Shown here: in pieces, positions 1-64,000 of the stretch | Position numbering within the stretch: position 1 is the first letter of the stretch | How the letters are laid out: each line of letters begins with the position of its first letter | Source of the DNA: Marinicella sp. | Lineage (GTDB): Bacteria; Pseudomonadota; Gammaproteobacteria; Xanthomonadales; Marinicellaceae | Direction: 5' to 3' | NCBI GenBank assembly: GCA_965230295.1 | Contig: OZ246001.1 | Span: forward strand, 3,136,001-3,200,000 | DNA: 64,000 nucleotides | Notes under the pieces: generated by a model | The model's input: only the letters and a program-made list of their open reading frames with translations | Database searches by the model: none | Told to the model about the DNA's origin: nothing | Program-made: the position numbers and the translations under genes

Positions 1-18
1 GGTTATAATTTGAAATGG

Positions 19-324
19 TCAGTCTGCTTGACAGAATTGCACCACGGTCACACCAGGACTGTTGGTCACAGCAGCCAATTGTTGTTGGCAGTAAGCCATG
101 GTTGATCCGGTCAGAGTCAGGAATTGGAGTTGTGAAGTTTGTTGCCCTGAACTGTTGATGACCCAGATGCGGTATTTAACAACAGCACTGTATGAATAGA
201 CTGGATCACGATCAATGTCGATGGGGCCGGTAGCCACACAGCCATTACAAGCCGCTTGGGCCGAAACGGCACCTAATAACATACAAGCCACAAACAGCAA
301 TAAGCTCATTTTTGATGTTCTCAT
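19..324 (-). CDS. small secreted Cys-containing protein
   Basis: Signal peptide ending AQA; 4 Cys in the mature part; purine-rich RBS upstream (+ strand ctcctc at ~331). Confidence 0.7.
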   Translation of the reverse strand: MRTSKMSLLLFVACMLLGAVSAQAACNGCVATGPIDIDRDPVYSYSAVVKYRIWVINSSGQQTSQLQFLTLTGSTMAYCQQQLAAVTNSPGVTVVQFCQAD

Positions 325-508
325 TTTTTTCTCCTCTCTTTGGTTTTGAATAAAATCACTTCCGCTTTAATGAAAGTTCAGCAACAGTTTAGGGATTCTG
401 CTGTGAAAGCGAGAAAATGCTTTGGAAAAAACTGGTAAAAAAGAAAATATATTCAATGAAAACAATGACATATACCTTACTAAAGATAATCATTAATTCA
501 TGCTTTTA

Positions 509-543
509 CGTCATTGCGAGGCACAGCGTGCCGCGGCAATCTC
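509..543. repeat. palindromic GTCATTGCGAG...GCAATCTC-type element (half copy)
   Basis: cgtcattgcgaggcacagcgtgccgcggcaatctc has the shape of a widespread bacterial short palindromic repeat. Confidence 0.55.
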
Positions 544-583
544 CAGATACTGGCAGGAAGTGGTTAAAAATCATGCACCATAG

Positions 584-638
584 ACGTGGACTGAAGTCCA
601 CGCTCCGATTGTTGTGGAGCGTCGGCTTCAGCCGACGT
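584..638. repeat. inverted REP-like doublet
   Basis: 584-606 reverse complement GGAGCGTGGACTTCAGTCCACGT versus 616-638 GGAGCGTCGGCTTCAGCCGACGT: same frame and loop, with compensatory stem changes. Confidence 0.75.
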
Positions 639-656
639 TAAAGCTGTCCTGTCTAT

Positions 657-706
657 TCGAACCTGTATCCGCAAGAAATCGCGAGTACCCGTTAGCAATT
701 AAACTG
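657..706 (-). pseudogene. internally deleted fragment of the tmRNA 3' half (att-like scar)
   Basis: 657-675 matches 1851-1869 (16/19) and 670-706 matches 2030-2066 (35/37); the two parts join at a shared CGCAAG. Confidence 0.8.
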
Positions 707-767
707 TCATATTGGTAAGAGCCTATCCCTTAATGGTTATTATTTTCATTGAACTCTTGAATTATAA

Positions 768-816
768 ATAAGTGCTTATATAATAAATAATGTTATACCT
801 ATAAGTGCTTATATAA
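768..816. promoter_or_regulatory. tandem palindromic operators, probably MarR autoregulation
   Basis: ATAAGTGCTTATATAA at 768-783 and 801-816 (33 bp apart), each containing the inverted repeat ATAAG-TG-CTTAT, directly before the marR start. Confidence 0.7.
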
Positions 817-817
817 A

Positions 818-1315
818 ATGACAGAGAAAAAAGATTATTTTGATGAATTGGGCGAAGTGGCGCTGGGTAGTCGTTTAAAGCGATTGAGCGACCGAATGAT
901 GAGCGATGCTTTGCGTGTCTACAAATACATGGATCAGGACATTCAGCCTAAGTGGTTCACCTTCATGTCGCTGTTATATGAACGAGAATCCGTTTCAGTG
1001 GTTGAAGCCTCCGAACTGCTGGGACTGAGCCAGCCCTGTATCAGTCAATTCAGCAAAGAGCTGATAAAGAATGACCTGGCCCAGAGCCGATCAGATGAAA
1101 ATGATTTAAGAAAAAAAATACTGTCCTTAACAGAAAAAGGCAGAAGGGAATACAACAGCATGGAACCCATTCGCAGTGCAGTGAAAAAAGCTGCAGTGTC
1201 TTTATGTGAAGACAGCGGGTTTGATTTTTATCAGGCCATCATCCAGTTTGAAAAGGCATTATCTGAAAAGTCTCTTTATCAAAGAACCATGGAGAAATAT
1301 CATGAAAACAAATAA
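818..1315 (+). CDS. MarR-family transcriptional regulator
   Basis: ALGSRLKRLS N-terminus, HTH LGLSQPCISQ, and wing DLRKKILSLTEKG. Confidence 0.9.
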   Translation: MTEKKDYFDELGEVALGSRLKRLSDRMMSDALRVYKYMDQDIQPKWFTFMSLLYERESVSVVEASELLGLSQPCISQFSKELIKNDLAQSRSDENDLRKKILSLTEKGRREYNSMEPIRSAVKKAAVSLCEDSGFDFYQAIIQFEKALSEKSLYQRTMEKYHENK

Positions 1316-1790
1316 TATTGATGTTCAAATCGTACCGTTTCAGCCAGAACTTGCAAAGTATTTTTATAGCATCAATGCTGAATGGGTGAATGATATGTTT
1401 GAGATGGAAGAAATTGATGAAATGATACTGTCGCAGCCACAAAAACACATCATCGACAAAGGAGGCCAGATCTGGTTTGCTATCAGTCAGGATTTGGGCG
1501 TGATAGGAACCTGTGCACTGAAGAATGCAGGAAAAGGGTGGTATGAACTGACCAAGATGGGTGTTATTGAAAAAGCACGTGGCCTTAAAGCAGGAGAGGC
1601 CTTGATCAAGCATGTCATCGAGGAGTGCAACAGAATCAATTGTGAAACCCTGTTCTTACTCACCAATAAAAAATGCGAAGCCGCCATTCACCTCTATGAA
1701 AAGCACGGCTTTGTGCATGATCAAGGCATAAAAGACAAATTCAGCCATCTTTATGAACGCAGTGATGTATTTATGAAGTATATGGGGTAA
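1302..1790 (+). CDS. GNAT-family N-acetyltransferase
   Basis: ELTKMGV..ARGLKAG acetyl-CoA motif and AIHLYEKHGF; start moved to ATG 1302 (GGAGA RBS at 1291), overlapping marR. Confidence 0.9.
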   Translation: MKTNNIDVQIVPFQPELAKYFYSINAEWVNDMFEMEEIDEMILSQPQKHIIDKGGQIWFAISQDLGVIGTCALKNAGKGWYELTKMGVIEKARGLKAGEALIKHVIEECNRINCETLFLLTNKKCEAAIHLYEKHGFVHDQGIKDKFSHLYERSDVFMKYMG

Positions 1791-1798
1791 GTTGTCAT

Positions 1799-1829
1799 AA
1801 AAAAGGCCACCCTAAGGGTAGCCTTTTTT
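1799..1829. terminator. bidirectional intrinsic terminator
   Basis: A6-ggccacc/ggtagcc-T6 between the convergent GNAT gene and ssrA. Confidence 0.8.
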
Positions 1830-1832
1830 ATT

Positions 1833-2185
1833 TGGTGGAGACGGCGGGAATCGAACCCGCGTCCGCAAGTCCTCTGCTTGAGGCTCTACATGCTTAGTTT
1901 TGGCTTTTAATCTTATGTCGGCAGCTCCGCCAATCAGGATTTACCGACACCAGTTCAGATTTGATTTAACCCGTTGCGTCTAAACAGCACAACGAGCGAT
2001 CTTGCTGGTTATGACGGACAGTTCACGAACGCAAGAAATCGCGAGTGCCCGTTAGCAATTAAGCTGCTAAAGCGTAGTTATCGTCGTTTGCAACTATAAC
2101 TTTGAAACTGAGTTTTACGAGGTGAATTTCGCCCTCGGCATGCACCTACAAGTTTTGCCACCCACGTCGAAGCCAGGTCGTCCCC
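1833..2185 (-). ncRNA. ssrA: tmRNA
   Basis: 5' end GGGGACGACCTGGCTTCGAC; 3' end GGTTCGATTCCCGCCGTCTCCACCA; tag frame 2091-2059 reads ANDDNYALAA*. Confidence 0.98.
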
Positions 2186-2564
2186 TTGTAATCGGTCGTT
2201 TGAATATGGTGTCATCAGGCATCAAATTCAAGGAGGGCCATTGTATCACTGATGGTCTGAATAACAACTGAATGTTTGACTTGTGACAGCAGAATCATTT
2301 TCTTGCTGAACACGCTTTTTCAGATTAAGTCTTTTTAATGAGGCATCGTTCTATGTGGGTTTCACCCTCGGCATGCGGTTTAGTGGCTTTGCTGGCTGTA
2401 GCTGCTTTTTATTGAGTGACTGCCTTAGTTAAATATTCCGATGTTGAAGCCAAAACAATATTTTCGGTGAGTTAACAAAGGTTCAGGGTGACTTGCTAAA
2501 AAGCCACCCCTTTATCGTTAGAGCTTATTACCCCAATTTTTTAACAGGATAATATGTAGTACCT

Positions 2565-2879
2565 TTACGGGCAATTTCTCAAACAAACTTCTAATTCCCA
2601 TACACAGTAACCATAAGGGTTCTCATATTTGCATTGTTCAAATTCTGCTGCGCATGCAGAAAAGCATGCATTGGAACTCTTGGTTTGAAATAACACACTA
2701 TCAGAACTCATTGCTTGCAAGAACTGCGCATTGTTAGGTGCTTTATAAATATCAAAAGATGCAGGTGATACTGCTTGAGTAATAGCATCTGCTGGTTGTG
2801 ATACTACATCAACTGAATCTTTGGAAAAAGCTGCAGTGAATGTAATTGAAAGAGCCAAAGCTAATAATATTTTTTTCAT
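2565..2879 (-). CDS. secreted protein with a 6-Cys C-terminal domain
   Basis: MKKILLALALS signal peptide; CFSACAAEFEQC...YCVWELEVCLRNCP. Confidence 0.8.
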   Translation of the reverse strand: MKKILLALALSITFTAAFSKDSVDVVSQPADAITQAVSPASFDIYKAPNNAQFLQAMSSDSVLFQTKSSNACFSACAAEFEQCKYENPYGYCVWELEVCLRNCP

Positions 2880-3146
2880 AAAAATTTTCCTATAATATTA
2901 ATTGAGTTAATACAAATTCCATTTAAATCTAACAACTCCATTTTTATGGTTTAAGTAGCAAAACCATGGGCACATGATATCGGTATCCAAGGAAAACCTA
3001 TTATCATGAAAAAGACTAAAACTTGCTTATTTTGATTAAATTGTTAATTGTAAAAGACCAAAGTTTGTGAATTAAGGACATCAGATTGACTCACACCAAT
3101 ACAATTCTTATCATGCAGCCAAATCAATAACTTAAGGAGAAAACAT

Positions 3147-3425
3147 ATGAAAAAATTGATTAAAATTTCAGGACTAACTTTGATACTGGTATTATCTAAC
3201 GCCAGTTACACCAATGCCACAGGGAACGTAACACATTGTTACCACGGTGATACCACTCAGCCTTTTCATGAGTTGTATGCAGTGGTAACGAACGGCATAT
3301 GTCCCCCTTATGTTCACCCCGAACCTGTTCCTGAGCCTGACCCAGAGCCGGGAGTACCTCACTTCAAAATGCATCGTGCTGGTGATCCTGACTGCCAACT
3401 TAATGACGTAAACCCTTTTCAATAA
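3147..3425 (+). CDS. small secreted His/Pro/Cys-rich protein
   Basis: AAGGAG RBS, MKKLIK signal peptide, PEPVPEPDPEP tract. Confidence 0.7.
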   Translation: MKKLIKISGLTLILVLSNASYTNATGNVTHCYHGDTTQPFHELYAVVTNGICPPYVHPEPVPEPDPEPGVPHFKMHRAGDPDCQLNDVNPFQ

Positions 3426-3549
3426 AAAATGAATGTCAAGCCCTGTTAATTGGTGCTTGCTAATTATCAGGGCTTGATAAAACATACCTTTTTGATTTAT
3501 TTATATTTAAGTTAAACTAGGAAAACTCCAGAAAAACGTTTGTGTGTAA

Positions 3550-6500
3550 TTGAGAAAATCAATATTAACCTATGTGGCAGCTGTCATTGCTTTGGTCGTC
3601 AACTTGGATGTTTTAGCCAGCGGATTTCATTTCCATAAACTTGATGTTAACAACAAAATTTCTAATCATTCCATTAATGCATTTGCCATGGATGATCAAG
3701 GATACTTACTGTTTTCTACCAACTTTGAACTATGGAAATTCGATGGCTATAAAGCTGTACCATTTCGAATTAACATGCCCAACAATACAAAGGGCCTGAA
3801 AAATATCAGGGATCTTCTGTTTGATTCATCGCACAATTTATGGATTGGTTCCACATCCAATGGGCTTATTCGTTATACAGAAAAAAATCAATCTGTACTG
3901 TCATTCAATACAGAATCAAGTGACCACCGTTTGATGTCCAACACCATTTCTGCACTAGAACTTGATCAAAATGGTGATGTTTGGGTAGGTACTGATCTGG
4001 GGCTTCATCTCATATCTATGTCATCAGAAGTGAGCTATTTCCCGTTCAATGAATCACAGGCTAAAAGTGATGATACATACATAACCTCAATTCTTGATAA
4101 CAAGACAAATGAACTGTTAGTAAGTACCAAGAAAGGGGTCTATGTTTTCGATAAATCTCTACATACGTATGAATCAATTAGATTCAATAACTTTGTCTCC
4201 AACTACATTTTTAGTATCTATAAGGATGAGAACAAGAACATTTGGCTGAGTACTGATAAAGGTTTATTTGTCAATAATGAGGATGGTTTATTCAAACAGT
4301 TTAAACCTGAATACTTGAATCTTCCTGTCACATCTGTGGTCGTACAAAATCACACCGTATGGGTTGGAGTCTTTAATCGGGGCTTGTATAAAGTATCCTT
4401 AATCAATGATGAAGTCACTCATTACGAACATTTACAAAACAATGAAAACTCTTTAGCAAGCAACTCAATAAGTTCGTTGGTTTTAGATAAAAACAACTTG
4501 CTGTGGATTACTACATTTGATCGAGGCATCAACTTCATTGATACCAATACCATCAGTTTTGGTATGTATGACAACTCACAAAACAGTGTATATTGTTCAG
4601 GCTCCAATTCATTCAATGGATTTATTAAGGATGAGTCTGGAACTTTGTGGATTGCAACTGATACAGGTCTTGTTAAATGGAATCAACAAAACAATGTTTG
4701 TGTTGATTATAAAATGACAGGCAATTCTGAAGATGAAGCGTTGCTGCTTTATTCCGATTCACTGACTTTTCAACCCAATGGCAATATATGGATGTCTACG
4801 GGGTTGGGGTTGTTTGAGTTTGATTTGGAGTCAGACCAAATCAGGAAATTACCTAATAACATAGATACAGGAGCAAGTTTCACGGTACCGCTAGATGATG
4901 GTCTTTTATTGGTAGGTAGCTGGAACGGATTGTATAAGTACAATATAAAAGAACAAGAATTCAAAAAATTTAAAGTTCAAGCTGAAAACTTAAAGACTGC
5001 AAATTTCTATAACTATCAGATCAGTACTGAAGGTGGTATGTATTTTTCATCCGATTCAGGGGTGTTAACATTAACCAATGATGACACAGTTGCAGTTCAT
5101 CAAAAAGTACAAAGCCAATTACCCACCAAAGATATTTTATCCCTGTTATTTTTTGATCAAGATTTATTGATTGGCACCTTTCAACACGGGCTTTATCATT
5201 TTGATTCAATGGGTAACCTTAAGCACCACTATAATGAATCAAATCAAATACCCAGTGATTCAAGTATTTATAACATCCTCGAAGATGGTATCAACTTCTG
5301 GTTGAGTACTGAAAATGGGTTGATAAAATTAAATATCAAAGAGAAAACAGCCCATACGTTTTATCAAAGTGATGGGTTAAAGAGCCATTTTTTTAATTTG
5401 AATGCAGCCTACAAATCTTCTGATGGCATGCTCTTTTTTGGTAGCCGCAACGGATTCAATGGTTTTTACCCTCAAGATATAAAATTAAACATGACTCCTC
5501 CCAATGTCGTGCTGACTGATTTTACTCGCTTTGGTCAATCGATAAAATTTGGGAATGATCAAGGAGACTTCATTTTAAAGAAAGACATTAACCTCATGGA
5601 TGAGTTGATATTAAACCACAAGGACTATGTGATTGGTTTTGAATTTGCTGCCCTTGATTTGGCGGATGCGTCACGAAATCTATATGCCTTTAAAATGGAA
5701 GGACTGGACCCTCAGTGGACCTACACAGCAGCGGATCAACGCAGAATCAGTTATTCTAATTTATCACCTGGTAAATACACATTTAAAGTGAAAGGTGCTA
5801 ATAAAGATGGTGTCTGGAATGAGGTAGGCAAATCTTTAAAAATCACAGTAAAACCGGCACCCTGGTTTAGTTGGTGGGCCTTGTTAGGCTACTCAGTATC
5901 CATTTATTTCTTGATCAGCTGGTATATTAACAAGAAGAACCAACAAAGTAAGGCGTATACACAAAAACTTAAAACAGAAGTAGAAGAACAAACCAAAGAA
6001 CTGAAAAGACAAAAACAAACCGTAGAAGATTTACTATCTAAAAAGAATGAATTATTTGCCAATATTTCTCATGAGTTCAGAACGCCATTGACGCTTATTT
6101 TGGGCCCGGTCAATAACCTATTAAAATCTAACTTACATCAATCCAATATCAACTCATTAAAAATGGTTAAAAGAAACGCCAACCGTTTGTTAACCATGAT
6201 TGAACAGCTGTTAGAACTCGCAAAAATATCAGGCTCTGAAAAAGTTCAATTTTTCCAAGTTGAGACCCAGCCCGTTATTAAAAATTTAGTTAATTCATTT
6301 GCTGCATTAGCAGATGAAAAAAGAATCCGTTTGCAATTATCATGTAATGATCCTGTGGTGATAGAAACCAGTAACAATGCATTAGAAATAGTTCTGGGGA
6401 ACTTATTGTCAAATGCGATTAAATATACGCAAACAGGAGGAAATATTACTGTCACCGCAAAAAAAATAAATGACCAGCTATCAATCGCCGTTAAAGATGA

Positions 6501-7581
6501 AGGGTGCGGTCTTGATGAACAGCAAAAAGAAGATATCTTTAATCGGTTTAAGCGTTTGGATTCACACCAAAATATAGAAGGAACAGGAATAGGTTTAAGC
6601 GTGGTAGAAGAAGTCATTGAAACCAATGGAGCCAGCATTCATATCACAAGCAAACCAGGGTTAGGCAGTACATTCACTGTTGATTTTAATGTCGTTGAAA
6701 GGCAAGCAAATAAACCATCGAAATTCTCTGAGTCACAATTAATTAAGCAGCTTACCTTAGAAAACACCACCTCAATTCAAAAAACAACAGATGATCAAAC
6801 AAGCAGTCATCAAAAAGAAAATATTCTGGTTATTGATGACAACCCAGATATGAGAGAACATATTGCTGCAACATTAAGAGAGCATTACCAATGTTCTTTG
6901 GCAGAGGGTGGCAAAGCAGGAATTGCTCTGGCATTAAAACTGGTTCCAGATATTATTATTTGTGATGTGATGATGCCAGAAATGGATGGTTTTCAAGTCA
7001 GTCGTATTTTGCGGTCAGACTCGAGAACATCACACATTCCATTGGTACTTTTAACGGCACTTGACTCCAAAGAAAGCAGAATCAAGGGTTGGCGTGAACA
7101 TGTAGATGCTTATTTAACAAAGCCATTTGATGCAGATGAATTACTCTTGCAGCTAGAAAATATTTCTGTAATACGAAATATTCTTATGGAAAAAAACAGA
7201 TCTATCATAAAAGCGGGAAAAAAGGCACCTTCCAACATAGACTTGCCTCAAAAGGACCAAGAGTTTGTCAACAAGCTAAATATGTACATTGCCAAAAATT
7301 ACAAAAACTCTTTAATCACAAAAGCAAATTTAGCAAAGAATATGGCTGTAAGTGAAAGGCAGTTACAAAGAAAACTGAAGGCTTTGATTAATAAAAATCC
7401 TATGGATATTTTGAGAGAGTATCGGTTGAGTCAGGCAGCCATCATGTTAAAAGATGGTTATCAAGTCAGCATAACTTCTGATGAGTGTGGCTTTAACTCT
7501 TTGCCTCATTTTTCTAAATGTTTCAAATCACAATACGGTTTATCACCCAAAGTTTACCAGCAAACATGTAACAACAAATAA
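3550..7581 (+). CDS. hybrid two-component sensor (propeller/Y_Y_Y, TM, HisKA, HATPase, REC, AraC HTH)
   Basis: Repeated LWIG/ST propeller blades; YSNLSPGKYTFKVKG; NISHEFRTPL; NLLSNAIKYT; GTGIGL; ICDVMMPEMDG; CGFNSLPHFSKCFKSQYG. Confidence 0.95.
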   Translation: MRKSILTYVAAVIALVVNLDVLASGFHFHKLDVNNKISNHSINAFAMDDQGYLLFSTNFELWKFDGYKAVPFRINMPNNTKGLKNIRDLLFDSSHNLWIGSTSNGLIRYTEKNQSVLSFNTESSDHRLMSNTISALELDQNGDVWVGTDLGLHLISMSSEVSYFPFNESQAKSDDTYITSILDNKTNELLVSTKKGVYVFDKSLHTYESIRFNNFVSNYIFSIYKDENKNIWLSTDKGLFVNNEDGLFKQFKPEYLNLPVTSVVVQNHTVWVGVFNRGLYKVSLINDEVTHYEHLQNNENSLASNSISSLVLDKNNLLWITTFDRGINFIDTNTISFGMYDNSQNSVYCSGSNSFNGFIKDESGTLWIATDTGLVKWNQQNNVCVDYKMTGNSEDEALLLYSDSLTFQPNGNIWMSTGLGLFEFDLESDQIRKLPNNIDTGASFTVPLDDGLLLVGSWNGLYKYNIKEQEFKKFKVQAENLKTANFYNYQISTEGGMYFSSDSGVLTLTNDDTVAVHQKVQSQLPTKDILSLLFFDQDLLIGTFQHGLYHFDSMGNLKHHYNESNQIPSDSSIYNILEDGINFWLSTENGLIKLNIKEKTAHTFYQSDGLKSHFFNLNAAYKSSDGMLFFGSRNGFNGFYPQDIKLNMTPPNVVLTDFTRFGQSIKFGNDQGDFILKKDINLMDELILNHKDYVIGFEFAALDLADASRNLYAFKMEGLDPQWTYTAADQRRISYSNLSPGKYTFKVKGANKDGVWNEVGKSLKITVKPAPWFSWWALLGYSVSIYFLISWYINKKNQQSKAYTQKLKTEVEEQTKELKRQKQTVEDLLSKKNELFANISHEFRTPLTLILGPVNNLLKSNLHQSNINSLKMVKRNANRLLTMIEQLLELAKISGSEKVQFFQVETQPVIKNLVNSFAALADEKRIRLQLSCNDPVVIETSNNALEIVLGNLLSNAIKYTQTGGNITVTAKKINDQLSIAVKDEGCGLDEQQKEDIFNRFKRLDSHQNIEGTGIGLSVVEEVIETNGASIHITSKPGLGSTFTVDFNVVERQANKPSKFSESQLIKQLTLENTTSIQKTTDDQTSSHQKENILVIDDNPDMREHIAATLREHYQCSLAEGGKAGIALALKLVPDIIICDVMMPEMDGFQVSRILRSDSRTSHIPLVLLTALDSKESRIKGWREHVDAYLTKPFDADELLLQLENISVIRNILMEKNRSIIKAGKKAPSNIDLPQKDQEFVNKLNMYIAKNYKNSLITKANLAKNMAVSERQLQRKLKALINKNPMDILREYRLSQAAIMLKDGYQVSITSDECGFNSLPHFSKCFKSQYGLSPKVYQQTCNNK

Positions 7582-7715
7582 TCAACACGATTAAAAGGAC
7601 TGCGGACTTGTGCGTCACGTTTATAGTTGTTGAGTCTCAAACCTTGTTAATAATTGCAAGATTCTTTCCTTTTGGGGTTCTTCTTAATAGCGTATGTAGA
7701 AATAAGTGAAATGTT

Positions 7716-8768
7716 ATGATTAAGCCATTGATGGGGTTGGGTTTACTTTTATTATCAGCATCTGTATGGTCACAAAATGATCCGGCTTATGATGCCAGAT
7801 ATCGAGTGACATTTGTTGCTGATTGGAGTGCCAGTACTCACCCGGTGAACTTTCCGGGTAACCCACATTTTTCGCCTTTGATTGGTGCCACACATGATGA
7901 TGAAACACACTTGTGGGAAATGGGCGGCTTGTCATCGCCAGGTATCAAGTTGATGGCTGAAACCGGTGCTGTGTCAACCCTCAGTTTTGAGGTCAGTGAT
8001 TTGGTCATTGATCAACAAGCTGAACAAGTCCTTTCAGGCGGTGGCATCAGTAGATCACCTGGTTCAACGAGCCTGGAATTCAACATCACCCATGAAAACT
8101 CCTTTGTGAGTTTGGTCTCAATGATTGCACCCAGTCCAGATTGGTTTGTTGGTGTTGATGCGCTTAATCTGCGTAGCAATGGTCAGTGGCAAGAAATGAT
8201 CGCTGTAGACTTACACGCTTATGATGCCGGAACTGACAGCGGCGTTTCTTATACTTCTTCAAACCAGGTCACCAACCCTCCGGAGGTGATCAGACCAATC
8301 ACAGGGACTCCATTCGATGTCAACCCGGTGTTGGGACAATTCGTCTTTGAATTGCTTGAAACACAAGGTAATTTTCCTTTGGCTGGTGAACACAGTGGTT
8401 TGTATTTTATCCCCGAAAATTCTGGAGATGGCGTCAACTTAATCATCTCTGAAGGCGAAGAAAATAACACTGTTTTGGTCACATGGTATACCTATCGCGA
8501 TGGTCAACAGATGTGGTTGGTCGGCAGTACAGGTTTTTTAACAGGGGATACAGAAGTCACAATAAGCATGTTTAGAACCAGCGGTGGTCAATTCGGTGAC
8601 GATTTCAATGCAGATGATGTTGAGGTGACTCCTTGGGGTTCAGTCTCTGTTTCTATCCCCACTTGTGGCCACATGAATATGGCGTTTGAAGGGACAGAAA
8701 ACATCGATGAGTTTGGCACGGCGCAATACACTCAATTGACTGGAGTAGGTGATTTGCGGTGTGAATGA
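7716..8768 (+). CDS. secreted Spondin_N-domain protein with an extra C-terminal beta domain
   Basis: HFSPLIGATH, SMIAPSPDWFVG and YDAGTDSG spondin motifs; C-terminal WYTY..G.QMWLVG module. Confidence 0.85.
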   Translation: MIKPLMGLGLLLLSASVWSQNDPAYDARYRVTFVADWSASTHPVNFPGNPHFSPLIGATHDDETHLWEMGGLSSPGIKLMAETGAVSTLSFEVSDLVIDQQAEQVLSGGGISRSPGSTSLEFNITHENSFVSLVSMIAPSPDWFVGVDALNLRSNGQWQEMIAVDLHAYDAGTDSGVSYTSSNQVTNPPEVIRPITGTPFDVNPVLGQFVFELLETQGNFPLAGEHSGLYFIPENSGDGVNLIISEGEENNTVLVTWYTYRDGQQMWLVGSTGFLTGDTEVTISMFRTSGGQFGDDFNADDVEVTPWGSVSVSIPTCGHMNMAFEGTENIDEFGTAQYTQLTGVGDLRCE

Positions 8769-8916
8769 AGCCCCAAGAACATCCCTTTAATGTGACGAAA
8801 ATTGTAACGCCAGAAATGGTAGGCTTTACCAAACATGAAGACCTGGTGATGATTGACAGATTATTTTAGTTTATCCCCTGTTTTTTGCTGCCAGTGCGCT
8901 GAAAAATCGATATCAT

Positions 8917-11900
8917 ATGGCAGCAATTATTCACAATTATCAATCAGGATCATCCGCTGTGTCATTAAAACGAAAAACCAACCCCAGTTCAATCAGTCAT
9001 ACCCCCAGCCGTTTGGCGCTTAACATAGCCATCACCACGGCATTAATCACGGGGTATGGTGGTAGAAATGCCTACGCAGGAACTTGTAGCGGTGTGGCCG
9101 GAACATACACCTGTTCTGGTCCCGCATCACCAGCTGATATCACCCAACAGTTGAATGGGTCTAACCTGACGGTTAATACATCCCCCGGGTTTGGTATTGA
9201 TACCACATTGACTGGAGATGAAGCCTTTAGGTTGTATGCACCCGCTGGGGCTGGCAATGTTATATTTACTGACACCAACAGTTCAATCATTACAGGTAAT
9301 GGTGCGGCCATTGATGTAGGCAATTACAATGATGGCTATATCAGTATCTTTGCCAATGGTACCTTAACCAGCAACACCAGAGATGGGATTTCAATTTACC
9401 AATCCAACAGTGCAACCAATGTTCAAGTGAGCGCAGAAGGTGCCATCAATGCCGATGACAGCGGTATCAGCATCAATAACTATGGCAGTGGTTACGCTGA
9501 TGTCTATTCCAGCGGCCCCATCACAGCGACCAACAACCAAGGTATTCGGGTCCGCAATGACCTTGCAGCCAGCAACATCACCATCAGTTCACAAAATGAT
9601 GTTTCAGGTAATGGGGGTATCTATGCCGGCAACTATGGATCTGGCACCACCACCATCACCGCCACAGGCATTGTGGATGGTGGCGGTGATGAAGGCATCA
9701 GTGTCAACAACTACAACACGGCCAGTTCAGTAACGATCACAGCCAATACAGTCACAGCCAATGATGAAGGCATCAGAGCAACCAATTATGGATATGGTGG
9801 CGTTCAAGTGACTGCCAATGGTGATGTCAGCAGTACCATTCGCAATGCCATAGACATCTACAACAACGGATCAGGACCCATCAACATCACCACCAGAGGT
9901 CTGGTCACAGCAAACAACGGGGTTGGCATCAACGCCTATGCGAGTACGGGCTCTACCGGTGTCACCATCAATGCAGAGGCCAACATCAATGCAGAAGATC
10001 CGGCCATCAACGCGATTAATTTTGGTTTATTCAACACCGACATCAACATCACCAATGCATCACTCGTGAGTACCAACAGCGATGCAGTGGAAGTCCGGGC
10101 CTATGCCGATTCCAATACCCTGAGCATCGATGCCATCAACAGCACCATCAGTGGTCAAACCAACGGCATTTATGCCCGTAACTATGGTTCAGGCCCAACC
10201 ACTGTTTACACCACCGGCAGCGTCACTGGCACAGCTGGCGAGGGGATTAGGGCCATCAGTGAAAACACCAGTTCAGGCTTAAGTGTGACCACACAAAGCA
10301 CAGTTTCAGGTAACCAGAATGGTATCAATGCGCAGAACTATGGCACAGGCAATACTGATTTGACCCTGTCAGGTCCTGTGGTGTCCACAGGCATGTTCTC
10401 CTCGGCCATCAATGTTTACAATGAACTGTCCACCGGAAATGCAACTGTTATTACCCAGTCAACGGTGACCTCACAAAACAATGGCATCAATGTTTACAGC
10501 TATGGCAGCGGTGTCACTTCGGTTGATGCCAGCGGCTACATCACAGCCACCGCTGGCGCGGGGATTATAGCTACAAATGGATCAAGTTCGACGGGTCTTG
10601 CTGTCACAGCCAATGGCGGTATCAACAGTTTTGATGAAGGCATCCGGGCACGTAACTATGCCAACACCAACTCCACAGTCACCGTCAGCAATGGCTCAGT
10701 AATCAGTAATGACAACACTGCCATTGAAATGAGTAATTACAACTACGTCAGTGACTTAACCTTGAATGCATATGGCACAGGTGCCATCAGTGGTCGTGTC
10801 AATGGCATTTACACCAGAAACTACAACGGTGGGTCAATCAGCATCACTGCCAACGGACCCGTATCAGCCACCAGTTTTGTCGGAATCAGTGCGATCAATG
10901 ATTATTTAGGGTTGAACATGTCAATCAATACCTTATCAGCTGTCAATGCTCGGTTTCAGGGCATCAGAGCCCAGCACTATGGTACAGGCACGCTGAGTGT
11001 TTTTGCCCAAGGTGATGTCTCATCGACCAACAGTGATGCCGTGTTTGCTTACAATGGTGGTTCGAATACCAGCACAGTCACCACCCAGGGAACCGTCACT
11101 TCTGACACCGATCGTGGTGTTTATGCATACAGTTCAGGTAATTCAGGTTTGTTAGACATGCAAATTCAAGGTGATGTCAATGCCGCAAGAGAAGGCGTTT
11201 TTGCCCGCCATTCAGGTGTCAGTAATTCACAGATCACGATCAGTTCGGCCACCATCACCAGTACAAATTCACATGGAATTTATGCCTATCAAGACAGCAA
11301 CGCAGGTCAATTAACTATCACCAGCAATGGCAGCATCACAGGCCAAGACAATGGCATCATGGCCACATCAATTGCCCCCAATAACATCACCATCAATGCA
11401 AGTGGATTGGTGCAAGGTCAAACTCAATATGGAATCTACAGCACCACCAATACGGGTGTATTGTCGATCATCAACTTGAATTCTGGTGCCAATGTGCTGG
11501 GTGGTATTTACAACAATGATGGCAACTCAATCTCTGTAGTCACTACTGGTGCTTCAATCAGTGGGCCAATCAACCTCGGTGATGGAAACGACATCATCAC
11601 ATTCTCAGGTGGTGACTTTTCAACAGTCAGTGTTTTCGATGGTGGTGATGATGCGTTGAGTGGTGATGGTTCTACAGATTCTCTGTCTTTTCAGGGTTCT
11701 TCAGGCCTGCTATCTGGAGGAGCATTAATTAATTGGGAAAACATCAACATCAGCTTAACTTCTAACATCCAATTTGATGGTGTTGATTCTTTCATGACAG
11801 AAGAGTTTGATTTACTCAATACCGGCGTCTTGACGTTACAAGACGGTGTCACTGATGATAACTTAACCATCAATGCTAATTTCAATGGCGGTGGTAGCCT

Positions 11901-12846
11901 CAATTTGGATACAACATTAGGTGATGAGAACTCAACCAGCGATGTATTAATCGTCAATGGTGACACCTCTGGAACCACCACTGTGAACATCAATAACGTG
12001 GGTGGGGCAGGGGCCATCACCGCGGCCCCAGGTATTTTGGTGGTCGATGTGAATGGTGCTTCCAATGGACTGTTCGAACTGGCTGCACCTATCAATGTCA
12101 ATGGTTATGAATATGATTTGGTTGCTGTCGGCGGTGATTATTACCTGCAAGGTGATGCCACTGATGCCGATTTATCGGTCAACAAGGAGCTGTTGTCCTC
12201 AGGGCCATTTTTTGTGGGTGACACCGTAACTTATGAAATCACAGTCACCAATGACGGTCCTTTGGATGCCACCAATGTGGTGGTCAGTGATGTTTTTACC
12301 AACCTCACATTGGCATCAGTCACAGGTGGTAGTTGTGCGCCAGCCAGTTTCCCGTGCACCATAGCCAATTTGGCTGATGGGGCATCTGAAACTTTAACCG
12401 TTACAGCAACCATTGATGCTGCAGGTGCCTTTGATAATTCGGCATCAGTCTCATCCGATCAACCAGATGCCAATAGCGCCAATAACACCGACAACACCGG
12501 CAATGGTGGAACCGCCATAGGTCGGTACTTCATTGGTGGTTCTGTCAGTGGCTTGTTGTCAGGCAATTACATGTTGTTGCAAAACAATGATGGTGATGAT
12601 GCCATCATCATGAACAATGGCGCATTTGTTTTCAATACGCCATTGGACGATGGTTCTAACTACAACGTGACCATTGAGATGCAACCGGATGATCCCATTC
12701 AGCCGTGCATGGTTGCCAATGGCAGTGGAACCTTGGCTGGAGTAGATGTCACTGATGTCAGCATCAGTTGTGAACCAGGTAATGATTTAATCTTCCGTGA
12801 TGGATTTTCTGCGCCACCGCCGCCCAGATTCATCGAAGAAAATTAA
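8917..12846 (+). CDS. large autotransporter-passenger-like adhesin with DUF11/Ig modules and a DLIFRDGF tail; no beta-barrel
   Basis: ~26-aa beta-helix-like repeats (GI.A.NYG.G..I.A.G.V); pertactin-like LGDENSTSDVLIVNGDTSG...YEYDL...YYL; DUF11-like ADLSVNK..VTYEITVTNDGP. Confidence 0.8.
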   Translation: MAAIIHNYQSGSSAVSLKRKTNPSSISHTPSRLALNIAITTALITGYGGRNAYAGTCSGVAGTYTCSGPASPADITQQLNGSNLTVNTSPGFGIDTTLTGDEAFRLYAPAGAGNVIFTDTNSSIITGNGAAIDVGNYNDGYISIFANGTLTSNTRDGISIYQSNSATNVQVSAEGAINADDSGISINNYGSGYADVYSSGPITATNNQGIRVRNDLAASNITISSQNDVSGNGGIYAGNYGSGTTTITATGIVDGGGDEGISVNNYNTASSVTITANTVTANDEGIRATNYGYGGVQVTANGDVSSTIRNAIDIYNNGSGPINITTRGLVTANNGVGINAYASTGSTGVTINAEANINAEDPAINAINFGLFNTDINITNASLVSTNSDAVEVRAYADSNTLSIDAINSTISGQTNGIYARNYGSGPTTVYTTGSVTGTAGEGIRAISENTSSGLSVTTQSTVSGNQNGINAQNYGTGNTDLTLSGPVVSTGMFSSAINVYNELSTGNATVITQSTVTSQNNGINVYSYGSGVTSVDASGYITATAGAGIIATNGSSSTGLAVTANGGINSFDEGIRARNYANTNSTVTVSNGSVISNDNTAIEMSNYNYVSDLTLNAYGTGAISGRVNGIYTRNYNGGSISITANGPVSATSFVGISAINDYLGLNMSINTLSAVNARFQGIRAQHYGTGTLSVFAQGDVSSTNSDAVFAYNGGSNTSTVTTQGTVTSDTDRGVYAYSSGNSGLLDMQIQGDVNAAREGVFARHSGVSNSQITISSATITSTNSHGIYAYQDSNAGQLTITSNGSITGQDNGIMATSIAPNNITINASGLVQGQTQYGIYSTTNTGVLSIINLNSGANVLGGIYNNDGNSISVVTTGASISGPINLGDGNDIITFSGGDFSTVSVFDGGDDALSGDGSTDSLSFQGSSGLLSGGALINWENINISLTSNIQFDGVDSFMTEEFDLLNTGVLTLQDGVTDDNLTINANFNGGGSLNLDTTLGDENSTSDVLIVNGDTSGTTTVNINNVGGAGAITAAPGILVVDVNGASNGLFELAAPINVNGYEYDLVAVGGDYYLQGDATDADLSVNKELLSSGPFFVGDTVTYEITVTNDGPLDATNVVVSDVFTNLTLASVTGGSCAPASFPCTIANLADGASETLTVTATIDAAGAFDNSASVSSDQPDANSANNTDNTGNGGTAIGRYFIGGSVSGLLSGNYMLLQNNDGDDAIIMNNGAFVFNTPLDDGSNYNVTIEMQPDDPIQPCMVANGSGTLAGVDVTDVSISCEPGNDLIFRDGFSAPPPPRFIEEN

Positions 12847-12882
12847 AAAAACCGAAGAAAATTTAAATAGTTGATTCTGTTT

Positions 12883-12922
12883 AAAAAATAAGCTGCTTAA
12901 ATGTCCATATATTAAGCAGCTT
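12883..12922 (-). terminator. intrinsic terminator with AUGGA in its loop
   Basis: AAGCUGCUUAA-UAUAUGGACAU-UUAAGCAGCUU followed by AUUUUUU. Confidence 0.75.
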
Positions 12923-13188
12923 GCAATTCATGATCACAACACACACTGGCATCCTAGCTCGTGACCAGTCCTTAATAAAGCCAATCCATTTTTGGCTTTT
13001 GGCATCCATGCTGATAATCGTTTCTCACTCAATTCCTAAAAGTGTGGCGGCATCCATTCCGCAGATTATCTTTTCCCTTCTAAAAAACATCCTGTTATTA
13101 ACTGCAGCACACTCATATCCATTTGAGTGATGCGACTTCCATGTCATCGCTACACACCTGAATCCATTCAGGTGTCCCGAAGCGGTGT
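12883..13188 (-). ncRNA. candidate CsrA/RsmA-sequestering RNA (CsrB/RsmY-like)
   Basis: 14 GGA motifs in ~300 nt on the minus strand, most as A(U/A/G)GGA or NAGGA in hairpin loops; ends in a terminator hairpin plus U-tract. Confidence 0.7.
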
Positions 13189-13980
13189 TTATGTACCTTG
13201 TGAATTTACATAAAAATTCAAACTGAATGGTTCATAAGTACCTTCCTCAACGCTTGACTCATATTGGTCAACTTTTTCAATGATCCTCACTCTTAAACTG
13301 TCCCGGATTTGTTTTAACTCATCAGACAACTTTTTTTTATTGTCCTGGTTTATTTGGGTTGACTCAACACTCCACTCAAGCACACTGTTGTCTGGGTCTT
13401 CGATGTTTTTTCTGAGGGTATTAACCACTTTAAAAAATTGGTTGGTCGCATAGTCATATTTTCTTGAGTCAGATTGTTTGTTTAACAACTCTGTTTTTAT
13501 GATTTTGACTTCATTCTTACCGATCAGTTCGATACACCCCAACTCAATCAACTCTTTAACTATCGTTGGTGCAGTCAGTCGCCCTTTGCATTTGTTGCAA
13601 AAGTTGTATAAAGAGTCTCCAGGACCTTTCTTGGGGAGCAGGTTGGTGTGGTTGTCTTTCTGATAATGGAAAAGCTCACCCAGTGTCAAAATGATTGGGT
13701 CTGAAGTTTTTCTGGGTTTTTGGTCCTCGGTTTCTTGGGTAGATTGAACCATTGAAATTTGCCTTCGATCTATCCCTGTCTTCAATGAAATGGCTGAAAC
13801 ATTTGAACTGTTGTTGTTCAGTTTACTGGCAGCATCAATGAACGCGACCTTCAGAAGCTCAGCAGTTTCATTGTATTTGATGTTATTGAGCAACAAAAAA
13901 TGGGCCAATTCATTGAACATGGGCTTCAATTTATTGACTTGTTTTGATTTTAATTGTGGTTGTGAAATTGCGGCTTCCAT
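13189..13980 (-). CDS. DUF6502-like HTH protein (copy 1)
   Basis: ELLKVAFIDAA...SAISLKTGIDRRQI HTH; LPKKGPGDSL; IVKELIELG; paralogous to 33809-34567. Confidence 0.7.
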   Translation of the reverse strand: MEAAISQPQLKSKQVNKLKPMFNELAHFLLLNNIKYNETAELLKVAFIDAASKLNNNSSNVSAISLKTGIDRRQISMVQSTQETEDQKPRKTSDPIILTLGELFHYQKDNHTNLLPKKGPGDSLYNFCNKCKGRLTAPTIVKELIELGCIELIGKNEVKIIKTELLNKQSDSRKYDYATNQFFKVVNTLRKNIEDPDNSVLEWSVESTQINQDNKKKLSDELKQIRDSLRVRIIEKVDQYESSVEEGTYEPFSLNFYVNSQGT

Positions 13981-13984
13981 TAAT

Positions 13985-14006
13985 TTGTGTCCCTAATTGG
14001 ACACAA
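13985..14006. promoter_or_regulatory. palindrome TTGTGTCC-N6-GGACACAA, candidate operator
   Basis: Perfect 8-bp arms just upstream of the DUF6502 ATG at 13980. Confidence 0.5.
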
Positions 14007-14266
14007 TAATAGCATGAGACTCAAAAAAAAGCAAACTAAATTAAGTTTTTCCCTGGGTAATTACAATAGGGCCATATAAAACAATAAGATATAAAGCCTT
14101 TAAAATGCCGCTATTGCTTAGCAATTATTGTACTTTTGCCAAACAGATCAAGGAAAGTGACTGGTTAAGTCAGTAGACTTAGGAGCTGACAGATCAATGT
14201 CTGATGTGATTTGGGCCATTCTTGTTGGTCCAACTCATACCAGCTAGAATAGTATTGGAGGCAATC

Positions 14267-15190
14267 ATGCTTTTGTTATCGAATTTATTGTCCTATTTAA
14301 CAGACCCTATTTTCTTGTTTGGCTTGTTGTTGGCGTTTTGTTTATTTTTGATCAAGTACCTGCTAAAAACCAAAAGAATCAAAGAGCTGCCTGTCGGACT
14401 GTCACAGAAGGTACCCCCTGTGGTTTGGAAGCATGGTTACCTTTTAGGTCTTTTGGTGATGGTGTCAGGCATCATGTTAAAACACAAAGAACTGCAACAG
14501 GCAGAGCAACAGAATGCCATGTCACAATTGATTGTGGAGTACAGCCAAAATATTTCAACCATCAGACAACTGTCAGAAAATACCAAGATTCAGTTGGAGA
14601 CACGTGCTGTTGTGACCAACTCATTGCGCACAAATGGATCGAGAATTTTGGACATCATGTTCCCTAAAGAAATCAAACCTGAAAACACAGACCTTAATAT
14701 TACCAAGGTTGTAGACGATTCATTTGAACAATTGAAAAAAGCCCGGTTATTTAACAGTAAACCTGATATGGATGCCTTTAATTCGATCAAAGGGAAAATC
14801 AGTCCTAAAGTGAATATGCATTTGGCAGAATTGAAATCTATGCAGGATATCAACGGTGATCAGTACATCATCAAGACCAGTATTTATCAAGGACATAAAG
14901 AAATCTTAGCCAGCATTGAATCGTTCGATGCACAAGCTTATGAAGATTTGATTTTAGAGATGGAGGAACTCCGAAGCCAATATGATTTGGTGTTAAACCA
15001 TGCTGAAGATTTCATCTCGGAAACCAAAAACTTCATGGACCGCAATACATTCATTGGGAATGGAGATGTCTATGAAATCCTCACCAAGGAGCGCTTGGCT
15101 TATAAATCATTAACTGAGTTTGATGCAGCCATCATTGGAAAAGCCAATGACTTGGTGCGGATGAAACAAAACATTCAAAGCTTTTTGTAA
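14267..15190 (+). CDS. hypothetical membrane protein (2 N-terminal TM segments, helical C-terminus)
   Basis: GGAGG RBS before ATG 14267; two hydrophobic segments. Confidence 0.75.
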   Translation: MLLLSNLLSYLTDPIFLFGLLLAFCLFLIKYLLKTKRIKELPVGLSQKVPPVVWKHGYLLGLLVMVSGIMLKHKELQQAEQQNAMSQLIVEYSQNISTIRQLSENTKIQLETRAVVTNSLRTNGSRILDIMFPKEIKPENTDLNITKVVDDSFEQLKKARLFNSKPDMDAFNSIKGKISPKVNMHLAELKSMQDINGDQYIIKTSIYQGHKEILASIESFDAQAYEDLILEMEELRSQYDLVLNHAEDFISETKNFMDRNTFIGNGDVYEILTKERLAYKSLTEFDAAIIGKANDLVRMKQNIQSFL

Positions 15191-15203
15191 ACATTTCCTC
15201 AGA

Positions 15204-16265
15204 TTATCTTTTTTTGACTTGGGTGACGAGTCCCAATGCATTCAGTGCGGTATAGACGGTTAACGGGTAGCGTTGTGGGATGTTCAGCAATTTACCTGTG
15301 TGTTGTAACGAATAAACCCCTCTGGACCACAATGAAATGATGCGGATGGCATGTTTGAATACCACCAATTTGGTTAAATCAGGCCATGCAGTTAATTTGA
15401 CTGGTGTGCTGAAATTGCTGTCATCGGGGATTTTACCTTTGCTGGCATTGATGCTGCTGAGCCAGACAAAAGGTTCGTAATCAAACTGGTGCAATTTTTG
15501 CAATTCGCCTCTTTTTAATTTAGGCAAAAACACTTTACTGTCTTTATAAAAAGGAATTTTATGTATGTTGATGATTTCTTCAGCAGTCTTTTTATGGTAG
15601 ATGAGTTTTGTTGTGGCATCCACATAAAACACGCCATAAACCGTTTTGATGCAGGCGGTTTTCTTCTTCAGTTTAGATAAATCGTAAGCATCTTTGAGGT
15701 ATTTAAAAAAGTAATTGTTTACATTGAATTGGACTTTCTTAACTTGGCTTGAATCACTGAAATCCACATCAGGGTTTATTCCAACATACTTCTGTGCGTA
15801 ATACCTGTCACTGCCATATTGGATTTGAGCGGGGTTGATCGCATTTGATAAATGCCTGTTGTATATTTGTTTTTCAGGTTTCTTCTGATTTTTTATTCGC
15901 AACCTTTCAGCCAAGACAGCGTAAAAGACATCCTTAACCAGGTATAGGTATTTGCTGAGCTCTCGATTCTTGTAAGGTTTTGTGATGACCCTTAAGTAGG
16001 GCTCATCTTGCAGATCCTGGGCATCGGTTAACAGAATCATCGGAATTGATGCTTCTTTTAACTGTTCTTTGAGGGTTTTGATTTCTGCCATGTCTTCATC
16101 TGACTCCTGGTTGTACAAGCAGACATCAGCCTCTTGTGGTTCTTCCATGAGTTCAATGGCGTATTTGGGGTCTTTCAAACGAGAAAAGATTAATTTTTTT
16201 GAAATGTTGTCAAAACCATAAAAACAGGCAGTTACATATTGGGTATCAAGGTTGTTCTTAATCAT
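15204..16265 (-). CDS. degenerate receiver-like protein with C-terminal WPDLTKL domain, typical of MglA-type GTPase operons
   Basis: N-terminal REC-like pattern (ADVCLYN, IPMILLT, ITKPY); C-terminal VKLTAWPDLTKL...ALNALGLV. Confidence 0.6.
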   Translation of the reverse strand: MIKNNLDTQYVTACFYGFDNISKKLIFSRLKDPKYAIELMEEPQEADVCLYNQESDEDMAEIKTLKEQLKEASIPMILLTDAQDLQDEPYLRVITKPYKNRELSKYLYLVKDVFYAVLAERLRIKNQKKPEKQIYNRHLSNAINPAQIQYGSDRYYAQKYVGINPDVDFSDSSQVKKVQFNVNNYFFKYLKDAYDLSKLKKKTACIKTVYGVFYVDATTKLIYHKKTAEEIINIHKIPFYKDSKVFLPKLKRGELQKLHQFDYEPFVWLSSINASKGKIPDDSNFSTPVKLTAWPDLTKLVVFKHAIRIISLWSRGVYSLQHTGKLLNIPQRYPLTVYTALNALGLVTQVKKR

Positions 16266-16309
16266 TTTAATTGTCTTTTTTTGGGCAGTTCAATACCGCA
16301 CTAAATTGT

Positions 16310-16921
16310 TTATACCCCAAATGAAACGGCTTTGTTTGAATTTTCGCGGATACCTGGATTGGCAAAACACAGCAACGATTCAACCAAGAGATTGACGTCT
16401 TCCTGGTTGGTTGTGTTGATGCTGAAAATAGGTGCAACAGCATCAATGTCAAGCAACATTTGTCGGGCCAATTCCTCAGTTTGTTTGATTCGTAAATAAT
16501 CAGTGCCTGTAACGCCGATAACCAATGAGTACCGTTTTAAAAACTTTTGGTGATTGGCAAGGGCGTTGTTAAGGTGTTGAATGGTTTCAGCATAATCGGC
16601 ATCTAATATCACCATCATACCCGTCATGGATGCAGTCTGTAAGGTGGAGACGAAATCGAACAAGTGTTGATCGTTACCCCCAAAGAAATCAATGCGATGA
16701 TCTTCATCCACTTGTAAGCTGCCAAAATTCATTTTGACCGCCACCGTTGTTTCTTGATCTTCAGGTTGGTATTTGTGGGTGATGGGTTTGTCTGGTCCAT
16801 AGCCAATTGAATTGATCAATGATCTGACTGCTGCATGCTCGCCACTGATGACGATGTTATAAGATTTCATATTCACTGCTACGCTTACTCCACGTAACAT
16901 TGTAAATAATAATGCAGACAA
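16310..16921 (-). CDS. MglA/GPN-like small GTPase homologue with degenerate G motifs
   Basis: ETTVAVKMNFGSLQVDEDHRIDFFG..Q.LFDF follows the family pattern but the P-loop reads SGEHAAVRS; the true start may be ATG 16870. Confidence 0.65.
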   Translation of the reverse strand: MSALLFTMLRGVSVAVNMKSYNIVISGEHAAVRSLINSIGYGPDKPITHKYQPEDQETTVAVKMNFGSLQVDEDHRIDFFGGNDQHLFDFVSTLQTASMTGMMVILDADYAETIQHLNNALANHQKFLKRYSLVIGVTGTDYLRIKQTEELARQMLLDIDAVAPIFSINTTNQEDVNLLVESLLCFANPGIRENSNKAVSFGV

Positions 16922-17152
16922 TGTGAGTGATTAATTCAGATAAATTCTTAAGTTGTGAATTCAATCAAAATTTGAGTGACATTTGTTTATATTTTCCGGC
17001 AGCCACTGAACATTCAAATACTGTCATAACGCGTTGAATGGAATCAAAGAACAACATCACACTTGGGTTTATGACTTTAACAGTATTTTGCAATCAAGCA
17101 GATTGAGGACCTATTGTATTTTCATTGCTGAAAATGATGTATGTAGAAGATG

Positions 17153-17187
17153 AATTAAGAAGCTGGTCTGGAACCAGCTTCTTAATT
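17153..17187. terminator. 15-bp hairpin downstream of the 17229-21149 gene
   Basis: aattaagaagctggt-ctgga-accagcttcttaatt. Confidence 0.55.
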
Positions 17188-17228
17188 TTCATCCCTGAAT
17201 CAGCCACCTCTGGCGGTCATACCATCGT

Positions 17229-20200
17229 TTATTCAAATCCATTGCTGAATATTTCATCCTGAAATTGGATGGGGATCGGCACCACCGATGTATTATCATA
17301 CGAGGCATCTGGCTCATTGGAAGTGGCATCGATGACATAACCGGCCTTATCAGGATTGAATCTAATGTCTGGTTGCATGGTGACTGTGATGGTCACTTCC
17401 TCATCCGGTAACAGGGTGCCCAGCTGACAAGTGCTGGTTTGATCGATGGTTGAACAACTGCCTTTGGAAGATGTGATGCCCAGAAATGTGACATCTTCAG
17501 GTAAGGTACCTGTGAAAGTTACATTGGTGGCCGGCAAGCCCACAATCGGATCGGTTGGTGGGTTGTTTTTTACATACAGCGTCACTTGGGTCACCTGTCC
17601 TGGTTCTGGATAATCCACTGGATCGACTTCTTCATCAACCAGGGTGATGTCAATCATTGGAATCACTGTAACCTGGGAACTGGCCACATTTGAACCGGCA
17701 CCTTCCTCATCAAACACTTCAATATTGACTGTCTGAACGCCAGGTGTCATGTAGGTATGGTCACCAAAAATTTGTCCCAAAGTGTTGAAAGTGGTGGTGA
17801 TCACTGGATCATCATCTGGATTATTGGGATCTTGTGGTGGTAATTGATTGGCCGAGTCTACAGTGCCATCACCCCAAGCAATCTGTAAAAAGTGGGCCTG
17901 ACCAGGATCTGGATCAATGAATTCAGCCATCAAAGGCAATGGATAGCCCAAACCTGCTTGAACCCCATCGCCAACAACTTTGTTTTTCAACAATGGCCAC
18001 AAGGCCTTGGGCAGGATTCTAGAGTTGCCATCGGTTATCTGTACCTGTGGTGGATCATTTACTGGAGCCACATCAATGTCGATGGTGCCTGCATTGGAAT
18101 CAAACACACCATCATTGACCTGGTAGCTGAACTGGTCGGCTCCAAAATAATTAGCATCTGGCGTGTAGGTCAGTTTAGCACCACTGCCTGTGAGTGTGCC
18201 ATGGACAGGTGGCTCAAGAATTTGATAGGTCAACACATCCAACCCATTGAAATCAACGCCTAATATGCCATCTGGATCATCGGCACCCAAGGTCAAGGCC
18301 AAGGCATTATCTTCATCGGTGTTCAACGTTGCATCAAAAGCTTCTGGTGGTCTGAAGTTGCGGCTGACGCTGATGGTGGCAGTGCCCACATTGCTGTCTA
18401 TCAGACCATCATTGGCCACGAATGAAAAACTGTCAGTCCCTTGAAAATCATTGTCTGAGGCATAGGTCACCACCACGCTGTTGTCAGTAATTTCTTTGAA
18501 TGGAGCGGTTTCAAAGATGTGCATCAACTCTCGATCATTGTCCAGCACGTAAAATTTACTGGCGTTGACACTGATGTCCAAGGGCATGCCCATATCACCC
18601 AAAATAAAACAACTGCCATCACAGGTCGAGGCGGCTTCACCCGCAAAATCCCCCAAGGCGGTGAAACGCTGAACCCGGCTGTTGTTGTAATCAGTCACAT
18701 ATAAAATGTCATTGGGATCCATGGCAATGCCCAAAGGTGTATCAAACTGACCTTGTCCCGAACCAAAGCTACAAGGGCCAGCAATGAATGGACCACAGTT
18801 GCTGCCATTGGCGATGATCACCTCACAAGGCGTGTCGTCAGAGCAGCTGTAACCAAAGCTGCGACCTTTGGGAACATCGCACCCCGGACCACTGTCACAG
18901 CGGCCCATCCAGCCGATATGATCACCAATGGTTAACGTGACGCCATCGGTGGTGGTGGGTTCAAATTTATGGATGCGGTCCAGCCCCGAGTCCACCACAT
19001 ACAAGGCACCGGTTGAATCCAACTCTATGTAAAAGCCACGGCTGCTGCTGCCAGCCACTGATGGCGCGCCGGATAAAAAGTTCTCATCATTCTTTAAGGT
19101 ATCCAAGAAACCAGGCACAAAATTACCATCGGCCCCATCGAATATATACACCCGACGCTTATCAGTGGCAAAAATCAAACCTGTGGCACTGTCTCGGGTT
19201 GCGCCCAACAGGCGCGGATTGCCAAGGCTGGATGGAATGCTGTCCAGGCGCCAATTATCCACCAAATTCAACTGGTCGTTATACATCGATAAGAACAAAG
19301 CATCTGAAGCAGTACCTGGTGTGACGGCATAAATAAACCCATCGGCATCCAAGGTGATGCGCTTGACTGAACTGTTCATATCTATTTGATCAACCAATTG
19401 ACCATCGGCATTCCACTGTGACAGGCGATCCCGAGTCACTGCTGAGGATCCTCCAGTATCGCAATCCCAGTACTTATCCAACACATAAGACGTGCCATCA
19501 TCAGCCACATGCACAAATTCAGATCGATAAACGAAATCAGTCGGTATGTCTTGTGGCGGATTGGCATCACAAAAGGCATCGTATAAATCGTTGCTGGGGT
19601 TGTTAGAATTATTCAGAATGTCGCCCACCAAGTCACCCGGTCGGACCCGAAAGTCTTCAATGAAATAGGGTACCAATGGCGCCACAAAGAATCCATTGGC
19701 TGGAGGTGAAGTGATGTCGAATTTCAGTGGATCAAAGATGCCAGAAATCAAATCTGAATCACTGCCGATTAAGGTCAGGTCGATGTGCTCTGAGGTCAGG
19801 CCATTGGCACTCAGGCTGTTGACTTGCGGTGCGGTGTTGGTGCCAGGTGTTTTGACTGTGATCCATTGGGTTTTGGTGTCTGAATTACCTGAGCTGTCGG
19901 TGGCAGTCCAGACCACTTCAGTTCGGGTGTCAGGATCAAAGCCACTGCCAATGGTGTTACTCACCACCGGATCAGGGTCTGCCACATCAAACACCACAGC
20001 TGTGCCCACATCAAAATCATCCGTACTGGCGGTCACATTGGACTCAATCACCCGGCTGGGTGGTGCCAATAAAATGGGTGGGCGGGTGTCCTCAACCGTG
20101 ATGTTTTGGGTCACCATGGCAATCCCTGAATTGGAGCCTCCGACCGGGCCGGTATCCAGTGCTGCCCAAGTGATTGTTGTGGTGCCTAACGGTAACAAAA

Positions 20201-21149
20201 ACGGTGCATCATTGCCAACCAAAATGGGTTGGTCACAAGGGTCGCTGGCACTGATGGTGGCTCTGAAATGATCTTTCCAAACGGACCATCGTTCACCACC
20301 AAAGCTGTTGGCTTCCAAGGGGGTCGGGTTGGGTTCAGTGGTGGTGATGACCGGAGGGACCACATCAAATACAGTGAACTCACGGGTTTGGTCATGAGTT
20401 GCAGAATCCACTGGGATGTTGGTGTCAATCTGGCCCGCGGCGATCAAGCCAGCTTCAATCCCTGCATTGATCAAAAACAAGCCGCCGACTTCGGCGGCTC
20501 GAGCTGCGGTGGCTGGATCGGTTTGTACCGAGAAAAACGATTCGAAGTATTTGATTTCATTGGTGATCACAAACAAGGCTATGGGAATGGTCACATCGAT
20601 CAGAGGGTCTATCTGGGTGTTGGCACTCCAATTGATCGGGTGGTTACCTGCAGGAAAGATCACAGTTTTATCTGTAGTAGACCAATCATCCAAATACTCA
20701 TTTTCAACCCGCAACACCACGGCGGCATTGGCATGGCCGACTGTTGGTGGTTGGGGGTCGCTGAAAGCACCCCAGTTCGAAGGTAAGTTCTTGATGTCGG
20801 CAATCCCCAACAGGTTTTCATACTCGGCTTCTTTTTGCGGTAAGGTAAATGAATAATGACAGCCATCAGGGCTGTCTGGTAGTTTGGCATTGGGGTCGCT
20901 AGATACCAGTGTCGGCGGTAAGGTTTTGATGCGCACATCAATCCCAATCGATGCCAAATCGGCTGCCGTGCCCAATGGACCTGGCAGGAATGAGGTGGGT
21001 AACAAAGAAAAATGTGCCGCTGCCCAGGCTTGATATGCATCCTCATAAACCGGGTTGTCAGCTATTTCAGCTTGTGTTGTTTGAGAGCTGCACAGCAAGC
21101 CAGCAATCACTAAACTCAAACAACTTTGTTTCAATGGTATGGTTTTCAT
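17229..21149 (-). CDS. large secreted protein (HYR-like, NHL, tandem Ig-like, PKD-like, DUF11) ending DEIFSNGFE
   Basis: Signal peptide; GQFDTPLGIAMD..LYVTDYNNSRVQRF NHL repeat; YTPDANYFGADQFSYQVNDG Ig repeat; WGDG PKD-like motif. Confidence 0.85.
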   Translation of the reverse strand: MKTIPLKQSCLSLVIAGLLCSSQTTQAEIADNPVYEDAYQAWAAAHFSLLPTSFLPGPLGTAADLASIGIDVRIKTLPPTLVSSDPNAKLPDSPDGCHYSFTLPQKEAEYENLLGIADIKNLPSNWGAFSDPQPPTVGHANAAVVLRVENEYLDDWSTTDKTVIFPAGNHPINWSANTQIDPLIDVTIPIALFVITNEIKYFESFFSVQTDPATAARAAEVGGLFLINAGIEAGLIAAGQIDTNIPVDSATHDQTREFTVFDVVPPVITTTEPNPTPLEANSFGGERWSVWKDHFRATISASDPCDQPILVGNDAPFLLPLGTTTITWAALDTGPVGGSNSGIAMVTQNITVEDTRPPILLAPPSRVIESNVTASTDDFDVGTAVVFDVADPDPVVSNTIGSGFDPDTRTEVVWTATDSSGNSDTKTQWITVKTPGTNTAPQVNSLSANGLTSEHIDLTLIGSDSDLISGIFDPLKFDITSPPANGFFVAPLVPYFIEDFRVRPGDLVGDILNNSNNPSNDLYDAFCDANPPQDIPTDFVYRSEFVHVADDGTSYVLDKYWDCDTGGSSAVTRDRLSQWNADGQLVDQIDMNSSVKRITLDADGFIYAVTPGTASDALFLSMYNDQLNLVDNWRLDSIPSSLGNPRLLGATRDSATGLIFATDKRRVYIFDGADGNFVPGFLDTLKNDENFLSGAPSVAGSSSRGFYIELDSTGALYVVDSGLDRIHKFEPTTTDGVTLTIGDHIGWMGRCDSGPGCDVPKGRSFGYSCSDDTPCEVIIANGSNCGPFIAGPCSFGSGQGQFDTPLGIAMDPNDILYVTDYNNSRVQRFTALGDFAGEAASTCDGSCFILGDMGMPLDISVNASKFYVLDNDRELMHIFETAPFKEITDNSVVVTYASDNDFQGTDSFSFVANDGLIDSNVGTATISVSRNFRPPEAFDATLNTDEDNALALTLGADDPDGILGVDFNGLDVLTYQILEPPVHGTLTGSGAKLTYTPDANYFGADQFSYQVNDGVFDSNAGTIDIDVAPVNDPPQVQITDGNSRILPKALWPLLKNKVVGDGVQAGLGYPLPLMAEFIDPDPGQAHFLQIAWGDGTVDSANQLPPQDPNNPDDDPVITTTFNTLGQIFGDHTYMTPGVQTVNIEVFDEEGAGSNVASSQVTVIPMIDITLVDEEVDPVDYPEPGQVTQVTLYVKNNPPTDPIVGLPATNVTFTGTLPEDVTFLGITSSKGSCSTIDQTSTCQLGTLLPDEEVTITVTMQPDIRFNPDKAGYVIDATSNEPDASYDNTSVVPIPIQFQDEIFSNGFE

Positions 21150-21253
21150 TATGTCTCCTCTTTAACTCTAGGCTTAATGATTAAAGCAAGATCCCTGATA
21201 AAAACCCTCAAAAAACATTTAAAAAAAACAAAAAGTCATGCTAAGTTCTTATC

Positions 21254-21781
21254 ATGACTGACAATCCGGCCCGCAACTCAAATGATTTGGGTGATGAAAT
21301 TTATCGCCAACTCAAGACCTTAGCCAGGCAGTTGATGGCCAAAGAACGGGCTAATCACACCTTGTCTGCCACTGATTTGGTGCATGAGGCATTCATGAAA
21401 TTATCGGTTTCTGACATGTCCTTCAACGACCAAAAACACCACTTTCAGACCTTTGCTCGGCAAATGCGCCGGGTGTTGGTGAATTACTCACACCACAAAA
21501 ACGCCCAGAAGAACAAAGCCGAAGCTGTCCATTTCACCGATTCATTGGGCTTGGCGGGCGATGGTTTCACTGATTTCAACCAAATCAACAACGCCATTGA
21601 TCGCCTGGAACAGATGGACCAGCGCAGTGCCCAATGTGTAGAATTGATCTATTTCACCAACTTAAACCAGGCCCAAGCGGCCAAATACATGGGCATCTCA
21701 CTGGCCACTTTGGAACGCGACTTAAAGTTTGGCCGGGTCATCATTCACGAATACATCGATCAACAAAACAGCACACCATGA
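21254..21781 (+). CDS. ECF sigma factor, kinase-associated (TIGR02999-like) type
   Basis: HTLSATDLVHEAFMKL, QMRRVLV and ISLATLERDL motifs. Confidence 0.9.
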   Translation: MTDNPARNSNDLGDEIYRQLKTLARQLMAKERANHTLSATDLVHEAFMKLSVSDMSFNDQKHHFQTFARQMRRVLVNYSHHKNAQKNKAEAVHFTDSLGLAGDGFTDFNQINNAIDRLEQMDQRSAQCVELIYFTNLNQAQAAKYMGISLATLERDLKFGRVIIHEYIDQQNSTP

Positions 21782-24447
21782 ACGCATCATTCGGATCACA
21801 GGTCAAAGCCCTGTTCAACCAATGCAGTCAGCTCCCTACAGCTGACCAACAAGCCCACGTAGACAGCAGTGATTACCCTGATGCAGTGAAACAACAAGTA
21901 TCACGGATGTTGAATTACTCGGGTGATATCGATGATCAAATGGCCAAGATCATCGCAGACACCGCTCAACAAAGTCTGAATGTCACCGCCATCCAGACAG
22001 GGCAAAAAATTGACCAATACCGCTTGGTCAAAACCATCGGCGAAGGCGGGCAGGGGGAAGTGTGGTTAGCCGAACGTGATGATGGCGAGTTCAACCATCA
22101 GGTGGCAATCAAGTTTCTCAAAATTACCGCCAACCAATACGAACTGGCACGTTTTCAGACCGAACGAGAATTGTTGGCTTCTTTGCAGCACCCCAACATC
22201 GCCAGCCTGATTGGTGGGGGACAGTATAAGGACCGTTTGTACATGATCATGGAGTGGATCGATGGTATCCCATTGTTAGCATACGTGCGGCAGAGATCCT
22301 TGAAACTGAATGGTCTGTTGACCAGTTTTCTGCAAATCTGTGAGGCTGTCAGTCACGCCCATGCCAAAGGCATCATCCACCGCGACATCAAACCATCCAA
22401 CATCCTGGTCACCGCATCGGGGGTGGTTAAATTACTGGATTTTGGCATCGCTAAAGTCATTGATACCGAAAACACCCAAACCCAAAGTGCAGCGATGATG
22501 ACCCTGGCCTATTCCAGCCCTGAACAAATTCAGGGCCAGCCAGTCACCACAGCCACCGATGTGTATGCCTTGGGATTGTTGTTGTATGAATTGTTGTGTG
22601 CCACCAAAGCCCAAGACAACACCACCGAATCACCGGCTGAATTGTTGCAATTGATCACCGATATCACCCCGGAAAAGCCCAGCATCATGGCTGCCAAGAA
22701 CCCAAGTCGCATCCCTGCCCGGATCTTACAAGGTGATTTGGATAACCTGGTGATGATGGCGATCCGCAAAGAGCCGGAACGCCGGTACAACACGGTAGAT
22801 GCCCTGGTCAATGACATTGAGAACTACCGCGCATCCAGACCACTGTTGGCCAGTGGGGACTCATTGTATTACCGCACCACCAAGCTGCTGAAACGAAACC
22901 CCTTGGCCTCGGTGCTGGCCACTTTGGTCTTGGCCTTTTTAATCACCTTACCCATCTTGATGTATCAAAACGGCCTCAAGCTCAAGCAAGAACGTGACAT
23001 CGCCCAAGAACAAACCCTGGTGGCCAACAAAACCACCGAATTCCTCACCACTTTATTTGAGTCAGTCTCGCCACTCGGACATGGTGGACAACCCGTCACG
23101 TTAGACAGCGTCTTGGCCCAAGGCGAACGACAATTGGCCGCTGATTTGACCCAACAACCCAAAGTCCTGGCTTCATTATCAATGGTAATAGCCAGTATCC
23201 ACCACCACATGAACAACACCCCCAAGGCCATTGATTACTACATCAAAGCGGCAGACTTATTGAACCAAACCGATGATGTTACCGGTGAACTGGTGGCCCG
23301 AGGCCAGTTGGCATTGATGTACTTCCGCAATGATGATCTGCCCAACACCGACGCCCAACTGGCTTTGGCCGATCAATTGGCGGCCCAAGTCGAGAACACC
23401 AAACAGCAAGCCTGGCACCAGTTGCGCAAAGCCACCGTTGCCAATGACCGGGGGCAGAATGAAGCCGCTGCCGAGTTGGCCCAGGCAGCCTTGGCGCTGA
23501 CCGAAGCGACCGACCAAAGCGATGTGGCCTTGATGGGGCGTATCTACAGTGAGTGGGGTGAAGCCACCAAACACACTGACAAGGAATTGTCTTTGGAATT
23601 GAATGGGTATTCCTTGGATTATGCCGAACAAGAAGTCGGTAAGATCCATCCTTTTTATTTGGGACGGCTCAGCAGTCGTGGGTTGCGTTTGATGCGCTTG
23701 AACCGGCATGAAGAGGCGGTGGCCATCATCGATGAAACCATCAGCATCGCTGGCCAATTGTATGACCAAAACAACCCCAAATACGCTGGATTCTTGTCAT
23801 CTAAACTGACGTATTTACATGACAAGGGTTATTTTGATGAAGCAGAAAGGTTGTATTTACAGGTGACCGACATCATGCGGAATGCTTATGGTGAAGAGCA
23901 TTTTGAGTATGCCCGGGTGATCAACAACCTGGCTTACCTGTATGAAGACAAGGGTGAGTTGGAAAAAGCCGAGCCCTTGTACCGACGTTCGGTTGAACTC
24001 AGAACCCTGCTGGACCCGGACAATGCCATCCGCATTGCCACGTCCAAATCGAATTTGGCCCGGGTGTTGTCAAAAACCCATCAACACGCAGAGTCGGAAG
24101 AATTGGTCAGTCAGGTGGTACCGGTGTTTTTGGCCAATAAACGCAACAACCTGTACAACGAAATCATCATCATGGCCAACCAATTTGGCGATGGCAGTGA
24201 TCTTGCAGCCTGTGAAGCTGGTTTGCAGCGGTTGACTGAATTGAAACCGTTGATAGAACAAGAATCACCCAATGGCTGGCGCCGCTTGGGTGCGGAATTG
24301 TGGATTGGACAGGTTTTGCAGAAATGCAATTTCAGCAACGAAGCAGGCCGGTGGCTGAACTCGGCACTGGCCATGTCGGAGAACATTTATAAAGCCGATT
24401 CTCAAGGGCGTGAGTTAATCGTAAACTTGTTGTCATCAGCTGAGTGA
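21778..24447 (+). CDS. membrane Ser/Thr protein kinase with periplasmic TPR repeats
   Basis: GEGGQGEVW, VAIK, HRDIKPSN, DFG, YSSPEQ, DVYALG; TM segment; TPR NNLAYLYEDKG; ATGA overlap with the ECF stop puts the start at 21778. Confidence 0.95.
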   Translation: MNASFGSQVKALFNQCSQLPTADQQAHVDSSDYPDAVKQQVSRMLNYSGDIDDQMAKIIADTAQQSLNVTAIQTGQKIDQYRLVKTIGEGGQGEVWLAERDDGEFNHQVAIKFLKITANQYELARFQTERELLASLQHPNIASLIGGGQYKDRLYMIMEWIDGIPLLAYVRQRSLKLNGLLTSFLQICEAVSHAHAKGIIHRDIKPSNILVTASGVVKLLDFGIAKVIDTENTQTQSAAMMTLAYSSPEQIQGQPVTTATDVYALGLLLYELLCATKAQDNTTESPAELLQLITDITPEKPSIMAAKNPSRIPARILQGDLDNLVMMAIRKEPERRYNTVDALVNDIENYRASRPLLASGDSLYYRTTKLLKRNPLASVLATLVLAFLITLPILMYQNGLKLKQERDIAQEQTLVANKTTEFLTTLFESVSPLGHGGQPVTLDSVLAQGERQLAADLTQQPKVLASLSMVIASIHHHMNNTPKAIDYYIKAADLLNQTDDVTGELVARGQLALMYFRNDDLPNTDAQLALADQLAAQVENTKQQAWHQLRKATVANDRGQNEAAAELAQAALALTEATDQSDVALMGRIYSEWGEATKHTDKELSLELNGYSLDYAEQEVGKIHPFYLGRLSSRGLRLMRLNRHEEAVAIIDETISIAGQLYDQNNPKYAGFLSSKLTYLHDKGYFDEAERLYLQVTDIMRNAYGEEHFEYARVINNLAYLYEDKGELEKAEPLYRRSVELRTLLDPDNAIRIATSKSNLARVLSKTHQHAESEELVSQVVPVFLANKRNNLYNEIIIMANQFGDGSDLAACEAGLQRLTELKPLIEQESPNGWRRLGAELWIGQVLQKCNFSNEAGRWLNSALAMSENIYKADSQGRELIVNLLSSAE

Positions 24448-24481
24448 AGCACCTGTCCAGTTAATGCAGCACCAAAGTTAA

Positions 24482-24733
24482 TTAATGTTTTGGGTTCATT
24501 GAATTCCTGACTTCAATCAAATGTTTTTGCGCACTTTTTAACTGCTCCATCAAAAACTTATGCAATTTCAAGTCAGGTTTTTTCTCGTGAGAAATGCGCA
24601 CGATTTCGTCTTTTAACTGTTGTATCTTGTCTAGAATTTCTATGTCTGGCCGTTGTAAAAAGTGATCCGTCTGGATGTTCAAAGATTTGATGTTTTTGGT
24701 TTTGTTGCTGTTTGTATCTTTCATGGTTCTCAT
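24482..24733 (-). CDS. small hypothetical helical protein
   Basis: 83-aa ORF in an otherwise empty gap; no motif recognised. Confidence 0.45.
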   Translation of the reverse strand: MRTMKDTNSNKTKNIKSLNIQTDHFLQRPDIEILDKIQQLKDEIVRISHEKKPDLKLHKFLMEQLKSAQKHLIEVRNSMNPKH

Positions 24734-24902
24734 TTGATATTTTCGTTTTATTTGAGGATGTGGATATGATACGAATTCAATGATCTTTTGAATGCAGTAA
24801 ATCTCTGATTGGCTTGTAAGAAAACATCGACATCATGTAATCAGCATGACCGGTTCGCGCCCAGAACTGGTTATGGTCTTCAACAAAACTTCGTGATTAA
24901 CT

Positions 24903-25125
24903 GTGGAAAGCTGTTGAGCAGCTTGACCCGCCGAACCGGTTGGTGAGCAAAGCGAATCAGAGGTGAAGAGCGCGAGGTAGCAAGTCATGTTCGCAGGTTA
25001 GGCAATGAATTCGTTACGGTTTTGCCAAAGGCAAAGAAGTAACGAGTGAATGCCGTAAACCGTGGTCGTTTTCACTTTTGTTTGGAACAAAAGTGAATGA
25101 AGCCTCAAGAACATTCCTTGTTGAT
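24903..25125 (+). repeat. modular structured repeat, left copy
   Basis: Five collinear blocks shared with the reverse complement of 28861-29287. Confidence 0.85.
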
Positions 25126-25282
25126 ATTGAGATTTTTTTACATGAAGGAATCCGTGTTCGACCGTTCAGCACCAAAAATCTACCGCACGTCCGAGATTCG
25201 AATTGAATGTGAATCCAGTCACATTTTTGTGCCAATATAAAAATAAGATATCGCAACAACAACAATAAAAATTGGGGTAAAC

Positions 25283-26965
25283 ATGAAGAATATCAGGAAA
25301 TTAATGCTGGCTGTTTTTTCGGTCAGTTGGGGAGGGATTGCGTTGGCCTATTGTCCATCCGATTCGATTTATCAGTCAAATTATGAATCGTTGTTTCCAC
25401 CAGCGCCATCCTCACCAGTAGTCAGTGCAGAAGATGCTGCCAGATTTTTAACCCAAACGACCTTTGGTCCTAAACTTTCTGAAATCAGACGGTTACAAGG
25501 CATGGGCTATGAAAACTGGATTGATGAACAAATGGCCTTGCCAACCACATTACAAGAACCCTGTATGCAAGCCGTGTTAGATGACCCGGATTTGCCTTTG
25601 TATCAAAATTCCAGACAAGAAGCCTGGTTCTTGAACTCAGCTGAGGGTGCTGATCAACTCCGACAACGCATGGCATTTACCTTGTCGCAGTTATTTGTGG
25701 TTTCTGACGCAGCCAGTTTGAACAATGAAGTGATGGGCTTGGCCAAATACTATGACATGTTGGGCAACAGTGCTTTCGGTAATTTTCGAGACATTTTGGA
25801 AGATGTCACACTCAACACCATGATGGGTTTTTATTTAGGGATGTTCAGAAACGCCAAAGCCGATCCTGTGGCTGGTACCCAGCCTGATGAAAATTATGCC
25901 CGCGAAGTGCTGCAGTTGTTCACCATCGGCTTACACCAACTGAACATGGATGGTACAGAAGTACTGGACATTGACGACAACCCAATTCCCACCTATGACC
26001 AGACTGTGATCGAAAATTTTGCCCGTGTTTTTACCGGTTGGAACTTTGCCGGCTGTCCTGAAAACAACTGGCAATGGTGTCACCCGGGACAACCTGAGGT
26101 TGATGGTTATGCCCCCATGGAACCTATTGAAGCGTACCACGACACCGATGAGAAAACGTTGCTTAATGGACAGGTCTTACCTGCCAATCAAACCGCCCAG
26201 CAAGATCTCACAGCAGCCCTGGACAACATTTTTAACCACCCCAATGTTCCACCATTTATCAGCAAACAATTGATCCAGCGATTTGTCACCAGTAACCCAT
26301 CACCAGCTTATGTAGAGCGAGTGGCCAATGTCTTCGCTAACAATGGCAGTGGTGTCAGAGGCGATCTGAACGCAGTCATCCGAGCCATTTTATTGGATGA
26401 TGAGGCACGCAATAACAGCTTCATCACGGTTGATTCTTATGGCAAACTCAAAGAGCCTTTGATTCGTTATTTCAATTTAATCAGGGCCTTCGAATCGAGA
26501 AGCCGAACCGGTCGTTATGGCAATTGGAATCCGGAATTTGCGTATTTACAGCGGGCATTGGGTTCACCTTCGGTGTTTAACTTTTATAAACCCAGTTTTC
26601 AACTACCAGGGCCGATCAGAGACCAGGGGCTGGTATCTCCCGAGTTTCAAATCACCAGTGAAACCACAGTGATAACGGTAGGCAATGAAATGAATGATGC
26701 AACCATCCGTGGTCATCATGAATATGATCACTGGAATGAGAGTAAGCCTTTATTGCAGTTACAAAGAGAACTGCAGTTGTTCAATGACATCAATGCCATG
26801 ATGGACCATTTGGATTTGTTGTTATTTGCTGGGCAAATGTCAGCACACACCAGGTCGACTGCAATCGCGATGTGGAACAATTTAGATGACAATGATGATG
26901 TTGACCGGGTCGCATCATTGATTTATTTATTGGTGATGTCGCCAGAATTCGTTGTACAGCGTTGA
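25283..26965 (+). CDS. DUF1800-family protein
   Basis: AARFLTQTTFG, DQLRQRMAF.LSQLFVVS, PDENYAREVLQLFTIGL and GKLKEP motifs. Confidence 0.93.
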   Translation: MKNIRKLMLAVFSVSWGGIALAYCPSDSIYQSNYESLFPPAPSSPVVSAEDAARFLTQTTFGPKLSEIRRLQGMGYENWIDEQMALPTTLQEPCMQAVLDDPDLPLYQNSRQEAWFLNSAEGADQLRQRMAFTLSQLFVVSDAASLNNEVMGLAKYYDMLGNSAFGNFRDILEDVTLNTMMGFYLGMFRNAKADPVAGTQPDENYAREVLQLFTIGLHQLNMDGTEVLDIDDNPIPTYDQTVIENFARVFTGWNFAGCPENNWQWCHPGQPEVDGYAPMEPIEAYHDTDEKTLLNGQVLPANQTAQQDLTAALDNIFNHPNVPPFISKQLIQRFVTSNPSPAYVERVANVFANNGSGVRGDLNAVIRAILLDDEARNNSFITVDSYGKLKEPLIRYFNLIRAFESRSRTGRYGNWNPEFAYLQRALGSPSVFNFYKPSFQLPGPIRDQGLVSPEFQITSETTVITVGNEMNDATIRGHHEYDHWNESKPLLQLQRELQLFNDINAMMDHLDLLLFAGQMSAHTRSTAIAMWNNLDDNDDVDRVASLIYLLVMSPEFVVQR

Positions 26966-26978
26966 TAAGGGAGGAATT

Positions 26979-28364
26979 ATGAACAGAAGAAAATTTTTAA
27001 ATCGATCCATTTACAGTACATTGCTGGCAGGGGGTATGTGTTCAGCTGGTGGGATGTTACAACTGGCGAAAGCGGCCTCACTACAAAACAGCGCCATCAG
27101 AGGGACTGGGTACAAAGCCCTGGTCTGTGTGTTCATGGATGGTGGTAATGACAGCACCAACATGGTGGTACCCATGGGGGCCTCAGAACATGCAGCGTAT
27201 GCACAAGTCAGGGGGGATTTGGCCTTAGACAGCAGTGATTTATTGCCCATTTCACCCGCCAATAATGGCGGAAGATCATGGGGCTTACATCCTGATTTGC
27301 CAGGTATTCAAAGCCTGTTCAATCAGAACCGTGCTGCTTTGGTGACGAACATTGGTTCTTTGGCTTATCCGATTACCCAGGCAGAGTATAACAACGGCTC
27401 AGTACCGATTCCACCCAACCTGTTTTCTCATTCAGATCAGCAGATTCAGTGGCAGACCTCAGTGGCTGATCAGGCATCGATTTCCGGGTGGACAGGACGG
27501 GTTGCTGATTTGTTACATAACTCGGTGAATAACAACAACAGTTTGTCGATGAACATTTCATTGGCAGGTAACAACACCATGCAGGTTGGAGAAACAATTA
27601 ATCAATACCACCTGACCAACCAGGGCAGTGTCAGTTTGAATGATGTGGGATGTTGTGATGGAACAGAGCGATTGGCTGCTTTACAGACGCTGCTCGAACA
27701 ACCTCAATCCAACCTGTTCCAACAAGGCTATGCCGACATATTCAACCGCTCGATCGAATTAGATCAGGTCATTTCAGCAGCGTTGGCCGGAGCCGTTCCA
27801 TTGAATACCACGTTTCCCGAACAAGATGGCTGGAATACATTGTCAGAACAACTGGAAATGGTGGCACGCATGATCAGTGTGCAAAGTGTGGTCGGTATGA
27901 ATCGTCAAGTGTTTTTCGTCAAAGTAGGAGGCTTCGATAACCATGACAACCACCTCAATGACCATGCCATTGGTATGCAAAACATTGATGGTGCCATCAC
28001 GGCTTTCCAAAATGCCATGATTGAGTTGAATATGGAAGATCAGGTCACATTGTTCACTGCATCAGACTTTTCGCGAACCTGGATATCAAACGGTCAAGGT
28101 TCAGACCATGGCTGGGGTGCCAGTCACTTTGTCATCGGGGGTCAAGTCAATGGAGGGGATTTCTATGGCGACATGCCAATGGTTGAACCAGGCAGCATAG
28201 ACACCATCAGTGACCATGGCCGGGTCATTCCAACCATCGCTGTAGACGAATACGCCGCCACTTTGTCTCAGTGGCTTGGCGTGGGCAGTGGCTCATTAAG
28301 TGACATCTTCCCTAATATTGGGCGCTTCAACACCACTGACCTGGGTTTTATGGACTTGACATAA
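26979..28364 (+). CDS. DUF1501-family protein, Tat-exported
   Basis: MNRRKFL Tat signal after a GGAGG RBS; YKALVCVFMDGGND, LFSHSDQQ, SDFSRT and GSDHGWG motifs. Confidence 0.93.
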   Translation: MNRRKFLNRSIYSTLLAGGMCSAGGMLQLAKAASLQNSAIRGTGYKALVCVFMDGGNDSTNMVVPMGASEHAAYAQVRGDLALDSSDLLPISPANNGGRSWGLHPDLPGIQSLFNQNRAALVTNIGSLAYPITQAEYNNGSVPIPPNLFSHSDQQIQWQTSVADQASISGWTGRVADLLHNSVNNNNSLSMNISLAGNNTMQVGETINQYHLTNQGSVSLNDVGCCDGTERLAALQTLLEQPQSNLFQQGYADIFNRSIELDQVISAALAGAVPLNTTFPEQDGWNTLSEQLEMVARMISVQSVVGMNRQVFFVKVGGFDNHDNHLNDHAIGMQNIDGAITAFQNAMIELNMEDQVTLFTASDFSRTWISNGQGSDHGWGASHFVIGGQVNGGDFYGDMPMVEPGSIDTISDHGRVIPTIAVDEYAATLSQWLGVGSGSLSDIFPNIGRFNTTDLGFMDLT

Positions 28365-28376
28365 AGTGAGCCTGGT

Positions 28377-28823
28377 TTGATACAAAGGGGTTTTTCATCG
28401 CAAGCCTTGCTCTCCTTAGGCTTGCTAATCAGCCTGCTCAATCCTGCCCGAGCGGGATTGAGCGGCTGTGATGATCTCAGTGGAATTACAACCATGCCAA
28501 TGGTCGATTTTGATACAGAAATCCAACCCATCTTTGATACCCACTGCACCAGCTGTCATGGTGGCCCGAATCCCATTGCTTTCATGGACCTCGAACAGGG
28601 ATTTACCCAGTTGGTTGACGTGCCGAGTTTCCAGTTTCCAGAGATCAATCGCATTGAAGCTGGCGAGTCTTTCAACAGTTACCTGTTCTTAAAGATTAAC
28701 TGCAACAATCAACTTTCCGGTGATCGCATGCCGCGCGAAGCACCACCATTGACTTTACTGGACCAAGGGCTTATTCGAGATTGGATTGACCAATTGATGA
28801 TTTATAAGGACGGGTTCGAATAA
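28377..28823 (+). CDS. small secreted c-type cytochrome ending IYKDGFE
   Basis: VDFDTEIQPIF..HCTSCHG, SYLFLKI, GDRMP and LIRDWI (planctomycete cytochrome-C-like pattern). Confidence 0.8.
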   Translation: MIQRGFSSQALLSLGLLISLLNPARAGLSGCDDLSGITTMPMVDFDTEIQPIFDTHCTSCHGGPNPIAFMDLEQGFTQLVDVPSFQFPEINRIEAGESFNSYLFLKINCNNQLSGDRMPREAPPLTLLDQGLIRDWIDQLMIYKDGFE

Positions 28824-28860
28824 CCGTTTTATTGTCAATGCCAATATAAAGTATATAAAA

Positions 28861-29287
28861 ATCAAAAGGAATGTTCTTGGGGCTCCATTCTGGTTCATGG
28901 TCTGAAAGGTCTTCATATTTGCTGCGCAAATAAACCGACCTTTACAGACTATTGTCTGAGCAGTTGCTTCGCACTGCATGTCTGTTCCAGACAAAAGTGA
29001 AAACGACCGCGGCGAACATGACATGCTACCTCGCACGAATAACGCCATTCACATAAGGCTTCTTGACTTCGTCAAATCGCCACATGTTCATTGGCTATTC
29101 TCTTCGCCTCTGATTGGCCTACATGGATGTAGGTCTGCCGCGATAGCAAGGAGCGATAGCGGCCGCAACATCAAAAGCTCACGGTTAATCAATCATTACA
29201 TCAAGGCTTCTTTGCTTTGCAAAATCGCCATGATTGCATGATTTGCCTAACCGGCTCGGCGAGTCAAGCTGCTCAGCAGCTTTCCAT
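28861..29287 (-). repeat. modular structured repeat, right copy (inverted, with extra hairpin inserts)
   Basis: For example 29249-29285 aaccggctcggcgagtcaagctgctcagcagctttcc is the reverse complement of 24905-24941 with 3 mismatches. Confidence 0.85.
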
Positions 29288-29508
29288 GGCATTAACTCCA
29301 TTGCTTGGGATGATTATGAACCGAATCTGAGTCAATACCCGGGTCGGGATGTGACCCACTTCTCATGTTAACTATGAAACGCTGAAAGCTGTCAACCGAT
29401 GGCTGCCAAGTCCGTTAAATCTGGCAAGACTTGGTCATTCTTGACACGAAACATTGCTTTGAAGATCAAGTCAAAACCAAAATTTTGAATGATTTAAGGA
29501 GAATTGAC

Positions 29509-30423
29509 ATGAATAAACTGAAACATACCATGGTGCTTTTATTACTGAGCCTGACTTTTTGGGTGAACAGCGTTTTTGCTTCAACCGAACTGACGGTGGT
29601 TTCACCCTCGACAGAGGTGGGGCATGATCTGGATCTGATGGCAGTCGGTGAGATTTTTAAAGGCACCGAAAACCTGGAGGCTTTTGAATGGGCCATCAAT
29701 GATCCACAAACCGGGGTCAATAACCTGGATCTGGACAACAATGGTCTGGTTGATTACCTGCGGGTGGTGGAAGAGGTCACAAATGGCACACATTTGATCA
29801 TCATACAAGCAACCCTGGCTCATAACGATTACCAGGACGTGGCCACCATTCAGGTGGAACGTATCAATGAACAATACCAAGTACAAATCCACGGTCACGA
29901 AGTGATTTACGGTCCTGAATATTATGTGGTGCCTACTCATGTGCATGTCAGTGCCTGGCCCATTATAACCTGGATCACGCGTCCACTGTACCGCCCCTAT
30001 AAGTCAGTATACTATTGGGGTTTCTACCCCAGGTTGTGGAAGCCATGGCGTCCTGTACACATCAGTGCGTACCGTCCCAAGGTGGTCAGATACACGGGCA
30101 GAAGCACTTTTGTGGTAACCAAAACAAGACGTGTGAAACCGGTGACCCGTGTGGTTTATAAGCCACGCACATCGACCAAGGTCAGTAAAAGTTTACATAT
30201 GAGTAAAACCACTCGACCCAATGGAACCGCAACCACCCGTGTTGGGGTAAAGAAAACCACCACCAAAGCCAATGGTACAAAGGTGACAAAAAAGTCCGGG
30301 GTATCGAAGACGCGCAACAAAAATACTGGGGCCACTACGGTCAAGAAAAGTAAGCAAAAGACCAAAACCAATTCAAAAGGTCAAAAAACCAAGGTTAAAA
30401 AGACCACTTATAAGAAGAAATGA
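29509..30423 (+). CDS. secreted protein with an EF-hand-like NNLDLDNNGLVDY motif and a Lys/Thr-rich tail
   Basis: AAGGAG RBS before ATG 29509; signal peptide; YYWGFYPRLWKPW aromatic segment; very basic last ~100 aa. Confidence 0.8.
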   Translation: MNKLKHTMVLLLLSLTFWVNSVFASTELTVVSPSTEVGHDLDLMAVGEIFKGTENLEAFEWAINDPQTGVNNLDLDNNGLVDYLRVVEEVTNGTHLIIIQATLAHNDYQDVATIQVERINEQYQVQIHGHEVIYGPEYYVVPTHVHVSAWPIITWITRPLYRPYKSVYYWGFYPRLWKPWRPVHISAYRPKVVRYTGRSTFVVTKTRRVKPVTRVVYKPRTSTKVSKSLHMSKTTRPNGTATTRVGVKKTTTKANGTKVTKKSGVSKTRNKNTGATTVKKSKQKTKTNSKGQKTKVKKTTYKKK

Positions 30424-30439
30424 TTGAAGTCAAAACCAA

Positions 30440-30472
30440 TGAAAAGCCGGTTGAAACAGGACCGGCTTTTCA
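30440..30472. terminator. bidirectional terminator
   Basis: tgaaaagccggt...accggcttttca between convergent genes; a second hairpin at 30497-30528. Confidence 0.7.
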
Positions 30473-30538
30473 GTTTGGTTGATTAATTACAACTTGGACG
30501 CACAAAGGGTGTTGGCCCTTTGTGCGTTTTTCTTTCAG

Positions 30539-31441
30539 TTATTCCCCATCTCTGTTTTTGACACGGAAGCGGGTCAGGTTAGCCACTGCAGAAAAGGCAG
30601 GGGCTACCAAGACCGCTTGGTTACTGGCGTCATAGGTGAGACCGTTGGGAAAAGTAACCCTGTTGCTGATGTCTTTGGTTCTGAAGCGGCCGTTATCTGG
30701 GTTTATTTTATATAAGGCCTGGGTTTGTATGCCAGTGGCGTAGATTCTGCCTTCAACAAATTCCAGGTGCCCAATAGCGTAAACAGCTTCAGGTGGTGTG
30801 GGCCTGGCAATAAAGTGTTGCTGGCCATTGGGTTCTATTTTGATCACCCTGCCATTATGGAGGTTGGCCGTGATGATGTTGCCTTGCTCATCCAGTGTGA
30901 TGCCCACAGGAGCGACCAGTAAATCACCTTGAGACAAAGTACTTACCACCCCATCAGGGCTGATTTTTTCTATGGCATCACCAGTCCCTAAACCGGTCGT
31001 TGGATCAGTAAGGCCGTATTGTGAAACATATAAATTACCCGAAGCATCAATCACAATGCCGGATGGGAACGGCAAGGTTTCGGCAAAAAACGTAACGGTG
31101 CCATCCGGGGTAATTTTACTGACAGACGCATTGAGAAAATTGGTTACATACAGGTTACCTGCCGCATCCTGTGCCATATCAATCGGCCCGGCCAGACCTT
31201 CGGCATAAACTGTGGTGTTGCCACCAGGGGTGATTTTGAAAACCCGGCTACCATTAAACCCCTCCGCCGCAAACACCGTTCCGTCTTCGGTGGCAAGCAG
31301 GGCATCCATGTTCAGAAATGCCAATGGTAAAGATCGTTCCAGTCGTTCTGGTTGCGCCATCAGGCTGTTGGTGCAACCTAAAAGCATGATACTGAACAAC
31401 AGTGAAATGGCTGATTGATAAATGTGTGATAGTTTCATCAT
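30539..31441 (-). CDS. secreted NHL/SMP-30-like beta-propeller, possible lipoprotein
   Basis: Repeats P.GIV.DA.GNLYV..; LLGC lipobox-like motif. Confidence 0.8.
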   Translation of the reverse strand: MMKLSHIYQSAISLLFSIMLLGCTNSLMAQPERLERSLPLAFLNMDALLATEDGTVFAAEGFNGSRVFKITPGGNTTVYAEGLAGPIDMAQDAAGNLYVTNFLNASVSKITPDGTVTFFAETLPFPSGIVIDASGNLYVSQYGLTDPTTGLGTGDAIEKISPDGVVSTLSQGDLLVAPVGITLDEQGNIITANLHNGRVIKIEPNGQQHFIARPTPPEAVYAIGHLEFVEGRIYATGIQTQALYKINPDNGRFRTKDISNRVTFPNGLTYDASNQAVLVAPAFSAVANLTRFRVKNRDGE

Positions 31442-31636
31442 TAAATCCTCTTGGTTTTGAGTTAAAAAACAAATTTAGTATGTATTTCGTAGATAGGCAG
31501 AACAACCGGGCTGTGATCAACCACCCCTTGGGTGGTGTGAAACACTAGATTGGTGACATGTTTAATTCGAAACTTGAACGGTGTGGGATATTTGTGTACG
31601 CTCGGCGCATGAAAAAGCAATTATTTTTAATACAAC

Positions 31637-32701
31637 ATGAAGCTTAAAAGCCTGGCCTGGTTGCTGTTATTTTGGCTCATTGTCGGGGCACTCTATTTAT
31701 TGAGCCTGTATCTGGATGCGCAAAAATTTAATACCGGGTTTCAATTGAGTTTTTCCGTGGTCGTCACCACTGTCTTGGTCTATGTGGGATGGACGAGTGT
31801 AACTGCGGTGCTGTATCAGTGGCTTAAAAAACCCATCACTGCAGGCAAGTGGTTCTCTGTTGTCAGGCTGTTAATCGCTGGAATGGTGGTCAGTGTGCCT
31901 TTGATTACCTACCTGGATCGAAGCGTGGTGGCCTTGCTCGAAAACCGGGAGGTGCCTTCTTTTTGGGCTTCCATGGGAAGCATACAGTATGTTTTGGTGT
32001 ATTTTAATCTGTTGATGTATGTGTTGGTTTTCATAGTTTGTGCTGGCATCATCTTTCAGCAACATTCAAAACACCTGCGATTACAAGCCATTGAACTGGC
32101 CAAAGAACAGATCGAAATGAAAATGCAGGCTTTACAGTCACAACTCAGCCCGCATTTTTTGTTCAATTGTTTGAATGGCATTTCCGGCTTGGTTCGGGTG
32201 GCCGATCAAAACCAGGTGATTCAAGCCATAGCTCGATTGGGTGATTTATTGCGCTATGCGGTCAATGTCAGTCAAGAGTTAACCACTCCCTTAGCCAGCG
32301 AATTGGATTTCATGGAGAATTATGTGGCATTACAAAAGCTGCGATTGGGAGATCAGTTTGATTATGAGATCAACTGTGATGACTCACTGTTATCAGCAAC
32401 ATGTCCACCCTTTATGTTACATACCTTGGTGGAAAATGCCTTCGTGCATGGCATGAGTACTGCTGGTGAACCGTTAAGGATTCGAGTCGACATTCAAGCA
32501 AAGGCTGGGCAAATGATTTTTCAGGTCCACAATCACATGAAGCCAGCTGGTCGGCAGCAGGCACCCGTTGGGCTCGGGGTTGCACTAAAAAACCTGAAGA
32601 ATCGGCTGACCTTACAATACCAACAAAACTTCAGTATCACACAACATGCGGCATCTGAGTCATACCTGGCAGAAATCAGGATGCCATTGATGGAGGTATG
32701 A
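31637..32701 (+). CDS. LytS-type sensor histidine kinase
   Basis: ALQSQLSPHFLFNCLN, LVENAFVHG, GLGVALKNLKNRL; N-terminal TM segments. Confidence 0.93.
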   Translation: MKLKSLAWLLLFWLIVGALYLLSLYLDAQKFNTGFQLSFSVVVTTVLVYVGWTSVTAVLYQWLKKPITAGKWFSVVRLLIAGMVVSVPLITYLDRSVVALLENREVPSFWASMGSIQYVLVYFNLLMYVLVFIVCAGIIFQQHSKHLRLQAIELAKEQIEMKMQALQSQLSPHFLFNCLNGISGLVRVADQNQVIQAIARLGDLLRYAVNVSQELTTPLASELDFMENYVALQKLRLGDQFDYEINCDDSLLSATCPPFMLHTLVENAFVHGMSTAGEPLRIRVDIQAKAGQMIFQVHNHMKPAGRQQAPVGLGVALKNLKNRLTLQYQQNFSITQHAASESYLAEIRMPLMEV

Positions 32702-32702
32702 G

Positions 32703-33452
32703 ATGCAACAGATCAAAGCACTGATCGTAGACGATGAAGCATTGGCCCGGGTTAATATACGCGCGGCTTTGCAAGGCTTCAGCAATTGGCTGGTGGTTGG
32801 TGAATTACATCATGGAAAAGAGCTAACCCGTGTGTGTGATGTTACCCAACCAGATGTGGTTTTCCTCGACATCCAAATGCCTGGTGATAATGGCATGACA
32901 CTGGCTGAAACAATGATGCAAGGTGCGCGACCCCCGTTAATTGTCTTTGTCACCGCTTATGATGCTTTTGCAGTAGATGCCTTTGAATTACAAGCTTTTG
33001 ATTACCTGCTAAAACCCTTCGATGATGAACGGTTTGCCCAAACCATCAAACGGGTTGAAGCGCAGCTGTCCCTGCCAGATTCAGCCTTGAGACATTGGCA
33101 ATTGAGTCAGTTACAAGGTCGTGAAAAGCTTGATCAGTTGGTGATTCGCTCTATAGGGTCGATTAAGATCATCCCCCTTGTAGATGTCATACGCTTTCAG
33201 TCATGTGGCAATTATGTTGAAGTGCATCATAAAGAAGGCATGGACTTGCATCGTGTCTCACTGAATCATTTAGAAACCCGTCTTGATGCTGCGGAATTTG
33301 CACGGGTCCATCGATCCTCGGTGGTTAAACTGAATCAAATCAAAGAGCTAAAAACCATTGATGACCATCATCACCTGATCCTGGCCAATGGTGATGAAGT
33401 TAAAATCTCACCCGCCTATAAGGGTAGGTTGTTCGAGCGCATGGGTATTTAG
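32703..33452 (+). CDS. LytTR-family response regulator
   Basis: IVDDE, FLDIQMP, VTAYD, DYLLKPF, FARVHRS. Confidence 0.95.
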   Translation: MQQIKALIVDDEALARVNIRAALQGFSNWLVVGELHHGKELTRVCDVTQPDVVFLDIQMPGDNGMTLAETMMQGARPPLIVFVTAYDAFAVDAFELQAFDYLLKPFDDERFAQTIKRVEAQLSLPDSALRHWQLSQLQGREKLDQLVIRSIGSIKIIPLVDVIRFQSCGNYVEVHHKEGMDLHRVSLNHLETRLDAAEFARVHRSSVVKLNQIKELKTIDDHHHLILANGDEVKISPAYKGRLFERMGI

Positions 33453-33579
33453 GATGTTTATTATCTGCGGAGCACTGTCCGACAGTTCTCCAATGATGAG
33501 TTGAACTTGGTTTTAGATCAGCGCATAGATTAAATGGCCAAAAAGTAGTAAAAATTGTCAGAATTATTCAGAAGGAATC

Positions 33580-33626
33580 AACGTATCCTGATAAATTTTG
33601 AATCTTGGCCCTCATCAGGATACGTT
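33580..33626. repeat. 13-bp perfect inverted repeat
   Basis: aacgtatcctgat (33580-33592) / atcaggatacgtt (33614-33626). Confidence 0.6.
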
Positions 33627-33808
33627 AATTTCCAGTTTATTACCTTTGGTTGGGTCATGATCAATGAACCCTGGTAATAAATCACACACACATTAAATTA
33701 GTTTTCTAACGATTATTCAATAATCTACTAATTCACACACAAGTCTATTGTATATGTACAAAAAATAATATAATATAGTCTGCATAAAAATATGCAGGGT
33801 ATTGACAA

Positions 33809-34567
33809 TTGGATCAAAGTGATGTTCTGAAAAGTTTGAATTTGGCGCTCAAAGCGTTTGCTGAGATGATTTATCAGTTTGATATTCCACAAGCAGAGGT
33901 TTGGAAGCTTGTGCGTTGGCACCTGGCTCACATTGCCAAAAATAACAGCGATGAGGATGAGTCGAAGAAGAACATAGCGGCACGTGCAGGGATCGATCGC
34001 AACAGTTATGCCAAATTCATAAAGGAGCCACCGCCAGAAGGTAAACCTTCAAATTTATCTGCGTTGATCACCATGGCATATGCACAAAGCAAGGATGGCG
34101 AATTGTCTATTAAGGATTTCTTTAAGATTTCAGAAAAGGTGATGAGAACCACCATGTCACCACAGAATGCCCTTGAAGAGTTGATTTCACGGAATGTCAT
34201 TTCATTCAAACCCAACTCATCAACCCATGTCATCGTAAAAAATGAGGGTTTATATGCTTCTGGAATGACAGAGTCATACCTCAATGTCTTTGCATCAACA
34301 CTGAACAAAGTAATCAGAACTTTGTTACACAACAGGGATGCGAAGCAATCTGACCAACTGTTTCAAGCCAACTTCTATTCAACCCAAATGCCTTTGAATG
34401 AACAAAGAGAGTTCAAACAATTCACTAAAGATGAATTTTGGGCATTGCGTGTGCGATTAAGGGAAAAAATTGAAGAACTTGAAAATCCGGATCTGCCTGT
34501 AGGTGCATTTTCTGAGGTCGGCGTTTCCTTACTACAAACCTACTTAGTCAAACACAACAAACACTAA
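33809..34567 (+). CDS. DUF6502-like HTH protein (copy 2)
   Basis: NIAARAGIDRNSY HTH; ALEELISRNVI; TLLHN; YSTQ; paralogue of 13189-13980; TTG start uncertain. Confidence 0.7.
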   Translation: MDQSDVLKSLNLALKAFAEMIYQFDIPQAEVWKLVRWHLAHIAKNNSDEDESKKNIAARAGIDRNSYAKFIKEPPPEGKPSNLSALITMAYAQSKDGELSIKDFFKISEKVMRTTMSPQNALEELISRNVISFKPNSSTHVIVKNEGLYASGMTESYLNVFASTLNKVIRTLLHNRDAKQSDQLFQANFYSTQMPLNEQREFKQFTKDEFWALRVRLREKIEELENPDLPVGAFSEVGVSLLQTYLVKHNKH

Positions 34568-34589
34568 CATAAATATTGGAGTCACTATA

Positions 34590-34859
34590 ATGAAAAAAAT
34601 AATAACAATGATCTGTTTCCTGGCATTCTCATCTTTTGCAATCGGTGCTGAAGACGGCACCGGTCAAGGCAAAGCTTCTGGATCAAACAGCAGTGAATCA
34701 TTTGCCTATTGTAATTTCTTGGTTCTCAACGCAGAAGACGGTACAGGGCAAGTTGATGCAGAAGACGGAACCGGCCAAAGTAAAGCAGAAGATGGCACAG
34801 GCCAAGGTAAATACCCTGATCCAAGGGTAGAGCTTTGTAAACAGCTGCTGTTTAAATAA
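34590..34859 (+). CDS. small secreted protein with four AEDGTGQ repeats
   Basis: GGAG RBS; MKKIITM signal peptide; repeats identical in protein but synonymously diverged in DNA. Confidence 0.85.
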   Translation: MKKIITMICFLAFSSFAIGAEDGTGQGKASGSNSSESFAYCNFLVLNAEDGTGQVDAEDGTGQSKAEDGTGQGKYPDPRVELCKQLLFK

Positions 34860-34917
34860 ACACACACTGGAAAACAAGGTCGTTTTCCTCCCCTTCTGGG
34901 GCCACACCAAGGACGGT

Positions 34918-34972
34918 TAATCATAGGGTAAGTTATTACACACACTACACACCTTACCCTATGATTATTTTT
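34918..34972 (+). terminator. 15-bp stem with a CA-rich loop and T-tract
   Basis: taatcatagggtaag-N20-cttaccctatgatta-ttttt. Confidence 0.6.
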
Positions 34973-35069
34973 AAACCATCAGTAGATCAAAGAATGTCCT
35001 GACAAGGAACGGGTCAGTGTTGATTTTAGACATCACTTGAATGGCCAAAACAATTTAACTAATCCTAAT

Positions 35070-36310
35070 CAAGGACAGGCATCGCTTGGAAGGTTTAAAG
35101 TCAGTTACTTAAGGTTGATTTGGCTTTAAATTTGATTGTTGAGGTGATGTATTTAGATTGTTTTTGACAGAACTGATGTTGGAATTGTTTTTTCAAAGAT
35201 TTTGATGGCTTTAATCCGAGCTGGACGGTTGCAGACATGCTCTGCTGCTGTGATTTTGATGGTTTAGGGCTATTCCAATGCAGGTGTGAGCGTAATTCCA
35301 ATCGTCCATTGACGCCTAGTTTTAGCTGAGAATTCTTTGAGTTGTGAGGTAGTTCCAACAGCGGAAAATCCGATGGATTTAAAGCCTTTGAGTTCATCTA
35401 ACCAAGTGTCAGGATTGATACCGATTTCATCGATGGCTTTGGCTGTTTTCTTGGAGATGAATCCACGTTTATCATCACGTAAACAACGCGCAGTTTCATC
35501 CACTATACTGATGTAGCTGGATAGATAAAAGGGTAGATCATTATCACCTTTGCCGAAACCTGATAACCATGTGTTTTGGTTATCAATTCGCTCTTTAATT
35601 GAAGTGAAATCAGAGTCTTTTAAATTCCTTGCCATTGCTGCCCTAATAGGATTCAAATCTACGTATGCCATACTGGTCAAAAGGGCACGTTCATCTAGCA
35701 ATGCCTGGCTTTTGAACCTACTTTCCCAGAAGTGACCAGTACACTTGTCTTCTTCATTAGCCATACGTGCAACATACTCATTAATGGCTTTCATGTACCA
35801 TGACACTGACATCAGCCTGACTCGATATTCAGCGACATATTCTTTAACTCGCCTTAGCTCAGCTTCGGTGTAGATTTCACCCTTCAGATACCTGTCACAA
35901 AGGACAGGTAATGAATAAAGTGAGCACCAAGTCATAAGCACTTGAGTGGCGTTCCATTCTATAGTTGAATTGACCTTTAAAACGATGTGAAAGTGGTTGT
36001 TCATGATGGCGTATGAACACACATCAATAGCAAATACAGAAGTGACCTGTTTGATGCGATCAATGAGCCACTGGCGACGGTGTTCAAAAGACTTTCCAGT
36101 GAACTTATCTTTACCACAAAGAAAGGCCCTGCGAACACACCTTGAAACAACGTGATAATAGGGCGTTTGTTCAACACAAATTTGTTGATTCCTGGCTACA
36201 GTCATACAAAGCTCCATATAAAAGGAAAATTTTGGCAATTTGAAGGATGTTTTTCTGTAGCAAACTACTGATGAGCGTGTAAGAATATATTTAAGTGATG
36301 CCTGTCCTTG
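35070..36310 (-). mobile_element. RAYT-like element bounded by 18-bp inverted motifs
   Basis: CAAGGACAGGCATCGCTT (35070-35087) versus the reverse complement of 36293-36310 CAAGGACAGGCATCACTT (17/18). Confidence 0.75.
35270..36205 (-). CDS. HUH/Y1 transposase (REP-associated tyrosine transposase, IS200-like fold)
   Basis: YYHVVSRCVRRAFLCG, YAIMNNHFH (HUH), GHFWESRFKS, AYVDLNPIRA (catalytic Tyr); start at ATG 36205 with GGAG RBS. Confidence 0.92.
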   Translation of the reverse strand: MTVARNQQICVEQTPYYHVVSRCVRRAFLCGKDKFTGKSFEHRRQWLIDRIKQVTSVFAIDVCSYAIMNNHFHIVLKVNSTIEWNATQVLMTWCSLYSLPVLCDRYLKGEIYTEAELRRVKEYVAEYRVRLMSVSWYMKAINEYVARMANEEDKCTGHFWESRFKSQALLDERALLTSMAYVDLNPIRAAMARNLKDSDFTSIKERIDNQNTWLSGFGKGDNDLPFYLSSYISIVDETARCLRDDKRGFISKKTAKAIDEIGINPDTWLDELKGFKSIGFSAVGTTSQLKEFSAKTRRQWTIGITLTPALE

Positions 36311-36404
36311 TTTTGTTTCTTTCTGATGAGCGTGTAAGAATATATTTAAGTGATGCCTGTCCTTGTTTTGTTTCCTGTCTTTGTTTTGTTTCTTGTTTTG
36401 TTTC
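36268..36404. repeat. nested tandem duplications at the transposase end
   Basis: 52-bp sequence repeated with a 55-bp period (36268, 36323), then shorter copies ctgtctttgttttgtttc and ttgttttgtttc. Confidence 0.9.
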
Positions 36405-36792
36405 AGGTGCCAATGGCAACAGAGGCCAGGTCAGGGTCTATTTGGATAATCCGGTCTATTTGGATGGATTCAATGCTTCACCAGGTAAAGACTCTAACTA
36501 AAAGATTTTCTTTTTTTGCCAGATCTTTGAGTCGCCACACAGGTCTAAATGACCACAACTCACCATCGCGAACAGTGACGTTTCATGGCAGTGTATTGAA
36601 CGATGTCATGGATACACGCCAATCATTCCCGGTTCCTCCGGATTTTCATCAGTTTGGTCTGTCAAAACTGGATAATTTTATTGAATATTCAGTGTTTGAA
36701 ATTAAAATGTCCGTTTGAATTTACAGGCACCCTGATTAGGACCTTCAGATTGAAGTTTTAAGGATGCCAGAACCCACTTACTGAACATAAAT

Positions 36793-39700
36793 ATGACCAT
36801 GAAAAAAGCCATTAACATATCTCTAGCCACCATATTCTTATTTTTGTCAACGAATGCATTTGCGCAAGCACCCAGATTCAGTAAAAGTTTTTCTGATGGA
36901 TTGATCAACGTGGGGGAGACCACCACGCTGACTTTCACCATAGATAACTCGAACAGTGTGTTGGATTTAGAAAATGCCATTTTCAGAGATGATTATCCTT
37001 TGGGGCTACAAACAGCTGCTCCATCGAATTTAAGTTTCAACTGTTCAGGTGGCATAGGCAATAACCTGACATACATAGAAACCAATCTCTATGTCAACGC
37101 GGGCGAGGTGTGTACTGTATCTATTGATGTAACCGGCGTCAGTGCCGGTTTACAAGTCAATACCACATCCGAGATGACTTCAAGTCTAGGCAATGCAGGC
37201 CCCGCACAAGCTTCAATTGTGGTTAAAGATGCAGGTTCGCCAGCTTTCACAAAATCCTTTGGTGCAGCTCAGATTGAAGTGGGTGAGGTGACCTTTTTAG
37301 AGTTTTCCATAGACAACACAGCCAATGCAAGTGCAGCCAACAACTTGACCTTTATCGATGTATTACCACCAGGTATACAAGTGGCCACTCCAGATAATCT
37401 GGATTCTTCATGTGGTGGCATCACTGGGGTACTGAGTAACCAAGTGGATTTGAGTGGCACTTCACTGGCGGCAGGCGAGTCGTGCCTGATTTCTTTGGAT
37501 GTCGTTGGTGTGAGTCCAGGTATACAAGAAAACATCACCATTGATCTCACCTCAAGCGCAGGAAACAGTGGTCCTGCCGTGAGTTCAATTGAAGTACTGG
37601 CTACCCCTGTCCCTGTTTTCAATAAGTCATTTGCTGATGCTTCAATCGAAGTCGGTGGTACAACCACACTGACATTTACAATTGATAATACTTCAGTGGT
37701 TACGGACGCAAATGGCATGGCTTTTGATGATGTCTTGCCAGCCGGGATTGAAATTGCAGTCCCCGATAACTTAAGTAACAGCTGTGGTGGGGTGGTCAAC
37801 CTCACACCTGGCCAGTTGTCCTTTTCAGGTGGCAGTGTGACGGCCAATAATTCTTGTCAGATTTCAGTGGATGTCGAAGGCACCAATGCCGGCATCCAAA
37901 ACAACATCACCACCAACCTGACATCCAGTATCGGTGCCAGCAATCCAGCGACAGATCAAATCATTATTCGCGATTCCGGGACACCTGGATTTACCATGTC
38001 CTTTGCGGCCAGTGTGGTGGGTCAAAACACACCTGTTGCATTGACATTCATGATCGACAACAGCGCCATTGGCAGTGATGCGACCAATATGAACTTCAGT
38101 CACACCCTGCCAACTGACATGGCAATTGCTGCGCTACCCAATGTCAGTAACAACTGTACGGGAGGCACGGTTACTGCAATCAGTGGTTCATCTGTAATCA
38201 GTTACAACAGTGGTACTGTTGGTGCCAACCAGTCGTGTGAATTGAGTGTGGATGTGGTGGGTCTGGAGCCAGGGATTTACGTCAACATCACCTCAGATTT
38301 GGTTTCAAGTTTAGGCAACAGTGGACCTGCATTGGCCAACCTGGAAGTGCTGATTGCCCCTGATTTCTCTTTGAACACCCAAACGAACTACATGAGTGTA
38401 GGGGGTGTGACAACAATTACTTATTTGATATCTCATTTAGATGGTGATGCAGATGCGAACAGTTTGAACTTGACCCATTTGCTTCCTGGAGGTCTGGAAT
38501 TGGCAACACCTGCAAACGCAGCACACACTTGCGATGGTGGAGTACTAACTGCTGTTGATGGCAGCAATGTATTGACCTATACAGGTGGTGCGTTGATGCA
38601 GGGAAGTTTATGCAACATCTCTGTAGATATCATGGCCACCAGCTTAGGCGTGCAGAATGGAAGTTCTGATGATTTGACTTCCAATCTTGGTAACAGTGGT
38701 TCAGTGGATCTCAATATTGAGGTCATTGACGCCATCGAGTGGAATGTGGCCGGATCAGCCAGTTGGTTTGATGGTGCTAACTGGATGCCTAACCAAGTAC
38801 CTAACAGTGCACTTAATGTAAAAATCAACAATGGTGGCACTTCGGCTGTTGGTCTGGATGATGACGACATTGCCATGTTGGACTTTGGTGTGGGTGTCGA
38901 TGGCGGATCAGGTTTTCTGACTTTTGCTGATGACACCAGTTCTGAAATTGAGGTCAATGGGGCATTTGACATTGGTGTAACAGCTCAGGGATCTTCCACT
39001 TCGACAGGACGGGTTGAGTTCTTGGGAGACTCTAACAGCTTATTTGATTTCAGGAGTGACCCATCCACCATGCGAATCGGTGTGACCCAAACGGATGGTG
39101 ATGCAGATGGCACCCTGGTATTTTTAGACAGTTTCATTTCCTCATCGCCTCAGTTCGATGCATTGATGGTCGGAGTATCAGATGGCAGCGGCTCGGCAAT
39201 GGGAACCTTGGTGGCTGTGGATGCAAACACATCAAGTATCCAAACTGAAAACAACCCGGTCATGATCGGTGTCGCTAACAGCTCAGGTGATGCCACCGCT
39301 ATTTTCAATGGGACCGAAGTTCAAAACGTCGGTAGTTTTGATGCCGGCGTCAGCCATGGGGCTGGTCATGCCAATGCCACTGTAGACCTAGGGTTCAGTT
39401 TTAAAGGCACCACCAATGGTGGTTTACAAGGCCCGGCCAACATCGGTATCACCAACGACACAGGATCGGCCACGGCTGTGGTTAATCAGCAGTTGGATAT
39501 CTTTGGCACAGTCACAGCCAGCCGCTTTACCGAGTTGAATGTGGGTATCGCCAACGGAACCGGTGCAGCCAATGGCACCTTGCGTAACTCTAATGGCATC
39601 AGCATTCCAGTGATCAATGTGGGACTGAACCCGGGTGGTGGAACCGCTGATGGCTTGATCTATGTGGATCATGGCTTGATCGACACCACCACATTGACCC

Positions 39701-42700
39701 TGGGCGCTGGCAGCGTGTTGCAATTGAACGCCAACAGCACCACCAGAGCGGGTAATGGGTTTTCTGGCACGGTTTATTCAGCCGTAAATGCCAACACAGC
39801 TGTATTGGCTGGTGAACTCATCATTGATGTGAGTTTCTTATTAACGTCACCAGCCACTTTTGAAGTGGTAAACACCAATTCTCCAACAGGCATCACAGGT
39901 GTTTTCTCAACAGTCACAGTAAATAACTTACCTTCAGGTTTCGTGGTCTCTTCAGGGGTCCAACTGGACAATTTGGGTAACCAACAATTCGTGGTCAACA
40001 TCACCGGTACCCCGGTGCTGCCAGAATGGGATAATGTCAATACTGGTGTTGATGCCGGAGATTGGTTTGATGGTGGAAACTGGTCAGGTGGGTTCGTTCC
40101 ATTGGCAGTGGATCCGGCGATAGTAAATAATGGTGGTGAAGCATTGGCAGACAGCCAGACAGCACCTGGCACTGTGAGTCCCAGAGACATCATCATTGGC
40201 CAGGACGGTGGAACAGGTATATTCCGCAGCGAAGGAGTGGATGTGGTCCCCGGATTCAGCTTTTTGATCGCTAAAGTCAGTCCATTGATTTCAGCAGAAC
40301 AAACGGCCACCGGTGATGTGGTGATCAATGACGCCAACATCATTGTGCCTCCAAATGACTCACCGAGCACTTCAGTGTTTGACCCTGGTTCAGTCTTGGC
40401 AGTTGGTTTTGCCCAAGGTGGAGGCACTGCTGATGCCAGTATGGTCGTCAACAATGGCAGCATTCAGGTGGGTGATGATGTGTTGATTGGAGCGGCCTTA
40501 CCCATTGCTGTCGATGCCACCCCGACAGCTGATGCCTCATTCACCTTCAATGGTGCGGGTATCGATGTAAGCACCATTGAGGCAGATTCTGGTAATGGCG
40601 ATGTGCACATTGCTTTTGCTCAAGATTCGAATTCAGGTCCTGGTGCATCGCCGACCGCGATCGCCACTGCGAACATCAACAATGCCACCATCAATGCCGA
40701 TATCAACATCGCAGAAACGGATGCCTTCACTGATGACGCCATCAGCCAAGCCACAGCGAATAATGTGGTTCTAAGTAACCTGTTTGTGACTGGTGATTTG
40801 GACATTGCTGATGTCGGTGCTTTCGATCCCAGGGTGCAGGTCACTGCCACAGCCACTGCGACAATCACGGATGTGACCTTTGGTCCTGACAGCGGTTCAT
40901 TCAGTATTGGTAATGTCAATGCGGGTGATCCAGATGCCATAGGTACATCTATATCCACAAGTACCTGGACCCGAGTATCCATCACCGATTCAGATTCTGA
41001 TTTCGGTGTGGCTGATGTGTCAGCCAACCGAAGCAACACGGTAGCAACGGTCGATGCAGAAGTTACCTTCATTGACTCCATTTTGTCCATTGATGATTTA
41101 AATGTAGGTGATGTGTATGCCCAGGAAAATGGCGTCGGTAACCTCACGGCGACATTGAATCTTGAACAAAACACCACAGTGACTGGCCAGGAGTTGGTAC
41201 TGGGAGAATACTCCATCAATGATACGGCCAGAGCCACTTCGACAGTCAACCTCAATGTGACTGATTCAACCATCAGTCTGGGTGATGAAACTGTGTTGGG
41301 CGAAACCCGCGGTAGCAGCACCAACAGCGCCACTGAAATCATCATTGGTATGACCATGACCAATTCAAGCTTGGTTTCACCTGCTGTAAACATCGCTGAA
41401 AGCCTTTCACCCGCTGGATCACTCAGTGCCACATTGAGCTTGAACTCTGGTTATGTAGATACCGATGCATTGGACCTGGGTACCGATGGGACCATTGTGT
41501 TTGGCTTAAATGGCGCCAACCGGGCCACTTTGGCCAATGTCGGCGATACCAACACCTACTCAGCCATTGATGCAAGCGATGCAACCATTGCAGGAAACAT
41601 CGTTGTGGATTTCATCTCACCACCACCTGGTGGGTTTTTTACCTATGATTTAATTGTTACCGAAAGCGCCACGGCATTGGATGATTTCTCTGCTACCGCT
41701 TCTGTACTGAACCTGCCAGCCAGTGTGAATGTTTCGTTCTTTGGTGTGGCGGAAGACAACGGTGTTGATGTCTTGCGTTTGGTGGTTGCCTCACCCTTGG
41801 CTATTGACGATGCCTTCACTGTTGCGGAAGATTCAGTCAATCAGTCGTTTGATGTTCAGTTAAACGATGACAATTTAGCTATCAATGGCGTCATCATTGA
41901 GGCGGTCTCCACCCCAACTTTTGGTTCTGTCAGTATTGCTGCTGGAAATGATGCTTTGATTTATTCAGCTGGTCCTGATTTTTGTACCATTGATTCCAGC
42001 TTGGACACGTTCACTTACACCATCAGCGGTGGTTCAGTGGCCACTGTTACCGTCAATGTGACTTGTGTCAATGATGCCCCATCATTCAACGTTCTGGGAG
42101 ATGTTGTGGTGAATACTTTTGATGTGTCTAACAACCCGTTGTTGATCAGTGATTTTGCTGAAAACATCACTTTAGGTCCAGCCAATGAATCAGGTCAACA
42201 AATCGAAGGGTTCAACATCACAGTCCAGTCAGACACCAATGGCATCCTCAGTGGTATTTCTCTGGCCAATGATGCCACCCTCAGTGTAAATTTCAGTGGC
42301 AGTTTTGGTACAGCTTTGGTTGACGTGACTTTACAAGATAACGGCGGCACAGCCAACAACGGGTTCGATACATCGGCTGTCCAATCATTCAGCGTCATCC
42401 ACACCGACTTAATCTTTGCCAATGGCTTTGAACAAGCCACTGTCTTCAAAGTGGTGAATTATTTGGTTAAAGTTCAAGAGCAGAGCGTCCTGGGTCAAGG
42501 TCCGGTTTATCTGGATGCCTATGATGCGATTGAATTCAACGGTGAAATATACCGTTTGTATCAAGACCACCATTCTGTCCAGCAAGTCGCTGCTTTGAAC
42601 AGTTGGTTGCATGAGGTCTTGATGTTCACCGAACCGTTTGAAGATTATGACGGTGATGGCACACAGAACTTGTTTGATCCACAACCATTTTCTGCCAACA

Positions 42701-42705
42701 AATAA
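36793..42705 (+). CDS. 1970-aa surface protein: five DUF11-like Ig repeats, beta-helix region, Ig domains, internal DLIFANGFE
   Basis: Signal peptide (AFA-Q); repeats P.F.KSF....I.VG..T.LTF.IDN; W..G.NW motifs; C-terminal DYDGDGTQN Ca-binding-like loop. Confidence 0.85.
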   Translation: MTMKKAINISLATIFLFLSTNAFAQAPRFSKSFSDGLINVGETTTLTFTIDNSNSVLDLENAIFRDDYPLGLQTAAPSNLSFNCSGGIGNNLTYIETNLYVNAGEVCTVSIDVTGVSAGLQVNTTSEMTSSLGNAGPAQASIVVKDAGSPAFTKSFGAAQIEVGEVTFLEFSIDNTANASAANNLTFIDVLPPGIQVATPDNLDSSCGGITGVLSNQVDLSGTSLAAGESCLISLDVVGVSPGIQENITIDLTSSAGNSGPAVSSIEVLATPVPVFNKSFADASIEVGGTTTLTFTIDNTSVVTDANGMAFDDVLPAGIEIAVPDNLSNSCGGVVNLTPGQLSFSGGSVTANNSCQISVDVEGTNAGIQNNITTNLTSSIGASNPATDQIIIRDSGTPGFTMSFAASVVGQNTPVALTFMIDNSAIGSDATNMNFSHTLPTDMAIAALPNVSNNCTGGTVTAISGSSVISYNSGTVGANQSCELSVDVVGLEPGIYVNITSDLVSSLGNSGPALANLEVLIAPDFSLNTQTNYMSVGGVTTITYLISHLDGDADANSLNLTHLLPGGLELATPANAAHTCDGGVLTAVDGSNVLTYTGGALMQGSLCNISVDIMATSLGVQNGSSDDLTSNLGNSGSVDLNIEVIDAIEWNVAGSASWFDGANWMPNQVPNSALNVKINNGGTSAVGLDDDDIAMLDFGVGVDGGSGFLTFADDTSSEIEVNGAFDIGVTAQGSSTSTGRVEFLGDSNSLFDFRSDPSTMRIGVTQTDGDADGTLVFLDSFISSSPQFDALMVGVSDGSGSAMGTLVAVDANTSSIQTENNPVMIGVANSSGDATAIFNGTEVQNVGSFDAGVSHGAGHANATVDLGFSFKGTTNGGLQGPANIGITNDTGSATAVVNQQLDIFGTVTASRFTELNVGIANGTGAANGTLRNSNGISIPVINVGLNPGGGTADGLIYVDHGLIDTTTLTLGAGSVLQLNANSTTRAGNGFSGTVYSAVNANTAVLAGELIIDVSFLLTSPATFEVVNTNSPTGITGVFSTVTVNNLPSGFVVSSGVQLDNLGNQQFVVNITGTPVLPEWDNVNTGVDAGDWFDGGNWSGGFVPLAVDPAIVNNGGEALADSQTAPGTVSPRDIIIGQDGGTGIFRSEGVDVVPGFSFLIAKVSPLISAEQTATGDVVINDANIIVPPNDSPSTSVFDPGSVLAVGFAQGGGTADASMVVNNGSIQVGDDVLIGAALPIAVDATPTADASFTFNGAGIDVSTIEADSGNGDVHIAFAQDSNSGPGASPTAIATANINNATINADINIAETDAFTDDAISQATANNVVLSNLFVTGDLDIADVGAFDPRVQVTATATATITDVTFGPDSGSFSIGNVNAGDPDAIGTSISTSTWTRVSITDSDSDFGVADVSANRSNTVATVDAEVTFIDSILSIDDLNVGDVYAQENGVGNLTATLNLEQNTTVTGQELVLGEYSINDTARATSTVNLNVTDSTISLGDETVLGETRGSSTNSATEIIIGMTMTNSSLVSPAVNIAESLSPAGSLSATLSLNSGYVDTDALDLGTDGTIVFGLNGANRATLANVGDTNTYSAIDASDATIAGNIVVDFISPPPGGFFTYDLIVTESATALDDFSATASVLNLPASVNVSFFGVAEDNGVDVLRLVVASPLAIDDAFTVAEDSVNQSFDVQLNDDNLAINGVIIEAVSTPTFGSVSIAAGNDALIYSAGPDFCTIDSSLDTFTYTISGGSVATVTVNVTCVNDAPSFNVLGDVVVNTFDVSNNPLLISDFAENITLGPANESGQQIEGFNITVQSDTNGILSGISLANDATLSVNFSGSFGTALVDVTLQDNGGTANNGFDTSAVQSFSVIHTDLIFANGFEQATVFKVVNYLVKVQEQSVLGQGPVYLDAYDAIEFNGEIYRLYQDHHSVQQVAALNSWLHEVLMFTEPFEDYDGDGTQNLFDPQPFSANK

Positions 42706-42720
42706 CAATCTTGTTAACCT

Positions 42721-42755
42721 AAAAAAAAAGCCAGCTCCTAAAGCTGGCTTTTTTT
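42721..42755. terminator. bidirectional terminator
   Basis: A-tract, gccagct/agctggc stem, T-tract. Confidence 0.8.
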
Positions 42756-42772
42756 ATGTCAATCACCTCAAA

Positions 42773-42821
42773 ACTAATCATCCGACCAAGGACTGGCATT
42801 CAATACACCACAAGCAAAATC
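42773..42821 (-). pseudogene. displaced copy of the 3' end of the 47800-49422 gene
   Basis: 41/49 identical to 47799-47847; translates DFACGVLNASPWSDD* versus DFVWGVLNANPLSDD*. Confidence 0.85.
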
Positions 42822-43007
42822 CTAAGTCATTATTCAAAAACTCTAATGGGTGTTTGTCTGCGTTTTTGCCAATAACAAAAGATGTTCGCTCGTTTGACAT
42901 TTAGACACCTAAAAAAGCAGCAAAGCATAAATATTCATGGTTTTAGATTGATTTAAAACATTGTAAGAATTCTATATTAGTGTTATTTTGGATAATAAAA
43001 ATATTAA

Positions 43008-45698
43008 ATGATGCAAAAATCTCAAGAACTCAAACCCCATCAAGAATTAGCTGTTCATAGAATTAAAAATTCAATCCTGCTAAAAAATAACACTTTCACA
43101 AATGCTTATATTGCCTCTGGCGCTGGGCTCGGTCGGGTATCAATTGAAATATTGCTGTGGTTATTTGATAGATATGAAAATCTAATTGTAGTCACTGATA
43201 AAAAAATATTGCTACAACAATTGAACAAGGAGTTCAGACAATTTTTAAATATCGAAGAAACAGATCGGAAAAATCAATTCGATTCAAATCAAGAAATAAA
43301 AATTAATGATTCCTCAGTTAAATTTACTACGGTACAAAAGTTATTGTCTGATAATATCTCGATGGATTACCAAAAAAATGTAAATTGCATTTTGTTGTAT
43401 GACATGCCAGCAAATAGCCAAGTCAAACTGGTTAATTCATATTTAAATGATGAAAATAATATTAAAGTAATTTCATTGTCAGGTTATGAAATTAGGTCAA
43501 CAGAATGGAGAAAAATATTCGGAGATCCTGCTTTTGTATATTCATATGAGGATGCTATACAAGATGGTATTCTAAAGCCAGTCAAGTTTTTTCCAATAAC
43601 AGATCAACCAATTCAGTATTTTTATGATTCGGAGCAAATTAAAAACTTTTTGGATGTGTTGGTTGATGAAGTTAATTTAAATTATTCAGATAAACTGCTT
43701 ATTGTTTGTAAAAATACTTTAGAAGCAGAGCAAATTCATAGGTACTTTAAGAGTACTAACTATGAATCCTATTTATTAGTTTCTCAAAGAAAAAGGCTGA
43801 ATTATGATTTTTCAAGATTTATTAATAATACAAATAGTTGTATAGGAATAGTGGTCAATATTTTAACTGGCTTTAAGGTTCCTGAATTGAAAAACATTGT
43901 TTTGTTGTCATCAATAACTTCTGAGTTAAAGTTCAATAACATCATTTCATTAATCAGTCATAACAATTATTCTAACGATCTCGGAACGATTTGGGATTTT
44001 GGAGGTAATAAAAAACTAATAAAGAACGAATATGTAGTGATTGATGAATACGATAACTATGGGAGATTTGGTTTCTTGGATGAGTTTGATAACCTGTCTT
44101 ATGAAAGAAATACCCTAAGTAAATCAAACAGTGAATTTGATGATAACATCAAAGATTCTCAAGGTTTCAATGAAACAGAAGAAAGTGCTTCTACAAGATT
44201 TTTAGCTAATCCACATCATGACAAACCATCTAAAGTAGATCTGCTTGGAAGAGATGGGTTGGTTCACATTCTTAAAGGGATCATTAATAGAAACTCTAAT
44301 AAGCACATGATAATTTCTCTGTTTGGCCGATGGGGAAGTGGGAAAAGCTCAGTTATTGAGATATTGGAACAAAAGTTTGATGATGAAACTACTCATTTCA
44401 TAGTATTTAATGCTTGGCTAAACAGTCATACTGAGAATATGGTTGCATCAATTGCAACAAAAATTACTACCAGTATTTATTCAACAAAAGGTTCGTTAGC
44501 AAAGAATTTTTTAAGTTTTAAGTGGCACTTAAAGAATAAAAAAACTGATTTCAAATTATACTTTCTGGTATTAATTCTTCTGGTTATAACATTTTTTGCC
44601 TATTCAGTTTTAACTGGAGCAACTTTCCCAAAAGGCATTAGCTTAGGGGTTGTATTGACTGCTGTTTTGGCTCCATTTATAAAACTAATGTTCAATGCAT
44701 ACTCTAAATCGTTATTAATGAAGTTTAATAAAATTACAAAAAAGCCGAGCTATAAAACGCATATTGGTGTTTCAGAAACTATAAAAAATGAAATAAAAAA
44801 CCTCTTAATTATTCATGCAAAGTCTAAAAAAAGTCTGAAATACATTGTTGTAATTGATGATTTAGACAGGTGCTCAGATCAAAAGATTATTGATACCCTA
44901 GAGGCTGTACAGTTGGTTGTAGATATCGAGAATGTAATTGTTATTGTTGCTATTGATGAAGAAGTATTGATGCAAGCGGTTGCTAACTCATACAAAAGGC
45001 AACGAACAGATATTGATGACAATAAAGCATTTAGCTTGGCAAGAGACTTTTTGGGCAAAATTCTTCAAGTGACAATAACACTGGATAAACCCAATATGAC
45101 AAAACGAAAATTTTTTATCAAAGAAAGGTTGTATCCAGACGTACTCAAAAATGAAGAGTCCAGTGATCTCTCAAATTTAAACACGCTTAAAACAAGTAGT
45201 CAGTCTGGTTTGATTAAACATGAGAGTGAAAACTTATTCGATTATGAGTTGGATTTTGACGAAGATGACTCTTATGATATCAGTGAAAAATACTTAAGTG
45301 ATTCAGTTGATGAGTATGAGTTTTTCGAAAATTGTGTAGAAATTTTTAATATTGACAATCCTCGAACTATGATAAGACTTCATAACATTATTACTATTTG
45401 TAAAGGTTTATATCCAAACATTACCAGTACAAAAGAAAAACTTAGGATTTATATGTTTATTTCTTTTTGGTATGAAAAATATTCCAGCTCTATAGGCGAA
45501 GAAAAAACAAAACTATATGAGTTGATCAATAGTTTTGAATTAGATCAAAATGATTCAATTTCTGTATTCGCCAATAGAATTGGTGTTTTTAATAATGCAA
45601 AATACGATATTAAAAAAATTATCAGTAGAGTAAAGAATCTATCCTTACCCAGAAATGATTTAGAAAATTTCGATGCAGGTGATATGAAAGGCAATTGA
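43008..45698 (+). CDS. fusion of a degenerate SF2/HsdR-like helicase and a KAP-family P-loop NTPase with two TM helices
   Basis: KAP part: DLLGRD, GRWGSGKS, FNAW, VVIDDLDRC, FLGKILQV, NPR. The N-terminal ~335 aa follow helicase motif order but lack catalytic residues. Very AT-rich. Confidence 0.85.
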   Translation: MMQKSQELKPHQELAVHRIKNSILLKNNTFTNAYIASGAGLGRVSIEILLWLFDRYENLIVVTDKKILLQQLNKEFRQFLNIEETDRKNQFDSNQEIKINDSSVKFTTVQKLLSDNISMDYQKNVNCILLYDMPANSQVKLVNSYLNDENNIKVISLSGYEIRSTEWRKIFGDPAFVYSYEDAIQDGILKPVKFFPITDQPIQYFYDSEQIKNFLDVLVDEVNLNYSDKLLIVCKNTLEAEQIHRYFKSTNYESYLLVSQRKRLNYDFSRFINNTNSCIGIVVNILTGFKVPELKNIVLLSSITSELKFNNIISLISHNNYSNDLGTIWDFGGNKKLIKNEYVVIDEYDNYGRFGFLDEFDNLSYERNTLSKSNSEFDDNIKDSQGFNETEESASTRFLANPHHDKPSKVDLLGRDGLVHILKGIINRNSNKHMIISLFGRWGSGKSSVIEILEQKFDDETTHFIVFNAWLNSHTENMVASIATKITTSIYSTKGSLAKNFLSFKWHLKNKKTDFKLYFLVLILLVITFFAYSVLTGATFPKGISLGVVLTAVLAPFIKLMFNAYSKSLLMKFNKITKKPSYKTHIGVSETIKNEIKNLLIIHAKSKKSLKYIVVIDDLDRCSDQKIIDTLEAVQLVVDIENVIVIVAIDEEVLMQAVANSYKRQRTDIDDNKAFSLARDFLGKILQVTITLDKPNMTKRKFFIKERLYPDVLKNEESSDLSNLNTLKTSSQSGLIKHESENLFDYELDFDEDDSYDISEKYLSDSVDEYEFFENCVEIFNIDNPRTMIRLHNIITICKGLYPNITSTKEKLRIYMFISFWYEKYSSSIGEEKTKLYELINSFELDQNDSISVFANRIGVFNNAKYDIKKIISRVKNLSLPRNDLENFDAGDMKGN

Positions 45699-45852
45699 TA
45701 AACAATTTCAGTGGGATATAAAAATAAATAGGGCAAATCTGTTAAAACTGACTGGATAACACATGCAAAAGAATTGAATGGATTGAAACTGAAACCAGCT
45801 AATAATAGACCTTCTTATGAAAGTAAAACGCCCAAAGTACTATGAAAGTACT

Positions 45853-45865
45853 AAGGACAGGCACT
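45853..45865 (+). repeat. solo AAGGACAGGCACT motif
   Basis: Same core as the RAYT ends; preceded by duplicated flank (tatgaaagta twice, aaagtacta twice). Confidence 0.6.
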
Positions 45866-45896
45866 ACTAATAATTCTAATGGAAACCTGTTCTCGA

Positions 45897-46310
45897 TCAG
45901 TTCTTATTTCTTGTGACCACCACCGAAGCACTGGATCGTTCAGCGCCAACATCACACACGGCCTCGATGTTGTTGCCATCCGGATCCAACAGAAACGCGG
46001 CGTAATAAGAGTCGTGATAGCCTCGATAACCAGGCTTCCCGTTATCTTTGCCACCTGCATTCAGCCCCGCCTCATAAAATGCATGCACATCTTCGATAGA
46101 TTCAGCTTGCAAAGCCAAATGAAAATAAGCTGCTCGAGCACTGTCTTCGGCGATGTAAAACTCATCGAAATTGAATTCGTTATCGCCAACCCTAAAGCCA
46201 TCGCCCTTGCCAAGTGCATTCAGAATCGCTGAATAAAAGTGCTTACTCAGCTCGAGGTCTGAGACATAAACCCCAATATGATCAATCATTCTGCCTTGGT
46301 GGTATTTCAT
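45897..46310 (-). CDS. VOC/glyoxalase-family protein
   Basis: MIDHIGVYVSDLELSKHFY, HLALQA, YYAAFLLDPDGNNIEAV; start may be 46289. Confidence 0.92.
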   Translation of the reverse strand: MKYHQGRMIDHIGVYVSDLELSKHFYSAILNALGKGDGFRVGDNEFNFDEFYIAEDSARAAYFHLALQAESIEDVHAFYEAGLNAGGKDNGKPGYRGYHDSYYAAFLLDPDGNNIEAVCDVGAERSSASVVVTRNKN

Positions 46311-46482
46311 ATCGCCCCCAAAAACACATCATTATAGAATGTAGTTGCAAGAATGTTCGGTGTCATCTTTTTCCTCAGTTGTTGATGTGCTTTGGGACTA
46401 GATATTACCACAATTAATTAAATGATCCTGATACCTATAACAGCTTGTGGGGCCCACAATGACAGTCATATTGAGGTAAAAC

Positions 46483-46496
46483 CAAGGACAGGCACT
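46483..46496 (+). repeat. solo CAAGGACAGGCACT motif
   Basis: Second direct copy, on the other side of the VOC gene. Confidence 0.6.
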
Positions 46497-46601
46497 GCTC
46501 AAAGAAACCAGTTTGAGTTTAAATTGATTAATTGAAGAACTGATCGTCAGTTTTCAGAGGTTGAGCACCTTGGCCCAATTCAGTTTATAATAAATTGTTG
46601 T

Positions 46602-47714
46602 ATGAATATGGATCAAAAAAACGGCCTATTGATTGTGGCACTCATGTTGTTGCTGTTTTCTTGTACCAACCACCACCAAACAAAGAAACAAGCTGCTTTC
46701 AAAGCATTCCTCTATGACATCATGATTGAATATCATTTGCCAGGATTGGCCGTGGCAGTCATCAGTGACGGAAAATTAATTGCGGTAGAAGAATTGGGTC
46801 TGCGCAGGGTCGACCTGAACACCCCCATACAAACTAATGACTCATTTCATGTGGGCTCTGTGAGTAAACCCATTTCAACAACTGTCATCGCGACCTTGGT
46901 TGAAGAGGGGATATTAAGTTGGGATACATCAATCAAAGCAGTGTTTCCGGAATTGGTTGGCGTCACACAAAACCAATATCATGATGTCTCAATTAAACAG
47001 CTACTGGCCCACCGAGGTGGAATCCTGGCCTGGGAGGAAGACGAAGAAATTGCTTTATTTAAACCTGAAAAGGGCAGTGCCCGAAATCAGCGGTATGCTG
47101 CTGTGACCTGGTTGTTGAACCAGACGCCTGTGGCTGAACCCGGGACAGCACATGTTTATTCAAATGCCGGTTACATGATTGCCGCAGCGATGGCCGAGAA
47201 GGTCACAGGAAAAGCATGGGAAACTTTGGTGATCGAACGCTTGGCGGTTCCGTTGGACCTTGAAAGTTTAGGCTTTGGCTGGCCTGCCAAAGAGGATGCC
47301 GATCAACCATGGGGCCATTACATGGTTGAAAATAACCCCATACCCCATCACCTGGATGACCTTTATGCTGCCGGACCGTTGTTGGTACCAGCAGGCGACA
47401 TTCACATGAACATCAGGGATTTGGCAAGCATCGCTCAACTGCACTTGGATGGCTTGCAGGAAAAGGCCCGACTATTAAGACCTGAGACCTTTGCTGAATT
47501 ACACAACCCGATGGGAGATTATGCTTTGGGCTGGAATATTCGATCAACAGCCAGCCACCATTTAGGTGGACTTGGCACATTCCTATCGGCAATTTGGATA
47601 TCTGTACCAAGAAACATTGCCGTTGTCATTTCGACCAATACCGATGCAGACAACGCCATTGCATCTAAAATCATCAGTGAATCCATTAAAACTTTCAACA
47701 CCGAAAGCCAATGA
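46602..47714 (+). CDS. serine hydrolase (beta-lactamase class C/AmpC-like), lipoprotein
   Basis: GSVSK (SxxK), LLAHRGG, YSN, HLG; lipobox LLFSC. Confidence 0.9.
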   Translation: MNMDQKNGLLIVALMLLLFSCTNHHQTKKQAAFKAFLYDIMIEYHLPGLAVAVISDGKLIAVEELGLRRVDLNTPIQTNDSFHVGSVSKPISTTVIATLVEEGILSWDTSIKAVFPELVGVTQNQYHDVSIKQLLAHRGGILAWEEDEEIALFKPEKGSARNQRYAAVTWLLNQTPVAEPGTAHVYSNAGYMIAAAMAEKVTGKAWETLVIERLAVPLDLESLGFGWPAKEDADQPWGHYMVENNPIPHHLDDLYAAGPLLVPAGDIHMNIRDLASIAQLHLDGLQEKARLLRPETFAELHNPMGDYALGWNIRSTASHHLGGLGTFLSAIWISVPRNIAVVISTNTDADNAIASKIISESIKTFNTESQ

Positions 47715-47744
47715 TGCGAATCATTGGCAGGCACTACCAGTCAC

Positions 47745-47774
47745 AAAAAAGCCAGCTGAATAAAACTGGCTTTT
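47745..47774. terminator. bidirectional terminator
   Basis: aaaaaagccag-ctgaataaaa-ctggctttt; related to 42721-42755. Confidence 0.75.
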
Positions 47775-47799
47775 CATATCGATATCAAGAAGTTAGTTA

Positions 47800-49422
47800 C
47801 TAATCATCCGACAAAGGATTGGCATTCAGCACACCCCAGACAAAGTCTGATCGGGCCGTATTCAATTGTGTCGTGCCAGGGGTGAAAAACACCGCACGTT
47901 CAGGTGCGCCGTTGGTGACCTTACCGATCCCATCCAAAGATAAATTCATGGTGCCACCGACAGTATTGCCGTTAGGTCCTTGACCATTGGCGCCGGCTTG
48001 CACATGACAGCTCATACACGATGAGGTATTAACAAAACCACCTTCGGTCACCGATGCACCCATGATTACCGGTGAGCCATCGTTGTTGTAATAATTGGTT
48101 TGGGTGCCTTTGAGCCGGTAATTCTGCCAGGCACCACTGCTGACTGTAGGCATGGGGTGTTTACTACTGGCGTGAGTGACTTTCCCTTGGCCAACCTTCA
48201 TGCCTTTGAACAGGGCGGCCAACTGGGGCGTCATGTCAGTCGAAGCGTATTTCTCATTGCGCACAAACAAAGTGTCTTTCAGTTCAGTGGTGATCTGTTT
48301 GGGCGGGATGTAATGACTCATGAATTCACCTTCACTGCCATCCGCCAGTTTCAAAGAGACACTGTATTGAAACCCAAAACTGTCCTTACAGCCGATGTAA
48401 TCACAGCGACCGATGTTATTCACATGTTCGAAAGCAAACCAGTGCCAGTTCGGCAGGGCTTTGGACGCACCGGTGACTGCCACCAGATAATGTGTCTTGA
48501 CCTTCTGGGTGTCAGGATTTTCGATGTTCATGGTGATGTAAGGATGATCCGCATGGTTCATCGGTGTGCTTGGATCATCATCATGATCACTGATGTAACC
48601 CAGTTCCTTCATCACCGTTTCCTCGATAAAATCAACTTTGAACATCACCGCTTCTTGTGGATAACTCACCCCTTGGCCCAGTGGCCGATAAGGTGCTTGA
48701 CTTGCGGCCTGAAACTGCTGTTCTTTAAACACATCGACCAAGCCATTGCTGTGGTACAGATCATTGACCACGCTGTAATTAAAGAACGGTTTGTTGTGAT
48801 ATACGATCTCGGCTTCGGTGTCCCTGGCGACACGCGAAATGTCATCATCCAGCACTTTGGCCTGACTGGCCAGATGCGGCGACAGGCCGTGCTTGTCTTT
48901 GAATTCAGTCAGCTCGATACCACCATTGGCTTTTGGAAACATAGGGCAGTGCGCATCACCACCCGGCGAATTGCCCCGGAATGTGGTCTTACCCGTCTTC
49001 TTATTCAATTCACAACAATCAGTAGAACCTTTATCGGCACAGTAGGCTTTGGGTTTCTGTACCCAGATTTGTTGATCAGTCGCCCAATTGGTCCAGAATT
49101 CCGCTTTCACCGCAGCCAGAAAATGCTTCCAGGCAAAAGCATCCGGACAGGCCATCGCCGGACTGCTGATGTCATTAAAAACCACTTCGCCTTTGCGCAC
49201 CCTGACCGCATCTTTACAATTGGCCGCATCCCGTACCTGACTCTTGAAATACATCGCCTGATCGATACTCGATGGCGAACCCCCAGCGATGGCCAGGCTC
49301 AAAACAGAACCAGACATAACCACCACCAGCCCAAAGACCATCAGTTTTTTTAACTGAGACAAAGAGCCTTTCCATAAGCCCGATTGAATACTCCCATTTG
49401 AAACTTTTTGATTGATACTCAT
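47800..49422 (-). CDS. exported Cys-rich protein with one C-terminal CxxCH heme-binding motif
   Basis: N-terminal hydrophobic segment; CPDAFAW, WHWFAFEH, WQNYRLKGTQ, SSCMSCHVQA; GGGGGA RBS. Confidence 0.8.
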   Translation of the reverse strand: MSINQKVSNGSIQSGLWKGSLSQLKKLMVFGLVVVMSGSVLSLAIAGGSPSSIDQAMYFKSQVRDAANCKDAVRVRKGEVVFNDISSPAMACPDAFAWKHFLAAVKAEFWTNWATDQQIWVQKPKAYCADKGSTDCCELNKKTGKTTFRGNSPGGDAHCPMFPKANGGIELTEFKDKHGLSPHLASQAKVLDDDISRVARDTEAEIVYHNKPFFNYSVVNDLYHSNGLVDVFKEQQFQAASQAPYRPLGQGVSYPQEAVMFKVDFIEETVMKELGYISDHDDDPSTPMNHADHPYITMNIENPDTQKVKTHYLVAVTGASKALPNWHWFAFEHVNNIGRCDYIGCKDSFGFQYSVSLKLADGSEGEFMSHYIPPKQITTELKDTLFVRNEKYASTDMTPQLAALFKGMKVGQGKVTHASSKHPMPTVSSGAWQNYRLKGTQTNYYNNDGSPVIMGASVTEGGFVNTSSCMSCHVQAGANGQGPNGNTVGGTMNLSLDGIGKVTNGAPERAVFFTPGTTQLNTARSDFVWGVLNANPLSDD

Positions 49423-49968
49423 ACTTCCCCCTTAATATTAATGATTAATGTTAGCGAAGGAAATGCCAATCAGAATTCACCCATTAAAACTTCCCCGCTA
49501 ATTTATTATACATAAAAGGAGATGTTATATTGGCGGTTATGTCTAGAAGATAAAACGTGCACTTACATATTTAGAAGGCCACAAACTCAAATCAAATCCA
49601 AGACGGTATTTGTCGGCTTCATTTCTGATCCAGGACGTTTGTTGTCGGCATAAGATGAGTGTTTGCAGCCTAGTAAAATTATTGCGATTTACAGTGCTAC
49701 TTGAAATAGAATTTTTCTGAAATATAAGTCAATATAATATTACAGAACTTCATTGAAATTAATGATTTAATGAAAACTGATTCATTTAATCATCTTAATT
49801 GTACGTTCATTAGGAATCGAAACTGTTCAGTACTTTTGGTAATTTTTACATCGTATTTTTGATGAAAGCATAATATTCTAGTACTTACTTTGATTTATAT
49901 GGACAGTGTGATGCAATTGTATTCAATTAATGATTGCATGAGTTAGAATCAAATCATGGAGGGATTTT

Positions 49969-52584
49969 ATGGATTTTGAAAAAACTTTACCTGTCAGTTA
50001 TTTGTTGTTTACCCGCAAGGGGCGAATTGATCGGCTGACATTCTGGAACTTACAGCTGTTTATCTGGCTTGCTTTTTACGTGTTATTCAATGCGTTTGAT
50101 TCTTGGTTTGGATTTAGTTCGACTTGGCTGTTATACCCACTGTTGTTTTGGTCTTTGTATTGTTGTGGTGCCAAACGCATACATGACATGAATGTATCTG
50201 CCTGGTGGTTGTCTCTGGCGGTGATTCCTGTGGTTGGGCCTTTGGTCTTGTTATTGGCATTGGGGTTTAAAAAGGGCAAATCTTTACGCAATCGATATGG
50301 AAACCAGCCAGGAACAGTGGATGAGTACTTGACGGTCGAAGCGGTTAGCGAAATTGATCATTTGCAGTCAGGTGAAAAGATTATCAATGACGTGACGCAG
50401 TTGAATCCTGTGCTCGTTTCTCAGGTGGTCGTGCCCAAGACTATCGATGAGATCAAAGAGGTACTAACAGGTACAGACCAGCCGGTATCTGTGGGTGGTG
50501 GGCATTTCAGTATGGGTGGTCAAACCGCCAGTGCCGGTACCATTCATTTGGACATGCGACAAATGAATGCCATCTTAGATTTTTCAGAACAAGACAAAAC
50601 CATCAAGGTCGAACCTGGCGTTCGTTGGTGTGACATTCAAAGGCATGTCGATCCCTATGATTTGAGTGTGATGATCATGCAAACCTATGCCAATTTCACT
50701 GTAGGCGGCTCGCTGAGTGTGAATGTACATGGCCGATATGTGGGATTAGGCCCTTTGATTTTATCGGTTAATTCAATAGATGTGATGTTGGCTGATGGCG
50801 CTGTGGTCCATGCCACGCCTGATGAAAACAGTGAAGTGTTTTATGGCATGATCGGTGGCTACAATGCGCTGGGCATTATCGTGGCGGCTGAATTGAAGTT
50901 GGCCGACAACGTTAAGGTCGAACGGACTTCCCAAAGGCTAAACACCGATGAATACCATTCGATGTTCAAGCAAGAGGTCAGGGAAAATAAGCAAGCCATC
51001 TTCCACAATGGTGACATGTATCCACCGAAGTTCGAACGGGTCAATGCAGTGACCTGGTCGGAAACCAAGCGCAAAGCGACCACTGGATCACGATTGATGC
51101 CTCTGCAAGATGCTTATCCTTTAGAGCGGTACTTTTTCTGGTTATTCTCTGAGACTTACAGCGGCCATCGCATCAGAAGATACCTGTTAGATCCTTTGTT
51201 ATACCTCAAGAAAAAGGTTCACTGGCGTAATTACGAGGCTGGGTACGATGTGTTTGAATTGGAGCCAGAAACCAGAAAACACCGCACTTATGTGCTGCAA
51301 GAATATTTTGTGCCGGTTGAAAAGTTCGATGAATTCACACCGTTGATGACTGAGATTTTTACCAGACACCAAGTCAATGTGGTCAATATTTCGATCCGCC
51401 ATGCCGCGCCGGATTCTGGCAGCCTCATGGCTTGGGCCACAGAGGAAGTGTATGCCTTCGTGGTGTACTACAAACAACGCACCCGAGAAAATGCCAAGGG
51501 CAGGGTAGCCGTGTGGACTCGCGAGTTGATCGATGCTGTGCTGGCATGTGGTGGTAGTTACTATTTACCTTATCAACCGCACGCCACACCAGCACAGTTT
51601 CATCAAGCTTATCCAGGTGCGAAGCAGCTGTTTAAGTTAAAACAAGAGATGGATCCGGATTATCGTTTCAGGAATGTGCTTTGGGACACCTATTATCGAT
51701 CAGGCTCAGAGCGAAATGAAGGGTATATGGGACCATCAGAATTCAGGGGCGTATTCAATAAAACAGAATCCAGAGATGCCTTCTATCGATTCTTACAAGT
51801 GGTGTTTCGCTTATACCCGGAGGATCGTTTTCATTTGTTGGTCGATCAAAGGGTTGGACAGTATGAAACTGATGAAGAGATCTATAAAGACATACAAAAA
51901 CAGTTGCCTTCTATTCAACCGTTCTTATCAGATTTAACCTACGGCTTACCGGCTTTGAAAAAGCAGAAGCAAGTGATGGCTGAACAGACCCTGCATCTTT
52001 TAGGTAACAAAACGACCATCAATGGTTACTTGGAAATCGGTTCAACCGGCCGTTATGTCAGTGCTTTGAAGAAGTCGGTTAAAGTGCATGAACCGATTTA
52101 TCTGATGAGTGAAAACACACCTGACTATTCAGTGGGTGAAATCTTCGAGCGAGGCGGCATTAAAAAATTGGGTGAGCACTTACCACTGGATTACCAACCG
52201 CTGGATCCTGATGTGATCAAGCCTGAAAGTCTGGATGTGATCACTTGTTACATTGGATTACACCATTGTCCAGTAGAAGTTTTACCGGACTTTGTGGCAT
52301 CTATTCACCGTGCTTTGCGACCTGGTGGGTTGTTGATCCTGCGAGATCATGATGCAGGAACTGAAGAGATGAAAACCTTTGTGGCTTTGGTTCATACCGT
52401 GTTTAATCTAGGGACCGGTGAAAGTTGGGACTACAACGCCGATGAGTACCGTAATTTCCAAGGACTCGATTATTGGGTGGATTTACTCGAAAGTCATGGA
52501 TTCAAAGACCACAAACACCGTTTTTATCAGCACAAAGACCCATCAGATAATGTGCTGATGGCATTCAGCAAGGAGGCATCATGA
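49969..52584 (+). CDS. DUF805 membrane domain + FAD-linked oxidase + class I SAM methyltransferase-like fusion
   Basis: GRIDR..FW and KRIHD..SAWW...IPVVG (DUF805); GGGHFSMGGQ and TVGGSLSVNVHG (FAD_binding_4); LEIGSTG, IGLHH, LRPGG.LILRDHD (methyltransferase). Confidence 0.88.
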   Translation: MDFEKTLPVSYLLFTRKGRIDRLTFWNLQLFIWLAFYVLFNAFDSWFGFSSTWLLYPLLFWSLYCCGAKRIHDMNVSAWWLSLAVIPVVGPLVLLLALGFKKGKSLRNRYGNQPGTVDEYLTVEAVSEIDHLQSGEKIINDVTQLNPVLVSQVVVPKTIDEIKEVLTGTDQPVSVGGGHFSMGGQTASAGTIHLDMRQMNAILDFSEQDKTIKVEPGVRWCDIQRHVDPYDLSVMIMQTYANFTVGGSLSVNVHGRYVGLGPLILSVNSIDVMLADGAVVHATPDENSEVFYGMIGGYNALGIIVAAELKLADNVKVERTSQRLNTDEYHSMFKQEVRENKQAIFHNGDMYPPKFERVNAVTWSETKRKATTGSRLMPLQDAYPLERYFFWLFSETYSGHRIRRYLLDPLLYLKKKVHWRNYEAGYDVFELEPETRKHRTYVLQEYFVPVEKFDEFTPLMTEIFTRHQVNVVNISIRHAAPDSGSLMAWATEEVYAFVVYYKQRTRENAKGRVAVWTRELIDAVLACGGSYYLPYQPHATPAQFHQAYPGAKQLFKLKQEMDPDYRFRNVLWDTYYRSGSERNEGYMGPSEFRGVFNKTESRDAFYRFLQVVFRLYPEDRFHLLVDQRVGQYETDEEIYKDIQKQLPSIQPFLSDLTYGLPALKKQKQVMAEQTLHLLGNKTTINGYLEIGSTGRYVSALKKSVKVHEPIYLMSENTPDYSVGEIFERGGIKKLGEHLPLDYQPLDPDVIKPESLDVITCYIGLHHCPVEVLPDFVASIHRALRPGGLLILRDHDAGTEEMKTFVALVHTVFNLGTGESWDYNADEYRNFQGLDYWVDLLESHGFKDHKHRFYQHKDPSDNVLMAFSKEAS

Positions 52585-53666
52585 ATCGATTAAGACTCTT
52601 AACTTTGGTGGTGATGATTTTGGCAATCGCTACCTGGTACTTGAAACAAGACGACTCATTGACTGTCACTGAAGCGTCTGGTCTGGTGGTGGATGCCAGT
52701 TGGATGGTGCCTTTGGATAACCCACTCACGCCTGAATCTTACCGAAGACCGCCAGATCAAACCTTCTTGACCTATCCAGAGTGGTTTTTGGTTCACAGTC
52801 CAGCTGAAATGGCAGAATCCTTTAGAGCCCAAACTTCTACAGGCTTTCCATACAAAGAACATGTCAGCCAAATCTGGGGTAGCTATACGGTGATCAATGA
52901 TCAGATCAATGAGACATTTCCATACAATGATGAGTATCACATGATGATCAAAGTGATCGGTGTGAGTTCAACCATTGAATACTGGCTGCGACAGGTTTAC
53001 GAAGTGGTCATTGGGCGATTGACAGATACAGAAAAGCCCATCACCGCAGAAGATCAGTTCAATCAACAATACATCCATGACTATGTGACATTCATTCATG
53101 AGAAACCCTGGTATCTGTATGACTTCAATGCACAACTTAAGAAGCTTTGGTCAGATACTCCCTTGTGGGGCGATCACATGTTCAGGAAACTGGAGCGCCG
53201 TTATATCCTGACTTCTGAACTGCTGGTGAAAAGTGCTTATGGCTATTTGATCGGTGTGGGTACCAAAGAATTGTATGGTACAGCAGCATCAACCACTGCA
53301 GTGGTGGTTAATAACTTAAATCAAGCACAACTGTCTGATCACAATGTAGTCGAGAGCTACTCTGACACCAAACACTTGGTCGAACTGCCCAGATACCGCC
53401 CATTCAAACAAGCCGCCATAAATATTGCGAAAGCGGGAGGCGAGTTTGAAGAAATCGCAGGGAACAATTCAGCGATCTTATTAACGGTATTAACGGGTCA
53501 AGAGTGGAATGACGATACCAAAACCAAAGTAATCTTTAACCAACCCTTACCATCTAATCCTGAGCTAAATCGGCTGGCGATAGTCACGCCTGTGCCTTAT
53601 TTGCATGAGTTGTTACTTCGATTAGATGATTCAGGAACGGAGATCGAGCATTTGTATGATTTTTGA
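52581..53666 (+). CDS. hypothetical exported partner of the FAD oxidase
   Basis: ATGA overlap with the upstream stop; N-terminal TM; QTFLTYPEW motif; ends EHLYDF. Confidence 0.8.
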   Translation: MNRLRLLTLVVMILAIATWYLKQDDSLTVTEASGLVVDASWMVPLDNPLTPESYRRPPDQTFLTYPEWFLVHSPAEMAESFRAQTSTGFPYKEHVSQIWGSYTVINDQINETFPYNDEYHMMIKVIGVSSTIEYWLRQVYEVVIGRLTDTEKPITAEDQFNQQYIHDYVTFIHEKPWYLYDFNAQLKKLWSDTPLWGDHMFRKLERRYILTSELLVKSAYGYLIGVGTKELYGTAASTTAVVVNNLNQAQLSDHNVVESYSDTKHLVELPRYRPFKQAAINIAKAGGEFEEIAGNNSAILLTVLTGQEWNDDTKTKVIFNQPLPSNPELNRLAIVTPVPYLHELLLRLDDSGTEIEHLYDF

Positions 53667-53843
53667 TAATGGGTTTAATTTAGGCCAATAATTTAAAAAG
53701 TTGTGTTCATTGGTGTACCCGTTGATAAATCATCTTCCTTTCGGTATGATCACTTGATTATGTGTGAATCATAAAGGACGACCTATTCAATGACCGAAGA
53801 TAAGAAGAAAAACCATAATACTCAACTTTGTGGAGTATGACCA

Positions 53844-56800
53844 TTGAGTAAGGGTTTTCAGTCAAATTTTGAATTCCTATCTGAATATAGTTCCGTTTTT
53901 AGTGATCTCGGCTATTCAGCCGAAATCAATTTCGTACCTGATCCCAATGTTTCATTAGTTAAACTAAGACAATTGGGAGAACTTTTAGCTTCAGAAATTG
54001 CAGCAAGAATTGGTATAGAACTAAATGATGAAATGCGCCAAGTTGATTTGTTGCGCCAAATAGATTTTAAAATGCGCCTAAATAGCAATATACGTGATGC
54101 ATTTCATAATCTTCGTAAAATTGGTAATAAGGCTGTTCATGATTTTCAATCTAGCACACACAGAGATGCATTAATTGCTTTAAATCTGGCATATATGCTT
54201 TCCGGCTGGTTTTACAGAGAGTTTGGAGGACCAAAAGGTGATAGTTTTAAGCTTGGAAAGTTTGTCAAACCTCAAGATCCTTCTGAAAATGTTAGAGATT
54301 TAGAAGAAAGAATACTTATATTAGAAAATTCAAGAATCAAAGACACTGAAAGGATCAAAAAAGCCAAAGCTCTTGAAGTCATACAAAAAGAGAAGCTTGA
54401 AGCAGAAAGAATAAGAAATGCAAAAATGCAATCCGAAAAAGAAATATTTGAGGAATTGGCATTAGAGGCAGAGCAAAAACTAGAACAAACCATAAAAGAA
54501 TTTGAATCCAATCAAATAGAGAAAGCACAAAGCTTCAATCAAAAAACAGCAGAAGAACAAAAAGAGTTCCTCGAGCTTATCGAAAACTCAACTTTAGACC
54601 TCTCAGAAGCTGACACCAGGATAATCATCGATCAACAATTGATCAATGCTGGGTGGGAAGCTGATACAGAAAACATAAGGTATTCAAAAGGATCAAAACC
54701 AGAAGCCAATCGCAACAAAGCCATCGCCGAATGGCCTACGGCCAGTGGACCGGCTGACTATGTGTTGTTTATGGGTTTAACTCCTGTAGCTGTTATTGAA
54801 GCCAAAAAGAAAATCAGAAATGTCTATGCTGATATAGATCAAGCCAAAAGATATTCCAAAGATTTTTTCACCAAAGACATTTGTGTGATCGAACAAAACT
54901 ATGGAGAGTATAAGATTCCTCTGGCTTACTCAACCAATGGAAGACCTTTCTTAAAGCAACTTGAACAAGAAAGTGGAATTTGGTTTTTGGATACAAGAGA
55001 GCCAACCAATCAGCGTCGAGTGCTACAAGGTTGGTATTCACCTGAAGAAATTAAAGAATACCTAAAACAAGATATACAGGGAGCAGAGAACAAGCTCAAT
55101 GAGATGGATTTCAACTATGACTTTACTCTCAGACCTTATCAGATAAAAGCCATCCAAGCTGTTGAATCATCTATACAACAAGGTGACCCAACCGCATTGG
55201 TCGCTATGGCTACAGGAACTGGAAAAACAAAAACCAGTATCGCACTGGTCTACCGATTGCTTAAATCAGAAAGATTCAGAAGAATACTGTTTTTGGTTGA
55301 TCGATCTGCTCTCGGTGAACAAGCAGCCGACTCGTTCAAAGAAACACGCATGGAAAACCTCAATACATTTGCAGATATATTTGGTTTAAAAGAATTAACA
55401 GATAAAAGCCCCGACACAGACACCAAAGTACAAATCGCTACAGTGCAAGGCATGGTTAAACGAATTTTTTATAATGATGGGGAGCAGATAAAACCAAGTG
55501 TTGGCCAGTACGATTGTATCGTCGTTGATGAATGTCATCGAGGCTATCTACTCGACAGGGAAATGGGCGAAACCGAACTTGAATTTCGAAATCAATCAGA
55601 CTACATCTCAAAGTACCGTTCTGTGATTGAGTACTTTGATGCTTTTAGAATCGGTTTAACAGCGACTCCTGCACTGCACACTTCAGAAATATTTGGCAAT
55701 CCTGTCTTTAACTACACCTATACAGAAGCTGTAGTCGATGGCTTTCTATCTGACCATCTACCGCCAATCAGAATCATCACAAAATTGGCACAAGATGGCA
55801 TAAAATATGAAGTGAATGAAGAAGTCCAAGTCTATGATCCACAAACAAATCAATTAGAGCTATTCAACACTCCTGATGAACTTGATTTTGATGTGTCTCA
55901 ATTTAATCGGAGTGTTATCAATGAAAACTTTAATTTAGCAGTGATCAAACATCTCATTGAAAATGATCTAATTGATCCTTATCAAGAATCAAAAACTTTG
56001 GTGTTTTGTGTGACTGACAAACATGCAGACATGGTAGTAGAACTTTTTCATAGGGTTTGTGATGAATACCACGGAGGAGTGGATGATGGAGCCATTCAAA
56101 AAATAACGGGTAATAGCGACAAGCCCTTAGAAAAAATTCGTTACTTCAAAAATGACAGGTTGCCCAATATCGCAGTTACAGTTGATCTTCTTACCACTGG
56201 AGTCGATGTGCCAAAGATCTGTAACTTAGTTTTCTTAAGAAGGGTTAATTCTCGTATTTTGTTTGAACAAATGCTTGGTAGAGCCACACGTCGTTGTGAT
56301 GAAATAGGAAAAGAAACATTTCGAATTTTTGATGCTGTAGATATCTACGAAAAACTGGAAGAAACCAGCAGCATGAAACCGGTGGCTACAGATCCTAAGA
56401 TAACGTTTACTCAATTAGAAGGAGAGCTGAGCAATCCTGAGCAAAGCGATCACCAGCAATTAGCCAAGGATCAATTTCTAGCCAAACTTCAACGCAAAAA
56501 AAGACACCTGACAGACCAACAAAAACACAAGTTTGAAACTGTTGCTGGACAATCACCCGAGGCCTTTATCGAAGACTTAAAATCAATGGATGTCAAGACC
56601 ATTGCAGAATGGTTCACTCAGCATCCAGGGTTAGGGGAGTTGTTAGATGCTCGTTATGGTGATAAACAGCTCAGGCCAGTGATCATTTCTGATCATGAAG
56701 ATAAAGTAGTGAATGTTGCTCATGGTTATGGAGACGGACAAAAGCCTGAAGATTACCTCAAAGCTTTCGAAAAATTTATCAAAGCCAACTCCAATCGCAT

Positions 56801-57245
56801 GCAAGCCTTACAATTAGTTGTCACCAGACCGTGGGAATTGACTCGAGAAAGTTTGAAAGAATTGGCCGTAGAATTGGATTTAAATGCCTTTCGTGAGCAA
56901 GATTTAAAAACAGCATGGTATGAAGCCACCAACCAAGACATCGCAGCACGCATTATTGGGTTCATTCGACAAGCTGCCATTGGAGAACCGCTAAAACCCT
57001 GGGAAGATCGAGTCAATAAAGCCTTAGAAATTTTGCTTGCCAGTAAAGACTGGAGCACACCCCAGAAAAAATGGTTACAAGCCATAGCCAATCAAACCAT
57101 TGCAACCATAATCGTAGACACCAAGGCTTTGGATCACGGCTATCTCAAAGATCAACTGGGAGGAATACGCCGTGCGAATAAGTTATTTGATAATAAAATT
57201 GAAGACATATTGATTAACTTTAACAAATCATTATGGAAGTCATAA
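53844..57245 (+). CDS. hsdR: type I restriction endonuclease R subunit (EcoKI-like)
   Basis: ADYVLF...VIEAKK nuclease; MATGTGKT; DECHRG; GLTATP; QMLGRATR. Confidence 0.95.
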   Translation: MSKGFQSNFEFLSEYSSVFSDLGYSAEINFVPDPNVSLVKLRQLGELLASEIAARIGIELNDEMRQVDLLRQIDFKMRLNSNIRDAFHNLRKIGNKAVHDFQSSTHRDALIALNLAYMLSGWFYREFGGPKGDSFKLGKFVKPQDPSENVRDLEERILILENSRIKDTERIKKAKALEVIQKEKLEAERIRNAKMQSEKEIFEELALEAEQKLEQTIKEFESNQIEKAQSFNQKTAEEQKEFLELIENSTLDLSEADTRIIIDQQLINAGWEADTENIRYSKGSKPEANRNKAIAEWPTASGPADYVLFMGLTPVAVIEAKKKIRNVYADIDQAKRYSKDFFTKDICVIEQNYGEYKIPLAYSTNGRPFLKQLEQESGIWFLDTREPTNQRRVLQGWYSPEEIKEYLKQDIQGAENKLNEMDFNYDFTLRPYQIKAIQAVESSIQQGDPTALVAMATGTGKTKTSIALVYRLLKSERFRRILFLVDRSALGEQAADSFKETRMENLNTFADIFGLKELTDKSPDTDTKVQIATVQGMVKRIFYNDGEQIKPSVGQYDCIVVDECHRGYLLDREMGETELEFRNQSDYISKYRSVIEYFDAFRIGLTATPALHTSEIFGNPVFNYTYTEAVVDGFLSDHLPPIRIITKLAQDGIKYEVNEEVQVYDPQTNQLELFNTPDELDFDVSQFNRSVINENFNLAVIKHLIENDLIDPYQESKTLVFCVTDKHADMVVELFHRVCDEYHGGVDDGAIQKITGNSDKPLEKIRYFKNDRLPNIAVTVDLLTTGVDVPKICNLVFLRRVNSRILFEQMLGRATRRCDEIGKETFRIFDAVDIYEKLEETSSMKPVATDPKITFTQLEGELSNPEQSDHQQLAKDQFLAKLQRKKRHLTDQQKHKFETVAGQSPEAFIEDLKSMDVKTIAEWFTQHPGLGELLDARYGDKQLRPVIISDHEDKVVNVAHGYGDGQKPEDYLKAFEKFIKANSNRMQALQLVVTRPWELTRESLKELAVELDLNAFREQDLKTAWYEATNQDIAARIIGFIRQAAIGEPLKPWEDRVNKALEILLASKDWSTPQKKWLQAIANQTIATIIVDTKALDHGYLKDQLGGIRRANKLFDNKIEDILINFNKSLWKS

Positions 57246-57295
57246 TGAGAATAAACATTCATTAACTAAAACAAAACGAAGGAAAAACAAACTCA

Positions 57296-58780
57296 ATGAG
57301 CACAAAAGAACTGGTCGCAAAACTTTGGAACCTCTGTAACCTCCTCAGGGATGATGGAGTCACGTACCATGAATACATCAATGAACTGACCTTTTTAATA
57401 TTTTTAAAAATGGCCAAAGAAACCAGTACCGAAGAGGTTCTTCCTGAAGGTTATCGGTGGAGTGATCTAGTTGGTTATGATGCAGCCAGCCGATTAGAAG
57501 AGTACAAAAAAATGCTTATCCACCTAGGTTCTCATGGTTCTCAAGTCACAAAGTCAATCTATGCTAATGCAAACTCAGTGATCAGAAAACCTTCTACGTT
57601 GACAAAATTGGTCACTGAAATTGATAAACTGGATTGGTACAGTGCCAGAGAAGAAGGCCTTGGCGATATGTATGAAGGCCTCTTGGAAATCAATGCGACT
57701 GAGAAAAAATCCGGTGCCGGTCAGTATTTCACACCACGCGTATTGATTAATATGATGGTCGAATTGATGAAGCCAACATTAGAAGATGTCATCGTTGACC
57801 CAACAGCAGGAACCGGTGGATTTCTCATCAGTGCTCACCACTATTTAGATGAGCACAATGACATCGATTTGCTTGATGAAAAGGCATACGATAAATACCA
57901 GCACAGAACATTTTACGGAATGGAGCTGGTACCCGATGCCCGACGTCTGGCAATGATGAACCTGATGTTACACAAACTGGCTGTTAATGATGAAAACTCT
58001 GGGATCCTCTATGGTGATACGTTATCGAATGAAGGCAAGCAGCTTCCACAGGCCAGCCTAGTTTTAGCCAATCCACCCTTCGGAACCAAGATGGGTGGAG
58101 GTGTGCCAACGCGTGACGATTTGGTGCATTACACCAGTAACAAACAATTGGCCTTTTTACATTTAATCTACCACCGCATGCTCAAACCAGGTGGTAGAGC
58201 AGCCGTGGTCTTACCTGATAACGTTTTGTTTGAAGGTTCTACAGGAAAAACCATTCGCCAAGATCTGATGGATAAATGCAATTTGCACACCATTTTGCGA
58301 CTTCCCACCGGTATCTTTTATGCTGCAGGGGTGAAAACCAATGTGCTATTCTTTCAAAAATCTGCCAACCCCAATCAAGACAAAAACAACACCAAAAATG
58401 TTTGGGTCTACGACTTGCGTAACAATATGCCGCAATTCGGCAAACGCACTGTCCTAACCAAATCTCACTTCGATGAATTTTACCAAGCCGTTGGTAGTGA
58501 TCTCACAAAAGTTGATGACAAAGCCCGTGATCAATTTATCAAAAAGCACAAAGACGATACTGATGGTTGTCGCCTACGTTGTTTTACTCGAGAAGAAATT
58601 GCTCAAAAAGAAGACTCATTGGATCTTGCCTGGATACGAGATGATTCCACCGAATCTGCAGCTGATCTTCCTGAGCCTGATGTGTTAATTAATGAAGCCA
58701 TGGAAGAACTGGCAGGAGCGATGAAATATTTGAGGTTGATTTTGGCAGAGTTGGAAGAAAATGAAGGGGCCAATTTGTGA
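57296..58780 (+). CDS. hsdM: type I N6-adenine methyltransferase
   Basis: GQYFTPR, DPTAGTGGFL, ANPPFG, LRLPTGIFY. Confidence 0.96.
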   Translation: MSTKELVAKLWNLCNLLRDDGVTYHEYINELTFLIFLKMAKETSTEEVLPEGYRWSDLVGYDAASRLEEYKKMLIHLGSHGSQVTKSIYANANSVIRKPSTLTKLVTEIDKLDWYSAREEGLGDMYEGLLEINATEKKSGAGQYFTPRVLINMMVELMKPTLEDVIVDPTAGTGGFLISAHHYLDEHNDIDLLDEKAYDKYQHRTFYGMELVPDARRLAMMNLMLHKLAVNDENSGILYGDTLSNEGKQLPQASLVLANPPFGTKMGGGVPTRDDLVHYTSNKQLAFLHLIYHRMLKPGGRAAVVLPDNVLFEGSTGKTIRQDLMDKCNLHTILRLPTGIFYAAGVKTNVLFFQKSANPNQDKNNTKNVWVYDLRNNMPQFGKRTVLTKSHFDEFYQAVGSDLTKVDDKARDQFIKKHKDDTDGCRLRCFTREEIAQKEDSLDLAWIRDDSTESAADLPEPDVLINEAMEELAGAMKYLRLILAELEENEGANL

Positions 58781-60477
58781 GTAAGATTCCAGAAAATTGG
58801 TCATATTTAGCTTTAGACGAAGCTGCTCAATTAATTAGAGGTGTCAGCTATAAAAAAAGTGAATCTAGTATGCAGGATCAAAAAGGTTATTTGCCAATTT
58901 TGAGGGCAAATAACATACAAGATGGAAGATTGATTTTCAATGATTTGATTTTTGTACCCAAAGAAAAAATAAAGGACTCTCAACTAATAAAATTTGGTGA
59001 CGTTATCATTGCTATGTCTAGTGGTAGTAAAAAATTAGTTGGGAAAAGTGGAATTGCTAAATTTGACTACGAAGGAGCTTTTGGAGCATTTTGTGGGCTT
59101 TTAAGGCCAAACAAAAATCTCTGCATGCAATATGTAGGTTGGTTCACAAGAAGCAAAGAATACTCCCTGAAGGTTTCTTCATTATCTAAAGGTGTTAATA
59201 TTAACAATCTTAAGCCATCACATTTTAAAGAAATACAAGTACCATTAGCACCACTAAACGAACAAATCCGCATTGCCAAAAAGCTAGACTCTTTATTGAC
59301 CAAAGTCCAATCCGCCCAAGCCAAACTTGAAAAAATCCCAACCCTCCTTAATCGCTACTGTCAATCGGTATTGGCTGCTGCAACAACAGGTAAATTATCA
59401 AATAACAATAATTCGCTAGAGTTAGATAGCAAAGGATTTCCAAAAAACTGGACATATAAAAGATTTAAAGAGCTTGGTGAGTTATCAAGAGGTAAATCAA
59501 AACATAGACCACGAAATGACCCCAAATTATATGGAGGGGATTACCCATTTATTCAAACAGGAGCTGTTGCTCAATCAGATGGTTGGATTAAAAATCATAA
59601 TAAAACATATAGTGAGTTTGGGTTGAGCCAGAGTAGACTTTTTCCAGAAAATACACTTTGTATTACTATTGCAGCTAATATTGCAAACACAGCAATATTA
59701 ACTTATCCAGTTTGTTTTCCTGACAGTGTAGTTGGTTTTATTGCTGATGAGTCAATTTGTAATGAGATTTATATTAAATATCTTATTGATATATTTAAAG
59801 AAGACTTAGAGTTACTAGCCCCAGCAACAGCACAAAAAAACATTAATTTAGGTATTTTAAATTCATTGGACTTACCAGTCCCTTCTCTTGAGGAACAAAA
59901 AGAAATCGTCCGTCGTGTTGAAAATCTATTTTCACTTGCAGATCATGTAGAAAAACAATACCAAAAAGCCAAAACTCAAGTTGACCGACTCACTCAATCC
60001 ATCTTAGCAAAAGCCTTTCGCGGAGAACTCGTCCCTCAAGACCCTAATGATGAACCTGCTGAAAAGTTATTACAAAGAATTAAAGCAGAAAAAGACAAAC
60101 TAAAAAAAGTAACTAAAAAGACAACAAAGAAAAAAGTTATGAAAGATAAAAAGCAGAGTTTAAAAGAGTTAGATACAAATGTAAGCAAGCCATTTAAATT
60201 AAATGAAGCAATCAGTAGTCTTACAGTCATAGAACACAGCCCATGGCCAAATAATGAGAACTTTAAAAAGTTTAATTCTGTTGCTCATAACTTAATTGGA
60301 CAGGTTTTTACTATAGATCAGTTTAAAAATATGATTGGTTTTTCAGGGGATTTTGATGAATTAAAACGATTGGTTTTTTTCCTACTAAAAGGACATGACA
60401 ACAATAATCCGATTCTAGAGCTAGTTCATTGGTCAAAAGCTCCAGGAGAATACAAGTTTAGGGTTATTGAGAAATAG
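58777..60477 (+). CDS. hsdS: type I specificity subunit with a ~120-aa C-terminal extension
   Basis: Two TRDs with PLAPLNEQIRI and PSLEEQKEIV conserved regions; SILAKAFRGELVPQDPNDEPA; then a Lys-rich linker and an extra domain. Confidence 0.93.
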   Translation: MSKIPENWSYLALDEAAQLIRGVSYKKSESSMQDQKGYLPILRANNIQDGRLIFNDLIFVPKEKIKDSQLIKFGDVIIAMSSGSKKLVGKSGIAKFDYEGAFGAFCGLLRPNKNLCMQYVGWFTRSKEYSLKVSSLSKGVNINNLKPSHFKEIQVPLAPLNEQIRIAKKLDSLLTKVQSAQAKLEKIPTLLNRYCQSVLAAATTGKLSNNNNSLELDSKGFPKNWTYKRFKELGELSRGKSKHRPRNDPKLYGGDYPFIQTGAVAQSDGWIKNHNKTYSEFGLSQSRLFPENTLCITIAANIANTAILTYPVCFPDSVVGFIADESICNEIYIKYLIDIFKEDLELLAPATAQKNINLGILNSLDLPVPSLEEQKEIVRRVENLFSLADHVEKQYQKAKTQVDRLTQSILAKAFRGELVPQDPNDEPAEKLLQRIKAEKDKLKKVTKKTTKKKVMKDKKQSLKELDTNVSKPFKLNEAISSLTVIEHSPWPNNENFKKFNSVAHNLIGQVFTIDQFKNMIGFSGDFDELKRLVFFLLKGHDNNNPILELVHWSKAPGEYKFRVIEK

Positions 60478-61954
60478 TGTCATGTATTTAATGAGTTTGT
60501 TTTACAAAAGTAATTCTAATGCATTGAAAACATATGATTTCAATTTTTACACAGACAGGATCCACAGTAATAAAGTTGAACCGATTTGTTTAGTTGGGCT
60601 TAACGGATCGGGTAAATCAAAGTTAATTGAAATTATCGCTGAAATATTTTTTGTATTGGATGCCAATCGTCAAATGAAACATTCAACGGCTGACCAAAAG
60701 GCTTGTAAATCTGACTTTCGTATGACTTATCAGATTGGAATTATACCAAAAGAAAAAATAGTGAAAATTAAAGGTAGGTTTAGACAAACGCCAGAAGTAA
60801 CTGTTAATGACGAGCTACTCTCAGTCGAACACTACGGAGATATTCTTCCTAAACATATTGTTGGGTACTCTTCTGGGCATAATGAAACAATCAGTCCAAA
60901 ATTTTTCACCCTTAGGAAAAATGACTTAGCTAGAATGCGTAAGTCTATCGAAGACGATAAGTCAGAAAATCTTGATTTAACGAGAACACTTTTTCTTGAT
61001 AGAAACACCAGTATTTTGTTGTTAATAACAATATTTGTTTTTAATCAGGTTAAAGGAAAGTTAAACCCTTTTATCAAAAAAATTAACAAGCATCTTAAAT
61101 TAGATTCAATTTCAACCTTCCAAATATTAATCACAAATCTAAAAGGTACTATTCGTTTCTCCAGAAAAATGGAAGAAATAATCCTTAAACTAGAAAAGTG
61201 TTCATTATTAGATGAAACATCTATTGAAGATAATAATCGCAGTTATAGGTTTGAATTTTTTTTAAATGATGTATCAAGAAAGGCCTTTGTTGACCAATTC
61301 AAAACCCCTCAGGATCTTTTTAATGATTTATATGGACTACATAGCTTGAATCTTTTAGACGACTCTCAGAAGAATAGTATATTTAGAATTTCTGAAGAAG
61401 AAATTAAAGTGACTCTAAGTGAGCCACAGGTAGAGGCCACTTATAAAGATATGAGTGATGGTGAACATCAATTTATTCAAATTTTTGGCTCATCGTACAT
61501 CTTTGCCAATGACAATTCAATTTTTCTGTTTGATGAGCCAGAGAGTCATTTTAACCCAGTCTGGCGTGCTAAGTTTGTAAATATACTGAACGAGATTCTT
61601 GAAGACGATCTTAATGCGGCGGAATTTTTATTATCAACCCACTCGCCATATATTGTTTCTGCTTGTAAGAGAGAGAATGTATTTAAATTTAACAGAACTC
61701 AAGATGGGATTATTCATGAGTTTTTAGAAGATCAAACTTTTGGAGCATCATTTGATGTGTTGCTTGAAATGTTGTTTGATATGAAAGGACTTGTTTCGGA
61801 ATTGGCTAAAAGGAAAATGAAGGAGTTGGTAAGATCTGAAATACCAAGGGAGAAAAAAATAGAAAAATTAGAAAATGAATTCGGAGATTCATATGAGAAA
61901 AGACTGTTAATAAACATGTTAAACAAAGGATTGCTAGATGCTGTTTCCAGTTGA
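60467..61954 (+). CDS. ABC/AAA_21-type ATPase (restriction-system-associated, PtuA-like)
   Basis: GLNGSGKS, GYSSG.NE, MSDGEHQ signature, FLFDEPESHFNP, STHSP; start may be ATG 60482. Confidence 0.9.
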   Translation: MRNSVMYLMSLFYKSNSNALKTYDFNFYTDRIHSNKVEPICLVGLNGSGKSKLIEIIAEIFFVLDANRQMKHSTADQKACKSDFRMTYQIGIIPKEKIVKIKGRFRQTPEVTVNDELLSVEHYGDILPKHIVGYSSGHNETISPKFFTLRKNDLARMRKSIEDDKSENLDLTRTLFLDRNTSILLLITIFVFNQVKGKLNPFIKKINKHLKLDSISTFQILITNLKGTIRFSRKMEEIILKLEKCSLLDETSIEDNNRSYRFEFFLNDVSRKAFVDQFKTPQDLFNDLYGLHSLNLLDDSQKNSIFRISEEEIKVTLSEPQVEATYKDMSDGEHQFIQIFGSSYIFANDNSIFLFDEPESHFNPVWRAKFVNILNEILEDDLNAAEFLLSTHSPYIVSACKRENVFKFNRTQDGIIHEFLEDQTFGASFDVLLEMLFDMKGLVSELAKRKMKELVRSEIPREKKIEKLENEFGDSYEKRLLINMLNKGLLDAVSS

Positions 61955-63056
61955 AAAAGTTGATACAAACCTATCATATTTAAATGAAGTTCTTAAAAAT
62001 TTTATTTTGGCATCAATCAATGAGAACAGATATTACAAGAAAAAATTATTCCCGAAAGAGTTTTTAGTCGTACATGATAATAAGAGCAATGTAGTTGATA
62101 AAAAGTTTAAACAAGCTTTTTATTCCATAAAAAATCTAGATGGTCCAGAAAAACGAAGATTGAGAAGAATGTATTTTAATCAGCAAAGAGTAAAACGGCT
62201 GTGTAACTCATTAACTATTCCTATCATCTCTTTGGACAGCTTCCCCCCAAAGTTAATTGAATCATTGAAACAGTTAGGAGAGTATTTGTATTCGAGTGTA
62301 TTGAATCAAAAAGCATTCACAAATCTAGCAAATGTACAAGAAACATTAAGTGGACATTGGTCAAGATTCAAATTTGTCAATGGGAATGTGTGTTGCTTTT
62401 GTGGAATTAATGATTATGAAGAGCAATTAGCTAATGTACCAAACCAAAATCAATGGAAACCAGCATATGACCATTATTTGCCTAAATCGAAATACCCTTT
62501 TGCGGCAGTTTGTTTTGATAATCTCATTCCAGTATGTTTTCAATGTAATAGTAAGGCTAAACGAAGTTTAGACCCATGTTTTTGTAAAGATAAATTGCGA
62601 CATAAATCATTCTATCCCTACAGCAATTATAGAGATAAAAGATTGAAATTAAAGGCAAATATATCGGAAGTGGATTCTGAAAGCACTGTTTTTCTGGATG
62701 ATTTTTGGTCGGTTTATTTGTTTGATGAGCAAAGTTCACAATTAATTTCTTGGGATCGATTATTTGATGTAAAAAGAAGAGTAAAAGAGAGAGTTAATAG
62801 GAAATATTTATTATGGTTGGAAGAAATAATAGATAGTGGTTTTGAAACAATAACGAAATTAAAGGCAACCTTAAAAAGTAAATCAGTTTTCTTCGAAAAC
62901 AAAATAAGAGAACAAAGGGGCGCTTATCATAAAGCCATGTTATTCCAGGAATTGGAAGCATTATCAGATGAAATGTTACTTTCAATTACCAATTCAATAA
63001 GAAAGTTACCATCTGATGAAATTGAACTGATGAATCAATTTCAAGAGAGATTTTAG
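61938..63056 (+). CDS. HNH endonuclease (PtuB-like)
   Basis: CCFCG...YDHYLPKSKYPF...NLIPVCFQCNSKAK; overlaps the ATPase stop. Confidence 0.88.
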   Translation: MLFPVEKVDTNLSYLNEVLKNFILASINENRYYKKKLFPKEFLVVHDNKSNVVDKKFKQAFYSIKNLDGPEKRRLRRMYFNQQRVKRLCNSLTIPIISLDSFPPKLIESLKQLGEYLYSSVLNQKAFTNLANVQETLSGHWSRFKFVNGNVCCFCGINDYEEQLANVPNQNQWKPAYDHYLPKSKYPFAAVCFDNLIPVCFQCNSKAKRSLDPCFCKDKLRHKSFYPYSNYRDKRLKLKANISEVDSESTVFLDDFWSVYLFDEQSSQLISWDRLFDVKRRVKERVNRKYLLWLEEIIDSGFETITKLKATLKSKSVFFENKIREQRGAYHKAMLFQELEALSDEMLLSITNSIRKLPSDEIELMNQFQERF

Positions 63057-63095
63057 TGTGGCGAAATGCTTCAACAACTTTAATTGAGTAAATAT

Positions 63096-64000
63096 ATGGA
63101 ATTCATAGCAAATGCACTAAACGGAAATTTTTTAACCAATATACTTCCTACTGATGAAGATGAGGTCGAAGGGGTATTGGCTGCAATAGCTTATGGAGAT
63201 GATAAGCTCAACGATAATGATAGTTTACTGGGAAACTGTATATCAAATGGATTTAAGTTGGATATATGGATGAGGTATGACCACACTGTTCCAGTTAGTG
63301 TTAATCTATTGAAGAAACTACTGAGGTCTCATTCTAAAAATATTTATTGCAAATTGATACCCGATTGCTTGCACAGCAAACTCATTTGGTGGAAGGGGTA
63401 TGGAGCCTATATTGGTTCTGCAAATTTAACTCGAAGGGCTTGGTTTAATAATATTGAGACTGGATTGTTTTTGACAAACGAAGAGCTGATTGACAACTCT
63501 CTGGATATTCAATTCGAAGACTTTTTCGAAAATTTAGAAAACACCAAGCAAGCGTTTCCTCTTACCCAAGAAATCATTAATGAAATGCAAGAATTGCATA
63601 AGATAAGAGGCAATCGAGATCAAATAGGAAAAGATAAGCGTTCAAGCCCTTATTGGGGTGGACCTACTAACCTCGATAAGAAAAGTACCGCTGATAGAAG
63701 AAAAGCGAACTTCAAAAAAGAGTGGCTTGAAACATTAAGTTATCTTCGAGACATTGGAAACCAATTGAATGACTATCGACCCAGCTGGGTTAATGAAGAC
63801 ATTCCAGATGGATGGCATGCTGACCAGTTCCTTCATGCATATTATTATAATAAAGTCAGTGATGGTAGGCAGAGGCCTTACTGGAACTTTCATGAAAAGA
63901 ATAAAAGTAATCCACAGGCTGCACTTGTTGAGGCAATGAGGTGGTGGCAGAACGAACCAACACCACCCTCACATGAAGACAAAACATTGTACCAAAGTGC
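63096..64000 (+). CDS. PLD-superfamily (nuclease-like) protein, truncated by the window edge; missing from the ORF track
   Basis: Hand translation from ATG 63096: MEFIANALNG...LHSKLIWWKGYGAYIGSANLTRRAWFNNIETG (HxK...GSxN...N.E); open to 64000. Confidence 0.85.
   Translation, partial: MEFIANALNGNFLTNILPTDEDEVEGVLAAIAYGDDKLNDNDSLLGNCISNGFKLDIWMRYDHTVPVSVNLLKKLLRSHSKNIYCKLIPDCLHSKLIWWKGYGAYIGSANLTRRAWFNNIETGLFLTNEELIDNSLDIQFEDFFENLENTKQAFPLTQEIINEMQELHKIRGNRDQIGKDKRSSPYWGGPTNLDKKSTADRRKANFKKEWLETLSYLRDIGNQLNDYRPSWVNEDIPDGWHADQFLHAYYYNKVSDGRQRPYWNFHEKNKSNPQAALVEAMRWWQNEPTPPSHEDKTLYQS

Follow-up and report, generated by a model that had tools for sequence, protein, structure and literature searches.

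The window analysed here, a stretch of 64,000 nucleotides from a Marinicella sp. genome, carries on its minus strand a 263-aa open reading frame (ORF; 13189-13980) followed directly by a 306-nt array of short hairpins in which GGA recurs in the loops (12883-13188). The ORF product is a remote relative of the DUF6502 family and a putative DNA-binding protein. Its score on DUF6502 (PF20112) is 12.7 bits (E 0.058), below the Pfam gathering cut-off of 27, and two orthologs score 14.4 and 14.0 bits. Comparison within the genome nevertheless linked it to a paralog (G000:C1:2554694-2555326; tblastn E 1.8e-14) that itself scores 96.7 bits on PF20112, with two more same-genome paralogs at 138.7 and 149.9 bits. 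As judged by sequence comparison, the predicted protein is homologous to bona fide DUF6502 proteins, linked to them only via these paralogs, and the original prediction of a DUF6502 gene stands as a statement of homology but not as a family assignment at the Pfam cut-off.

An invariant TGIDRRQI-type motif is present in the ORF protein and its orthologs, and an AlphaFold model of medium confidence (pLDDT 76.6) contains helical and winged-helix-like parts. Foldseek found nothing at E <= 0.001 for this model; HetR came closest (E 3.8e-3, TM 0.37), and MarR-type factors also matched weakly. Motif, model and fold matches together make a DNA-binding role plausible, and the label of an HTH regulator, as originally proposed, has its basis in these three. 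Our literature search found no paper on DUF6502, nor any joining Marinicella with CsrA. Among the neighbouring features, a 322-aa membrane-anchored protein with no Pfam match is encoded divergently (14222-15190, plus strand), a 1309-aa repeat-rich, surface-protein-like ORF with DUF11 and autochaperone AC_1 domains (8917-12846, plus strand) lies convergent to the array, its end 37 nt away from the terminator of the latter, and a tmRNA gene (Rfam RF00023, 221.9 bits) lies at 1833-2185 on the minus strand.

The GGA hairpin array

The array begins at 13188, directly 3' of the TAA stop codon of the ORF (13189-13191), and contains 14 GGA, nine A-N-GGA and seven ATGGA within its 306 nt. All of its elements are on the minus strand. 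A first hairpin of 3 bp, H0 (13177-13185), stands 5 nt past the stop codon and is followed by about nine more, the last of which is a terminator hairpin. H1 (13154-13175) has 9 bp and the loop UGGA, H2 (13132-13150) has the loop AUGGAA, and the two together form a double hairpin (13132-13175) that is a diverged member of a dispersed repeat family, represented by our covariance model R2. They are succeeded by H3 (13110-13129; loop AAUGGAUA) and by H4 (13086-13096), in which only 3 bp close the loop CAGGAU. A 7-bp helix, GAUAAUC/GAUUAUC (13013-13070), surrounds H5 (13047-13062) and H6 (13026-13044), beyond which lie three further GGA hairpins, H7 (13002-13011; 3 bp only), H8 (12977-12999) and H9 (12945-12969; 15-nt loop), the latter two outside covariance model R1. 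The intrinsic terminator (12883-12922) consists of an 11-bp stem, an 11-nt loop with AUGGA and the U-run UAUUUUUU; it went unflagged by a simple terminator scan because its loop exceeds the 8-nt limit of that scan.

The stems of these hairpins are mutually unrelated and the loop motif is their sole common feature, and multiple hairpin-loop GGA combined with an intrinsic terminator are found here as in Csr/Rsm families. The count of 14 GGA directly after the stop, the unrelated stems and the enclosing helix were all as originally predicted, and the hairpins then listed are present as described, although several are weak (H4 and H7 in stem length, H9 in loop size). That the array is unannotated was likewise borne out: at gathering scores, Rfam identified only the tmRNA in the whole window and no family for the array, and at E <= 10 over 12600-13500 it returned three chance-level hits, none of them a Csr/Rsm family. 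The array is single-copy, as a sensitive whole-genome blastn search returned itself and three hits at E >= 0.18. A coding region was rejected as its source on the grounds that small ORFs overlapping it, whichever the strand, lack both a Pfam match and conservation; the antisense ORFs over the array in the two species that carry it (the source genome, G000, and a relative, G003) are dissimilar (E 0.22).

Background frequencies were counted per 300-nt segment and strand across the 4.0-Mb genome (44% G+C). GGA occurs genome-wide at a mean of 2.9 per 300 nt (sd 1.8), with a maximum of 14 at which the array ties with one other place, whilst the maximum for ATGGA, seven, is reached only at the array. 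For A-N-GGA, the nine in the array are second to 11 at the genome's canonical Csr-type sRNA. A third GGA-dense segment (G000:C1:3428823-3429122, plus strand) was discarded as ordinary-looking sequence without hairpin organization. Under a loose test of loop presentation (stems of 4 bp or more, G-U pairs permitted, loops of 4-10), 11 of the 14 array GGA fell in loops compared with a shuffle mean of 3.05, and none of 1000 shuffles reached 11. As 46% of all genomic GGA also pass this loose test, a strict test was used (stems of 5 bp or more with no more than one G-U, loops of 4-10 nt), under which the array holds six loop GGA per 300 nt, the highest value in the genome for either strand (mean 0.30, sd 0.56) and a value reached by none of 2000 dinucleotide shuffles of the array. 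Its minimum free energy is -90.9 kcal/mol, against -77.4 +/- 5.1 for shuffles (z = -2.67). The array of G003 contains five loop GGA by the strict test, a number that 3 of 2000 shuffles attain; under the loose test this array is indistinguishable from dinucleotide shuffles, 120 of 1000 of which reach its count.

Orthologs of the ORF are rare, with 3 of 44 genomes of the family and 3 of 401 in a sample of the order carrying one, and a further eight are known as proteins (41-97% identical). The ortholog-bearing genomes, which include the relatives G003 and G013, belong to Marinicella (family Marinicellaceae, order Lysobacterales in the NCBI taxonomy), Xanthomonas being placed in the same order. 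At the G003 locus the ORF is 47% identical, and the divergent 322-aa neighbour is syntenic and 40% identical, indicating that the gene pair travels together. A GGA hairpin array again stands directly after the stop codon of the ortholog, closed by a hairpin whose apical loop contains GGA and then by seven U, and the 350 nt past the stop hold 12 GGA compared with 14 for the source genome. Blastn of the array against 40 relatives retrieved only itself and missed this homolog. Covariance model R1 (199 positions), built from the source array alone with its annotated hairpins, ranked the G003 array first of the non-self hits in the 44 family genomes (36.1 bits, E 2.2e-8), with the hit spanning all 199 positions from the stop codon on.

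In the R1-based alignment G003 retains all nine helices, with pairing in 98.9% of pair cells and changes on both sides at 13 of 45 pairs, compared with 25-46% paired and 0-2 double changes in slid controls; these counts, which uphold the predicted fold at an orthologous locus, come from two sequences only and from an alignment fitted to the model's structure. The enclosing helix keeps seven of seven pairs, one through a UA-to-CG double change and another through a G-U change, and the helices of H0, H1 and H2, the loop GGA of H4 and the GGA hairpin H7 are all retained. Seven of the first ten array GGAs occupy the same structural place in G003 (H1, H2, H4, a linker, H5, H6 and H7), and the three without a counterpart are the one overlapping H0, the one in the loop of H3, which reads GGC in G003, and the second at H5. 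In a plain MAFFT alignment, exact-column conservation of GGA was 4 of 10 against a background of 16% (P about 0.06). RNAalifold applied to this pair alignment mis-registered H1 and was of little use, and was replaced by the R1-based alignment.

The G013 ortholog (38% identical) has no array, being followed by a small ORF and three GGA in 350 nt, and none was found at 22 DUF6502-type paralog loci, where the 350 nt after the stop contain 2-8 GGA. The possibility of GGA arrays at other DUF6502 3' regions, raised with the original prediction, was not borne out at these loci, and the array is therefore a feature of the ortholog group in two species and not of DUF6502 genes generally. Scans of metagenomes for further orthologous loci found no relative, and a scan of genome contigs yielded no locus beyond the two known before. 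We conclude that the array is real and conserved, a structured RNA element whose loops present GGA.

Probable route of transcription and relation to a dispersed repeat

In a global alignment of the G000 and G003 loci, the sole non-coding block with at least 16 of 20 positions identical lies upstream of the ORF (14018-13987), and its content suggests a promoter whose transcription start is overlapped by an operator. A putative -10 element, TATTAT (14006-14011, minus strand), lies in this conserved block and has GATAAT as its correspondent in G013. The putative -35 element, TTGCTT (14029-14034, minus strand), stands 17 nt upstream of it behind a T-run; it was assigned by reading and was not flagged by a 9-of-12 consensus scan. 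Overlapping the expected transcription start is the palindrome TTGTGTCC-N6-GGACACAA (13985-14006, minus strand), a putative operator. The pattern GTGTCC-N4-8-GGACAC occurs once in the 4.0-Mb genome, and the palindrome is intact in G003 and nearly so in G013; in three further orthologs, the called N-termini appear to translate such a palindrome.

Over the last 200 nt of the ORF, G000 and G003 share no 16-of-20 block and at most coding-level identity. Consensus scans, which could miss a weak internal promoter, detected no sigma70-like site of at least 9/12 in the 3' part of the ORF or in the array of either species. On reading, the sequence shows no terminator from the stop codon to the array, since the strong hairpin H1 has no U-run after it, and the sole terminator of ORF and array is the one at the array end, a layout repeated in G003. 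As in the RsmW/RsmU-type class, the array is directly 3' of a same-strand ORF and shares its terminator. Taken together, these sequence features make co-transcription with the ORF the best-supported route for the array. The attachment to the gene with no gap for a promoter had been predicted to be unusual; the lack of a promoter-like site held, but the arrangement is less unusual than claimed, because RsmW and RsmU are published 3'UTR-derived RsmA sponges.

The same genome encodes the expected binding partner and a candidate canonical sponge. Its one csrA, the presence of which the original prediction depended on, has a typical CsrA translation (92.9 bits on PF02599) and lies about 21 kb from the window. 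A canonical Csr-type sRNA candidate with 12 GGA and 11 A-N-GGA is intergenic on the minus strand (L023, about 500-740; G000:C1 about 1596400-1596640). Its promoter block, TTGACAAGGTTT, about 10 nt and then CGAGTATATAAGTAAG, is strongly conserved in the relatives inspected. The published upstream site of GacA/UvrY is TGTAAG-N6-CTTACA, and none was seen by eye at this promoter. Blastn with the sRNA matched 17 of 23 other genus genomes, often in 2-7 places each, some of which comprise the promoter part only, including one that appears to drive a protein gene. The 16-nt core of the promoter occurs exactly only once in the genome, at the canonical sRNA, and is absent at the array. Rfam searches of the canonical sRNA, the G003 locus, the dispersed repeat copies and the csrA locus returned no Csr/Rsm family, nor a match to the TwoAYGGAY family.

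Downstream of csrA and a tRNA-Ser we also observed three tandem units of about 122 nt (L001, about 2141-2600; G000:C1 3115457-3115916), each starting with a copy of the tRNA-Ser 3' end and containing three GGA-loop hairpins, one of which reads ACAGGAUGU. Their strict loop-GGA count, six per 300 nt, ties the genome maximum. Rfam gave only weak RtT-like hits for these units (32.1 bits vs a 45-bit cut-off), and upstream of them is a partial copy of the 5' half of tRNA-Ser.

It is unlikely that the array is an independent CsrB/Rsm-type sRNA gene with a promoter within the last ORF codons, and hence with expression uncoupled from the regulator. The canonical Csr sRNAs of the genus are indeed independent genes, a UvrY/SirA/GacA-type response regulator is present (L102 1057-1716; G000:C1 2643758-2644417; 275 bits vs an equivalog cut-off of 280), and a weak -10-like CATAAA overlaps the stop codon, just downstream of a partial palindrome, TGTAAA-N7-GGTACA. 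In the RsmW paper, independent transcription was likewise considered at first. As a GacA box, however, the palindrome was rejected: it is a 9-of-12 match with the wrong spacer, lies too near the first hairpin and is lost in G003. Against an internal promoter also stand the consensus scans of both species and the coding-level identity at the end of the ORF. The canonical sRNA promoter is conserved across the genus and has no equivalent at the array, from which it follows that dedicated promoters are conserved at such distance and that the array is without one.

The resemblance of H1-H2 to a repeat bears on a second alternative, that of a REP/BIME-like hairpin cluster in the 3'UTR, serving as an exonuclease barrier or for terminator insulation, with GGA loops inherited from the repeat and unrelated to CsrA. 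Covariance model R2 was built, after a pattern search, from nine copies of the dispersed double hairpin from six genomes, and it scores H1-H2 (13129-13174) at 28.8 bits (E 6.5e-6 in the window search, 3.8e-4 genome-wide). The genome contains 63 R2 matches, H1-H2 included, and the other 62 comprise 56 at 42.8-74 bits and six at 27-32.7 bits. Double-hairpin copies are part of a mosaic repeat, about 490 nt long and represented by 181 blastn pieces genome-wide. Nearly all R2 copies are intergenic (62/63) and 33 of 62 share the direction of the 5' flanking ORF, an absence of orientation bias that was scored with crude ORF calls of at least 150 aa and on copies that are in many cases non-independent, lying in the same mosaic element. 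GGA loops can therefore exist in this genome without an evident RNA-level role, as that alternative would have it, and the idea that dispersed double hairpins are sense-oriented 3'UTR elements was dropped as unsupported.

We nonetheless regard a repeat-derived cluster as an improbable account of the whole array. The R2 fit is limited to its first roughly 45 nt, and the other roughly 250 nt do not match. A REP/BIME-type cluster is recognized by a shared stem and many recurrences, whereas the stems here are unrelated and the array is single-copy. In addition, its GGAs persist in G003 despite turnover of the stem sequences, and its GGA density is the genome maximum compared with about two GGA in a full copy of the mosaic repeat. 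Copies of this repeat were also observed elsewhere in the window, at 28866-29285 (module 29116-29166, plus strand) and 24905-24941. The double-hairpin module carries the loops UGGA and AAGGA and has relatives in at least six family genomes, and the outer stem of its second hairpin covaries between species.

A candidate CsrA-binding tail

With moderate confidence, we favour as most likely the reading in which the array forms a CsrA-binding tail on the regulator's mRNA, co-transcribed as its 3'UTR in the manner of RsmW and RsmU. Transcription, read-through, processing, CsrA binding and physiological effect are steps that we infer. A structured RNA of about 300 nt with about ten hairpin-loop GGA would most likely bind several CsrA dimers. 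Polymerase starting from the conserved promoter/operator of the ORF would read past the stop codon into the array and halt at 12883-12922; with no transcription unit of the array's own, every regulator mRNA would therefore carry a CsrB-sized CsrA-binding tail. Whether still part of the full mRNA or released after the stop as a stable 3' fragment, this tail would titrate CsrA in trans, and by analogy with RsmU and RsmW it would probably also tie the stability of the mRNA to CsrA in cis. A counterpoint to titration is that the regulator mRNA may be too rare unless the stable fragment accumulates. The 3'UTR-type sponge of the original prediction is partly supported: each sequence-based check with the power to refute it came out in its favour (presence of csrA, conservation in G003, and the lack of a terminator or promoter-like site between gene and array), but its DUF6502/HTH label is weak and its arrangement is less unusual than claimed.

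Published 3'UTR-derived sponges provide the closest comparison. RsmW of P. aeruginosa is described as lying in the 3'UTR of PA4570, a small ORF, with no terminator between the two, and it ends in the operon's terminator. It has seven GGA, three of them on outer loops, is co-transcribed and binds RsmA, and a 2026 preprint describes its release as RNase E-dependent and the released RNA as more stable than the mRNA. RsmU (sRX061) of X. campestris arises by processing of the comEA (XC1332) 3'UTR and is lost on deletion of the comEA promoter. At 77 or 117 nt with 3-4 GGA, it includes the terminator, and is described as absent from Rfam and restricted to Xanthomonas; it also depends on RsmA.

The array resembles RsmW in being a multi-GGA RNA directly behind an ORF with no terminator between, but it has 14 GGA (about ten on hairpins) rather than seven, and the host gene and lineage are unrelated. 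It shares with RsmU a position 3' of a gene, absence from Rfam, inclusion of the terminator and the order Lysobacterales, and differs in being about three times longer and in following a putative regulator gene rather than comEA. In scale, in having many GGA in the loops of short hairpins with unrelated stems, in its intrinsic terminator and in the presence of a CsrA partner, the array is similar to CsrB/CsrC and RsmX/Y/Z, from which it is set apart by its attachment to an ORF and by having no Rfam match, own promoter or GacA-type upstream site. The canonical Csr-type sRNA of the genus also has GGA-loop hairpins, a CACUCA...UGAGUG-type stem like that of H3 and the same CsrA available to it, but is intergenic with its own conserved promoter and cannot be aligned to the array by blastn.

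A narrower reading confines the array to a cis-only role, in which CsrA bound to the 3'UTR would set the stability or 3' processing of its own mRNA with no meaningful titration. The mRNAs of transcription factors are likely to be of low abundance, which counts in favour of such a role, and the structural evidence is the same as for the tail that titrates CsrA. A precedent is also available in Xanthomonas, where RsmA is reported to stabilize the comEA mRNA carrying RsmU. The number of sites makes this restriction quite improbable, however: 14 GGA, about ten of them on hairpins, is far above known cis sites, and the scale is that of dedicated sponges, the genome's canonical sRNA having 12 GGA. 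Finally, a chance build-up of GGA and hairpins in an AT-rich spacer, to which loose definitions of short hairpins lend some credit (46% of genomic GGA pass the 4-bp test), is very improbable for an array that none of 2000 shuffles reproduced, that is extreme genome-wide and that is conserved in G003.

If the array is a CsrA-binding tail, it belongs to a kind already known from RsmW and RsmU, and what is new is a testable instance that is larger, sits on a putative regulator gene and aids genome annotation. To our knowledge, most Csr/Rsm sponges described so far come from enterobacteria, pseudomonads, vibrios and legionellae, and we know of no sponge other than the short RsmU in the order that includes Xanthomonas. 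A further and rather doubtful extension is that one autoregulated promoter yields a DNA-binding protein and a CsrB-sized sponge in a single molecule, with the sponge perhaps seeded by a mobile GGA repeat. Were this so, derepression of the locus would switch transcriptional and Csr-dependent post-transcriptional programmes together, and the landing of a repeat behind the gene, with subsequent accretion of GGA hairpins, would show that Csr sponges can be born from REP-like elements. Ultimately, the array provides a large, lineage-specific and Rfam-absent sponge candidate in marine Marinicellaceae, in the manner of RsmW and RsmU, which would tie an uncharacterized putative regulator family (DUF6502) to the Csr network and, as a case in which part of a sponge may derive from a dispersed repeat, would bear on the origin of fast-evolving RNAs.
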